Source of the DNA: Octopus vulgaris
Lineage: Eukaryota
Length of the DNA stretch: 64,000 nt
Assembly: GCA_951406725.2 (NCBI GenBank)
Contig: OX597823.1
Coordinates: 11,656,001-11,720,000 of the forward strand
Direction: 5' to 3'
In this document: positions 1 to 64,000 of the stretch, one piece after another
How the letters are laid out: each line of letters opens with the position of its first letter
Numbering within the stretch: the first letter of the stretch is position 1
Notes under the pieces: generated by a model
Database searches by the model: none
The model's input: only the letters and a program-made list of their open reading frames with translations
Told to the model about the DNA's origin: nothing
Made by a program: the position numbers and the translations under genes

Positions 1-257
1 CAAATGACTGAAACAAGTAAAAGAGAAAAGAGTAAATTAAATTGTGTGTGAGGTTAACATTGATTCATTGCTCTAAAATGTTAGTGGTTGAAACATTACC
101 ATTTTGTTTTCTTGTACTAGGGATGTGTTAGAAGAGGTTCAATCGGTTACTGTTTACTAGACTGCAATGACTGTGAAGTTAAAGTAATACATTACTAATC
201 ACAGTTATGCTACGACCATTGTTTTGTGTCTTAGGCTAAGGTACATTACTCATGTTA

Positions 258-453
258 CCACGCTGGGCGAAATGCTCAGCGGTATTTCGTCTGTCGTTAC
301 GTTGTGAGTTCAAATTCCGCTGAGGTCAACTTTGCCTTTCATCCTTTCGGGGTCGATAAATTAAGTACCAGTTACGCACTGGAGTCTATGTAATTGACTT
401 AATCCCTATGTCTGTCCCCTTTATGTTTAGCCCCTTGTGGGTAATAAAGAAAT
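258..453 (+). mobile_element. SINE family C copy, 5'-truncated, with target-site duplication
   Basis: Near-identical to copies at 36170, 60110 and 62317. Direct repeat AGGTACATTACTC at 239-251 and 454-466. Confidence 0.85.
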
Positions 454-1275
454 AGGTACATTACTCCTTTTACATCAGATTGCCTAGCTGATAACTGAGT
501 ATATATTTAGTAGTCAGTCCAGCTGTAAAATATCTAAACATCTGCTCTAGCTGTATGTAAATATTCAAAATTGAAGGAAGACTCCTTCTTTAACTTGACT
601 GAGTTAGAAAGTTGAGTTAGGATACTGTGGGGAAAAGAGGAATCTGACTTTTTTGAACTGCTCTTTCCCCATCAGAAAAATTAATTTTCAAATAAAGAAA
701 ATATATATAGGGATTTTTCAAGGATTTCATATAAAGACATGGAAGTTTTCCTTAACAAAGGTTATTCAGCCGGGTCAAAACTGATCCAGCAACCCTATGG
801 TCATGAGTATTCCAAACTTTATCTTACTTTCTTTTATTACAATCTGTTTATTTTGGACTATATTATCTAGTGGTCTTTTTTACCCCTAATTTGGCATGCT
901 GTGTCACCACTTTGCAGGTGTCCCAGCATGCTGAACAAATCAACCCCAGTGCCCCACTCCTCCCTTTTTTAATTGAAGGTTAGTACTTATTCTATCAGTC
1001 TCTCTTTGCTGACCTACTAGATTATGGGGATATAAACAAACCAACACTGGCTCTCAAGCAGTGATGGTGGACAAACACAAGTACATGCATGCACACACAT
1101 ACACACACACTCACACATGCACATATATATATACACTGTATGCTTCTTTAAGTTTCTGTCTGCCAGATCTACTCCCAAGGCTTTTTTCAGCCCAGAAATG
1201 TAGAAGAAGACACTTGCTCAAGCTGCCATGCAGTGGGATTAAACCCAGAGCCATATGGTTGGGAAGCAGATATAC

Positions 1276-1652
1276 TCTCTCTTTACTCTTTTACTTGCTT
1301 CAGTCATTTTGACTGCGGCCATGCTGCCTTTAGTCAAGCAAATCGACCCCGGGACTTATTCTTTGTTACTCCAGTACTTATTCTATCGGTCTCTTTTGCC
1401 GAACCGCTAAGTTACGGGGACGTAAACACACCAGCATCGGTTGTCAAGCAATGCTAGGGGGACAAACACAGACACACATACATATATACGACAGGCTTCT
1501 TTCAGTTTCCGTCTACCAAATCCACTCACAAGGCATTGGTCGGCCTGGGGCTATAGCAGAAGGCACTTGCCCAAGATGCCACGCAGTGGGACTGAACCCT
1601 GAACCATGTGGTTGGTAAGCAAGCTACTTACCACACAGCCACCCCTGGGCCT
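1276..1652 (-). mobile_element. tRNA-derived SINE family A copy; an older degenerate copy abuts at about 905-1270
   Basis: About 400-bp repeat recurring more than 8 times in the window. tRNA-like head with A-box/B-box-like 'TGGCTGTGTGG...GGTTCAGTCCC', internal (TA)/(TG) tract, 3' end ...GAAACAAGTAAAAGAG. Confidence 0.85.
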
Positions 1653-1989
1653 ATCTTAACAATATATGCACATGTGTGTGTGTGTGTGTATAAAAGGATG
1701 CGTGGTGTTCAATCATAGAATAATATAAATATATGCATATATACATACATAAATTTACATACCTACATATATATGTATATATACATGCATAAATGGGTAC
1801 AGGACATCAAAAAACAAGACAGGATGAGAAACACACACACACAGATGTGGGAGGTAGGGCATGATTTGAGGAGGATATCACTGATTCTTCTAGCAGGTTA
1901 AATGATCACATTTTCTTATCTAGTTTACTTAGAAATAATTTGTTACGATTATAAGAACTTTTGCAGAAGACAGATCAAATTATGTAAAC

Positions 1990-2282
1990 ATGGCACCTTG
2001 GGCAAGTGACCAAAGCCTTGTGAGTGGATTTGGTAGACAGAACCTGGAAGAAGCCCGTCGTATATATATATATGTATGTGTGTGTATATGTTTGTGTGTC
2101 TATTTGTCCCCCCAACATCGCTTGACAACCGATGATGGTGTGTTTACGTCGGCGAAAGGAACCGATAGAATAAGTACAAGGCTTACAAAGAATAAGTTCT
2201 GGGGTCGATTTGTTCGACTAAAGGTGGTGCTCCAGCATGGCCGCAGTCAAATGACTGAAACAAATAAAAGAAAAGAAAAGAA
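1990..2282 (+). mobile_element. SINE family A copy, 5'-truncated
   Basis: Reverse complement of the copies at 1276 and 2650. Confidence 0.8.
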
Positions 2283-2649
2283 TTAATACAAAATAAGTAC
2301 ATAGTTACAGTTTAGTGTGTCCTCTGATTTTCTCTTATAATTTCCTGGAAAATGCAAATTTTTAAATGAAATTTTGTCAGAAATACATTTTAGAGAGTGT
2401 AATGTATGATTAAATTGATAAAATATAGGTGACAAAAGATTATGGAGGTGTGTTTTAGATAATACTTTCCCCATCCTCCAAATTTATTATCAGCATTTTC
2501 ATTTCTTTCTTTCAAATTTAGCAGTTTGAAGTATCAACATTACTTAATCTATACTCTTGGAAACGTATCTCTGCACAGTGTCATTTATAAATATACATTT
2601 TAAAGAGCTGTAAGGGAACAAAGTCGGAAGAGGAAGGGTGAGGTGCGGG

Positions 2650-2857
2650 TTACTCTTTTACTTGTTTCAGTCATTTGACTGCGGCCATGCTGGAGCACCA
2701 CCTTTAGTCGACCAAATCGACCCCCGGGACTTATTCTTTGTAAGCCCAGTACTTATTCTATCGTCTCTTTTGCCGAACCGCTAAGTGACGGGGACATAAA
2801 CACACCAGCATCAGTTGTCAAGCAATGCTAGGGGGACAAACACAGACACGCACATAC

Positions 2858-2900
<43 letters not shown>

Positions 2901-3062
2901 TACGACGGTCTTCTTTCAGTTTCCGTCTACCAAATCCACTCACAAGGCATTGGTCGGCCCGGGGCTATAGCAGAAGACACTTGCCCAAGATGCCACGCAG
3001 TGGGACTGAACCCGGAACCATGTGGTTGGTTAGCAAGCTACTTACCACACAGCCACTCCTGA
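2650..3062 (-). mobile_element. SINE family A copy
   Basis: Near-identical to 34013-34415 and 56221-56620. Confidence 0.88.
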
Positions 3063-3736
3063 GCCTTGGGGGTGTTTTAAAAACTTCTCATAAAATGAAG
3101 GATATCTTTTGTTTTTGTTTTTTAATTTATCAACCTAATCCTAATATACAATCTTGAAAATGTATCTCTGCAAAATATCACAGAAATCAGTATGTTTTTT
3201 TTTTCTGGAAATTGTGAGGAAACAAAGTTAGCAGAGCACCAAATGGTAGTTAAGCCACAATAAGTGTAGTGCGCTAAAATAGTGGAGTTTTACAGGAAAT
3301 ATGTAAGGTTTGTTTATGTGTGTGTCTGTGTGTCTGTGTTTGCTCCCTGACCATGACTTGACAACCAATGTTTGTGTGCTCACATCTCCATAACTTAGTG
3401 GTTTGGCAAAATATTTCGATAGAATAAATACTAGGCCTACAAAAAATAAGTCCTGGTGTTGATTTCTTCAACTAAAAAAAAAAACCTTGTATGGTGGTTG
3501 CTCCAGCATGGCCAGAGTCGGAAATGATTGAAACCAGTAAAAGAATAAAACTATACATATTTACCCCCAGATGAACCTACCTCAGGGCAAGAGGTGCAAA
3601 TGAGAGTAGCTATATCAAACTCCATTCTTCACCAAGTGCCACATATTAGACAAGGTTCTTCGCAATAGCAGTGTAGCACAAAACGGCGGTGCATCAGCAT
3701 GGCCACAGCTCTGAGCTGAAACCAGAGAAAAAAAAA

Positions 3737-3941
3737 ATATATATATGTATATACATATGTGTGTATATATATATATGTGTTTGTATATATATATATATGA
3801 GTATATATATATATATGTGTTTGTATATATATATATATATGAGTATATATATATGTGTGTATATATATATATGTGTGTAAATATATATATATGTGTGTAT
3901 ATATATATATGTGTGTATATATATATATGTGTATATATATA

Positions 3942-4020
<79 letters not shown>

Positions 4021-4025
4021 ATATT
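3737..4025. repeat. (TA)/(TG) compound microsatellite
   Basis: Direct reading. Similar tracts at 23527-23760, 24490-24580, 35045-35102, 38845-38960 and 39235-39472. Confidence 0.95.
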
Positions 4026-4800
4026 TTTATGGATTCTTAGAACCTTTAGAACTCTATAATACTTCATAACAAGCAAAAATGCTAATTCTAAAATCTAAGA
4101 GATAAATGCAGTAGTTGTACCAACAGGTAATGTTTGTAGCCACTTCAAAATGGCTGTCCATTCGGATTTTTTTATCCCGAAGAGAACATCTCCTCTAGCT
4201 AGTTAACGATGCACAGCTGCATCCGATATCTCGCAAGCAATATATCGAATGCAGATATTACAACTATTGGGGTTTAAAAATTGCACGAAAGTTTGTTTGA
4301 AGGAACAGCCCTGTTGAAGAAGTGGCTGAGAAAATTACTTCATATAACAGATAGTCCTGTTAACCAGACATCCTTTCTACTTGGTTGGTCATCTTTCAGC
4401 TTTGGTGCTGTCAAGCAGTGCTTGTATATCTAGATAGAGGAAGATATAAAGTGAACTTTGTGTCACCTCAACATTGTGTATGTCTGTGTGTGTGATGGGT
4501 ATTTGAGCCACTGGGCAGACCAAAATTACTGTCCTATTTTATTGAAGAGATATCTGTTCTTTTCATTTCATGGTTGACTGGCTCCAAGTGTAGAAGAAAG
4601 TTCTAGTTGAAAACCATCTGCTTCATTAATGTTAGGATCTGAGTACCCAAGTCACACATGCTGTTGCTTGGAAAAACAAATATAAAAACAGATGAGGAAT
4701 AAAAAATAGCACTTGTGACAGTTTTATTTCTGATATAGGTGGGACAATCTTTTTCTTTACTATTGACCCAATGATGGCAGCTACTGTCTTGATTTCTTAA

Positions 4801-5019
4801 CCCTTCCTTACCAACCCTGCTGAAACCAGCTCTGGCTCTGAGTACAAATGTCTTGTTTTCATAAGTTTTCAATTAAAATCTTCCACCAAACCTTAGTCAC
4901 AATTTATGTTCCTAACACTAGCTGAATGATAACCAAGTTATTTTATTAAATTCTTTGTTATATATAAAGTAATTAAAAGAAACACAGAGCATCTCAAAAT
5001 AAATACAGTAATGAAATGG
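4801..5019. mobile_element. piggyBac-like MITE family 1, TTAA-flanked
   Basis: TTAA at 4797-4800 and 5020-5023; about 220-bp body repeated at 29928-30148 and 56976-57189; CCCTT...AAGGG-type termini. Confidence 0.8.
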
Positions 5020-5248
5020 TTAAGCTTTCTTTACCTTATTTTCCTATTAAATGTGAATACAACAGCAGATAGCCTCTTTATGTTTTCTCAACCTGCTAGA
5101 AATAGCAGCTAAATCATCCTTAAACTACATCGTACCATCTTAAATATAGGAAGGATGGAGTAAATATTGTGGTCCCATATACCACTAAGAGGATGCCATG
5201 GTTGAAATAGAGTTAACCTGGGTTTAAATTGCAACAGGAACAGCTTAA

Positions 5249-5468
5249 CCCTTTAGCATTCAGATTATTCTGTCAAATATAAAGCTTATGTATTCACACC
5301 ATGTAAAATTAATCTTGCATCATTTCATGGCTTTGAGATTTCAGTGATGTGATTGTTTATTTTTAAAATGACACGATAAGGTAGCTATGAATGACCATAT
5401 CTGACTAGTTTGAACATAAAATAGGTTGAATATTTTGGCCAGATATGGCCAGTTTAAACACTAAAGGG
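5249..5468. mobile_element. piggyBac-like MITE family 2, TTAA-flanked
   Basis: TTAA|CCCTTTAG ... CTAAAGGG|TTAA terminal inverted repeats; internal sequence differs from family 1. Confidence 0.72.
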
Positions 5469-6407
5469 TTAAATGGGACATCCATTTTTTCTCCAGAGGT
5501 ATTAGTGGAATATACAGCAAGAATCATAATAGCCTAACCTGCCTTATACCCTGTTGAGAATTATTTTAAAAAAAATAATAAGTTGGGGTAATGGATCTTA
5601 AAATGTTTAAATTTACTAAGATTCAAATTTTCATAAAATTCTTTGAGTTTATATTAATTTTATTATATGTACTACATTTCTTTATGGTCATCATCATTTT
5701 TACATCTACTTTTCCCAGCTAGTATGGGTTGGATGAGACTTAAAGGCAGTGTTCTATTGTCAAATATAAATCCTGCTACTGTTTACTTTGGTCTTTCAAA
5801 TGATGATCAACTCATGGTGTAGCACATCTATGCAGTGACATTATTTTTACAGTGTCTAAACAATGCCAAGACTCAAGTCTGAAGACATGCACTCTCTCTC
5901 TCTCTCTCTCTCTCTCTCACATACTCTACAGACTTCTGTACTTCTATTATTTTCACTCACAAAACATTGGTCAGCTGGAGTTTATAGTAGAAAATACTAG
6001 ATCATAGTGCCACTCTGGGAATGAACTTGAAACCATGTAGTCATGATATGAACTTCGTAATTACATGGCCATCCATATGATGATATTTTTATATATCTAG
6101 TGTACTTAGTATAAATTTTGTATTTTGTGCAGCCTAGCTTTCAGATTAAGAGAAAGAAAAGGCCTTAATTGTTCTTCTTGTTGTTTAGCCTTAGTTATCT
6201 TTGATTGATCATCACTGTTGGAGACTAGCCTATCATTTCCTATATCAGACTACATTTTTAGTATAGTAAGATATAATTTGAAGAAATTTAACTGTTATTT
6301 CTGGTTGGTCAAGCACTCAATTTAGAGGCTCCCACATTGACTCAGATTCTTTAACTAATATGGTTGAGTGTGGGGTGCATCAAAACTGTTTAAAAAAACC
6401 TTACCTC

Positions 6408-6795
6408 TGGTAAGTAGCTTGCTAACCAACCACATGGTTCTGGGTTCAGTCCCACTGCATGGCATCTTGGGCAAGTGTCTTCTGCTATAGCCCCGGGCCG
6501 ACCAATGCCTTGTGAGTGGATTTGGTAGACGGAAACTGAAAGAAGCCTGTCATATATATGTATATATACATAAGTGTGTGTGTGTATATGTTTGTGTGTC
6601 TGTGTTTGTCCCCCTAGCATTGCTTGACAACCGATGCTGGTGTGTTTACGTACCCGTCACTTAGCGGTTCGGCAAAAGAGACCGATAGAATAAGTACTGG
6701 GCTTACAAAGAATAAGTCCCGGAGTTACTCGATTAAAGGCGGTGCTCCTGCATGGCCGCAGTCAAATGACTGAAACAAGTAAAAGAGTAAAGAGA
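6408..6795 (+). mobile_element. SINE family A copy
   Basis: Reverse complement of 2650-3062. Confidence 0.88.
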
Positions 6796-7113
6796 TAAAT
6801 AATTTCATAGAGACTGTAGAGGAAGACTTGTTTGTGTTAATTTTTGCTCCTGTTCCTACCTCTTGTTCCTTACCAGTTGTGCCCACATTCCATCCAAAGT
6901 GTATGACACCATTACATTGACATCATCAACATAATACTGGCCTGGTTGTCTTGCATCTCCGTTGGAACAGGAAGCCTGTCCATACAATAACAATTTCCCT
7001 CACCATATCTTAAGAGAGGAATGCAAGTGAATTGCTTGGCTGTGGTTCTTATTTCAGCTGCTGAGGGCTCAAACGAAAAAGCTGACCCCAGCTGGATTTG
7101 AACTCCTATAAAT

Positions 7114-7448
7114 AAAAGCACCATCCGTTCGTGTCTGTTGCCAGCCTTGCCTGGCCCCTGTGCCGGTGGCATGTAAAAGCACCATCCGTTCGTGTCCGTT
7201 GCCAGCCTCGCCTGGCCCCCGTGCCGGAGGCACGTAAAAGCACCATCCGTTTGTGGCCGTTTGCCAGCTCCGTCTGGCACGTAAAAAGCACCCACTACAC
7301 TCACGGAGTGGTTGGCGTTAGGAAGGACATCCAGCCGTAGAAACACTGCCAGATCAGACTGGGCCTGGTGCAGCCTTCCGGCTTCCCAGACCCCAGTTGA
7401 ACCGTCCAACCCATGCTAGCACGGAAAGCGGACGCTAAATGATGATGA
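7114..7448 (+). mobile_element. Interspersed repeat family D with (GAT)n tail and internal ~60-bp tandem units
   Basis: Core GGTTGGCGTTAGGAAGG(G/A)CATCCAGCCGTAGAAAC...CCATGCTAGC...GATGATGA recurs inverted at 21042-21240, 43392-43750 and 62552-62606. AAAGCACCATCCGTT unit repeated three times at 7114-7290. Confidence 0.8.
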
Positions 7449-8941
7449 AAGGAATGTATGTTGAATGCTGCAAGGGGATTTATTGTGATGCTCCACTAAT
7501 TTTAGTGCATAATAATATTTTTAACTTTGGCACCTAACCATAAATTTTCAGAATATGATGTAATAAGTTAATTCACCCATTCGTATTTGTTTTATTAATT
7601 CTGGAGAGTCTTAGAGAAGATTATATTGATTGCAACTAACTACAGCAAGTTTAAATATCTGTATGTGTTTCTATTTGTTGGCCCTGAGGCAGTTTTTAAT
7701 TAACATCAAGAAATGTGATATCATCCTCTTTCACTACAGATACTATCCTATTTTGGGAATATTTTATCTCAATATAGCTTTTAATTAACTTTTTTCCCTT
7801 TCTAATTTAACAGTAACATCAGTAATAACATATTCCGGCTGGATTTTTTTTGTTTTTAATTTTTATGAAATGAAATTATTATACTTATTAAAAATGTAAA
7901 CATAGTAGGGGGGGGGGGGAGTAAAATTCATTATTGATTGTAGTTTATTGTGTGTATTGAAGAAATGGTTGATGTCAAAATGTGTGTTCACTATATAGCA
8001 TCTTCATGAGAGTTTCCTATTTCCTTAGCAATAAATTCAGTTATTACTTGTTATGGAAGACTGTTCTGAAAACATCACTGCAGGAAAATTTATTCAAACT
8101 TCGAAAATCTCCAAAAAAAGCAGTTTCGATATAGTTTGTTTTAAGATCGGATTAGTGCACATGCATATGGAAATAAATGAAGCATAACATTTTAGCATGA
8201 CATTGTTACAATTACAAAGAATTTTTTATTTTTATGGTAAAGGTAAAAGATTAAAAAATAATGTCTAGAATGATTGTATATTTTCTATCGAGTTATCTGT
8301 TTATGCATAGGAGAAACCTTATACAATTTTTTTTAAATGTCACACTCTTATCAGTAAACTGGGTTTTCCTTTTTCAAGAAAACCACCATTTTATTTTGAT
8401 TTTTTAAAATTAATTTATGTTATCAATTTTTTGGCAAATCTTTTTTTCAAGAACCAGTTCTCTCTTATCTTTCGTTATATTTCTGTTGAAATATGCTGAC
8501 TTTGTTTCAATTAACTGAAGAATTTAAAACTAAAATAATTTGGTCATTAAGTCGGTGTTTGCAACAAATTAACATAAAAATTTTGATAGAAGGGCTTTAA
8601 CTTATGGTACAAACAGGAAGGTTGGTATCAAAAGAGCTAATGTCATTGCTTGGTGCTATCTTGTGACTTCATGATTTTGCTTTCCTGAAAATTGGTGATA
8701 ATTTTTTGAGTCCTTTGCCAATATGTTTACATTTTTTAAATTAGCTAATAATTCCTATCAGTGGACTTGTTGTTCACTTCTGTCTCACCTTAGTTTATAA
8801 TGTTTATCTAATATCAGTTATATTAACCATTAATTAACTTAAGAGTATTGATGTTTTAGTAGAGAAATTATACTAGTGTTCATTTATGTCATTTAAAATG
8901 ATGTGATTGTTAACCAACTGTTTTTTCCTTTAAACTTTCAG

Positions 8942-9042
8942 CCCCAGGAACAGCTCCAAGGAATTTGCGTGGAAGAGCTGCTAGTGCAACCACCATATCT
9001 TTGGAATGGCAAGAACCCGAAATTCCGAATGGAATAATTGAG
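8942..9042 (+). CDS. Lar: LAR-family receptor tyrosine phosphatase, internal exon encoding the N-terminal part of FNIII repeat 2
   Basis: Acceptor ttttttcctttaaactttcAG, donor GAG|GTAAGC; 101 nt, phase 1 to 0. Translates (A)PGTAPRNLRGRAASATTISLEWQEPEIPNGIIE, matching recalled LAR/PTPRD FN2 '[34 protein letters not shown]'. Confidence 0.93.
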
Positions 9043-9449
9043 GTAAGCCAAGCAAAATGCTATTTTACTAATCTCTCAGGTGAATTTCAATTCAGAGAAT
9101 CCCCCCCACACTTTCCATTTCTCTCTCTCTCTCTTTCTCTCTCTCACACACACACACACACAACTAAGCTCTGTAAAATATTTAGTTCAGTTCTTGAATA
9201 ATTGTTGTTCACAACTCTGTCCTTATCTGTGCTCTCTTTCTAGCAGTTCAATCACTATTCTACACAGGTATTTTTGTTTGAATATACTGGTTTATCAGGT
9301 CCAGTTTATTATTTACATCTTTCAGTGATATGATTGGTAAAATTATACAGCACATATAAATAATATGCATCCATCTATCAACAACTTTTTTATTAACTGA
9401 CATAGGTTGTTCATATTATTGCACATATTACTAGAGTAACTCTTCTCTA

Positions 9450-10400
9450 TAAAGTTACGACTTAGCATAATTTGTCATAACAGGTAATGCATTATTGAAC
9501 CCAGCTCTTGGATTCTGGTGTGTACTGTGGTACCCACTTCTTCACAGCCACCTTCACCTTGTCAGTGTCATCAAATCCTTATACCCTGGAAGGCAAGCCC
9601 AGTTTGCCAATTACCTGATTTGTTGCCAGAAATGTTTGTGTAGTTGTGCATTGTCATTGGTGAATGTGGATCATTTTTAGATTCTTGTTTTTGTTTCTTC
9701 CTCTTAGTGGCTGCTATAAGCTTTTGAGTGTCTCAGTGTACCACATGCTGTTTACAGTATGACTTCATTACAGAAAATCAAAGCAGATGTTGCTCTTGTC
9801 ATCCCAACAAACAGTCATGGGCTTTTGAACTTCTTAGGCTCTGGAGAAGAAATGTGATGTCATTTTATAGACTGAGCCTTCATTTCCAGACCTTTAAGAT
9901 ATGCCCATGTTTCATCCCACATCACCATATCAGAAAGCCATATTTTCATTGGCTTCAAACACTTACCAGCATATCAGAGTTGACATCCACCCCCTTTTCC
10001 TGCAGACCAGATGTCAACTGCCCAGATACCGGCTCCGCATACACTCCCTGAACTTCTGTAATGCAATTGTGATGACAGTTCACTTGTGCAGCAAATCATT
10101 TTATCTACTCAATGGTAATTTTGTGTCACCTCTCATTGGTGGTGGTCTCCTACTGTGTGGCTTGTCTTCAATGCTGGTTTCCTCTTCTTATATTTCATCC
10201 ATCTTGCACATTGTCCTTGTTAATGGTGTCAGTTTTCATAAACAAGCTGTAGCTCCTGCAATGGATGTTGGACACTCTGCTCCCTATCTTTATCAAGAGC
10301 TCAATACCAGAACATTGCCTCTGCTTGGAAACCATTATTTGCTTATCATAAAGAACAAGAAAAGTCATTACAGAGGAATAGTAATCTCAACAATATATAC
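9450..10400 (-). mobile_element. Heavily decayed mariner-type transposase fossil
   Basis: Minus-strand reading with stops and frameshifts: MVMWDETWAY...EMKAQSIK*HHISSPEPKKFK...MTVCWDDK..ICFDFL**SHTVNSMWYTETLKSL, like mariner 'IVTGDETW...KRQS.EW.H..SP.PKKFK...VFWD...DFL...TINS..Y.ETL..L'. Boundaries approximate. Confidence 0.65.
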
Positions 10401-10699
10401 AGTCTGAATAGCTTATGTTAGTTGCATTATTTTGTGTTTGTTTGTGTGTAAAGCTTTAGTGTTAGGAAGGGCATCCAGCTATAGAAACTATCCAAAACTG
10501 AGACACTGGAGCAAGATGTGGCCCTCTGATTTGGTGGATCCTGTCAAAACATCCTCCCCATGGCAGCATGGAAAGTAGACCTAAAGATGATGATGATGAT
10601 ATATGCTGTGTGCAAGCATGCACGTGATGGGCTTCTACATAGACGACGCCCCCCCCCCACACACACACACAAAAAGATTCCATTCAAAAGACATGGTAG

Positions 10700-11040
10700 A
10701 TGACACTTGTTCACAGTGTCTCTTATGGTTGAAGACACTTAAAATGCTGCACAGTATCACTGAATATTCTCTTCACATGCTCTAATAAGGTCAATCTTGT
10801 TGACTTTGAAACTTCCACATGTTTTCAAGTTAGTTACAGACACACTGGACTTGACCCTGTGTAGAGATCATTCAGTGCTATGGAGCCAAAACCTGGGCTG
10901 TGAAGGAAGAATCTTGATGGCACACACACCAGGCTTTTGATGAAGGTTTACAAGACAAAGGTTTTATGGACACATTTCACCCATCTCTGCTAATGTTGGT
11001 CAACACAGAACAGGCTTTACTGGCCACTGCTTTCATGCTG
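10700..11040 (+). mobile_element. Decayed RTE-like LINE reverse transcriptase fragment
   Basis: Remnant 'YGAKTWAV...LDGTHTRLLMK' similar to the fragment at 48858-49108. Confidence 0.45.
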
Positions 11041-12190
11041 AATATTACCATCATAACATCTTAAAGACTTAGTTGTGATATATAGATTGTATACGCTTCA
11101 GTTTTATCAAGTCAGAAAAAGGTACTTTTTTAAAATTAATTTAGGAAATTTATCCTACATTAGAATAATAAAATTTATCATACATTGGTCACTGAAATAG
11201 AAATATGATTAAAATTAGAGGTTTCTTAATTCTTTTATTAATACAGTCTTAAAGTACTGACCATTATGTTTTGGGCTTTGTTTTTGCTGTATAATTTTTC
11301 TCTAGACCTTTTCCTGTTGTGACTTGTTAGAGTAACAACAGAATCTCTCTCTCTCCCTTTCTCTCTCTCTCTCTCTCTGTCTCTCTCAGTGTGAGTATGT
11401 GGTTTGTGGGGTCAACCACGTCCTCCCTTCATTTTTTGTTATTCACTCATTCTCATTTAATTGTATATATTATAATTGTTTGTTTATTCATATGTTTCGT
11501 CTCATTCAATACCCTGACCCCAACGTTTGTTTTGTCCCCTCTTTTTCTCAACCTTATGGTGAATAAAGAAATACTCTCTCTCTCTCTCATGAATCCATAC
11601 TACGGATTCAGATTCACCATAGTATCAATGTACAAATTAACTCTGGAATTGTGGACTAGTGAATTCTAGGGTGTTTCATACTGACAGTGTTCACCATTAT
11701 GATTTTGGCTTACACACATATTGCACATACGTTACCAACCCTGCCCCTTAAAGGAAAAATAAACTACTCCCTTCCTTTTTCCCTGAACAGAAGGTCTACT
11801 TTCACTTTTGTTAATATTGAAATGTCTAAGTGAAGGAGACGTTTACTAATGTTTTTGTTATTGGCTTTGTTTCTTCTACATCAGAACTACATTTTCTGTC
11901 AAGTACATTTATAATCATGTCTGAAATCTTGCAGTTTTCTGTTTTTTGTTCTTTAAAAAGCTATATACTATATATATTATTTTGAACTACAAAGCCTGCA
12001 ATATAATTAGAACAATACTTTATTTGCAAATTAAATATTGTTCCCCCCAAAAAACCCATTGATATAAATTTTAGATTCTGATTGCTTTCTTACGTTATAT
12101 TCTTGTTGCGTTTTTAGTGAAATAGACTAGGCTGAAAAAAACTATTTGATATTTGACTGACTGTACTTTGAGTAGGTATTTCACTAGTGT

Positions 12191-12562
12191 GGAGGCGCAA
12201 TGGCCGAGTGGTTAGGGCAGCGGACTCGCGGTTTCGATTCCCAGACCGGGCGTTGTGAGTGTTTATTGAACAAAAACACCTAAAGCTCCACGAGGCTGTG
12301 GCAGGGGATGGTGGTGATCCCTGCTGTACTCTTTCACCACAACTTTCTCTCACTCTTACTTCCTGTTTCTGTTGTGCCTGTATTTCAAAGGGCCGGCCTT
12401 GTCACTCTCTGTGTCATGCTGAATATCCCCGAGAACTATGTTAAGGGTACACGTGTCTGTGGAGTGCTCAGCCACTTACACGTTAATTTCACGAGCAGGC
12501 TGTTCCGTTGATTCGGATCAACCGGAACCCTCGTCGTCGTAACCGACGGAGTGCTTCCATCC
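12191..12562 (+). mobile_element. tRNA-derived SINE family B, full length with 11-bp TSD
   Basis: tRNA-like head GGAGGCGCAATGGCCGAGTGGTTAGGGCAGCGGACT...TTCGATTCCC; TSD ATTTCACTAGT at 12178-12188 and 12563-12573; near-identical copy at 47473. Confidence 0.9.
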
Positions 12563-12919
12563 ATTTCACTAGTATGTACCAATTCTAATGCTAGTGCTTC
12601 TTGATGTTTCTTATGAATCCTAGAGCTATTCCCCAGTGCCATTGATTGAACTCAATGCATGAATCAAACTAAAGTAACTGCTAGTCTTTCTGTTAGCAAA
12701 GAAAGATAAATTAGAAGGAACTTCTGAACTACACAATTTTACAATCATATTATACAGGTTTCAGTCCCATTGGGTTGAATCATAGGCAAGTGTTTTGTTT
12801 CATAGCACTGAACCAACCAGTGTCTTGTGTGTGGAACATGTTCACAGGAGCTGCATGGAAACCCACTGTATTTGTTTGTGTGTATGCAAGAGGGAATACA
12901 TGCACAGATTCTTTCATTT

Positions 12920-13550
12920 TTTTTTTACTTGTTTCAGTCATTTGACTGCAGCCTTCCTGACGCACCACCTTTAGTCGAACAAATCTACCCCAGGGCTTAT
13001 TCTTTGTAAGCCTGGTAATTAATCTATTGGTCTCTTTTGCCGAACTGCTAAGTTACGGGGGGACATAAACACACCAACATTGGTTGTTAAGCGATGGTGG
13101 AGGGACAAACACAGACACACAAATACATATATATATATATATGTATAAATATAAAATATCAATTAGTATCATTCTTTTTATACTTTTTGGAAAAAAAAAA
13201 TCTATATTATATTTTATATTAATTATATTAATATTATTTGTTATTTATGTATTGGTTTATGTCTATCACTGTTTGAGTTGCCTAATAGTGGTTTTATCTC
13301 TAATTCATATTTTATATATATATACTGTGAAATTTGATTTAATACTAAATCTAATTTTTCCCTGTAAGTTTGGAGCTATACTCCCTAATATTATTATTAT
13401 ATATAAATATATATATATATATATACACATGCACAATGAGCTTCTTTCAGTTTCCGTCTACCAAATCCATTCAGCCTGAGGTTATAGTAGATGACACTTG
13501 ACCAAGGTGCCATGTGGTTGGGAAGCAAGCTTCTTACCACACAGCCACTC
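12920..13550 (-). mobile_element. SINE family A copy interrupted by an AT-rich insertion (about 13150-13410)
   Basis: Both halves match family A; unrelated sequence ending in (ATT)n sits inside its (TA)n tract. Confidence 0.7.
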
Positions 13551-14689
13551 ATGATTGTTTATATACTTGTCACTGCCAGAGCAAAATGAAGCTTACATTT
13601 CTTATTGACATTATAAGCTATAACTGAACTGCGTTTATAAAGACCAGTGGAGTGAAAAAAAAAAAGAAAAACCTTTACTTTTAAGAGAAGTACAGATTGA
13701 CAACAAGAACACCCAACTTTAATTAGCATTTCACAAAATACTCCATTTTAACCATGCTGGCATAGGAAAACAGCTTTAACGAATGAGACTAGTTACGTTT
13801 CATTAGAAATACTGTTGTAAACGAATTACTTTTACTTTGTAGCCTTGTGCTCAAGTCATTGTCTATCTACTAATAATTATTTGTAAAATACAAGTCTGAC
13901 TTTAAAATATTTTCAGCCTTGTGGTTGCTTCAATGATATTACCGAAAGAATTTGGTACAGAAATATATGAGCTAAATTAAGGTTATACAAAAATAATTTG
14001 ACATTATATTGGGTTAAGGATAAATATTAAAGACTTATTGTTTTTTAGCCCCTGCTTAGCCTTGGTCAAGCATTCCTGTTACCAGAATATTCCTCTAATT
14101 ATCATTCCATCTTATTTTCTGACAATGTGTTTAGGTCTAATTTATCAATTGCTTCCTTTATTTTATTATTTTTTTTTAGTTCCTAAGACATGGTTTGAAG
14201 GGCATTTAGCTCCTATTTCTGTTAGGCAAAGTGACCATGTGCAAGTACTGACATCAGGCTGCTTTAACTGTTAATTTTCAATTTTAGCTACTGGCTTTTG
14301 CTGGGAAAATATAGAGGTACACATTTTCCCCTGCTAGTGTAGAACTTCTGAAGGTAATAATGAAATAGAATTATGAGGAAAGTTTAATTCTGGACCTGTT
14401 TATAATTATTTGAATTGTTGCTTCGTATGGAAAATTTTTCTTTTTAATATTTTGAGATTTATGTAATTACACAATCTTATCTATGAAACGAACAATTTTG
14501 AAATAATATATCTGATAAAACATCATCATCACCACTGTGTTCGAGGATGGCATATGTTGGATGGTTTGACAGCATCTGACAGGTCCAAATACTGCATCAA
14601 GGTCCAGTGTCTGCTTTGGCATGATTTCTATAGCTGGATGCCCTTAATGCCAGCCAATTCAGAGGATGTACTGGGTGCTATCATTACTA

Positions 14690-15270
14690 TTATCATTATT
14701 GAGTGAGAGAGTAGTGCATGCCATCAAAATAACACAGGGGTAAAATATACAAAGCCCAGTATACCCATCTGATAGGGATACACCAGGCACATGCATCACA
14801 ACCATATGTACGCAACATGGTGATCTCATTTGAAGATAAACAGTGCATGTCCTTGCAGATGGGGCCCAGTTAGAATTTTCTTCAGTTTGACTAGCCCATT
14901 CTGCTCAAATGGTCCTTGAATAAGGGTTGTAACAAATGAAACACCAATGTTTCCAGAGGTGAATTATTCAAACTCCAAAGAATTCCTCTCAACACATGGC
15001 TATGATGTTCCTGCACTACTTCTGCTCATGGTCAGAGATGCACATGTCGTCAGCCACCAAGGGAGATGCTCTACAGGTTATGGTCAAACAACTGACAAGC
15101 CAATCTGTGGTATTGTAGAATATTTACTGTAGTCCATCTTTTGTACCAAGATAAAACAATGTGCATGATAACACTTCCAATCAGTTATGATCAGAGGCCA
15201 TGTACTTCCAATCAGTTAACACCACGAGAGCCAGTAACTGGTACTGCATCATCATCATCATTATTATTAT
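14690..15270. repeat. Probable interspersed repeat flanked by (ATT)n/(CAT)n tracts
   Basis: GC-richer block bounded by simple-repeat tails, with an internal 15-bp duplication ACTTCCAATCAGTTA. Single copy here, family not assignable. Confidence 0.35.
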
Positions 15271-15770
15271 TATTTGTGGCACCAGTGCCAGTGAAGTCAC
15301 TATGCAACTTGCAAGCCTAAGATTCCCTTTGAATGAATGCTGCTATAAGTAGAAAGGGGAGGCAGCTTTATTCTATGGAATGGGAGATTAAAGTGTGATG
15401 GAAGAGGCCGAAACAGAACATTGGTAATTAAAATTTGAGATATAAAACTCCATCTATCTTTTATGAAATCTTTTGAATTAAACTGGCCAAGCAGATAAAA
15501 TATAAGAAATATTTGCAGACAAAATAAGATTAATTGAAAACAAAAACAATAACAAACTAACCTGCTCATTTTGAAGAAAAATTTGGTATGAACTTAGTAT
15601 TTTGTAATGTTCTTTAATATATAACATTTTAATAATTTTTTAAAAAATTGCTGGAAGGAAAATGCTTTTTGTTAGAGTTGCACTGTTTTTAAAAGTCCTA
15701 AAAAAAAACACATGGAAAATGCTTTTCTTAAACATAATATATTTATTTTTATTTATTTATTTTTTTGCAG

Positions 15771-15972
15771 GGATATAAAATATTCTATACTTTGAATCCA
15801 GATCTCCCTATTATTCTTTGGGACCATAAAACCCACAACAATGGCCAGAATAAAGTGGAAACTCTTCTTAACTTGAAAACAAACAGCACATATACTATAA
15901 CCATTTTAGCTTTTTCTAGTGCTGGTGAAGGTCCTCTTTCAGAAGAAATTCAAGTAATGACAAATCCTGGAG
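15771..15972 (+). CDS. Lar: LAR-family RPTP exon encoding the C-terminal part of FNIII repeat 2
   Basis: Acceptor ttttttgcAG, donor GGAG|GTAATG; 202 nt, phase 0 to 1, in frame with the previous exon. GYKIFYTLNPDLPIILWDHKTHNNGQNKVETLLNLKTNSTYTITILAFSSAGEGPLSEEIQVMTNPG resembles PTPRD 'GYRVYYT...[28 protein letters not shown]'. Confidence 0.95.
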
Positions 15973-17110
15973 GTAATGCAGTCTTTATCACCCACTCCAC
16001 TTCATTGCTAATTTTTGATGTCTTTTTTTAAAAAAAAAGAAAATTTATCGACATGCATGTTACAACACAAAGACAACGAAGATTTACAAATTCCCCAAAA
16101 ATATTCTTACCATATCATTATTTCACTAATGAAAGAATTAAGGATTCACTTGACAAAATGAATTATTTTCCCTGTCTGCAGATGAGTGCAGTCCAAACTC
16201 TCTCTCTTTCTCTCTAAGAAGAAACAGTATTTTATACACACATCAACTACAACATACTTATTTCAGTACACATTGAGTAAATACAGGAATATGTATTTCC
16301 CCACTTAGAAGATAAATTCAGGTCAGTATTCAGATTCTGAATATTACCACAAAATGGCCTTATAATGCATCATTCATTTAATTTCTGTAGAGTTTCAATT
16401 TTTAGCAATCAACACAGCTTAGCCTATATTTCCACAGAGTTAGCTTTGTACCAGAAACTTCCAAATCTCACCTGAGATGTAATAGGCCTCTACTTTCACT
16501 CCTCTAAAATACTTTACATAATGAAACTCTAAGAATATATTAGCTTCAGCTAACAACACTACAACAATACAAATTCCATCATCATGGCCTGTCTTCATTG
16601 GCATGTTTCATCTGACATGTTCCTTACATATTGTAGCATTGCATGTAATTTGGGCTAAATGTCTTTGGAAATTTTGGGCTGGAGAACCTATCTCCCTGAA
16701 CACGTTTGGTAATCTTTAGTAGTTGAGCTAAATGGGTGTGTTGTCTTGTGCCTGCTTGCACCAAACTTCTATACATGTATGTATATGTCTAGTGTAATTC
16801 TGGTTCTTGGGATGTGAATGTCATTGGATATCGTGTGGACGACAAGTCCAAATGTCCGAGTTGTTACTTGCGGACACTTAGATGCATTTGCTCGTTATTA
16901 TTACCTTTTTAAGAAAAAAAAAAAAAAAAAGGTTGCATTTGTTGCATTTTTCTTTTACTTTCTAATATAAATCGGGGATCAAAAAAGGTGGGGAGTTTTG
17001 CTGAAACAATTTTCAAATAAATTAACCTCCTAAGGGAAAAGGGGAAAAGAAAAGAAGTGCTAACAAAAAGTATGATCTTTTAATACATATACATTCATAT
17101 ATATATAATA

Positions 17111-17149
<39 letters not shown>

Positions 17150-18385
17150 AATGTGTATATATATGAATGTGTATGTATACACTATTGCATGTGAAAATAA
17201 AACAAGGTTGCATTCTTTTCCTTTTCTTCTTTTCAATTAACCAAAAGCTTTGATCAAAAATTGTTTAAAGTTTTATTATTATCATTATTATTATTATTAT
17301 TTAAAATAAATCTCCAAATCAAAACGCCAGGTGTATTACTAAGCACAATTTGTTGATAAAAATCTTAGAATACAATTTTATTTTTAAAACATTAGTTTTT
17401 GAGATTTTCATAAGCCAATTTAGACATAATTTCATAATTGGTATCATCAGTATTACTTCTAAATTATTGTTAAGAGGCAAAAAAAAGTCTTCAGAAATTG
17501 TTTCAGCTTGACTACCAAGTGCAGTTCTACAAAGTAAATTGGTCAAGATTAGTCAGATAACTTTGGTCAACAGCTCCATTTAGTGCCATAAACAATGTGT
17601 CTCTGAAACCTGCATTACTATTATAACTACTACTACTTGTGTGTCCAACATTTGTATGTGCATATATATGTGTGTATACTTGTGTGTGTGTATGTGTTTC
17701 TTACTTTACAAAAAGGAAGATTTTTTTTTGTTGAAACTTTGTTAAAATTTAATTTAATTATTTTTTTCTTTTTTTACCTTGTTTTGCTTATATTTATTCA
17801 GATTCCAATACAATATGTATTTCAATACCAAATGGATTATTATAAATACACAATACTAATATCAGAGTATTGAATCTATCTTTCTTAACCACAGGGAACA
17901 AATTCGTGGAATTTAGTGCAATATTTCAGCTTTCATCATTGTGTTGTACCAGATTTTTCAATCCAATATTGTACAAAATATGGATTATATACATCAAATT
18001 TTACAATTTGCTGTACACCTTTCAACAGATTATATTATGATGTGTCTATGTGTGTGCCTGTGCATAAATGTAAGTGATTATATGTGTGTGTGTTTGTATG
18101 TGTATATGTAAAAAGTGCTGCATAGGGTTCAAGCATGTAGGATCAATTAAATTTTTATGTATGTATATAAGTGGATTAGAATATGAAAAAAAGCATAATT
18201 ACTAAACCCTTTATAATCATAATTGTGCAATGAATAATACCATATGTATTGTTTGAGGTAACACATTAATTATATTTGCTGTGTATGACTGGCATGGCTA
18301 GCTGCCTGATCATTATATTAGCTGATTCTTAGGGGATTTTCAAAGATATTTCAAAGTTGACAGTTGATATAAATTTTAACTTCTA

Positions 18386-18856
18386 CGAGGGGCATTCAAT
18401 AAGTAATGCCCCTGACCCACTTCCCATAGCAGTAGAGCAACGAAACTTGGCAGTTATTAGTCTTTTTCTACATAGGAACCACCCAGAGTTACGCATTTCT
18501 CCCATCGTTTGATGCAGCTCTGGAGACTGTTTTTGTAGAAGACCCCAGCTTGGTCCTCCAACCATGACGTGACTTCAGAAATCAAGGCTGCATCATCTGG
18601 GAAACGCTTTCCTTTCAAATACAATTTCATGGCTGGGAAGAGGTGAAAATCAGAGGGTGCAAAGTCAGGAGAGTAGGGGGTGGATGGGGGAGGAGTTCAT
18701 AGCTGCACACCTTTGCTTCTGATCTGGCGACACGCGAGTTGTGGACCGGAGCGTTGTCCTGCAGGAGGAGGATGCCTTTGCTGATCTTGCCTCGCCTCTT
18801 GATTTTGATAGCTTCTCTTAATTTCCTCAAAAGTGAAGCATAATAGTATCTATTTA
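18386..18856 (-). mobile_element. mariner transposon 3' fragment: transposase C-terminus plus one TIR
   Basis: Minus strand YYASLLRKLREAIKIKRRGKISKGILLLQDNAPVHNS...LPHPP, then after a frameshift YSPDFAPSDFHLFP..K..LKGKRF...RWEKCVTLGGSYVEK. Terminus TA|CGAGGGGCATTCAATAAGTAATGCCCC. Confidence 0.92.
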
Positions 18857-19695
18857 TGAGATGGAAGCCATTCTGTTTCCAAAAAGAACACAATCCCATT
18901 TCTGATTAGTCTTGCAATGGGGAATTTTGAAACTTAATGTCATGTTCTTTACTTCATCACATCGATTACTAGATGAAATCTAATAAAACTCTACTTGTAC
19001 ACAACTCAAGACCTGCTATTCCTTTAAAGCTTTTTAAGACTTCTGTCTTTAGTCCACAGCTAAACATTTGCTAATGTTAGCAATGCTTTGTATGCACATA
19101 TAGATTATCTTTACATTTTCTTTTTTTATTCTTTATTTGTCATACTACTTTTAGAAATATTTACCCATTAAGGATAGAAAGTCTCTCAATATGTTGCTTT
19201 TGACTAAATTAAACCTGTTGATGTTGCTTGAGGGTTGTCCATTTTAAGGTTAAGATGAATACCCTACTTCCTCCAAAGTAATTGCAAACGCAAAATATCT
19301 TTTATGCTGCTAAGAACAAACTTGGCTCTGGTTTCATAGCATTCAGTGGGTGAGTGATAATTTTTTTCCAAGACTTGACTTCAGCTTATTTCTGATCTGA
19401 TAAATATCCTTGACAACTGGCCTATGTCAGTTGAAGTGATGAAGAACAAAATGGTCTGCTTTGTAGCATCTATAAATAAAGAATAGTCCACAATTTTATC
19501 CATTCAGTCATGGTATGTCTTAGAATGTTTCTGATTAGTGTTTCAGTATTTAATCCGAGTTCTCCTGAGATTTTCCTTCATTACCTGATAATATCTAATA
19601 CTACATATATTGTTGGATCAGTCTATTTAAACTTCTATATGGGAGATGGAGGTCTGCTGTTTTTGGTTTTTGATATATATATATATATATATAAC

Positions 19696-20467
<772 letters not shown>

Positions 20468-21041
20468 CACACACACACACATATATATATATGTATATAT
20501 ATACACATATATATATATATAGGCACAGTCATGACAATGTGGTTAATAAGTTCATGTGGTTCATGTTCAATCCCAAAATATGGTACCTTGGACAAGTGTT
20601 TTCTATTATAGCTCTGGGCTGACTAATACCTTGTGAGTGAATCTGGTTAATGGAAATTTTGTGGTAACCCGTCACGTATGTATTATGTGATGTGTGTAGC
20701 TCTCTGTTTCCTACCCCTACATTGCTTGATGATCAATGAGGGTTTGTTTTATGTCCTTGTAACTTAGCAGTTCAGCAAAAAAGAATGACAATAAGTACCA
20801 GGCTTTAAGAAAATGAGTACTGGGGTCAGACTGTTGGATGAAATTTTTCAAGGCTGTGCCTCAGGATGGCCACTGTCCAAACACAAAACAAATAAAAGAT
20901 ACAAAGTATTACATCATCATCATCATCATTTAATGTCCATGTTCCATGGTGGTATAGGTTGGATGGTTGGACAGATCCAGTGGATCAAAGGACTGTGTCA
21001 TGTTTCAGTATTTGTTTTGTCAGGATTTCTATGCCTGGAAT

Positions 21042-21240
21042 CATCATCATCATCATCATCATCGTTTAACGTCCGGTCTCCATGCTAGCATGGGTTGGAC
21101 GGTTCGACCGGGGATCTGGGAAGCCAGAAGGCTGCACCAGGCTCCAGTCTTATCTGGCAATGTTTCTACAGCTGGATGCCCTTCCTAACGCCAACCACTC
21201 CGTGAGTGTAGTGGGTGCTTTTTACGTGCCACCTGCACAT
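21042..21240 (-). mobile_element. Repeat family D copy with (CAT)n end
   Basis: Matches 43392-43580 and the reverse complement of 7280-7448. Confidence 0.8.
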
Positions 21241-23525
21241 CCCTAATGTCATCCACTTTACAGTGGGTACTGGCTACTTTTTTCCATTCCACCTTGCAAG
21301 ACAAACTCCAAGGTTTGTAGGTGCTAGGAGATGATGGGTAAAAAGTATGAGAAAAAGTGGCCAAGTGGAACTGGTTTCTTGTTGTAAAGGCACTAGCTAC
21401 ATGACTATTGACATAGTAGAAGAGTGTATGGTAGTGGTCAGAAGAAGCCGGAAAGGAGTAGAAATATTGGTGATGATGTCTCACTCAGAGTGGTAGACAG
21501 AATTTAGTGTTGCTAGGAGACAAGTATGTGGCCTGTGGGTGGTGGTGGGGGGCGGTAGGCAACCCCCAACAATGCAAGTGTTGGAGTGAGAGTAGGAGAT
21601 GGTTGACAGTGTGGAATAGCAGAACAGTAATACTGATTTTAAATGGCCGCAGTCAAATGACTGAAACAAATAAAAGAATATGTGTTCACATACATATTTA
21701 ACTAATGTTTTTGTAAAGAATTCAAGATGCAGTCATACTATTTGAAGGAAGATTTTCTCAAATTAAAAATTTTTAATTATATCAAAAGATCTTTAAAAAA
21801 CTAAAGGACACAAACCTTTTAGAAGGAAGTTTCCATATTGCGTTTAAGTGCTTTTTCCCTTTACAGCTTTTCAAATACACGTGTTATAGGGTAATTCATA
21901 GAGAGGAAGTTATTTTTATAGTGTTGTTGATGATTTCTGGTCTAGTTTTGGATTTGGAATTCTTATATGGTATTCTTCTCTTGCCTTTTATGGTTGATCA
22001 TTTTCTTCCTTTGAAAATAGGAAATATGTTTCAATTTCCCATTTGCACAAATGTCTAGTTGTTCAGTACATGGAACATTTCAAAGAATTGAATCTTTGAT
22101 TTGCTGCTTATATACCCTAAGCCAGTGTGTATTAATTTTCATCCTTTTTGGGCAATATACATCACATTGCATTATGGGCATGTGATGTAGTAAAGGAGAT
22201 TTGTTTTGTTCTGTTATTTTGCAATTTGTAGTTCCGTTAGCCTTTCTCTTCCTTCCCATTCTGGAATGTTTTCCTTGTTCCCTTTTCCGTTATTTCATAT
22301 GTTTGATGATGAAAGGTCTCTGCAGCTGGTTGCCAGCATTATTTTTTTTCCTCGACTTTTATTATATACCTGCATATGTGTACATCCATACACATACGTG
22401 TGAACGCACAAAACAAAATAGTCCAACCCATGCCAGCATGGGAAATGGATATTAGATGATGATGATGATGATGACTACTATTAGAAACATAGAAGATTGG
22501 ATGCTAAATCAATGGGTGATACATAAGGCATAGCTGTCTGGTTAAGATGTTTGCTTCCTAACCACACGATTTAGATCCAGTCCCTCTGCATGACCCTTGG
22601 GTTGATATCTTCTACTATAGCCTAAAGCTGACCAAAGGCTTGTGAATGGATTTGGTCAATAGAAAATGAAATATGCCCATTGTGTATATGTGCAGTGGTT
22701 TAATTTCTTATTACACCTATTGAAGAAGTGACTGCTTTGTGCTTCACATTGCCACAGTTTCCTCTATGACTTCTGCCTTGCTCTTACTTCTGGAATGTAC
22801 CTAAAGTCTTTGATTCTCTTTAAACTCTTTAGAAATACTGAGAATGAAGAACAGCATAATTATTACTATATACATCTTAACTGCATTTATCATTATTCTT
22901 CATTATAATTATCATTGCTCTCACCTTCATCTTCATTATTCTTATTGATTGCTACATCATTTTGTATTCATTTTCGTATAATGAATATAACAAAATTTAA
23001 CATTAATTTAAGGCATTGTTTAATTAACCTGCATCGCGAGCATAAACATAGTTACTGAATTATCTAAGTACGTCTTTATAATTTTAAAAAAAAAAAAAAA
23101 TGGAAGACATTTAAAAAAAAAATCCTGTCATGTAAAGAAACGCAACTTCTTTTTTTTTTCCTGTTTATTTTTGTTTTATTTCTAATTTTTTTTTCTTTTT
23201 TCAAACTTCAATATTTATTTTTCTAATCCTCAGATTCATCTATTAAATTAGTGTTTCAGGTTTTCAACAAGCTATTTGATTGTGGTGGGGGAATCAACAA
23301 CACTCACAAAACACTGAATACATCCACTTTATTTTTGCTTCATCATATTATCAACTGAATAGAGCGCAAACCGAATGGAATAATAAAATAGCATAAACAT
23401 GGGTAGAGAGCATGTCTAGCTAAATTTTGGCACTAACTGGATCTGTTTTATACCACCTTATCATTCTTGGCTCAATACACCTATAACGATGCATTGGATT
23501 TCTTTTTTTTTTTTTGCCTGCTGTA

Positions 23526-23573
<48 letters not shown>

Positions 23574-23863
23574 TGTTATATATAAATATATATATATGTT
23601 ATATATATGCGTATATAGGATATATATATATTTAATATATATAATATATATTATATATATGTTATATATATATATATTATTGATATATGGATATATGTAA
23701 TAATTTACATATATGATATATAATATATATATATATATACACACACACATATATATCTTTTTTTTTAATTATTGATTTCTGCCTATGGATTTGTTGTTTA
23801 TGTGCGGGATGTTCAAACACTTGCATCATTTCGTATTGCTGAAATCTCTTGTGTGTGTTTCAG

Positions 23864-23893
23864 TTCCAGTGAATAAACCTGTTATATTTGATC
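23864..23893 (+). CDS. Candidate 30-nt alternative microexon in the LAR FN2-FN3 linker (VPVNKPVIFD)
   Basis: More than 200 nt free of AG before tttcAG; perfect donor C|GTAAGT; 3n length, phase 1-1, no stop; TGC motifs upstream and TGCATG at 24003-24008. Confidence 0.65.
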
Positions 23894-24292
23894 GTAAGTA
23901 GTTCTGAAAAGTATGGCATTTATAATATTTATTATTATTATCATTATTAATAATATTACCATCATATAAACCTCCATGTCTTTATACAGTGCTCCTATAT
24001 GGTGCATGTTGCTGCATATTTTTTAAAATATTTTTAGTAGCCTGAAGTCCTGTAGATTGTGACTTTCAAATATCTTCTGACAGTCTTGAACTGGCCTTTG
24101 TTTTTTGCATCAGTTATTACTTGTATCAATTTTGTCTAGCGTACGTACATGTAAATTTTTGCGCTGCCGCTATATACTACTGCGAAGATGCCAGCATGCT
24201 TGCCCTTTGCTTTGATCTGCTGCCTGCTGCTGCTGCTGCTGCTGCCGACGCGTTGCACTGCGCGATCGTTACAAATCAGTTTCTTTCTGCAG

Positions 24293-24331
24293 CGATGGAT
24301 GGACTGAAGACCATACATCCTGATATTGCAC
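24293..24331 (+). CDS. Candidate 39-nt alternative exon (A/P-MDGLKTIHPDIA)
   Basis: tttctttctgcAG acceptor, AC|GTAATC donor, 3n length, phase 1-1, open frame; lies in a GC-rich island with a (CTG)n/YGCY cluster upstream. Confidence 0.4.
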
Positions 24332-24492
24332 GTAATCCATCCTGGGTTTACCAGTCCAGTCTTTGTCCATTGCCGTGTTTTTTTCCGAGTGATCTTCCTA
24401 CTGTTTTCCTCCCTTCTTTCCAACGGAGCTATGCACACTTTATTTCAGCCATTATCTGCGAAAAGGTTTACATACATACATGTATGTACGTG

Positions 24493-24551
<59 letters not shown>

Positions 24552-24898
24552 GTATGTGTATTTATGTATGTATATATGTATTGGGGGAAGGGTGTTTGGT
24601 TTTAGTTTTTAGTTTTTTACCTTCTGTAAATAAAAAGAATATTTTTTTATTATATGGAAAAAAAATGTTAAAAATTGCATCAATTCTGAAGGTCGCTGCT
24701 AATTTTAGCTAAAACTTTAAAAGTCCTAAGTTCTTTTATATGTGTGTATGTCTGTGTGTGCTCACAATAAATATATTCACTCACACACGCGCAGACATAT
24801 ATATATATACACACACACACACACATACTCTTTAATTCATATGTACATGTATACTTATGAAAGTGTATGTATATACTTATAATCGTACACACACATAC

Positions 24899-24930
<32 letters not shown>

Positions 24931-27257
24931 TTATCTGTTAGAGAGTTAAATATTTTTTTTTCTGTTGTAGTTTCGAAGTTTATAATTATTTAATTTTATT
25001 TGGTTCTGATTTTCTTTTGATAATGGATATTATTCAAAATTTTGCAATAGGTTTATTTTACAAATGTACATCTAATATACACTTTTTTTTCGTTAAGACT
25101 GGAGAGGAAGGTGGTTGGTAAAAGTCTTCCCTCCAATATTTACCTCTTTCTTTCTTTTGTTTTTTTTTAAAGTAGTCTGGACATTAAGTCGTATTAGTTT
25201 TATTGACATCCTCTAGCGATGGCATTGTAAAAACAAAAGCCTTGTCTAAAGACTCTTCAATTTATTTATTTTTATTTTCCTTTCCCTTCTTATATCAAAC
25301 AATATTATTTTGATTAAAAGGAATTTCAATACATTAGAAATTATCAAAAATGTTATTTACAAAGTCATTTTTTGGCCTAAAATTTGGATGAAAAGATAAT
25401 ACAAATAAACATATTTATAAAAATATGAGGAAATCAATTTAAAATTCTGAAAAAAATAACTGAATAAAAGTAATGATTAAATGAATTTTCTATTATTCTT
25501 CTAAACAAACTGTATTTTAAGATGTTATGGGATTGTTTTACTTGTGAAACAGTTGTGCATAGTTCCTGAGGAAGTTTTTCACAACTTTTATTTCATAAAG
25601 TGTAGCCATTTTCCACCAAAATGCTTTTTTTCTTGTCATGCATATAGTTTTACTGAGATACATTGAAAAATTGTTATATTTATAAAACTTTTATGAAATT
25701 CTAGCGTAATTCAGGTGGTTGGAGCTGAAAGAAAAACCTCATTTCATAAGCTCTTATGCATTTTTTATTTAATACTTAAATTTAAGCAAACAGTGTGATT
25801 GTATGTACATGAGTCTATATATGTATTTATGTATACTTGGTTATATACATATGCATGCATATGTTATGTGCCTTTATACATATATTCAGACAGTATACAT
25901 TAATTATCAGAAAAAGGATTGTAAATGCCTTGAATTCAACTAATGATCTAACTTCATAACTAAAACTGATTGTTTACCAAGTAAACAGCTAATAATGTAG
26001 ACTAAAAAATGTTCCGCTATCTCATAGTATGTAAATTTAGCTTGTATCCTTTTTCTGATTTATCAGTTGTTATGTAACTTAACTCAATTGGTAATCTCTG
26101 CTATGAGAATCTAATTGTAACTATACATAGTAGTTTACAGATATTAAATTGTTAACTAATAGATCTAGATTAATAAGTGACAACAGTAAAATGGCTGCTT
26201 TACTGTCTTTTCCTACTGCATAATAGTAATAATAATAATAATAACAATAATAATAACAACGATATTAAATAATACTAAATAATTATAACCTCACAAACAT
26301 GTGTGCTGAATTCAAAGATTTGTGATTTCAAGAGATTAAATTGGCTTTTCACAAAAGTTTGTGACTATTAAGTTTAAGAATAATTCTTAATCTAACTGCT
26401 TGTGTGTAACATCACATACACATCTAGCTAGTTATGAAGAACCTATGTCTTTTCATTATAGTTCATGTTTCTTTCTTCTTTTTTTTTTTTTTCACCCTTT
26501 CCTGGTGATCAGAGCTGTGTGCAGTCTGTAACTTATATCCTGTGACATTTGACATATTCCAATATGTTTGTCTCAGTTACATCCACACTAAGCTCTTGCA
26601 TATGATTGCTATACATTTTTTCCTCCTGATCTTAAATTCCTACATTCTACAGTTTGAGGTGGACAAGATGTTCATAAACATTTTGCCTCAAATTCTTGTT
26701 ACAACCTTAACGCAGAAGCCGCACCTTATACTTTTCTTCTAGCGCTTTCATTTCATTGCTTTACTGCTCTCCTTTTAGTGTAGGATAAATAGCTTCTCTT
26801 CTCTCTTCCTCATCTTCCAACTTCTACAATGGATTACTAGCTATATTAATGCGCTATTGATGACTATGTTTTGGGGATTGAAATTTAATTCTTTTATGAT
26901 TTCTTCTAGATCATTCCAAGACCGAAGAAAAACAAAATTTTACTTTATTCTCATTCTGAGAAAAGAAATATTCTGGTTTACACTTGAGAAATTTATATCA
27001 TGTGTTTTCAATGTCTATGCGCATTTGCTGTAAAAATATATTTTCCTGCAATACTTACTTATTATTAACAACATGCTATGAAGAAATTGACCTGCTTAGT
27101 TACAAGTTTATAAGTCAGTGCTATCCTGACAGTATTAAAAGCGCAGTTTATTGGAGAATAGTTTTCTCTAGCTTACTCATAGATCCCTCCCCATGTATTT
27201 TGTAGTTCATCTATCTAACTATGCTGCTCAGATATTATGCTCTTGCTACATAGGGAA

Positions 27258-27281
27258 CTATATATATATATATATGTATAC

Positions 27282-27318
<37 letters not shown>

Positions 27319-27528
27319 TTTATATATATATACATATATATATATATAACTATATATATATATGTATGTATATATATATGTACATGTATATATATATATA
27401 TAACTATATATATATGTATATAGTATTCATATATATAGTATTCATGTATGTGTATATATATATATATATATATGTGTGTGTACACACACATGTATATAGT
27501 ATTCATATATATAGTATTCATGTATGTG

Positions 27529-27566
<38 letters not shown>

Positions 27567-27645
27567 CACATATATGTATATAGTATTCATATATACATGT
27601 AAATATATATGTATATATATATATATAATCATATATAATATTCAT

Positions 27646-27695
<50 letters not shown>

Positions 27696-27786
27696 TACAT
27701 CTCGTTCGGAGATTTATTAATGCTTATATATATATATATATATAATATGAATATGTATAATAGTCATATATATACATGAAATTTAC

Positions 27787-27819
<33 letters not shown>

Positions 27820-27829
27820 TATAATGGTT

Positions 27830-27864
<35 letters not shown>

Positions 27865-28002
27865 ATTCATAGATGCATACGTATATAAGTACATACATAT
27901 ATATAAATACATATGTATATATGCGTGTACACTTGTGTGTGTGTATATATATATAAACAAACACATATATACATGTGCCTATATACAATATATGTATATA
28001 TT

Positions 28003-28036
<34 letters not shown>

Positions 28037-28372
28037 AATGCTTATGTATATATGTGTGTGCACTTGTGTCTATATATATATATATATGAACACATATATA
28101 CATGTGCCTATATACAATATATGCATATACACATGTATATACACACACTTAAACATATATGTATGTACATATATTGATATATTATATGTGTATGTATATA
28201 TATGTTTATATATGTGTATATCTGCATATTTAAGTGTATATGTGTGTATGCATATGTATATACATTTATTTATTTATATATATTTATGTGTATGTGCATA
28301 TATATAATTATATATACACACTCAGGCACATATTTATGTGTGTATATACATATATATATATATATATATATT
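27258..28372. repeat. Long compound (TA)/(CA)/(TG) low-complexity tract
   Basis: About 1.1 kb of degenerate dinucleotide repeats; source of many YIYI-type ORFs. Confidence 0.95.
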
Positions 28373-28646
28373 GAGCTGCTTGTGATTCTTATTACTGATA
28401 TTTTTATACCTGCCAATTTATTAATGTTCAGCACACATGGAAATAGTTGAATATTTAGAAAATATCTTGGTATTTTCATCTTAGTCAATTAATCTGAATG
28501 TAAGGCTTGATTGGTAATTAATAAATGCGCGTGCGCAGCCTTTCTCTTTGCATATAATGTACCATTGATCGCTAATATTAACACCATATTTTTCCTATTC
28601 ATTATACTAATCTTCGTTTTTCCTTTTTCCATCCATTGTCCTGCAG

Positions 28647-28652
28647 AATCAG
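28647..28652 (+). CDS. Candidate 6-nt microexon AATCAG (adds E/Q-S)
   Basis: About 105 nt AG-free zone, branch-point-like TACTAAT (28605-28611), pyrimidine tract, ctgcAG acceptor, CAG|GTGAGG donor; frame-preserving in phase 1. Confidence 0.65.
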
Positions 28653-29469
28653 GTGAGGCCAATTACTAAACTTTCTAATTTCTTTTCAGCACATAATTTA
28701 TGTATATTTTTTTTTTTTTACCACTATCATTAATTATACATATGTATTTTTTTTTAAATTTTAAGCTAATCTGCAGAATAATGCATTAAGATTCTGCTAC
28801 TTGATGCAATATGATTGTAGCAGTAGTTATTTCGTCCTTTTTTCATTTTTTTTTGTATTCGTTCTTTTTCCTTTTTTTTTTTTCCTTCTTTTGTAATCAA
28901 AATAATTACCTATAGTTTTTGTTTTTTGTATTTTTTTTTTTGGTTTTTTGCGTATGTCCTTTACATGATTTTGAGGGGACATTCGTGAAAACACTCTGAA
29001 AGAGTGAGGTGTAGATTGTTATTTTCGTTTCGTGGCTTTGCATTCTCTGCCACTTGTTCCAATTTATGATGTGTGTGTCTTTTTTTGTAATATATTTGTT
29101 CTCTTGTTCTTTTACTAACATCTTAGTGTTAGGTCTAAAACTCTATTACTAACCCCCCTGCCCATCGATCGTGGCTAATTAAAACAATTACTGATAGTTT
29201 TAGAGCTTATGCTATAAGGTAAGTTCTACACAGCTACTCAACAACAATATCAAAGGCTTTCTCCAATTTCGGAAAAGTAAAACAATTTATCATCATTAGC
29301 TGCAAAATTGGTGAGTGATCTTTCAGGGAAAGATATATATATATTTTTCTCTCTTATTGATTTCAATATTCTGAATCTTTTTGGTTTTTTTCCTTATTGA
29401 TGTATTTACTCTATATGTATGATCAGTTGTGTGTGTGTGTGCATATGTATATATATGGATGGTTGACTA

Positions 29470-29850
29470 GTTTTTGACAAGAGAACATAAAGACAACTTT
29501 CTTCATATCAAAGATATCTGTGAGAAGGACATGAAACCTCATTACTCGAGTGTTGGAAAATGGGAGGGTGTTGCTGGTAACTGTTTCCACTGGACATTGG
29601 AACTAGGCAAGGGTTTAAAAAGATGAGAGGAATACACCTAAGAGGTTGCGGATAAAGGAGAGCAAAATTGAAGAAAAAGTAACGTGAGGAAAAGACTGAT
29701 AGGCAGCACCTTCGAATGCAGTTGCTGCAGCTGGGTTTGTTACTCACATGTGCGTCTCTAATAGTCACTGCAGACAGTGCTCTGCCAACAAGACTGAAGA
29801 TTTTCCAGGTGCAGATCCGTGATCTCGTGCGACTAATGGATTCCTCCAAT
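29470..29850 (+). mobile_element. Decayed RTE-clade LINE 3' end
   Basis: Reads LHIKDICEKDMK...WEGVAGNCFHW...KGLKR*EE and then ...SHCRQCS...GADP*SRATNG, resembling RTE C-termini 'LRYKDVCKRDMK...WE.LA.DR..W...GLK.GE' and the RTE 3' end. Confidence 0.6.
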
Positions 29851-29927
29851 GTATTTGTGTGTGTGTTTCTGTTCACACACACACACACACAAACATATAA
29901 ATAAATTATTATCTTTATCTAGTTTAA

Positions 29928-30148
29928 CCCTTTCGATACCAACCCGGCCAAAACCGGCTCTGGCTCTGTAGTACAAATGTCTTGTTTTCATAAGTTTTGC
30001 ATCAAAATATACCACCAAACCTTAGTCGCAATTTATATTCCTAATACTAGCTTAATGATAACTAAGTTATTTTACTAAATTCTTTGTTATAGTTAAAATA
30101 ATTGAAAGAAACACAGAGCATCTCAAAATAAATACAGTAACGAAAGAG
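29928..30148. mobile_element. piggyBac-like MITE family 1
   Basis: TTAA at 29924-29927 and 30149-30152; matches the 4801 and 56976 copies. Confidence 0.82.
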
Positions 30149-32145
30149 TTAATATGATTATTCCATTAATTTCATTTTCATTTTGCAACATGTTGCATTT
30201 ACATTTATTGGTCGTAGATAACTAAGTGTTCTACTATATTTCATTTTACACTTTAGCTCTCTCTCTCTTTCTTCCTCTTTCTCCCTCTCTCTGTCCACTC
30301 CTAATAAATATGACCTTACACAAATATATACATAGATATATGACATCCCTGTATGTTCTGAGTTCAATTGAAGCTGCAGTCAACTTTGTTCCCTTTCTGG
30401 TGGTGGTGGGGATCAGTAAAATAAAGTCGCTGGGCTAGATTTAATTTGGGCCTTTGAAGAAGCCTCAATTGGTGTTGCTCAGCTTGCTAGAAATAATAGC
30501 AAACAAACCTTCTTCACACTTAAAAAAGTACATGTTGGATAGTGTAGTTCTCTGTATATAAGAAAAAGATTGGGTGGTCATTGTTGGAATACTTTTGATC
30601 AGAGGTTTCCTCAAACAGATCTTTCTTGGGGCTAAACAACAGTAAAAATAGTGTCCTTGTGACTATTTTAGAATTCAGTTTTACATTTTTCTACATGAGT
30701 ATTGGATCGATAGAATCCTTAAGGTGTCATACAAATTACCTTGGCCTTATACAATCTAAGTTCAAATCCTGCCATGGTCAACTTTTCATTTTATCCTTCT
30801 AGAATTGATCAAACATATTTGTGAAATACTGAGATTAATCTAAATCAACCATCTACCTCCCAATGTAACATTGTTTGACATTGTACCTATGTCAGAATCC
30901 AGTATTATCTTATAGCTTTTTATGTGATGTCACTTTACATTTTGTGTTCAGATGCCTGTGTTTAGTGTTACTTTTCCTCCTTCCAGGGTTGATAAAATAG
31001 AGTGCTAGTCAATAAATAGGGTCAATTTTCACCGACTGTACCCTCAACAATTTGTGACATTGTGTCTTTAACAGAAATTAGTATTATGATTTTTCTGTAG
31101 TATTCATGATCATGATTTTCCCATCTGCTTTTCCGTGTAGGCTACATTGGATAGGTTATAATGAGATAGTGTTTTATGACTGGATACCCTTCTTGACACC
31201 AACCCTTTTCATTGCCTTGAATGAGTTCAGAAATGCAGTGTACATCTAATAATCGAAATTTTATTTTCTGCACTTTTAATATGATCTTCTTCTTTAGTTT
31301 TTGGAATATATGATGTTAACATTATATCATACATGCCTCATTAGGTATCATAATAAAAGTTATAGTTTTTAATCTGTTTTATACCACTTAATACTGACTG
31401 TGTAACCTTTTCTTTTAACTCAGTAACTGCAGTTCTTTGGAGTTACGTTTGTTGTAGCTACCTAATATATTAATAGTTTCGTTTTTGAGAAATGGTAGAG
31501 CTTGTGACACTAGATATGTTAAGCAGGTTTTTTTTTTTGTCCTATTGCAGTTTGTGGCTGAAATTCCCTTCTGTGTTGTTTCAGTTCTTGCTGGTCTTGG
31601 AACAGATTAGTGAGTAAAGAAGATTTTATTCAGAGGATAAACACAGACTAATATAATTTGTATGTATTTTCATAGTCACTGAAAGGTCTGATAAATATGT
31701 TTCAAGATAATAAAAACTGAGTATGGTTATAAAAGATACTATATTATGTGTGTATGTATATATAATTTATATCAAATTTATGTGTGTATGTATATATAAT
31801 TTATATCAAATTTATGTGTGTATGTTTATAAAATTTATATAATTTATCATGGACTACATTATCCAATGTGTCTCTTTTTTTTTTGAAAAACAGTTGGTAA
31901 GGAGTGTGTTGGTATTTAGTTTTAGATCTTGCTATTCTGACTTCAAATTCTGCCAGGGTCCTCTTTACTTTACATCCATCCAGGGTCAATGAAGCAAAGT
32001 AGTGGTGTTGATTTAATCAAATGACACTTGGTGTTTCCCTGGCCTTTTCAAGCAATAGACTGCAAATACAGGATCCTAAAAGTACAATCGTATTGCTGCA
32101 TGCACATTAACTACAGGTGACTGAATAAACCCAATGGCCATAGTA

Positions 32146-32591
32146 CAGTGATCCTTTGACTATCGCAGGTGTTATGTTCCAAAACTTCCTGTGATAGGTG
32201 AAAATCTGCAAAGTAGAAACAGTACTGTACTGTATATTTAAAAAAATTTTTATAATTTCTCCGAAAAGCTCTATCTGCGACGATTTCATCTCAATTGAAG
32301 GCGAGGGGCTTTCTCCGTCCGGGTTGCGGATCCGTGGAATAAGCTGCCGGACGAGATAGTGAAGATGCCGACGACCGCTCAGTTCAAAGTCTCTCTTGAC
32401 CAGAAATGGCCTGAACTCTTTGCATGAACACCCTCCCTGTACATAACTCCATGTCCCCCTACATGGCCTTGCTTTTTGCTTTTTGAGCCCCAAAATTAAC
32501 TTAACTTAATATTATTGTAAATGCAAAGCAACACCTCAGAGCAATCGACATTAGCTTAAATAATAAACTGTGATATGGCAAGGGATTACAG
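32146..32591. mobile_element. Tigger/pogo-like MITE (TA-flanked) with a nested CR1 fragment
   Basis: TA|CAGTGATCCTTTGACTATCGCAG ... CTGTGATATGGCAAGGGATTACAG|TA imperfect inverted termini. Confidence 0.55.
32260..32508 (+). mobile_element. CR1-clade LINE short 3' fragment
   Basis: Highly similar to 35722-35977; ends in a TTAAC-type repeat tail. Confidence 0.85.
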
Positions 32592-32611
32592 TATTCTTGT
32601 GGGAAGAATTG

Positions 32612-32669
<58 letters not shown>

Positions 32670-32899
32670 ACTCACAGGTATGTCCACTTACTGTGGACAT
32701 CCGAAAGATAAGACCAGCTGCCCACTAACAGTATAAACTCCATATAACATAATCTTTTGTGTTGGGGTGTGTATGCATGCACACAACAGCAAGAGCTCCC
32801 ATTAAATCATTTTTATCAACTGTTCAGAAAACGTCTTAAAAATAGTTGATAAGCCTCTGTAACCTTGACGATTACAGTGGTGATGGGTATTCCACAACT

Positions 32900-33390
32900 A
32901 TAACATTCAGAGTACAACTAAGATGCAAAAAATCAGTGAGCTATTACCTCTGCTAACAAGTGGATTTCCTCTCATAAAGGGTGATGTGGCATGAAAGACT
33001 TGGCTATTGAATGTAAGGATGTCTGAAGACTGGAAAGAAATGAAATAAACATGCTCCACTGCACGACTTATGTTGGTTTGCATAAATGACAGCACAATGG
33101 GCTGAGTATGAAGCTCACCCGGTTCTCTCATGCCGAGTATGAAAGGAACCTGATGTAGGCGTTTAAGAGAGAAAACTCTACTGGTGCAGACATATGCATA
33201 CAGTTCATGATAGTTGAGTAGAGAGTGCTGAGCAATCCAAGCAGAAGGAATCTACAGAAGATGGAAGACAAAGAAGATATAAGGAAAAGTTCTAAAATGG
33301 TGAAAGAGGATTTTAAGAACCTGAAACTCATGAAGGGGATAAAATATGTTACAGGAGATACTATGCAAGAGAAGACCCTCTAACAAATGC
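32900..33390 (+). mobile_element. Decayed RTE-like LINE fragment
   Basis: Remnant 'ERKLYWCRHM...GRQRR...VKEDFKNLKL' like 'ERRLRWYGHV...GRPRK...VK.DLR.LGL'. Weak. Confidence 0.4.
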
Positions 33391-33448
33391 AAGCAGGAAA
33401 ATTCAACTGCAAAATGACAATGACAGTGGTAATAGCATATGCGCATAT

Positions 33449-33483
<35 letters not shown>

Positions 33484-34012
33484 TACACATCATTAAAAAT
33501 TTTATTTTCTATTTTATGGTTATCTTGACTTCATGGCATCAGCAATTTTACTCACCTATCAGAGCACTCAATGATACAGTGTACTTAGTTATAAAACCAA
33601 CATACAGTATATTTTATATAAACATACATACATACATCTATATATGTGTGAAACATGGTTTTCAGCCCATGTTGGAGTGTAGTTCCTCCAAATAAGGACT
33701 GTCTTATACTATAAAGGCCTACCAATTCACAATAGCATGGAAGAGCTGGCATAAAATGATCTTATATACATAAGACACAATGAACTATGAGTAGTGATAC
33801 CCTCAGGCACAACCTCCAAGAAATATTTTTTCCAGTCCATCTAAGAGTGTTGATTATTTTCTGTTGCATAATTGCTTTTCATGCTAGTGTAATGTCACCA
33901 GCCATACATCACCATCGTTTTCATTGTTTCTGTGCCAGCATTTTTTCTTTGCGACATGAGTTTATCAAGACTTCTCAAGTCAGTATTCTTTGGCTGGATG
34001 TCTTTCTTGACA

Positions 34013-34415
34013 TACTCTTTTACTCTTTTACTTGTTTCAGTCATTTGACTGAGGCCATGCTGGAGCACTGCCTTTAGTCGAGCAAATCGACCCCGGGACT
34101 TATTCTTTGTAAGCCCAGTACTTATTCTATCGGTCTCTTTTGCCGAACCACTAAGTGACGGGGACATAAACACACCAGCATTGGTTGTCAAGCAATGCTA
34201 GGGGGACAAACACAGACACACATACATATATATATATATATATACATATATACGACAGGCTTCTTTCAGTTTCCGTCTACCAAATCCACTCACAAGGCAT
34301 TGGTCTGCCTGGGGTCATAGCTGAAGACACTTGCCCAAGATGCCACGCAGTGGGACTGAACCCGGAACCATGTGGTTGGTTAGCAAGCTATTTACCACAC
34401 AGCCACTCCTGCGCC
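34013..34415 (-). mobile_element. SINE family A copy
   Basis: Near-identical to 2650-3062. Confidence 0.88.
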
Positions 34416-34710
34416 TTGTTTTCAAGCTCTTGTTTTCAAGATACTTTATTTCTCTGAGCTTTTCGTGTTAAAATTGTTGTGCTCTTGAGACCTTTATTAC
34501 TGCCGTTCAAGTGGTATCAGACAAAACATGGAAGGCAAATGTGCACGTGTGCACACACACATGCATATGATGCACTTCCATAAACTTCCATACAGTTTCC
34601 AACAACCAAATTTCACTTAGATTTTAGTCCACTTGAAGCTAAAGTAGAAAACTCTTGGCCAAAGTGCCACACAATATGAGTAAACCAAGCTTTTTACACA
34701 CACAGTCATA

Positions 34711-34756
<46 letters not shown>

Positions 34757-34802
34757 TGAATAAATAAATAAATGGAGTTGAACGAAGATGTTAATAAAAT
34801 TC

Positions 34803-34891
34803 CTTTACTTTCGTCATGTTTCGGAGACAACATGGTTTTATTCCAAAGGAATAAATGGTGTTAGATGCAATCTTTTCATCAGGAAAGAAAG
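34803..34891 (-). ncRNA. Type I hammerhead ribozyme motif (Penelope-like), probably inactive
   Basis: Minus strand CTTTC-CTGATGA-[extended stem II containing TTTATTCC/GGAATAAA]-C-GAAAC-AT-GAC-GAAAG. Stem I CTTTC/GAAAG pairs; the cleavage triplet is GAC instead of GUC. Confidence 0.6.
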
Positions 34892-35038
34892 AGAGCCTCT
34901 CTCAACAACAAGACATTATAACATTTACGATGGCTGCCTACATGATAAACAGAATTAATTCTGACGTGAATTAGGTACCCTGGCTACGGGTCATTGAATT
35001 TTCCATGTTAACAGTAAACATAGGATAATTCATTCACC

Positions 35039-35105
<67 letters not shown>

Positions 35106-35502
35106 CACCTAGCCATCAAAATCATGCCAAAACAGACACAGTAGCCTGGTGCAGTCTTCTCCCTGGCCGGCTCTTGTTAAACCATCCAACCTATGCCACC
35201 ATGGAAGACAGATGTTTAATGATGAATGTATATATTTATACACATTTAGACAAGCAGTTTTAACACACAACATCAATGTATAAAGTTTTCTGCAAGCATT
35301 TGTGTTGTTATCAATGAGTACACTTTTAATCACAGGCATTCCATTTGTGATCATGTTTTTTTTTTTTTACCTTTAAACATACTGTGTCTATTACTTCATT
35401 TTCTAGCTTTTTTTTTTAAGGCTGTGATGTTTTGTTTGAGAGGTAGTTAGCTATTTATAACCACATAGAAGCTTACTTACTGGCTCATGAAGGGAATAGT
35501 TT

Positions 35503-35977
35503 CAGCATCTCGAAAGAGTCCAGAAGCTGGCTACCCGCATGGTTCATGGTCTCAAAAATTTGTCCTACAAAGAAAGGCTGAGGACGCTCAACCTTTATTC
35601 TCTTGAAAAACGCCGCCGCCGTGGTGATCTCATTCTCGCCCACAACATCATAAGCGGAAAGTGTAACCTCTCGAAAGAGCTGTTCTTCACTCCTGCTCCA
35701 GAGCGTCGGCTGCGGGGTCATTCCGAAAAGCTCTACCTGCGACGATTTCATCTCAATCGAAGGAGAGGAGCTTTCTCCGTCCAGGTTGCGGATCCGTGGA
35801 ACAAGCTGCCAGACGAGATGGTGAAGATGCCGACGACCGCTTTGTTCAAAGCCTCCCTGGACCTCAAGTGGCCTGAACTCTTTACATGAACACCACCCTG
35901 TACTTAACTCCATGTCCCCCTACATGGCCTTGCTATTTGCTTTTGAGCCAAATTAACTAACTAACTAACTAACTAAC
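35503..35977 (+). mobile_element. CR1-clade LINE 3' fragment: RT C-terminal region, 3' UTR and (TAAC)n tail
   Basis: LERVQKLATRMVHGLKNLSYKERLRTLNLYSLEKRRRRGDLI...RGHSEKL...FS..V...WNKLP is the typical CR1 ORF2 end; tail (TAAC)n at 35954-35977. Confidence 0.92.
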
Positions 35978-36169
35978 ATGGAAAGTTTCTTCTCAAGCTG
36001 TTGGTGAGACCCAAGTCAGCTTTGACTGAGCAGAATTATGATCAGAGGAATTCCTACCATCACCACCCTATCTGTTTGCTTTTCTATATCAAGGATTACA
36101 TTATGCAATATATCTATTTGTTTTTTTAAGACAGTAGGTAAAGAGTGTATTGGTATTTAGTTATAGTTT

Positions 36170-36402
36170 TAAGGCGGCGAGCTGGCAGAAACGTTAGCAT
36201 GCCGGGCGAAATGCTTAGCGGTATTTCGTCTGCGTTACATTGTGAGTTCAAATTCCGCCGAGGTCGACTTTGCCTTTCATCCTTTCGGGGTCGATAAATT
36301 AAGTACCAGTTACGCACTGGGGTCGATGTAATCGACTTAATACCTAGGTCTGTCCTTGTTTGTTCCCTCTGTGTTTAGCCCCTTGTGGGTAATAAAGAAA
36401 TA
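36170..36402 (+). mobile_element. SINE family C, full length with 15-bp TSD
   Basis: Head AAGGCGGCGAGCTGGCAGAAACGTTAGC...GAGTTCAAATTCC; TSD GGTATTTAGTTATAG at 36152-36166 and 36403-36417. Confidence 0.9.
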
Positions 36403-38555
36403 GGTATTTAGTTATAGACCATTTCATTCTCATTTCAAATCTTGCCATGGTCATCTTTACTTTTCATCCATCCAGGGTCAATGAAGTAAAGTTGTGGTAT
36501 TGATTTAATCAAGTGTTTCGCAGGCTTGTTCAAACAACAGACTACGACTGAGAATCCTAAAAGGATATCTGTTGTGCTTTGCGCACATTAACAACAGATG
36601 ACAGTATAAATCCAATGGCATTAGTTTTCTTGTAATATCAGCTATAGCAGACGTTAACTTTGATAGGCATAACGGTGGATCACTGCTGCACAAAACCTAT
36701 AATTAATGGTGATATACGGCATTTCTGTTGGCAGAACAGGGTGCAATTTCAGAAGGATTTGGCTGTTATTTCATTCATTATGTTCTCGGTTGGTCAGTTG
36801 GTCAAACGGTCTGTTCTTTTAAATTGATTCATAAATTGGAACAATGTGTTGGTGTCTGCTTGTTTTGTTTGTTTGTTCGTTTTTGATGTTTTTGTGTTTT
36901 TTGTTAGTTTCTTTTTTTTTGTTTTTGTTGTTTTCCTTTTAACTAGCCATTGTCTCAATACAGAAGCATGCATTATGTATTCTTGCGTTTATTGCGCTGT
37001 TCAAAGTTACATCTCAGTTGAATTTAGCAATTTATTTTGCCCCACACCCCAATTTTTTTTTTCTAATCTCTCCTTTTCTCCCTAAACTTTACTTCTGGTA
37101 TATAATACACTGGCTTCCATGTTTTGTGCAGTAGTAACTAACATTTCATTCAGAACAACCAGTTTAGCATTAAATAAATTTTCCCAAGTAAACAGCTAAA
37201 TAAACAGCAACTGTGTATAAAATGTATGTATGTGTTCATGTGTATATGTGTGTTGTTTGGAAGCACAAAAAGTTGTACCATTTTCATCAAGTTCTAACCA
37301 TTTTATAAATTTATATGTGTTTATATATATATACACATATGCGCGCGTGTGTATGTATGTCTGTGTATATATATTGTGTGTATATAATTTACTTTGAGTG
37401 TTGAGATTCTTGCATTTAACATTAATGTAGTTAGAAGGCCCCTTAAATTGTCTAGTCTGAACATTCTAAATATATTAGTATATATGTGTATATTTGACAA
37501 TACTAAAACAATGTTAAAACTCTATCAAATAATCTGGAAGAAAATATAAGAGATTTTCAAATGTCTTCGATATTTTTCTTCTTTAAACAACTATTTAAAC
37601 TACAAGTGTGATTAAAGTTTAGTGTCATAGTAATGATAATGATGATGATGATCATAATAATAATTATAATTATAATAAACAATTGTAAATAGATATATAA
37701 TTAGTTAATATAATTCTCTTGCTGAAACTAGCTGCAATATTTTCAAAATTATTTACCCTAGTAATTATATTTTCACTTATTAGTTACGTAACACATATTT
37801 GTGTATGTGTGGGTGTGTGTGTATCCATGTACACACAGACACAAACATGCACTTTTTTTTTTTGCGTCTTAGCATGTAGTAATATTTTCTAAAATATGTT
37901 CCTAAACTTAAATTTTTAGAGAAAGACCTCTTTAAAATGAAAGGTTACTGTTTGTTAAAAAAAAAAGTGTGTTGTGTGTGTGTGAGTGTTAATGTGTGTG
38001 TAGTTATGTAAAATTATATATTCCTTTATACATAGACATCTGCAGATACACATATACATTCTATTATTCATATAGGCTTATATTTACATCTTTATATGTA
38101 TATCTGCAGTTATACATACATATATATATATTATATATATGTACATTTATGTATGTGCATGCTGGTGTGTGTGCATATATGTATTTTATTTATATATATA
38201 TATATACACACACACATGTACACATACATACACACACACATTCACACACATGCATATGCATAGTTACATGCATATCTGTACACAAACACAAATATTCACA
38301 TGAGATTTTAAGCTAAGTTGTAGGTACAGTGTGTTTGCATACATTTTAAATATAAGGTAGTATTTATAACCTTCATATCCATTAATAAATAGGCCTCCTC
38401 TCAGCCAACTCCTCCTATAAACATGTAATTTAATGTGAGTCCCACACTGTATGTATTTAATTAATTCTAAGTATATTTCATATTGCTAACTTAAACTTGC
38501 TTTTGAAACTAGGTTTCTTCTGTCTCATAAATTCTGCTGTTTACTATGTTTATAG

Positions 38556-38704
38556 CTGTACTATTTGAGTGTACTTCTTGCCCCGCTTGCTGCGTTGTTG
38601 CGCGGCTATGGGTTGCAGCTGGTATCTTCCTAGCTAGCGCTCTGCTCTGCCAAACACGGAAGACCATCGCAGCGGTCTTCTTGCTGTTGCTGCTGCTACT
38701 ATAA
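38556..38704 (+). CDS. Candidate alternative terminal exon with hydrophobic C-terminus; alternatively hosts a 3-nt microexon at 38619-38621
   Basis: Acceptor ...tgtttatAG read in phase 1 gives AVLFECTSCPACCVVARLWVAAGIFLASALLCQTRKTIAAVFLLLLLLL*. GC-rich island in an AT-rich intron. Confidence 0.35.
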
Positions 38705-38862
38705 ATATTTTAAAAACATGTTGCATTAGTTGCCCAGTGTCTAGACTGCTACGAAATAGTGTAATCTCTTTTTTTTTTTTTTTTATTGACATAAAGGTCA
38801 GCTCAATAGATTTAAATGCTAACAAGTGACACAAAAAATATATATATACACACATGTATGTA

Positions 38863-38903
<41 letters not shown>

Positions 38904-38922
38904 GTGTGTGTGCATATATATG

Positions 38923-38954
<32 letters not shown>

Positions 38955-39369
38955 TGTATTGAGCTCAAAAGAAGAAAAGAACTGATGCACCATTTTTTGT
39001 GTTTATTGGGTCAATACACTTTGGTAGGTATTTTGGTTCACTGCCAGTTTTACATAGTGACTTTAAAAAAAAGAAAACAATTCGACCAAATAATTTTACT
39101 TTATTTTAACACTCTTTTCCTTTTGTTTAATGACGCAACTTTTGACAATTTTGTTTTCAAAATTATAGTTCAATTTATTTTGAGTCTTCATTTTATATAT
39201 ACTTACACACATATATGTATATAACATTCGTATAAACATATATATATATGTTTATATATGTATATATATATATTTTCACACATACATGTGTATGGATACA
39301 TAATATATATACACATACATGTGTCTGTATATGTGCATATATGTGCAATTAAGAGTGTATATATGTGTA

Positions 39370-39402
<33 letters not shown>

Positions 39403-40739
39403 GCATATGCTCATATACATATACACCACATATATACATATGTGAGTGTGTGTGTATATATATATATATATGACATTTTAGTTTTTCCTTACTCTATTTC
39501 TGTCTTTGTTTTCATTTCTTATAACTATTTTCCTTTTCTTCTATTAAAACTTTTTTCTTTTGTTTTTCTTTTTAGTTTCAAAGATTTTTTTTTTTTTTTG
39601 CAAACTATTTTCTCAATTTTTTTTTTGGTTCTTTTTCCTTCATTTTTTCCTTTTGTTTTTTTTTTATCAACAGACAAGAATGACGATGTCACTTGAAATT
39701 TAATTGTTATAATTTTTTGACTCCTTTCTATTTAATTTTATTTATTATTTTTGACGAATTAAGGAAAAGTCATAATCTACTGATATATAATAAATATTAC
39801 TTCTTAAAAAGGGTGGGACACAAAATTTTATCTTTTTTTTAACTTTTAATTATTTATAATTATTTTTTCCATTCCAGTACACACATGCAAGTGTTTTCAG
39901 TTGTCTGTATTTTGTTTAATAATTGATGCAAATGTTAATATTTAATTACTAATTAAAGTATTAAGCAAGCACAAGATGTCACCCAAATCAAAACTTAAGT
40001 GAATAAGAAAGTAAATCCAGTAAGATAAAGGAAAAAGTTTGTATAAGTACACACAAATGTAACTGCAATGCACCCTTTCAGTTCCAATGCACTTGTGCCC
40101 ACTTTATACATTTTGAGTCTACTTTCTTACTAGTACACCAAAATAATATTTTAAATAATGTTAATTGCAAATAACAATTAAGACAAGCAAATGCCTGAAA
40201 AACCACTTTTTAAATTAAAAAAGAACCTTTTAATCTACTATTGTTTTTCTCACATATCTCATAAAGTTTCATCAACAGTTGCCATTACAGATGGCTTCCT
40301 TATCTTCATATATATTCATATATATGTATGTATATATTTATATATATATATATATATATATTATATATGTTTTCATTCTAGTAGGTATTTTCATACTTTA
40401 TTTATTATTTTTTTTTATTTGATGTCTTGGGTGTAGAGCGGAATATTTAGCTAAACTGAGAGGGTTAGCTTTTCAAGTAGGAGACATATTCCAAATTGCA
40501 AAATCTTTCACATCTTCTTAAAAGAAATGACTATTTCAAAGCTGAACTAATATTTCTTTTGCATCTGTTCAAGACAACAACAATAATTCAAAGTATGTGT
40601 GTATATATTTATGTATACAAAGATGACAGAGATAGTTTCAAACATTAAAAGTAGCCTTTTTCATAAAGTATGATAGTCTTTATCAAAAGAAGACAAAGTA
40701 AATAAAATAAAAGTAAAAATGCTGCTTTGTTTAGACTAT

Positions 40740-40773
<34 letters not shown>

Positions 40774-41075
40774 CAACAACAACGTATGCAAATGAATTTT
40801 GTATTGACTAGGATATACTGTTTTCTTTTATTTTCATCTCTTTCCAAATATTAGTTAAAATAAATCTCAAATAAATAGTGGACTAAATTCAAGAATAAGG
40901 CTGTGTTAGCATTCTTGGAAGAGCAGTGTTGTTTGATGTGAATATTCATCCTGTATGGTTAAGCTGTTTAATCCATATAAGAAGTACCAAATCATCTCCA
41001 AGTTATATTTCCTTTGCCCCACTATGAGATGCTTGTGTCCAATATCATAATTACATAAGTATAGATATATATATA

Positions 41076-41106
<31 letters not shown>

Positions 41107-41434
41107 ATTTATATATGTAATACTGGCCACAATTCATGGTTAAGTAGAATATCCAAGATACGTGAGTTAGGTAAAAGTAAAAATGGAGCAGTGTGTGTGT
41201 CTATGTGTGTGTCTTTTGATTGATTAGTTGCTTTCTGAAAGGAACATTCAAATCCCCATTACCTCTGTGTACAAGAAATACTGAATTATATTATGTATGT
41301 GTATGTGTGGGTATGTACCATCGTGTACTATGATAAGTGTGTGAATGTACAATTTCTGTTCTTGTGTAACACATCCCAGGAGACTCACAGTATTTCTCTA
41401 TTCTTTGTTTAGTCATATTTTTCCTCTTGTACAG

Positions 41435-41452
41435 AAAGAAACCTTTCTCAAG
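41435..41452 (+). CDS. Candidate 18-nt microexon (E/Q-RNLSQ)
   Basis: tttttcctcttgtacAG acceptor, AAG|GTTTTG donor (weak on the intron side), 3n length, phase 1-1, open frame. Confidence 0.35.
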
Positions 41453-43391
41453 GTTTTGCTATAGAAATTATCCTGTAGAGTCTGGTAAAGAACATTGTCA
41501 TGATTTTTTATAATTATTACACTTTATTAAAATGCCAATATCTTAGTTGAGTGTTTACCATCAGAAGAAGCTGGATAAAGTGGCATTCATTCAATTATAT
41601 ATAACTCTCTATATTGCACTTATCCAGCAGAGTGAGGAAAAAATATATTTTTCTCCTTTTGATGAAAGTAGAAAAGGATAAAAAGCAAAACGTGGTACAT
41701 TTTATATTTTATTTTCACTGAGATGTCACTTGTTCCTTTGTTTTTTATTAGAACAGCCATTGATAGTTTATTATTACTTTGATGAAACAAAATCTTGCAT
41801 AATAATTATGTGATTTAAAAAATGAAGGTATAAATATATAAAATCTCACAGTAGTTGAGAGAAATTCAAAACATTCCCATGGAAACATTAAATTGTAGTT
41901 TTGAAGTATCAGATAACATTGAATGAAATATTGTTAAAATATTATGAAGACATGTTTCATCAATGTATCTTTTTATATTCATTCATTGATTGATTCATTA
42001 TTATTATCATTTTACTTTAATTATTATCATTATTTAGAAGAATGCATCTATGATTTTCCACAGCATCTACTAATGTTCAATTTAAAAAACATGTTTTAAA
42101 TTATTATTATTATTAACTAGCTAAAGAAGTTCATTGTAAATGAATGATATCTTTAACCGTAAATGAAATTGGAGGAGAAAATGAAGAATTGTACATATAA
42201 ACTTTCATTGTATCTAAAGTGTATAGTGTTGCTGTATTGTACCTGAGCAATTTTGCTATTATCAATTATTTTATTGTAATAGCTCAGCATTAGCAATAGT
42301 TAGTTTTATTAAATTTGTCTAATTTCATTTCCAATATCTGCAGTTTGTTTAGAATTAATCAAATTTTAGCGTAAAATATAAATTAATAAAAGTTTTAAGA
42401 GACTAGTAGTAGTTTGAATATTTGGTAGGTAAGCCAAGATGGATGATGCACAAATGTCTAAATTATCTTAAAAGAATTCAAGAATGGCTCTCCATATCTT
42501 GAACAAATTGGTCTTTACTGTGCAATAAAATTAAATGTAAATCAGCTATAAATTATCTTCATAAATAAAATAAGTTTTCGTGGTGGACTTAATTGCTTTG
42601 TGTATTTTCTTCTTTAAGGAGCTGCAACCAAGATGTGCTAGGATTTTCCTTATTAGTTTGTGAGGTCCTTAATTTCACATTGTACGTTTCTGCCAATGGC
42701 ATCAGTGTAGTTCAGTGGTTTTATCCTCTTTTAGGGTGCAGAATTCTCCAAATTATAACATCTGATGTGACTTGTTGTTTCAGTATGAAAGCAGTGTCCA
42801 TCATTAATTTCCTTAGATTGTTTTTCTTATACTGTAATATTAATATTATCATTATTATTACTCATTTCATTCAAATTTACATTCTGAGTTCAAATTCTGT
42901 TGAGGTTGACTTTGCCTTTCATACTTTCAGGGTCAATAAAATAAGTAGCAGTTGAGGACTGGGGTTAATGTAATTAACTTACCCTCTACCCCAAAATTGC
43001 TGGCCTTGTGCCAAAATTTGAAATTGTTATTATTTTCTTATTTTATGTACTATATTTTTTGATGGACAAATCAACTCAAGGCCTTGTTAGTAAAATAAGA
43101 TAAATGGAAACCCTGTGGATGCCCTTTATGGCAGATTTATCCCATTGCCCGGTTTACACCACCAGATAGCCATTGGGTGCCTTTAGCTGAGAGATTATAA
43201 ATAAATGCTTGATATCAGATTTATCCAACAACCTTCATCTGCAATGGCCTCCAGAAGTTGGCTGTCCTTTAGTTCCTCATACATCAGTGCTATTTCAGTT
43301 TTCATGTAAACAATTTAAGCTTTTTAATTCCACAGAGGCCTTTTAGTCCATTAGAAGCCATACTACTGCTATAGTAACAGTTTTTATATAC

Positions 43392-43750
43392 ATCATCATC
43401 ATCATCAATTAGCATCCGTTTTCCATGCTAGCATGGGCTGGACGGTTCAACTGGGGTCTGTGAAGCCGGAAGGCTGCATCAGGCCCAGTCTGATCTGGCA
43501 GTGTTTCTACGGCTGGATGCCCTTCCTAACGCCAACCACTCCGTGAGTGTAGTGGGTGCTTTTTACGTGCCACCTGCACAGGCCCCAGCGGGGTCCGGCA
43601 TCGCCCACGATCGGTTGGAGCTTTTAACGTGCCACCGGCACGGGAGCCAGCCAAGGCGACGCTGGCAACGGCCACGTTTGGATGGTGCTTTTTATGTGCC
43701 ACCAGCACAGGTATCACAACTACTGTTTCCATTGATATTTATTTCGATGT
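43392..43750 (-). mobile_element. Repeat family D copy
   Basis: (CAT)n end plus the family D core and diverged internal tandem units. Confidence 0.8.
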
Positions 43751-45302
43751 TCATACAATATTATTATAATGTTAGTAATGATGTTGATGATAATATGAAG
43801 ATGGTCTAAATACTCTTACTCAACACTACAACTATTCAAATATATCTACTGTATTTACTGAGTACAGGACTAAAATCTAACTGAGATGAGTGGTTAAGTT
43901 GAAGACTTTGGGCAGGTTTTAGTGAAAAAAGCTTATTAAGTGTTCTTTTGCAAATTTCTACAGTAATAATAATATGAGGGGAAATCCTTTAGTGTATAAA
44001 AATATTTAATGCAAATATAGGGGCTCTAGTCTGAGGATAACTTTCCCTCTTTTTCCCACTAATGTTGAGGTTACTGCATGAATGTCTTGGAATCTGCCTT
44101 TCTATGGCAGAAAAAGACATAAGGGAAAATAATGAACAAATAGAAGTTGATGAGTAAATAGTTTGTTGATCTCTATGTGGATAAAGTCAGTTCTGCTGCT
44201 GAATTATCTTGGTATAAAAACTATTATGAGGCAGACTTTGTAATTAACAAGTGAAATTCATCACTGAATATAGGAAAACTCACCACATCTCTTTAGGGAA
44301 CAGTTGATATGCATAAATGATTAAAATTGATAAGTGATGTCTTAATAATTAAGAAGAGTACATTAAATGTAGTTTCTTATTATATCAAGCTTTTACTTTT
44401 TTTTTCCTATTATCAAAGATGTCAAAGTTTTTTTTTATTCTTTTATATCTTTGAATATATATCTTTGTATTTATAGAAATACTGAATCTGGATATTTACA
44501 AGATAATTATCTTTTGACACTTTAAAAAGATAAACTTTCTGCGTTTATTAAAACTGTTTAGTAAAATTATGACATAATTTCGAGATTGAAATAAAAATTG
44601 AAAATAATAAACTTTTTTTTAGAAGTCTAGATATTTAGATAGACAACTTCTAGTATATTTATTTACATCTAGCTGCAGTTTCCTTTTTCTTCTCTCTCAT
44701 TTCTTTTTCCCTCACTTTTATCCTCTTCTTTTTTTTTTTCAACTTTCTCTCTTACATATACACAAACCCTTAGATAACTTGGCTTAATGTCTTTTGTTTC
44801 CTTTTAATATTTGGAGCATCTATCTAGCTTAGCTGAATGAAATAATTATAGTAATCCATATAAGATTTATTATGATTTAAATAATGATAGTATGATTTTT
44901 TTAGTTCCATTTGTGCTGTGTATAAACCTGTGTATAGACAGGGAAATAGTTTGGAATTATCTGATTCTTTGGTGTTCATCTTTGCTGTAAATGTTGATGA
45001 CTTGTGTGTGGATTAGCCACACATTCAGTTGCTGAACATTTAATATGTGACTACACTAAACAAGTATTGTCGACATTTTCTCTTGGTTGATAATCTTGAT
45101 TATTTAGCTTCTCAGCTGGCACCAAAGTTTAGTGTACTCTCGTCAATAGAAAGATGCTGTGGACTTGTGTAATTTCCCAATAATTCATAGTTATGTCATA
45201 ATATTTGTCTTTTCAACAGCAAAATCATTTTCTTTAAAAAATTTCAATTATCTAATCATTATTTTTATTTTTTATTTTTTTATTTTACATTCTTTGTTAT
45301 AG

Positions 45303-45587
45303 TCCCCCAACAGCCGAAAAATCTCCAGGCTCTTGCAGAGTCTGCAAATACTGTACATGTGACTTGGGATCGACCAGATGCAATGGATAATATCGAGAGC
45401 TACGAGCTATATTATAACGATTCCCACTACCGCCAGAATGTTCACATAAGTATTAAACCGCCTGTAGTAAGTTACCGTTTAGTTGATCTTACACCCGATA
45501 CAGTATACCACGTTCAAGTATCAGCAAAATCCTTACGTGGAGAAGGAGCACGTACCCCAACAATTCAAGTTAGAACACCTCAGTTCG
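45303..45587 (+). CDS. Lar: LAR-family RPTP exon encoding FNIII repeat 3
   Basis: T-rich tract then tctttgttatAG; donor TTCG|GTAAGT; 285 nt, phase 1-1. VPQQPKNLQALAESANTVHVTWDRPDAMDNIESYELYYNDSHYRQNVHISIKPPVVSYRLVDLTPDTVYHVQVSAKSLRGEGARTPTIQVRTPQF has the FNIII W/Y/L-P/Y pattern and LAR FN3 similarity. Confidence 0.95.
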
Positions 45588-47190
45588 GTAAGTTGCTTTC
45601 CATTTTCTTTATTCAAAATATTCAAAGACTGCTATTTTATGTATTTCTGTTAAAATTTTCCATTTCCTTCTCAGGTGTCTCGAAGATTATCATTGAATCT
45701 CTTTGCTTTTCAGGGTTAATTTGCTGTATAAAACAAACACCATTCCTGATAAACACATATAATCTATTTTGTTTTGCTTTTATTTCAGTTCGTTAACTAA
45801 TGTCTCTCTACAGGTATTTGGTGATGGGGGTGGGAGAGATTTCCATTTTTTTTTTTTTGTTCCACCAAGTGCTCTCAGCTATTTCAAAAGAGAAAGAAAG
45901 AAAAATGCTATATTTTGTTTTGTTTTTTTTTGGAACAAAATATGGAGATATTGGATCATCCTTGTATTGTATTTGCAATTATAAATGTATTAATAAGCAG
46001 AGGAAAAAAAAAAATTTGAAAAAAGAAAACAAAAAAGAAAAACAGATCAAATTTAAAACGTTTGAATGGTATTTATTTGGTAGAAATTAGGAATTAAATC
46101 ATGTTCAAATTATAAAGAATATCAAACTAAATATAAAGAATAATACTTAAAGCTTAGAATAACTCTTATGAACATGGCTTGAAGAAAGAAAAGGCTTTCC
46201 TTGGAAAATCTTAGAATTATAGGAGGCTTTTAGGGTAGATATATAATTTATTTAAATAAATAGGGTTCTCAGTGTAATGAGAACTGAACTAAATGTTTGC
46301 CCCAAAGTGTTTAACTGAAAGTATAGGTAATGAATTATTGATGTGTTTTGAAGGTATCTCATCTCATTAAGCCAGATTGACTAATTACTACCAGAACTGT
46401 TAATAAATTTAAGAACTGATTTTTAAAAAAAATTGAATTATGTTTTCAAACCATACAGTTTGATTACTTGATGATATAGTCTCAGGGTAATAAAAGTGGT
46501 TTATTTTATTTATTTATTTTTTACAAATACATTAATTTAATCAGATTGGTTATTTAAATATATATTATAATAATAATAATGTTCAAATCAGTTGTTTTAC
46601 TCTTTTTTTGCCCTTGAATTTAAATACATATATTAAGATAATTTTGGCAAAAGTATGCCGTTTTCTATTATTCCAATTGGCTCTCTTTCGCCGTGGACTC
46701 AACTTAATACACACACACAAGAGAGAAATGAAATTATAATGCAAATGCCATATTGTCACATCCATTTCTTTGACCCTGACCTTCCAAACCAGTTGGTAAA
46801 TTTCAATATCAACTGTAATCCTCATTATCCGTCTTCTAAAAGACCGAATAAAGCAATGCTTCTGTTTCATTAAATAGAAGCTTCTGTAAATTTTTTTTTT
46901 TTCCATCTCCAGAAATTCAGGGTCCATACCCCCTTTTGCACCTTCTGCTTTCATTCTCCATCATATACCCTTTTTATTTATCTTATTTTTTTTTTGGTGC
47001 TCTTTGTTATTATTATTACCACCACTATACCGCCCATCACTATTATCATTTCTCAACCTCTGTATTTAGGTAGTTTTTCTATATTTATCCTACTGCCTTT
47101 TATTTTATTTTATTTTATTTATCTTCACTTATTATTAGCTACAGTAGTAGAAGTAGTATCGTTATTATTTTACTCTTATTTTGCAAATAT

Positions 47191-47222
<32 letters not shown>

Positions 47223-47472
47223 TGTATATTCACAGTATATATTTTTCACACACACATATCTTGCTTATGTATTCATTAATCTCCCAATCATTTTGTGATG
47301 TCATTGTTGCCTAATTATTCTTTTTTTTTTTTTTGTTACAATGGAAAAAGTTCATACAAGTTGAATTACATTTTCCTTGCCTCTGTTAAAAATTATATAT
47401 ATATATTAGTTCATTAAAGTTTTCCAAACAATATTTCAAAGTTCATATTGTAACATATTGTATAATCATCCG

Positions 47473-47867
47473 GGAGGCGCAATGGCCCAGTGGTTAGGTC
47501 AGCGGACTCGCGGTCGTAGGATCGCGCTTTCGATTCCCAGACCGGGCGTTGTGAGTGTTTATTGAGCGAAAACACCTAAAAAGCTCCACGAGGCTCCGGC
47601 AGAAGGTGGTGGCAATCCCTGCTGTACTCTTTCACCACAACTTTCTCTCACTCTTACTTCCTGTTTCTGTGGTACCTGTATTTCAAAGGGCCGGCCTTGT
47701 CGCTCTCTGTGTCACGCTGAATATCCCCGAGAACTACGTTAAGGGTACACGTGTCTGTGGAGTGCTCAGCCACTTACACGTTAATTTCACGAGCAGGCAG
47801 GCTGTTCCGTTGATCGGATCAACCGGAACCCTCGTCGTCGTAACCGACGGAGTGCTTCCGTCCATCC
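47473..47867 (+). mobile_element. SINE family B, full length with 10-bp TSD
   Basis: TSD ATAATCATCC at 47462-47471 and 47868-47877; near-identical to 12191-12562. Confidence 0.9.
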
Positions 47868-48857
47868 ATAATCATCCATAACTTGGTACCACATCAGCTC
47901 ATTTAGATATCATTTAGATACCATGATAGCCAAACCATGTTGTTGTCTCTTTTCATTTTGAAGTTGTGCCTTGTAATTCAACTTGTTTATTTTTCCATAT
48001 GAAACACTGTCCATGTAGACTGTAAGCCGTGAAGCTATTATTGTTATTCGTTCCAGTTATGCACTGCCACCACTCTCATTACACTTTTCACATTTTCAGT
48101 AATGCCAACGTTAATCATTATTTATTTTATTTATTCATTTATTTTTTTGCTTATTACAATCATCATCATCATCATCATCATGTATTTGTCTTATAGCAAG
48201 CCTAGGGCTCATTCACTGTTATTATGTTTGTTTAATTTTGTCATTTTTTTTTTTTTTTTCTGTTTGTCTACCATTGTCATTTGTCAACTCATTAATTTAG
48301 ATGCTAAAAATGGAATCTTCATATAATCCCAATATTTGTTTAATTTTGTATCCTGAGACCTGTTTTCATGTCAACCTCTTCGGTGATCAAGCTATGCATG
48401 AAATATTTTGATGATATCTCTGTAAACCTCAGATGTACTAGCCGATTCTCCATATCCCATGCAGTCATTTCATTCAGCTTTCAGAATACAGAGTTTGCTT
48501 CAATTTAAGATATTTTTTTTCCATTTGTCAAGTTGAAAATAAGGCATTGTCATATTTTAGGGATACACACAAAGACACACACACACACATGTATACCATA
48601 TAAAGCATTTTTGTCTGTTCAGAAAATGTCTAATATTTCCCACATTAGTGGATTAGCAGAATTCCTCCTGTATTTAGTTATGGCTCTTTATGTTGTGGTT
48701 CAAATCCTGCCTAAGTCAAATTTTGTTTTTCATCTTTCTGAGACAAGGTTGATGTAATTAAATGTGAGGGGATCTGGTCAGCTATTCAGTAAATGATGTA
48801 GAGTAAGGAAGTCCTACAGATATTGTATTCTTTCGTATGCACAATATAAGTACCAGA

Positions 48858-49108
48858 TATCTGGTATTGCGAGTAGATGGCTTCCAGAGGAGAAGAGTAG
48901 AAATTGCCTCGTTTTCAGCTCTACAACAATGTCCAGCAAACTGGACTCTCCTGCCTTTCACAAGAGATGACACAGGTGGTAGTTTCCCATATATTTGCAT
49001 TTTGGTTGGATGACGCTTCCACGAGAGATTTTAAGCTCTCATAAGGAGATGAGTGTAGGTTCCATCCAACCGCCTCTCAAGCTTCTTCGATAACGTCCAG
49101 GTTTCTGA
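48858..49108 (-). mobile_element. RTE/RTEX-like LINE RT C-terminal fragment
   Basis: Minus strand ETWTLSKKLERRLDGTYTHLLMRA*NLSWKRHPTKMQIYGKLPPVSSLVKGRRVQFAGHCCRA. Confidence 0.75.
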
Positions 49109-50794
49109 CGTTATGCACACACACACATACGAGAGGCTTCTTTCAGTTTCTCTACTAAATCTGCTTGTAAAGCTTTAGTCAGCTAGAGATTGTATTGTGA
49201 GACACTTTAAGTGTCATGCTGAATCTGGAGCTATGCTTGTATCTGTTGAAATTTGAATAAGCAATAAGTGCTTGAATTTTGAAAGGTTATGATGAAAACT
49301 TAGTAGCTGCTGTTTCAAATTTATTGTAGTAAGAAAAGTTGTAAGAGAATCACTTCTGGGAGTCTGATGGGGGGAAAATATTGATTTTTTTTTTTTTGTG
49401 ATGTAAGGTCACAAATTTGTTGAAAGAAATCTATTTGATTGGATTGACTCATTCCTGTCCAGCACAGAATTGTAAAGATGAAAGGCAAAATTGACACCGA
49501 CTTGATTTGAACTCTAAATATGAAGCTGCAGAACTAAAAGCTGTAAACCTCTCAGCTATTTTTACTACCCCATTGCTTTTATTTTTATTATAAAAAAAAA
49601 ATATGAGGGACACAAGGAAGTGTAGTTTCGAGTGTTTAAATGTATATTGATCTTGAATTTACTAGAGATGCTAAGCCATGTTGCCAAGTTGCTGTTTAAA
49701 AGGCCATTTTAAAAAATTATTTACTCACATGGACAAGTTAATTTTATGGAAGATAGTTTTGTTTGATGAGATTTAATAGAGCTTTTTAGTGTCATAAAGA
49801 AGACTCGAGACATTTTGCTTGCATTAACAGCATTCATTTTATGTGTAGGAATGCTAAATCTATTTAAATTGTTGCAACATACAGCTGTAGCATTTAGATC
49901 GTTTTCATATCATCAGCATCATTAACATGTTAGAATGTATATGCAAAAAAAAAAGGAATGTTACTTTAGGGATAATATGGCTTCTAATGAACTGAAAGGC
50001 CACTTTGGAATTAAAAGGTTCATGTAATTTACATCACGACTGAAATAGCACAGATCTGTGAGGAAGAAAAGATAGCCAAGTTTCGGGGATTGTTGCTAAC
50101 GAAGATTGTTGGGTTAGTCTGACATTAAAACTGCTTTTGATAAGGATAAAAGCGATAAAAACATTCATAGTTGCTTGATAAAAGTAATTTTGAAAATGTT
50201 GATGAATTCTTGAACCCGATACTGTTTGAGATTAAATATTCTAACACTTCCTCAAGCATATCATAGGTATGTGATATAAGTTTTACGCGGCTGCTTTAGT
50301 GTCCTTTCTTCATTATGGATTTTTAAATTGGTTGAAAAGATTTAGAGAAATTTTATTTATGAAATGCTTGAAAAGTGATATTATCAATAAGAATATAATT
50401 ATGATTTATTTTTTTAGTATATCTAATCTTTAGAGATGAACAGATTATATACATACATACATATATATATATACTGCATTTCATTGAGTTTCATCTATGG
50501 TATTCTTTAAATATGATACATTTCCTAGATGTGTTGTATAATATATGACTAAAACTACACTTGAGTCAGCAGCCTATAATAGTTATATCTCCATAAGGCA
50601 GATGCTTAAAGCTTTTCCGAAGGAGGCTTTTATTTACTATTCAGTCTTACATAGGTTGGGCAAAACTGCATTATTTTCACTATGTGTATACACATCCAGA
50701 AATATCTACTTATAAAAGTTTCTCCTAAAATGACACTTGCTGTATTTTCAGTTTGTTAAAAAAAACATAAATGTGAAAAGTATCTTTCTTTAGC

Positions 50795-51150
<356 letters not shown>

Positions 51151-51559
51151 CTGTGGGAAAAAGTAACAAAAATAATACGCTGGAATTGTAGTGGGAAGTG
51201 GAGTAGCCTCTGTTTTTAGCTGAGGCCTTCTGGCTAAAGATGACCAGGGAAAAATAAAAGAAAGAGGAGAGTTTTACATCCTTAATGTAAAACTGGCTGC
51301 AAGTAATGAGGAACGCAAGATGTGAGATTGCACACATAAACTGGAAGAAGTAGAGAGAAACTAGGTCTTGGGGTGAAGGAAAGAGCAATCAAAAGAGGAA
51401 TGAGCGGGAGTGAAGTGAAGGGGGAAATTTGAATTAAGAGGAGAGCTGAACCACAAGAATGACACTACTGAACTAAAAAGAGGTGTAGCAACAGAAATGA
51501 AAACAGTCATTGAAGCCCATCAGTGACATAGATTTGAATTTTGGCATGAAATGTTTCTT

Positions 51560-52850
51560 GTATTTCCTTGAACCTGCAGATTTAAAATCTGTGAGAGATG
51601 CCACACTGTAATAAATGTGTAACAGAATTGCCTGTTGTACTGAAGTCGGTGATAATAAGTTGGCCTAGAACTTCTATTAGTCTGCGTCAAATGTTCATTA
51701 AGATGACAGCCTGTTCTCTAAAGTCAAGTACATCACAAAGTTTGTGGATGATGCGGTTGGAAAATGTGCAGCAGAAATTTTAGGGTACTGTTGTGCTATG
51801 ATTTGAGCCTTGCGATGTAGTGCTGTTAATGTTGAGTCAGGTGTTGCATTGAAGGCAAGTTCATTTAAAAGTTCCTTATTGTGTATGGCTTCTAACTAGG
51901 TGGTTGTCGAGTCACTATCTTTCTTGAAGAGAAGGTGAGGTGGTGTGGGGAAAGATTGGAGCATCAGAAAGTAGGATTTGGAAGTTGTGGGTGAATGTGT
52001 TTCAATGGGTGAGTGGGTGGGTGCTGGTGAGAGAAACTGGCTATGTGCAGGAATAACAACTGATCAAGGTACACTTGATTGAGGAATTCTTTTATAGTGA
52101 TTGAGATTCGAAATCCAAATCAGAACCTGCAGAGCCAGGGAAACTGAAAGAATTAAGGGAATGATATAAGAGATTTAGTGTCCATGTGGTGAGAATCGAT
52201 TTACTTGTAGTGGACAGTAATAGATATTATTGTTAGTGATAGAGATATTAAGAAAACTGAAAGTTTCAGATAGATTGGAAAGTGAAAAGAGTTAATGAAA
52301 GAATTGGACTTATCAAGCTATTGTCTGGTGAGGGTGGTAACACTGACATGGTCATCAATATAATAACAGCTCTGGAACGGGTTCCATGAAATGAGCAAAG
52401 ATTTCTCTTCAATTTGGCCCGCAATATGCTTGGCATAATTGGGGTCCATCTTTGTACCCATAGCATCCCTACTAACTTGTTTGTAATATTCACCAGATAA
52501 GGAATAGCAATTAAGGGGTAATACAAGTTCAACTCAGCAGATGAATGTTGTAGTACTCGATACAGGTCAGGGATGGTGATCTAGAAAGTGTTTAAGGGCT
52601 GATGGGCTATCACTGTGGGTAAATGGCCAGGGATGGTGATCTAGAAAGTGTTTAAGGGCTGATGGGCTATCAATGTGGGTAAATGGCTGTGTGGACTGGT
52701 TTTAATGTCCATGGTAAGAATGATCTTTGACTACCCAGGCAGAAAAGACAATGAGTTGAAGGGTTTAGGTCATGGTTGATAACTCTATTGTATGAGAGTG
52801 AGACAGTGACTTAGAGTGGTTATATTTTGTCAAAATATGCAGTGAGAAGA
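51560..52850 (-). mobile_element. Decayed Penelope-like retroelement (RT region, probable GIY-YIG end)
   Basis: Minus strand SALKHFLDHHP*PVSSTTTFIC*VELVLPLNCYSLSGEYYKQVSRDAMGTKMDPNYA, like PLE RT 'ALKHFL....PSTTTL.RL.ELVL.LN.FSF.G.YY.Q..GVAMGTKMGP.YA'. Confidence 0.72.
52568..52687. repeat. 60-bp tandem duplication inside the Penelope-like fossil
   Basis: Two units CAGGGATGGTGATCTAGAAAG...TGTGGGTAAATGGC differing at one base. Confidence 0.92.
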
Positions 52851-53689
52851 TGGGTTTGGTTCTTACAGACAGAGATAATGTATATGTATACAAATCTTTG
52901 TGTTGTGTGTGTCATGTGAATGAGTGAGTGAGTGAGTGTGTGTATTTATTTAGATGAGGGGTTGTATGTCCCCTGCTTTGAACTTATAAATGTCTTATAT
53001 ACACACACACACATATTTAAAGCATATATCTATCCTTAAATTGAAGCAACTTAGTATTCCTCATGTAGCATCATTTCATTGTTAGATCACATGTTGTTCA
53101 TGCTTTGTTTAAAATTCTTTGAAATAAAACCATGTTGCAATGCAGACCTGCAAGATGAAATATTCATTTTCTAAAAAAACTAGTTCATGTGCATTTGATA
53201 CACACCTTTTTTTCTTGCATTTTTACCTTTTGCAAGATCATAATGAAGCATTTTTCTCTAAATTTCTGTCTCTGGAAAATGATGTACTTATATTCAATAT
53301 ATATTTACATATATGCATACGTAAATGCATTCAATCTAAACTCTATTTAATAACACTTAATACAGCTTGTCCAAATTATTGGCTCTCAGTTTTCACTGAA
53401 ATGTTTGTTGATATCAAATGATGATATCATATAGTATTAAAAGTTTGAGAATAAAATAATTTCATCTTTTCTCCCAATATAACGCATGAACTTCATGTCT
53501 AACCTATGATGTCTGTTCACTGCTGTAATACTGTCTGATTCATTCTCACATATTTCAGCTGAATGTAACTATTTCTCACACCCTGACATGATTCAAATAT
53601 TTCATGCATGTCCAATCCATTGCATGTTTTCTTTAGTTTAAGATTTCATTTATCACTCTTTATATTTTTTTACACCCTTATCCCCTCAG

Positions 53690-53998
53690 CCCCAGGTGCC
53701 CCTCCTTTGGCTGTGAGTGGTATTGCACTTGACTCACGCAGACTCAACATTACCTGGAAGCCACCACCCCGCACCAAGCAAAACGGTGACATCACTGGCT
53801 ATAAGATAATGTATGTTGAAAATGATGGTGTTAAAACCAAAAATGATGCCTTAGTAGTTAATGTGGATGCAGATGTGAACTCTTATATATTGACTGACCT
53901 GTCAAAATGGACCCAATATAAGATATGGCTTCTAGCTTACACCAGCATTGGCGAGAGTCCTTCATCCCAACCCATCTTAGTGAGCACTGAAGAAGATG
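53690..53998 (+). CDS. Lar: LAR-family RPTP exon encoding FNIII repeat 4
   Basis: Acceptor cccttatcccctcAG, donor GATG|GTAGGT; 309 nt, phase 1-1. APGAPPLAVSGIALDSRRLNITWKPPPRTKQNGDITGYKIMY...LTDLSKWTQYKIWLLAYTSIGESPSSQPILVSTEED carries the LAR FN4 'L.KWT.Y.I...A.T..G' and 'T.ED' motifs. Confidence 0.95.
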
Positions 53999-54347
53999 GT
54001 AGGTACCAGAAAAATAATCCTCATTTTGAAGTGGCTTTGGGTGACTTAACATGCTTCTTAACAACTTTAGCTTATCAGACTTGGCTGAAGTGGTTTCAAA
54101 ATTTCAATTTTCTCTTCATTAACAATTAACTTATCCTAAGCATAAAATTCAAAACTTTGAATGTTGCATCATCCTATATCATCTAACAGTCTACTCCTAA
54201 CCATACTCCTTTTCCTTCAAGCTTTTAAAAACTTGATTTTAAAAAATATCTTTTCTGTTTTAATTTTTCCTCACTAACAATATCTATATTTCACCTAACA
54301 GGCAATAAAAAAAAAATCATGTTGTTTTGATTGTAGAATATTAAAAT

Positions 54348-54394
<47 letters not shown>

Positions 54395-56220
54395 GTGTAA
54401 TATACATAAGAAACATTATAGATATTGTAAAAACACTTGATGTATTTGAAAATCTAAATGTTAATGTAAAATTAAATCGAGTTAAAACATTGATGGTAAT
54501 AGCAAAAAACAGTACTCCCTAATAATAGATCTCTATCTAGTGTGTCTCACACACCAAGAATATGGAAACATAATGATCTGGTGTTAGGCAAAGTTATTTA
54601 AATGATCTTAAATTAAACTCATTAAATATTTTGTTGAAACATGATTTAGTTTAATAAAACCTAGGTTAAGAAAATAGATTGAACAATGGGTTGACTTTAT
54701 TAGTCTACATTCTTCTATGAAATACTTGAAATGTCTTTTGTGATATCATACCAGCATGTTCTCATCTTGTACGTATATATTTTCTTCTTCAAATGTGAGT
54801 AAAAATTACTTTGTAAAAAATGTTCCACATCACAAAATCCATTCTCTACGGTAGATTACTTCCAAAGAATTCTGGGATAGCAAATGAGGGAAGACAAACA
54901 TACTTTTTTTTTAGTCTATAGTTATCTTCATTCTTTTCCCTATTTTTCCTTTCTGTCATTTTAACTATTTTTGACACAGGTTCAGTATGCATTTACATTT
55001 TACTTGGAACAAAATGGTTTATGACAACTGACAAATAACATTTGGACAGTGACATGTGAAATATTTTATGTTCCTGTTATACTTTTTACCAAATATTGGA
55101 TCATATCAATTTCTTCAGGATGGTGTAGGGAAAACCTCTTAAAAATTGCTCATACTGTAAAACAAGCTCTTTAACAGTGCTTGCTATTTTCTATGTAGCT
55201 GCTAGTGATCAATCTGTGATCCAGTTTCAATTTCCTGTTGGAGTACATGCTCTTGCTTTAAGAAAAAGCATGGATGCTAGCTACTATCATCCAATTCTCT
55301 TCTCTGCTTAGGCATTTTCCTGCCTAACTAAACAAAGCTTGTGTATATTATATACTCATCTACGTGCCCCATTTAAAGTTTTATATTGTAGTTAGTAGTA
55401 TAGAAAGTTATGGCAAATGTTACTGAAACCATTTGTCAGTACTTGTTTCCTTCCAGAAAGCATATTTAAAATAATTTAGTAACATTTCTGTCTTTAAACT
55501 TAATGGAAGAAAAATAAACTATATTTCTGTTTAGGCTGATGATGGTGGCATTTTGTTATCTTATTGCTCCTTTTGAAATATGGTCTACCTCTAAATAATT
55601 TGATTGATTTCAATAAATAAATAAATAAAATGAAAAGTAATTTTTTTTTTGCTCATCTGTGAAACTCTTCTCAACTCCCATTAGAACTTCTGTGAAAAAC
55701 TAAATTCTCTGTTGTCCAGAAGCTATTTCTGTAATTTTCTTCTAATCTCTTTATATATAAAGTAAAACCATTTCATGTGTAGTTAGAAATCAGAGATAAA
55801 GATCACATCTTAAAGAAAAAAAAAAAAGATTACAGTTTTGAGCTACATCAAAGATCTTGGAGTTTACAAAGCACTTTCTTTTCCTTCTGTATATTTCTGT
55901 TTTGCTGTGCACTGACCAGTATATGTTGCACCACTTGTATCTGTTCCATTTATAACCTCTGCATAATTTTTTGTTAATTTTTCTAGAATATGTATTCCAC
56001 TCTATATTTCCCCCTACTCTTTTAATTATCCTTTATAAACTGTTGCTTTCTTACATTTAAACTTCAGTTATAAATCGGTATTTAATTAATCTTAGGGAAG
56101 ATTTCTGGATGTTTATAAAGTTCTTCATATAAACACCAACTGATCACTAGAACTTTGTAGAATATTCGATTCTTAGTTCAGTGGGACAAATATCAGTAGA
56201 AGATACTTAGATGAATTAGT

Positions 56221-56620
56221 TACTCTTTCTCTTTTACTCTTTTACTTGTTTCAGTCATTTGACTGCGGCCATGCTGGAGCACCGCCTTTAATCGAGCAAC
56301 TCGACCCCAGGACTTATTTTTTGTAAGCCCAGTACTTATTCTATCGGTCTCTTTTGCCGAACCGCTAAGTAACAGGGCATAAACGCACCAGCATCGATTG
56401 TCAAGCAATTCTAGGGGGACAAACACACACGCATATATATATATATATACATATATACAACGGGGTTCTTTCAGTTTCCGTCTACCAAATCCACTCGCAA
56501 GGCTTTGGTCAGCCCGAGGCTATAGTAGAAGACACTTGCCCAAGATGCCACGCAGTGGGACTGAACCCGGAACCATGTGGTTGGTAAACAAGCTACTTAC
56601 CACACAGCCACTCCTGCGCC
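56221..56620 (-). mobile_element. SINE family A copy
   Basis: Near-identical to 34013-34415. Confidence 0.88.
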
Positions 56621-56975
56621 TATTTGCAAGTTTTGTTATCAAATGAATGTGCGTAGGAATGTATTAGTGTATGTAATTGTCTCATCGGTTAAAGCTAAGG
56701 ACAATGTTCTAGGTTTGGGTATTAAATGTGAGGTTTATGATGAAGTACCATGGCTTGAACATGTAACTGTTATTTGCCTTCACTATGAACTTGTTTAGTA
56801 GACTAGTAAGTATACAATTACCAAAACCCTATTAAAAATGCTAGTGGTTACACTATCATCTACTCAAGAGGAACATTCAAATATGTTGAGCCAATTTGGT
56901 GGTACTACCTGCTTAGAAAAAGCAGCTAAATCTTCAATCTCGTCTTATCATCTTGAAGATAGGTAGGACATTTAA

Positions 56976-57189
56976 CCCTTTTGATACCAACCCGGCTGAA
57001 ACCGGCTCTGAGTACAAATGTCTTGTTTTCATAAGTTCTGAATTAAAATCTTCCACTAAACCTTAGACACAATTTATGTTCCTAACACTAGCTTAATGAC
57101 AACTAAGTTATTTTACTAAATTCTTTGTTATATTTAAAGTAATTGAAAGAAACACAGAGCATCTCAAAATAAATACAGTAATGAAAGGG
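56976..57189. mobile_element. piggyBac-like MITE family 1
   Basis: TTAA|CCCTTT ... AAAGGG|TTAA. Confidence 0.85.
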
Positions 57190-57899
57190 TTAAGGTAATC
57201 TAATTCCAAATAAATTTATACCTGAAAATAATATAGGGTAGCTCAGGTCGGAACACTATCGATCATAGGTTTGCATGATGAAAGCTGACTTGCAAAATGA
57301 GAAGCAAGTTTATTTAATTCTAATTTACATTCCAGTCTAGTTGACAGGTATAATACTTAGATAGGATATGTATTTGAAAACACTCATGCGTAGAATATTT
57401 TTGGTGATCTCAACCACTCTGTGTGTGTGCATGAATTTTAAAATAAAAACCATGCAGTTTTCTATTGATTTTTACTTACCTTACACATTTAGTTCCAATA
57501 ACAACATACTCTATAAATTGTTACCTGCTAGCTAGAATTTATTCTAAGAACCGATATATTGCTATATAAATTATTGCCAATATTAATTTTTAAGTTTTAA
57601 TTATTACATGCTAATTAGCCATGAGGTTAATTACAGTTCTATTTCATTATCTTTTGTATATCTTTCTGACTTTTAAACAGATGTTACTAATTTTATTAAT
57701 AATTATATTGTAGCAGCGATGTCAGCTTTTTGAAAATTTTTTTGTTTAACTTCTAATCATAAACAGTCAGTTAAAAAGAAATTCTCTAGATATAGGGGTA
57801 TAGTTGTGTGTGTGTATGTGTCTGTGTACATATAAACACTGGCTGGTGATACTTCAAAGTCTCTGTCAATAAAATTACGATATGTGTATATAATATGTA

Positions 57900-59987
57900 T
57901 ACATCATATATATATTAATGTGTTCATGTGTGTTAGCTTAATATTTGTTTTAATATTTCTGAGCACTGATCTGATATCTTGAACAAGGCTCAATTCTATT
58001 CTAGTTTTAGTCTTATCTTTTGATATACAGTTTAGGAGTTTCTTGCTTTGCAGCGATAACTTGTAGGAAATGTAATTGTTGATTCTAGTGTTGTCCTTGC
58101 AAGTCAAGTGTCTGCATGTCAAGAGATTAGAAGATAATTTTGCTGACTTAGTTACTTTGTAGTTCCAGCAACTTCTCTGTTTTCTGTTTTGTCTACAACC
58201 AATAAGAATGGTTGCCAGATCTAGTTTTCAAGTTTGCTTCAGCATGTACGTCTTCAGTATATTCTGAATTTCTGGCAGATGGTTAGCAATTCCTTCTTTC
58301 AATGATGGATCAGTTTGCAACTGTTCTCTGTTCCTCTCCCAAGAAACGCAGAGAAATTTCTTTTTTAGTTTGGCATTTCCAAAGTGAGACTTTTCTCTTA
58401 AATACTTCAACTCAGTCCAGACACTTTAACCTGTTTATATCAAATCATTGTGAGGCGAGGTTGGGTTCATTTAAATGGATGAGTATATTGTTGAGTAATG
58501 AGTATATACATTTGTATGTTGTCTGTTTGATAAGTAAACAATGTACAAAATGAGCTCACAGTTCTCAAACCTTGCTTCCAAATTCTTTCCTTATTTTAAG
58601 AGGAAAATGCCAATTTCCTCAGATACAATAACAACTAGCTTTGTAAAAGCTAGCACATTGTAATATGGAAAACTATAACTTAGCATTCACTTAATCACTC
58701 AATCTTATGGCTAAGATTTGCTTCAAATATCCATGACTTGAAATTTAAGCAGTAAAGTCACCATAACAATTGTATGTTGATGAAGTATGCAGTTGTAAGC
58801 TTTTATGTAAAGTACTCTTCTCTTTCACTAGTACTGCAAAACTAGTATTGTGTCCCATCATTACTGCTGCACCATCAATACACACAGATTCCAACACATT
58901 CCACTCTTGATAATTGCATTAAAAAAGAAGTATTATGAAGCAGTTGGAAAACATCAAGAGCTTTGGTAGTTGGTTGCACTTGTTCACAAAACAAAAGTTT
59001 ATCCTACAAAGTATAATTCTGTATATATTGCAAATGTATACAATCAATTCACTCACTTCTGAGATATCTGTTGAGTCACCCATTTGAATACTGATGGGAT
59101 ATGGGGGTCATTTCATTAGTCACTTGGGCAAAGACAATCCTTCCAGTGACTCAGATTTAGTGACATTATCATTGAGTAGAATGTGTTGGATATTCTTGGC
59201 TGCTCTATGTCCAACGACAAGTTCTGCTTCATTCAGGGAGTATGATTTAACAATCTTTTCTGGTGCATAGAACAACTATTTTCTTAATACAAATATTTGT
59301 CACTTTAAACAGGATGTGTTATATTATTTTTCATGAAATGCAAAATGCAAGATGAGGAAGAGTTCCCTCTTTTTACTGTATCAGACATTTGGGGAAGTTT
59401 TTCAATCTTGCAGGTCTTAAATTTGAATAACTCTTAATGAAGTTGCAAAACATATTTGGTACTTGATTATTGCAGCCAAAGTTGTCTTTGATAGATGTGA
59501 ATCCATACTCAACTGTTGCTGTGTTTCTTGACTTTGACAGCACACACAGACAGTGAATCGGATTACTGTTAAAATCAAAATTTCTAGCACTACCCATTAT
59601 GCAAAACAAACAAATAATTTTCTATCTATGAGAGTAGGTCCATTGGTTATTCTCAGCTAAGGATATAAACTATAAAAGGCTGGAGTTTAATAGAGAATGT
59701 GATAAAAATCAGATAGGTGAATAGGGAACAACCCAACCAAGCTATATAGGTGCATGCTCAGAGGTAGGCTAAGAAAAATACAATTACATGCAAGTTGTGA
59801 TGTAGAAGAGCAGTGACAACAGTGTTATGATATTAGCAAAGAGTGCGAGTTGTGAAAACGTAAATAAAAAAAACAAAACAAGCTGTGGGCAAATTAGGTC
59901 ATCTACTCCCCATCATAAAGATAATGTAATGGGACCATTTCCAGCACCTCACCAATGAATTTTAGCACCCCAAATTGTGAAACACTG
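57900..59987 (-). mobile_element. Decayed hAT (Buster/Charlie-type) DNA transposon
   Basis: Minus strand SIQMGDSTDISEVSELIVYI...KLLFCEQVQPTTKALDVFQ...SVCIDGAAVMMGHNTSFAVLVKE, like Buster 'LQLDESTD...EFLFC..L.TTTKG.D.F...VCTDGA.AM.G...GF..LVK'. Terminus reads CAGTGTTTCACAA at 59975-59987. Left boundary approximate. Confidence 0.7.
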
Positions 59988-60109
59988 CTCTACGTGTCCA
60001 TTCAACCTGCTAGAAATAGCTGTGAATCTTCCTCAGGTCACACCCTATCATCTTAAAAAAGAAAAGATAATGTAATCCTAGACACACTATTTTTTTCTTT
60101 CTATTGCCT

Positions 60110-60341
60110 ATTTCTTTACTACCCACAAGGGGCTACACACAGAAGGGACAAACAAGGACAGACAAACGGATTATGTCGATTATATCGACCCCAGTGTGTA
60201 ACTGGTACTTATTTAATCGACCCCGAAAGGATGAAAGGCAAAGTCAACCTTGGTGGAATTTGAACTCAGAACGTAACAGCAGACGAAATACAGTTAAGCA
60301 TTTCGCCCGGCGTGCTAACGTTTCTGCCAGCTCGCCGCCTT
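60110..60341 (-). mobile_element. SINE family C, full length with 12-bp TSD
   Basis: Reverse complement of 36170-36402; TSD TTTCTATTGCCT at 60098-60109 and 60345-60356. Confidence 0.9.
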
Positions 60342-62316
60342 ATTTTTCTATTGCCTTCTACAATTGGACTGCAGCCATGCTGAATCAGCATCAGTTTTAA
60401 TTGATCTACTATTCCCAGTATTCATTTCATTCAGACTGCATTTTATTTTATTGGTGTCTATATCAAACTGCTAACCTGCAATACCAATTTCATTTTGACT
60501 TGTGGCAGCCGTGATACAGCCACACATATCTATGACTGGTTTCTGTACAGTTTCTGCTAACCAAATTTCACTTACAGGATACAGCTTAACTTCAGGCTAT
60601 AGTAAGACACTTGCCTAAGATACTGTGCTCTGAGATTGAATCCATAACCATGTAATTATGAAACTATCTTCTTAGCTACGCAAGCCATGACTGTGTCTGT
60701 GCCTCGACCTTCTGTCTTCAAGAGAAGAATTGGACAATCAGTGTTACAACACTTTTGTTTATAGGACTCCATAAGCAGAGATAATTTAGGGTTAAACTTT
60801 AGTTGATTTATGCATAGGTAGTAAATTATTTCATGTAGACATTTGCACAATCATGTTCACACCTGGGGAGAGGACTAGAAATTATGGGATGTTGAGAGGG
60901 CCTGTATGTGATTATTTGACTTGCTAGAAATAGCAGTCAGTAAACTAGATTTCATCACATAGCTTATATGTAATCCATTACTTAACAGCACTATTTTCAC
61001 TACGTGCTCCTCATGTGCCTTTAAGAGAGTTCAGTCTATTACCAACATCCATACCAAATCCCTATAGAGGCTTTGCTCTCCACTCCTGCTTCTTTTACTT
61101 AACATGCATATATTCTGGCTGGGCACCAACCTCTACGTTTCTCCCTTATTTAGAAGAGCCTAAGTTATGACTGCTCTCTTTGCTCCTCCTCCTCTCAAAC
61201 CCCACCTTTTCATAAATGTATTTCTAATGAAACAATTTTTTTTCCTCTTTTAATGGTTTCAACCATTGGACTTCTATCATACTGGGGCACTACTTTCAAG
61301 AATTTCAGTTGATTATGTCAGCCCTAGTGCTAATTTCACTATTATTTTATTTCATAAATCTCTGTTTGTTGAATTATGGGGAAAAAATAAAAACATTCTT
61401 TTGACAGTTGTTTAAACATAAATTGAAATAGATACACACGCAAGCACAACAAATATCTACTATTTCTGTATATCATATTCCACTCACAAGGTATTGGACA
61501 ATTCCCAGGCTGCAGTGGAAGATACTTGCTGAAGTGTCTCTCAGGGGGATCAAAGATTCAGTAAAATAACTAACTTTTAATATTAAGATAGTGTAAGGCA
61601 GTGAGCTGGCAGAATTGTTAGCACACCTGGGAAAATGCTTGGCTGCATTTTGTCCATCTTTATATTCTGAGTTCAGATTCTGCCAAGGTCAACTTGCCTC
61701 ATTCCCTGAAATTGCTGGTCTTATGCCAAAATTTGTAACGAATATCAAGACTGTGTTACAATATTGACTACCACCAGACCAAATCAGTAAAAAAAATACA
61801 GTGAAGACTTCTCTGAGTATGTGTGTACATGTGTATGCAAGAGAATGGTTATAACAATAACTTGGTTGCTAATGTAACACAGTGTGTGCTTGTGTAGGAA
61901 AATATAACCATATGAATTCTTTAAATTTTCTGAGAAATGGAGCTATCTCCAGTCTGTTGGAATCAAACACACTGATGTTGAATAAACTGACAGTAAACCA
62001 TTGAGTTTATATCATTAAATAATTGTTCTGTTGTTATGGGAGAGTTTATATCTATTCGTATTCTTTGATAAGATATTGAAAATAACGGCTATAAATGATA
62101 TTACACTGTAACTGATTCTGATGGATATTTAATAAGCTCTATTAAAAATATCTATATGTTAGTATGTCAATTTTTTCAACTTTAAATTTTGTGTAAAACT
62201 GTATAATTAAGTATAAAGGAGACATTAGTTTATGCTTGAGTTTTAACAGTTGTTCAGTTTGTTTGCATACCAGTGTATATAGGTGTGTTTATATGAATGT
62301 ATATATGTATACATTC

Positions 62317-62551
62317 AAGGTGACGAGCTGGTAGAAACATTAGCACGCCGGGCGAAATGTTTAGCGGTATTTCGTCTGTCGTTACGTTGTGGGTTCAAAT
62401 TCCACCGAGGTCGACTTTGCCTTTCATCCTTTCGGGGTCGATAAATTAAGTACCAGTTACGCACTGGGTCGATGTAATCAACTTAACACATTATGTCTGT
62501 CCTTGTTTGTCCCCTCTATGTTTAGCCCCTTGTGGGTAATAAAGAAATAGG
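62317..62551 (+). mobile_element. SINE family C copy followed by a short family D end (62552-62606)
   Basis: Near-identical to 36170-36402. Confidence 0.88.
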
Positions 62552-63702
62552 TCATCATCATCATCATCATCATCGTTTAACGTCCGTTTTCCGCGCTAGC
62601 ACGGGTATAGATAGAAATAGAAATACATATCTGTGCGTATGCATGGGTGTGTGACTGTGTATAGATAGATTGATTGGTTTAAACACATGCAGACCAGTGT
62701 GGTTATATTCACACTGAATGCTTTTCTTATTAGTACTAATAATTAGCATTTACTTTTTACAGTAGTTCTATAGCAGCTCTGTATAAAAGGAAAACAGTAC
62801 AAATGCAAGAATAATAATACTTTAATCAATAAAATACTCAATATGAATTTTGCCATAATGCAATATCAGTTTCACAAGACTTTTGATTGCACATCAGGTT
62901 TCATACTAAACGTATATACAATGAAGAATAAATTAATTTAATATTCTAATTAAAAAACAAAGTGAAGCCTTTATTAAGTTGCTAGACTAATGGGATAATT
63001 TTTCTCTAATTCCTGCATGTTTCCTTACCATGGTGTTGGTTCCTAGCTGCCTTTTAACTTTCATTTAATCAAAATTATATTGAAATGATGTATTGTTTTT
63101 CATGGGTGTAAACAACAGTTATTTAAAGCGGGACATTTTACAATTATTTTAAATGCATGGAGGCTTTCTTTTTTCTTAACTTTATTTATTATTATTATTT
63201 TTTTTTTTTTTTTTTTTTTCCAATTTTTATGTAAGTATGGTTAGCTGTCTAACATGTTTTCTGTTTATTTTTTTCCAAATTGTTATTTTTTTTTTCCAGT
63301 GTATTATATTTATCTAAGCATGATATAAAAGATATCTGATATGCCTATCTTTTTTAAATAAATACAGTCTGATAGTAGTTAAGATCCTTTGTGTTTTATC
63401 TTAGTTTTTGTAATGCTAAACAGTTCATGAATTCCTAGGAGTTAAGCATGTCATTTGTCCAATTTTTCTCATTGATGCATGTGCTACAGTAGATCATGTA
63501 TGCATACATATTTGACCATATATGACGTATCCTACGTTTTATCTTTTGTCATTACTATTAACAGTGATAATCTAGGAAAAAGAAAGATATAGAGATAGAC
63601 TATTCTCTCCACTAACTACACTTAGCACATGTAACATGTTAGTAATCCACTAAATATACTGTCAGACTAACAGCAAGGATCTTACCCATCTTTACACTCT
63701 AG

Positions 63703-64000
63703 TTCCTGGAGAACCACGGAAAATACGAGCTGAACCCATCAATTCTACTGCTGTGTTTATTGAATGGAAACATCCTTCCTCCAAAAATAGAAATGGTATA
63801 ATACGGGGTTATCAAATACAGTATGTCGAAGTAGATGACCATGATCAACAATCAGGTGACCTCCGCATGACCGATACCACTGATGGCGATAAAACTGAGT
63901 ATGTGATTACCAATTTAGAGCCGGATACTAGGTACCAGTTTACTGTTGCGGCATATACTCGAAAAGGAGATGGAATACGAAGCAGAGCAAAAATAGTGGA
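63703..64000 (+). CDS. Lar: LAR-family RPTP exon encoding FNIII repeat 5; runs off the window end and is absent from the ORF track
   Basis: Acceptor ctttacactctAG, phase 1. Hand translation VPGEPRKIRAEPINSTAVFIEWKHPSSKNRNGIIRGYQIQYVEVDDHDQQSGDLRMTDTTDGDKTEYVITNLEPDTRYQFTVAAYTRKGDGIRSRAKIV matches LAR FN5 'VPSGPPRKVEVEAVNSTSV..W...GQIRGYQVHY...L.PET.Y..TV.AYT.KGDGARS'. Confidence 0.95.

Follow-up and report, generated by a model that had tools for sequence, protein, structure and literature searches.

An octopus gene for a LAR-type receptor phosphatase carries an optional 30-nt exon, here called microexon 1, at the junction between the second and third fibronectin domains (FN2 and FN3). Considered as a whole, microexon 1 is probably best explained as the first of two optional, frame-keeping FN2–FN3 microexons, with a predicted hinge-loosening effect and a likely ancestral origin. 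The window, by which we mean the whole 64-kb stretch of DNA analysed, holds five large exons (A to E) of this gene on the + strand (Table 1). The stored protein P0003, which matches exons B to E at 96–100%, has the Ig, FN3 and PTP Pfam entries of a LAR-type (type IIa) receptor tyrosine phosphatase, and the protein matches are named LAR or PTPRF/S/D; proteins named Octopus bimaculoides match exon C, which encodes FN3, with 100% identity. Aligned with the solved structures of human PTPsigma and PTPdelta, the microexon 1 insert falls opposite a gap placed exactly at the FN2–FN3 joint.

Table 1. Positions of the exons and sequence features discussed in the text; look-alike exons are numbered within their own loci
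Feature	Position	Strand	Description	Evidence
Microexon 1	23864..23893	+	30 nt, phase 1-1, peptide VPVNKPVIFD, optional	Proteins P0003, P0004, P0006; skipped in contigs of runs X15, X7, X20
AG-free zone before microexon 1	23619..23861	+	243 nt	
Inner in-frame AG	23868..23869	+	Possible 24-nt form	Use not seen in proteins or contigs
TGCATG	24003..24008	+	110 nt downstream of microexon 1	
Microexon 2	28647..28652	+	6 nt, AATCAG, donor GTGAGG, optional	P0003/P0004; contig of run X20
LAR exon A	8942..9042	+	First half of domain matching vertebrate FN2	tblastn of P0003/P0006; splice sites located
LAR exon B	15771..15972	+	Second half of FN2, phase-1 donor	Covered by contigs of 4/4 runs; loose ends at 15972
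LAR exon C	45303..45587	+	Domain matching vertebrate FN3	Protein matches
LAR exon D	53690..53998	+	Next fibronectin domain after C	tblastn; splice sites located
LAR exon E	63703..64000	+	Next fibronectin domain after D; truncated by window end	
27-nt look-alike exons	L008 4835-4861; L030 6545-6571; L062 1512-1538			DNA prediction

Evidence that microexon 1 is included comes from annotated models. The peptide was already present in automatic protein models of Octopus bimaculoides and is found in three separate protein clusters. P0003 and P0004 (XP_014773614.1, isoform X10) contain both microexons and read MTNPG-VPVNKPVIFD-QS-VPQQP across the junction, P0006 (O. bimaculoides 'phosphatase S isoform X7') has microexon 1 and lacks QS, and P0005, from a related source, has neither; the O. 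bimaculoides LAR models therefore hold the exact peptide both with and without the 6-nt exon. The first-pass annotation, whose letters and coordinates for the exon proved right on re-reading, had proposed an in-frame LAR microexon joined downstream either to the 6-nt exon or straight to the FN3 exon, and the models bear out the peptide and both joins, the former in P0003 and P0004 and the latter in P0006. The same annotation had called for a search for junction reads. We checked contigs of four runs, which lose rare forms and whose RNA type was inferred from exon-limited coverage, with a divided outcome: joins that skip the exon and joins through microexon 2 were seen, but none led into the 30-nt exon. 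Exon B joins exon C directly in two of the four runs, X15 (depth 222 beside 327) and X7, and passes through microexon 2 in one, X20 (depth 702 beside 2090); run X18 gave intron read-through only, and among the contig ends leaving exon B a junction into microexon 1 appeared in 0 of 4 runs. Run X20 also contains a 31-nt stub that extends 30 bases of exon B by a single letter. In the assembly graph this stub points to a further branch that is compatible with microexon 1 without identifying it. Because no junction was seen in the four runs, it is the models that carry inclusion.

Microexon 1 is thus an optional cassette exon, included in P0003, P0004 and P0006 and skipped in the contigs of X15, X7 and X20. 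Each of the four isoform states is represented, with models and contigs contributing two apiece: neither microexon, the first only, the second only, and both. Since each has a length divisible by three and phase 1-1, the frame is preserved in every combination and the hinge gains 0, 2, 10 or 12 residues, microexon 2 contributing QS after microexon 1 and ES when alone. Under a stricter definition of microexons as exons of 3–27 nt, microexon 1 falls outside, and the 6-nt microexon 2 and the 27-nt look-alikes described below fall inside. At 30 nt, microexon 1 lies within the definition of 30 nt or less given in PMC7821500.

Microexon 1 is bounded by a tttcAG acceptor and an ATC|GTAAGT donor. The donor had been described as perfect, and it does match the consensus on the intron side (GTAAGT), but not on the exon side, which is ATC. 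In the same way, the claimed absence of AG for more than 200 nt upstream holds in length, but the zone is partly a (TA)n array (23564-23741), so that about 120 nt of it is unique sequence. AG-to-AG gaps of at least 200 nt number 4 among 3279 AGs, and those of at least 100 nt number 34. The 29.3-kb intron between exons B and C offers nine stop-free, in-frame YAG..GTRAG candidates of 3–51 nt, and the longest AG-free zone among the nine belongs to microexon 1; by this zone and by its presence in database proteins, the exon is more than a product of chance. The accessory motifs say less. TGC does precede the acceptor (at -84, -61, -42 and -27) and a TGCATG, presumably an Rbfox-type motif, does lie at +110, as the first-pass annotation had them. 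By comparison, TGC occurs at -30..-4 of 30% of 1667 YAG sites, four TGC fall within 100 nt in 5.7%, and TGCATG is expected within 150 nt by chance in about 7%. Taken singly, the inner AG, the TGC motifs and the TGCATG are each unremarkable and amount to weak evidence. No CTAAY branch point is present within 150 nt of microexon 1. YGCY occurs 18 times in the 400 nt downstream (23894-24293), in part within a CTG run near 24217-24245; we take these to be possible MBNL/CELF-type sites, and a second GCATG stands at +301.

Inserts at the same junction are found in other molluscs. Among the LAR proteins compared, 9 of 32 have an insert at the FN2–FN3 junction, three of these nine being octopus, and 23 have none. 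The Haliotis rufescens insert is APIFDAGLP and that of Biomphalaria is ANRGRNVHVLPTKFPQPIFD, ending in KFPQPIFD, so that PIFD recurs in both snails. Pomacea has two forms, GFQ and AGFQ, Ostrea has INFE, and the chiton Liolophura has GMSRLYP, with no IFD. Elsewhere, isoform X3 of the nemertean Lineus longissimus (P0210) carries a basic 13-residue insert, DKTRSSTPGKKGG, also with no IFD. Among 146 new matches (cluster representatives), 0 of the 23 LAR-like proteins that span the junction have an insert, and a further 108 proteins, mostly arthropod and taken as one representative per cluster, include 105 with none. Two coral matches in this last set were discarded, their scores being too low for the FN2–FN3 junction. 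Three named annelid proteins, from Capitella, Ridgeia and Owenia, lack the insert.

A metagenome scan for the FN3 exon gave 80 loci from animal hosts, most of them short on the upstream side and several of them near-copies. The whole intron is spanned by three of the 80, and all three have a 27-nt phase-1 exon, predicted from DNA, that ends [IV]FD-N|GTAAGT and encodes VLHLEGVFD, VLGVEGIFD or VLDQEGIFD. The chance expectation of such an exon per intron is 0.011, 0.002 and 0.006, values that are not independent, the hosts being related. L049 and L069 have an exon of this kind too, which brings the total to 5 of 80 loci. Upstream sense-strand DNA (174 kb) contains the end pattern itself eight times, and the reverse strand (347 kb) does not contain it at all; three of the eight matches (a second one in L030, and two in L078/L079 with no in-frame AG) were not counted as exons. 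In the five look-alikes the AG-free zone measures 34–55 nt, TGC lies within 60 nt in three, and the 400 nt downstream contain TGCATG in one and GCATG in three. The codons for I/V/L, F and D vary synonymously among the octopus and look-alike exons. Eleven of the 80 loci, and L049 as well, have a second exon of 9 nt with the end CAG|GTGAG, and in L008, L030 and L049 a long exon is again followed by a short one; kinship of the 9-nt exon with the octopus microexon 2 is the weaker case because its donor is generic. Neither exon appears in the 5–10 kb upstream of exon C in L034, L040 or L018, none of which reaches exon B. Annelids are the probable hosts. Of the 13 loci tested, 11 have Capitella as their best named match, among them all five that carry the exon, and a weak 94-column tree places the loci outside a supported mollusc-plus-Owenia group, with the annelids not forming one group. 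Alignment of the flanking DNA between octopus and these loci found nothing in common beyond the exon end and donor. Near position 4867, L062 has a word resembling microexon 2 without splice sites, and L078 and L079 have, near 240-250, an FD-N|GTAAG end without an in-frame AG; these may be decayed exons.

From these comparisons, microexon 1 likely dates back to an ancestor that molluscs and annelids had in common. The octopus, snail and probable-annelid exons sit in one and the same intron, agree in phase and donor and finish in [IVL]FD, which argues for homology, and since their codons vary synonymously, selection would seem to favour the IFD peptide and not the DNA sequence as such. The principal rival is that this intron is a hotspot, that cephalopods, gastropods, bivalves, chitons, nemerteans and annelids each gained short exons of their own because the linker would tolerate any insert, and that IFD is convergent or due to chance. 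The inserts do range from 3 to 20 residues, some without IFD; recurrent gain of exons at one position is documented (PMC8797185; bioRxiv 2026.09.05.749416), and the flanking introns of octopus and the metagenome loci cannot be aligned. Separate origins would nevertheless have to produce, in octopus and in five distinct probable-annelid exons, the same last three residues, phase, GTAAGT donor and leading V, together with PIFD in two snails, synonymous codon changes and a recurrent order of long exon before short (L008, L030, L049), and we consider them unlikely. It is also conceivable that microexon 1 is spliced only at a low level, or owes its place to annotation, and serves no function, as its junction is in 0 of 4 runs and the skipping forms are plain. 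Against this stand its occurrence in three separate protein clusters, the conservation of IFD across distant animals, and a 701-nt stretch around it (23760-24460) of which 0.67–1.00 of the sampled words are present in 20 runs from 7 organisms, a figure taken without a control stretch; such an event would be a very improbable source of this pattern.

A further alternative leaves the ancestry aside and concerns the acceptor. The first-pass annotation had proposed a 24-nt form spliced at the inner AG, and microexon 1 would then have two working acceptors whose 30-nt and 24-nt products tune linker length. That inner site is CAG and in frame; length variants exist for the second exon (AGFQ and GFQ in Pomacea, and a tandem acceptor in L049); Haliotis has a short APIFD form; four of the five look-alike exons have in-frame inner AGs, though at other offsets; and the 31-nt stub in run X20 is compatible with either acceptor form. 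The 24-nt form itself, however, is absent from all stored proteins (by pattern search over cluster representatives) and from the loose ends of the four runs, whose contigs lose rare forms, the inner AG has only a 4-nt AG-free zone after the first AG, and an offset of 6 is seen in 0 of 5 look-alikes. An in-frame inner YAG also arises by chance in 21% of random 30-mers and in 43% of 178 coding 30-mers. We regard two working acceptors as distinctly unlikely; splicing likely takes place at the first AG, the inner one being a likely side effect of the codons for Pro-Val.

Returning to microexon 1 as an ancestral, hinge-loosening cassette, structure prediction indicates what its inclusion could do. 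AlphaFold gave a confident joint model of FN2–FN3 without the insert (pTM 0.82), and with the 12-residue insert the two domains remained well folded while pTM was 0.50 and residues 102–108 had pLDDT below 50; the two folded sequences are 88% identical rather than the same, and few aligned sequences cover the insert. The insert is predicted to uncouple FN2 from FN3, with loss of their fixed orientation. Coles et al. described FN3 as folding back on FN2, with the FN2-3 linker as a possible flexion point, and the whole region as flexible even without an insert (PMC4239663). Inclusion of the ten residues of microexon 1 would convert a tight joint between the domains into a loose tether, and the longer hinge may alter how far, or at what angle, the ligand-binding end of the ectodomain extends, putatively as the vertebrate mini-exon meB does at Ig2–Ig3. 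The hydrophobic, conserved IFD could in addition be a contact motif that alters the choice of ligand. Neuronal regulation of the eMIC type is the leading candidate because of the small size of the exon, its AG-free zone and the class of its gene; an eMIC/Srrm234-type factor acting at the long AG-free acceptor, possibly aided by Rbfox, might bias inclusion towards neurons. A broader proposal is a LAR splice code common to molluscs and annelids, in which an ancient FN2–FN3 tandem microexon pair, with IFD as a neuron-specific binding motif that switches the synaptic partner, evolved independently of vertebrate meA/meB, as their equivalent in spiralians, and was retained across phyla. We put this forward as a tentative extension that is rather doubtful in its full form.

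The closest parallels are the vertebrate LAR mini-exons, which lie in Ig2 (meA), at Ig2–Ig3 (meB), in FN5 (meC) and near D1 (meD) and decide which synaptic partners are bound (PMC8711739). Like the octopus pair, meA to meD of PTPRF, PTPRD and PTPRS are short, frame-keeping, optional exons of the same receptor family; meA likewise consists of two microexons in tandem, and meB likewise makes a hinge between domains longer (PMC8711739, PMC4239663). We rejected identity of the octopus pair with any of meA to meD, as its position is FN2–FN3 and there is no sequence likeness. Ligand effects are known for vertebrate meA and meB; for the octopus pair they would be putative. With the neural microexons of the eMIC/Srrm234 (SRRM3/4) programme, microexon 1 shares its small size, long AG-free zone, a host gene of the cell-surface or synaptic class and, at a distance where 30% of YAG sites have one, an upstream UGC, but it departs from the eMIC code in that the nearest UGC is at -27, no CUAAY lies nearby and the donor is strong on the intron side. 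Fly eMIC targets combine a strong CUAAY branch point with a weak donor, the latter being a feature of the fly only. Conservation of microexons between phyla is reported to be rare, with the programmes almost entirely rewired. The fly and mouse eMIC programmes have four exon positions in common and no more (PMC8797185), whereas microexon 1 appears to cross phyla.

That the exon exists is ordinary, as it was already annotated automatically; its spread across molluscs and probable annelids is what we did not find in print. We found no published account of microexon 1 or of the FN2–FN3 pair in the text available of the sources cited or of bioRxiv 2021.02.24.432780 and 2024.09.17.613571, although the octopus exon tables that supplement bioRxiv 2026.09.05.749416 may list microexon 1; the whole word 'Lar' is absent from the main text of that preprint, which gives a median of 3% of neural exons as conserved in outgroup species including octopus. 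Eight new mouse Ptprd exons are placed in a figure of PMC10883964, and one of them may lie at FN2–FN3. If microexon 1 is shared by octopus, snails and probable annelids, its final residues preserved, it would be one of few cross-phylum microexons and, if so, would offer a small handle on how adhesion receptors diversified in spiralian nervous systems, cephalopod brains included.

Several other features of the gene and window deserve mention. Microexon 2 has a 106-nt AG-free zone, with CTAAT at -40 and -75. A 3-nt candidate exon, TTG (31894-31896), with a GTAAGG donor, a 156-nt AG-free zone and an adjoining 34-nt tandem repeat, was set aside, as neither the proteins nor the contigs support it. 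P0003, P0005 and P0006 pass directly from Ig3 to the FN2-type domain, and P0081 has an extra fibronectin domain there; FN1, which would lie upstream of position 8942, may be skippable. Five extra residues, QRNKT, precede FN2 in P0003 and P0004 and are missing from P0006; they likely represent a further microexon, and no exon for them was located within the window. Exons D and E (53690-64000) are skipped in P0004 and P0006, which run from FN3 to a later domain, and short isoforms of the vertebrate LAR family are comparable in this respect. On the - strand, broken frames at 18457-18905 resemble, we presume, a mariner/Tc1 transposase, and two fragments related to each other, at 32107-32505 and 35500-35889, presumably correspond to the end of a LINE reverse transcriptase.

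Follow-up and report, generated by a model that had tools for sequence, protein, structure and literature searches.

A six-nucleotide cassette microexon in the FN2-FN3 linker of the octopus LAR receptor phosphatase, a possible length spacer

The 6-nt sequence AATCAG at positions 28647..28652 of the plus strand of a 64,000-nucleotide stretch of Octopus vulgaris DNA (contig OX597823.1 of assembly GCA_951406725.2, positions 11,656,001 to 11,720,000; hereafter the window, to which all coordinates refer) is bounded by canonical AG and GT ends within a LAR receptor phosphatase gene, and is very probably a real exon. In our preferred reading, to which we assign a probability of about 60%, AATCAG is a frame-preserving cassette microexon that likely serves as a length spacer at the predicted bend of LAR, possibly in neurons. 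This reading starts from the observed site and its frame, the four junction forms present in gene models, the position of the exon with respect to the protein domains, and the inserts that occupy the same linker in other molluscs.

The host gene encodes a type IIa (LAR) receptor phosphatase with an ectodomain of Ig and FN3-type domains and tandem phosphatase domains nearest to those of PTPRS, PTPRF and PTPRD. Five full-size exons of this gene, all on the plus strand, lie in the window. The exon for the first part of FN2 (8942..9042) was identified by tblastn and by exact translation match to Octopus LAR models, with the splice sites read, and that for the second part (15771..15972) ends with NPG plus one base (phase 1) and forms the upstream anchor of the cassettes. 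The downstream anchor is the exon starting with VPQQP (45303..45587), for which the best alignment is to FN3 of human LAR (6TPW), PTP-sigma (4PBX) and PTP-delta (4YH7). Therefore, the intron at 15973-45302 is a phase-1 intron that interrupts the FN2-FN3 linker. Farther downstream are the exons for FN4 (53690..53998) and FN5 (from 63703 to at least about 63998, at the window edge). One Octopus model set shows no differences from the window in any tested exon that it carries, and two O. bimaculoides models differ from the window by one residue in FN4, a weak hint that the window comes from a different Octopus species.

Several other variable features of the ectodomain were recorded. FN4 alone, or FN4 and FN5 jointly, are skipped in some models, recalling the skipping of FN4-7 in vertebrate PTP-sigma. 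Upstream of the first window exon at 8942, at the Ig3-FN junction (models P0003, P0024, P0029, P0032, P0005 and P0007-P0009), Ig3 joins FN2 directly, without FN1, in the examined Ig-bearing cephalopod models, and a five-residue insert, QRNKT, is either present or absent at the octopus Ig3-FN2 junction. In octopus, FN1 was found only in models having another start, and several gastropod and oyster LAR models are likewise without it. In vertebrates, FN1-FN2 is a ligand-binding region.

The sequence ctgcAG-AATCAG-GTGAGG, with the donor GTGAGG at 28653..28658 read directly, is preceded by an AG-free stretch of 106 nt (28539..28644), which contains a CUAAY-type branch-point-like motif, TACTAAT (28605..28611), followed by a pyrimidine tract and the acceptor tgcAG (28612..28646). 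The predicted branch A at 28610 is 37 nt 5' of the exon, copies of CTAAT occur at -40 and -75, and pyrimidines make up 83% of the 29 nt preceding the acceptor. The sequence upstream of the exon, whose flanks were described as textbook in the first-pass annotation of this DNA, was thereby confirmed. The same annotation pointed to ACTAA and TGCAT motifs downstream of the exon, and these did not stand as regulatory consensus matches: the letters read ACTAAA and TGCATT, and the QKI and Rbfox consensuses are ACTAAY and TGCATG, respectively. At 6 nt, the exon is within the 3-27 nt size range of microexons. It is in phase 1 on both flanks, so that its inclusion preserves the frame and yields E-S-V or Q-S-V.

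To place these flanks in context, we compared them with the rest of the window. The AG-free stretch at AATCAG is longer than those at the five full-size exons (106 nt versus 23-81 nt), but is by itself insufficiently rare, because 29 of the 3278 AG-to-AG gaps in the window span at least 106 nt. A combined filter (AG-free stretch of at least 60 nt, CTAAY, pyrimidine fraction of at least 0.75 and exon length divisible by 3) was passed by a single plus-strand YAG-(3-51 nt)-GTRAG site out of 109, that of AATCAG, by none of 152 sites on the minus strand of the window, and by a site in 1 of 100 dinucleotide shuffles, although the significance of these figures is overstated, because the thresholds were chosen after the site was known.

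The FN2-FN3 intron contains a second optional exon, an AG/GT-bounded 30-nt cassette (23864..23893, plus strand) found in isoform models, which encodes VPVNKPVIFD and constitutes the first optional unit of the linker, 4.8 kb 5' of AATCAG. Octopus models display four junction forms, NPG-V, NPG-ES-V, NPG-VPVNKPVIFD-L and NPG-VPVNKPVIFD-QS-V, that is, four linker lengths (+0, +2, +10 and +12 residues) with AATCAG and the 30-nt cassette, and each of the four is represented among the models that are identical to the window in the exons compared. The E-S form is represented by model P0023 and the Q-S form by P0003, P0022, P0026-P0028 and P0004 (the latter being XP_014773614.1 from Octopus bimaculoides). 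Between the 30-nt cassette and the FN3 exon, there are 19 candidate six-mers encoding the insert, of which only that at 28647 is flanked by AG on its 5' side and by GT on its 3' side. Use of an alternative donor or acceptor as the source of the insert was rejected, since neither the six bases that follow the FN2 exon nor the six that precede the FN3 exon encode these two residues. Thus, the first-pass prediction that AATCAG would insert either E-S or Q-S, according to the exon preceding it, was borne out, because all four forms exist in the models and 28647 is the sole AG/GT-bounded candidate.

A search of annotated octopus LAR isoforms for a two-residue insertion, which had been suggested together with this prediction, recovered the insert in 7 of the 16 Octopus proteins among the models listed (drawn from 15 of the 27 main-cluster members, one of these from Argonauta, and from two singleton clusters). 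Six of the eight proteins in the model set that matches the window exons carry the insert, as does XP_014773614.1. The insert was found in none of the six models listed from the other O. bimaculoides annotation, in neither the single model of a third Octopus contig nor the single Argonauta model, and in none of the five junction-spanning proteins of a cephalopod-like cluster. The Octopus gene models are automatic, and conservation across species was judged on protein models. The further claim that gene predictors miss exons this small fails, because the NCBI isoform models (for example, XP_014773614.1), automatic as they are, already contain AATCAG and encode both E-S and Q-S, although it appears in none of the six models listed from the other O. 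bimaculoides annotation.

We also considered 22 listed runs, all available as assembled contigs and none recorded as RNA. The FN3 exon is represented in 19 of the 22, and 4 of these 19 were compared over 45200-45700. The contigs are spliced in all four runs: the loose end of a contig from run X5 matches the first letters of the FN4 exon, located 8 kb farther 3', and runs X3, X6 and X8 each have contigs of 368 and 59 letters, fitting inclusion and skipping of FN4. In each of the four runs, a single contig reaches into the FN3 exon from the 5' side, with 303 letters upstream of the exon in X8 and 307 in X3, whereas the expected number is 303 when both cassettes are skipped (counting the two FN2 exons) and 309 when the microexon is included. 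Judging from letter counts rather than junction letters, the X8 contig probably represents the skip form and the X3 contig the skip form with four shared letters. The skip form therefore appears to be present, and is probably dominant, in those samples. An inclusion contig was not seen among the contigs of the four runs, of which X5 and X6 are uninformative; because contigs drop rare variants, this does not count as evidence that inclusion is absent.

The missing inclusion contig, together with the insert-free 6 of 6 models listed in one O. bimaculoides annotation, would suit an annotation artefact, in which an aligner took six bases of misassembled or faulty transcripts and placed them on a splice-like site that occurs by chance. 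We regard such an artefact as very unlikely, given that the insert occurs with two different upstream exons and in the annotations of two species, and that it coincides with the sole canonical site in the intron, of a kind produced by 1 of 100 shuffles.

With roughly even odds, we propose that AATCAG would be recognized through its remote branch point, its pyrimidine tract and the GTGAG donor, with the help of an enhancer restricted to certain tissues, for which the neural eMIC form of Srrm234 is the likeliest candidate. Similar to the neural microexons controlled by eMIC/SRRM3/4 across bilaterians, AATCAG is very short and frame-preserving, and has a long AG-exclusion zone, a CUAAY motif and a GTRAG donor. 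It differs from these targets in that neither a free UGC nor a UCUC run occurs close to the acceptor: no UGC was found between the branch point and the acceptor beyond the one within TGCAG, so that UGC is present at -5 (in the acceptor) and -98, and TCTC at -104 only. These differences are relevant to a second possibility, namely, that a real cassette is governed by a non-neural programme rather than by eMIC, for example in muscle, with QKI/How acting via the ACTAAY that overlaps the branch point. Indeed, the branch-point motif itself fits ACTAAY, a free UGC is absent, and Drosophila Lar is active in muscle too, as reported in PMC9140312. We nevertheless consider a non-neural programme improbable, because, in flies, the combination of a long AG-free zone with CUAAY is reported to be largely confined to eMIC targets. 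Fly eMIC targets have UCUC tracts and a UGC close to the acceptor in addition to long AG-exclusion zones and CUAAY branch points (PMC8797185). UGC is reported for 74-79% of SRRM3/4 targets and is not strictly required (bioRxiv 2024.09.17.613571).

Additional features of the same intron are noted here for completeness. The 30-nt cassette has an AG-free stretch of 243 nt, partly composed of simple repeat, four UGC in the 84 nt preceding it and a TCTC at -19, but no CTAAY; by its UGC and TCTC motifs, it is more eMIC-like than the 6-nt exon. A CAG located six bases into this cassette could yield a 24-nt form, although none is found among the models listed. Just 3' of the cassette, at 24046-24310, is a GC-richer patch with a CTG run and a TGCATG-like neighbourhood, possibly regulatory. 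A possible 3-nt exon, TTG, at 31894-31896 (aaacAG, GTAAGG) is associated with an AG-free stretch of 156 nt that is largely a 34-nt tandem repeat and contains no CTAAY, and the extra residue that it would add is present in none of the isoform models listed. Two ACTAAC motifs occur in the region 29100-29230, together with a strong GTAAGT donor near 29220 that lies 570 nt 3' of the microexon; a poison exon is conceivable at this location, because the bases before the donor form an in-frame stop in the LAR phase. The open frames at 18333-18905 and 35485-35919, judging from the look of their translations, may be fragments resembling a mariner-type transposase and a LINE reverse transcriptase.

The best-known relatives of the octopus exon are the mini-exons meA-meD of PTPRF, PTPRS and PTPRD, which, as described, belong to the same family, are ectodomain exons of less than 30 nt and preserve the frame. 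Moreover, meA3 and meA6 are tandem combinable units, like the two octopus cassettes, and meB is an interdomain spacer. The difference is in position: meA is located in Ig2, meB between Ig2 and Ig3, meC in FN5 and meD near D1 (PMC8711739), whereas the octopus exon is in the FN2-FN3 linker. Identity of AATCAG with any of meA-meD was therefore rejected, as its junction maps to FN2-FN3. A newer mouse microexon precedes the membrane, and a supplement shows a further eight Ptprd exons that are uncharacterised (PMC10883964).

In PTP-delta, FN3 stands at a right angle to FN1-FN2, an arrangement shared with PTP-sigma, and a kink of the FN2-FN3 junction in synapses was inferred by the authors (PMC4423211). 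The same report describes meB as a spacer that tolerates sequence replacement, with GSSG in its place hardly altering affinity, and the FN2-3 linker is characterized elsewhere as a possible flexion point with no substantial interface (PMC4239663). By analogy, AATCAG would work like a LAR-RPTP spacer mini-exon such as meB, without being one of meA-meD. In this mechanism, which we judge about evenly balanced, the insert would change how the FN2-FN3 kink is angled or how freely it moves, instead of forming a binding site, much as the PTP-delta meB spacer acts in a length-dependent manner. The two residues would extend the kink either by themselves or in addition to the ten-residue cassette, and the changed kink could, in turn, alter the reach or clustering of the receptor at cell contacts. 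It may also be that two more residues make little difference to a linker that is already flexible. We found no account of the AATCAG exon or of molluscan FN2-FN3 inserts in the open-access literature, although octopus tables, VastDB-type catalogues and supplements may list the exon; the main text of one octopus study (bioRxiv 2026.09.05.749416) makes no mention of Lar.

To assess the generality of the linker inserts, we compared LAR models across lophotrochozoans and beyond. FN2-FN3 linker inserts were identified in 10 of 27 lophotrochozoan genera among the models listed, with skip forms as well in 9 of the 10, and many of the 17 genera without an insert are represented by single models. The exon boundaries in the non-octopus lophotrochozoans are inferred from proteins only. 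Haliotis has APIFD alone, AGLP or VGPT alone, both, or neither, and therefore follows the two-cassette, four-form pattern of octopus. Biomphalaria has a 20-residue insert with KFPQPIFD at its end, and Magallana has inserts of 4, 8, 30 and 33 residues, with KFPGPITD within the long ones. Shorter inserts are found in Pomacea (AGFQ or GFQ), Babylonia (AGYQ), Gigantopelta (AGPP) and Ostrea (INFE), the chiton Liolophura has two inserts of 6 and 7 residues, and the nemertean Lineus has 13 residues in all 8 of its models. The P-I/V-F/T-D ending of the upstream unit is common to octopus, abalone, snail and oyster, suggesting one upstream cassette for cephalopods, gastropods and bivalves. In contrast, the peptides of the second slot vary by lineage (ES/QS, AGFQ, AGPP, VGPT, NQL), such that the place is kept but not the sequence, which fits the expectation for a spacer. 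In a third search, with 120 of 1081 matches listed, 227 proteins were examined and 16 without an anchor were set aside; none of the 211 proteins with both anchors (210 from arthropods, vertebrates or other relatives and one from the bivalve Solemya) has a linker insert, in a sample biased by an insert-free query and including no Drosophila or vertebrate PTPRD entry among the matches listed.

The variation of the second slot, in length as well as in sequence, among mollusc groups is also what would be seen if the microexon were real and spliced but nearly neutral, a by-product of a flexible linker and its insertion-tolerant phase-1 intron, in which the two residues have no effect that was selected for. 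The absence of the insert from the Argonauta model and the cephalopod-like cluster, the vertebrate structures without a substantial FN2-FN3 interface (PMC4239663) and the contigs of 2 of the 4 runs, which fit skipping, all agree with near-neutrality. However, the Q-S insert is identical in models of two Octopus species, the slot has been filled repeatedly across molluscs compared with 0 of 210 arthropod, vertebrate or other relatives, and the flank architecture is unusual within the window. We thus consider a nearly neutral exon a minority possibility, albeit the most serious of those weighed here, and favour AATCAG as a length spacer.

In mammals, the microexons of LAR-type receptors set synaptic partner choice. 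To our knowledge, the well-studied microexons of these receptors are all located elsewhere in the protein than the FN2-FN3 kink. The surprise is limited, because the octopus exon is ordinary in kind and is already present in automatic annotation; of more interest than the exon itself is its setting, a slot for two microexon cassettes at the FN2-FN3 kink, which is seen again across molluscs. Tentatively, and as an idea that we hold to be possible rather than probable, molluscs and perhaps other lophotrochozoans may have their own LAR splice code at this kink, separate from vertebrate meA/meB, in which a neurally regulated two-cassette module, combining the P-I/V-F/T-D unit of cephalopods, gastropods and bivalves with a tiny second spacer (6 nt in octopus), would determine how the receptor bends within the synaptic cleft. 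If true, this would represent a clean case of one gene independently gaining a microexon code in molluscs, and a regulated FN2-FN3 spacer would offer a direct test of whether the bend, rather than the binding surface, tunes a LAR receptor.
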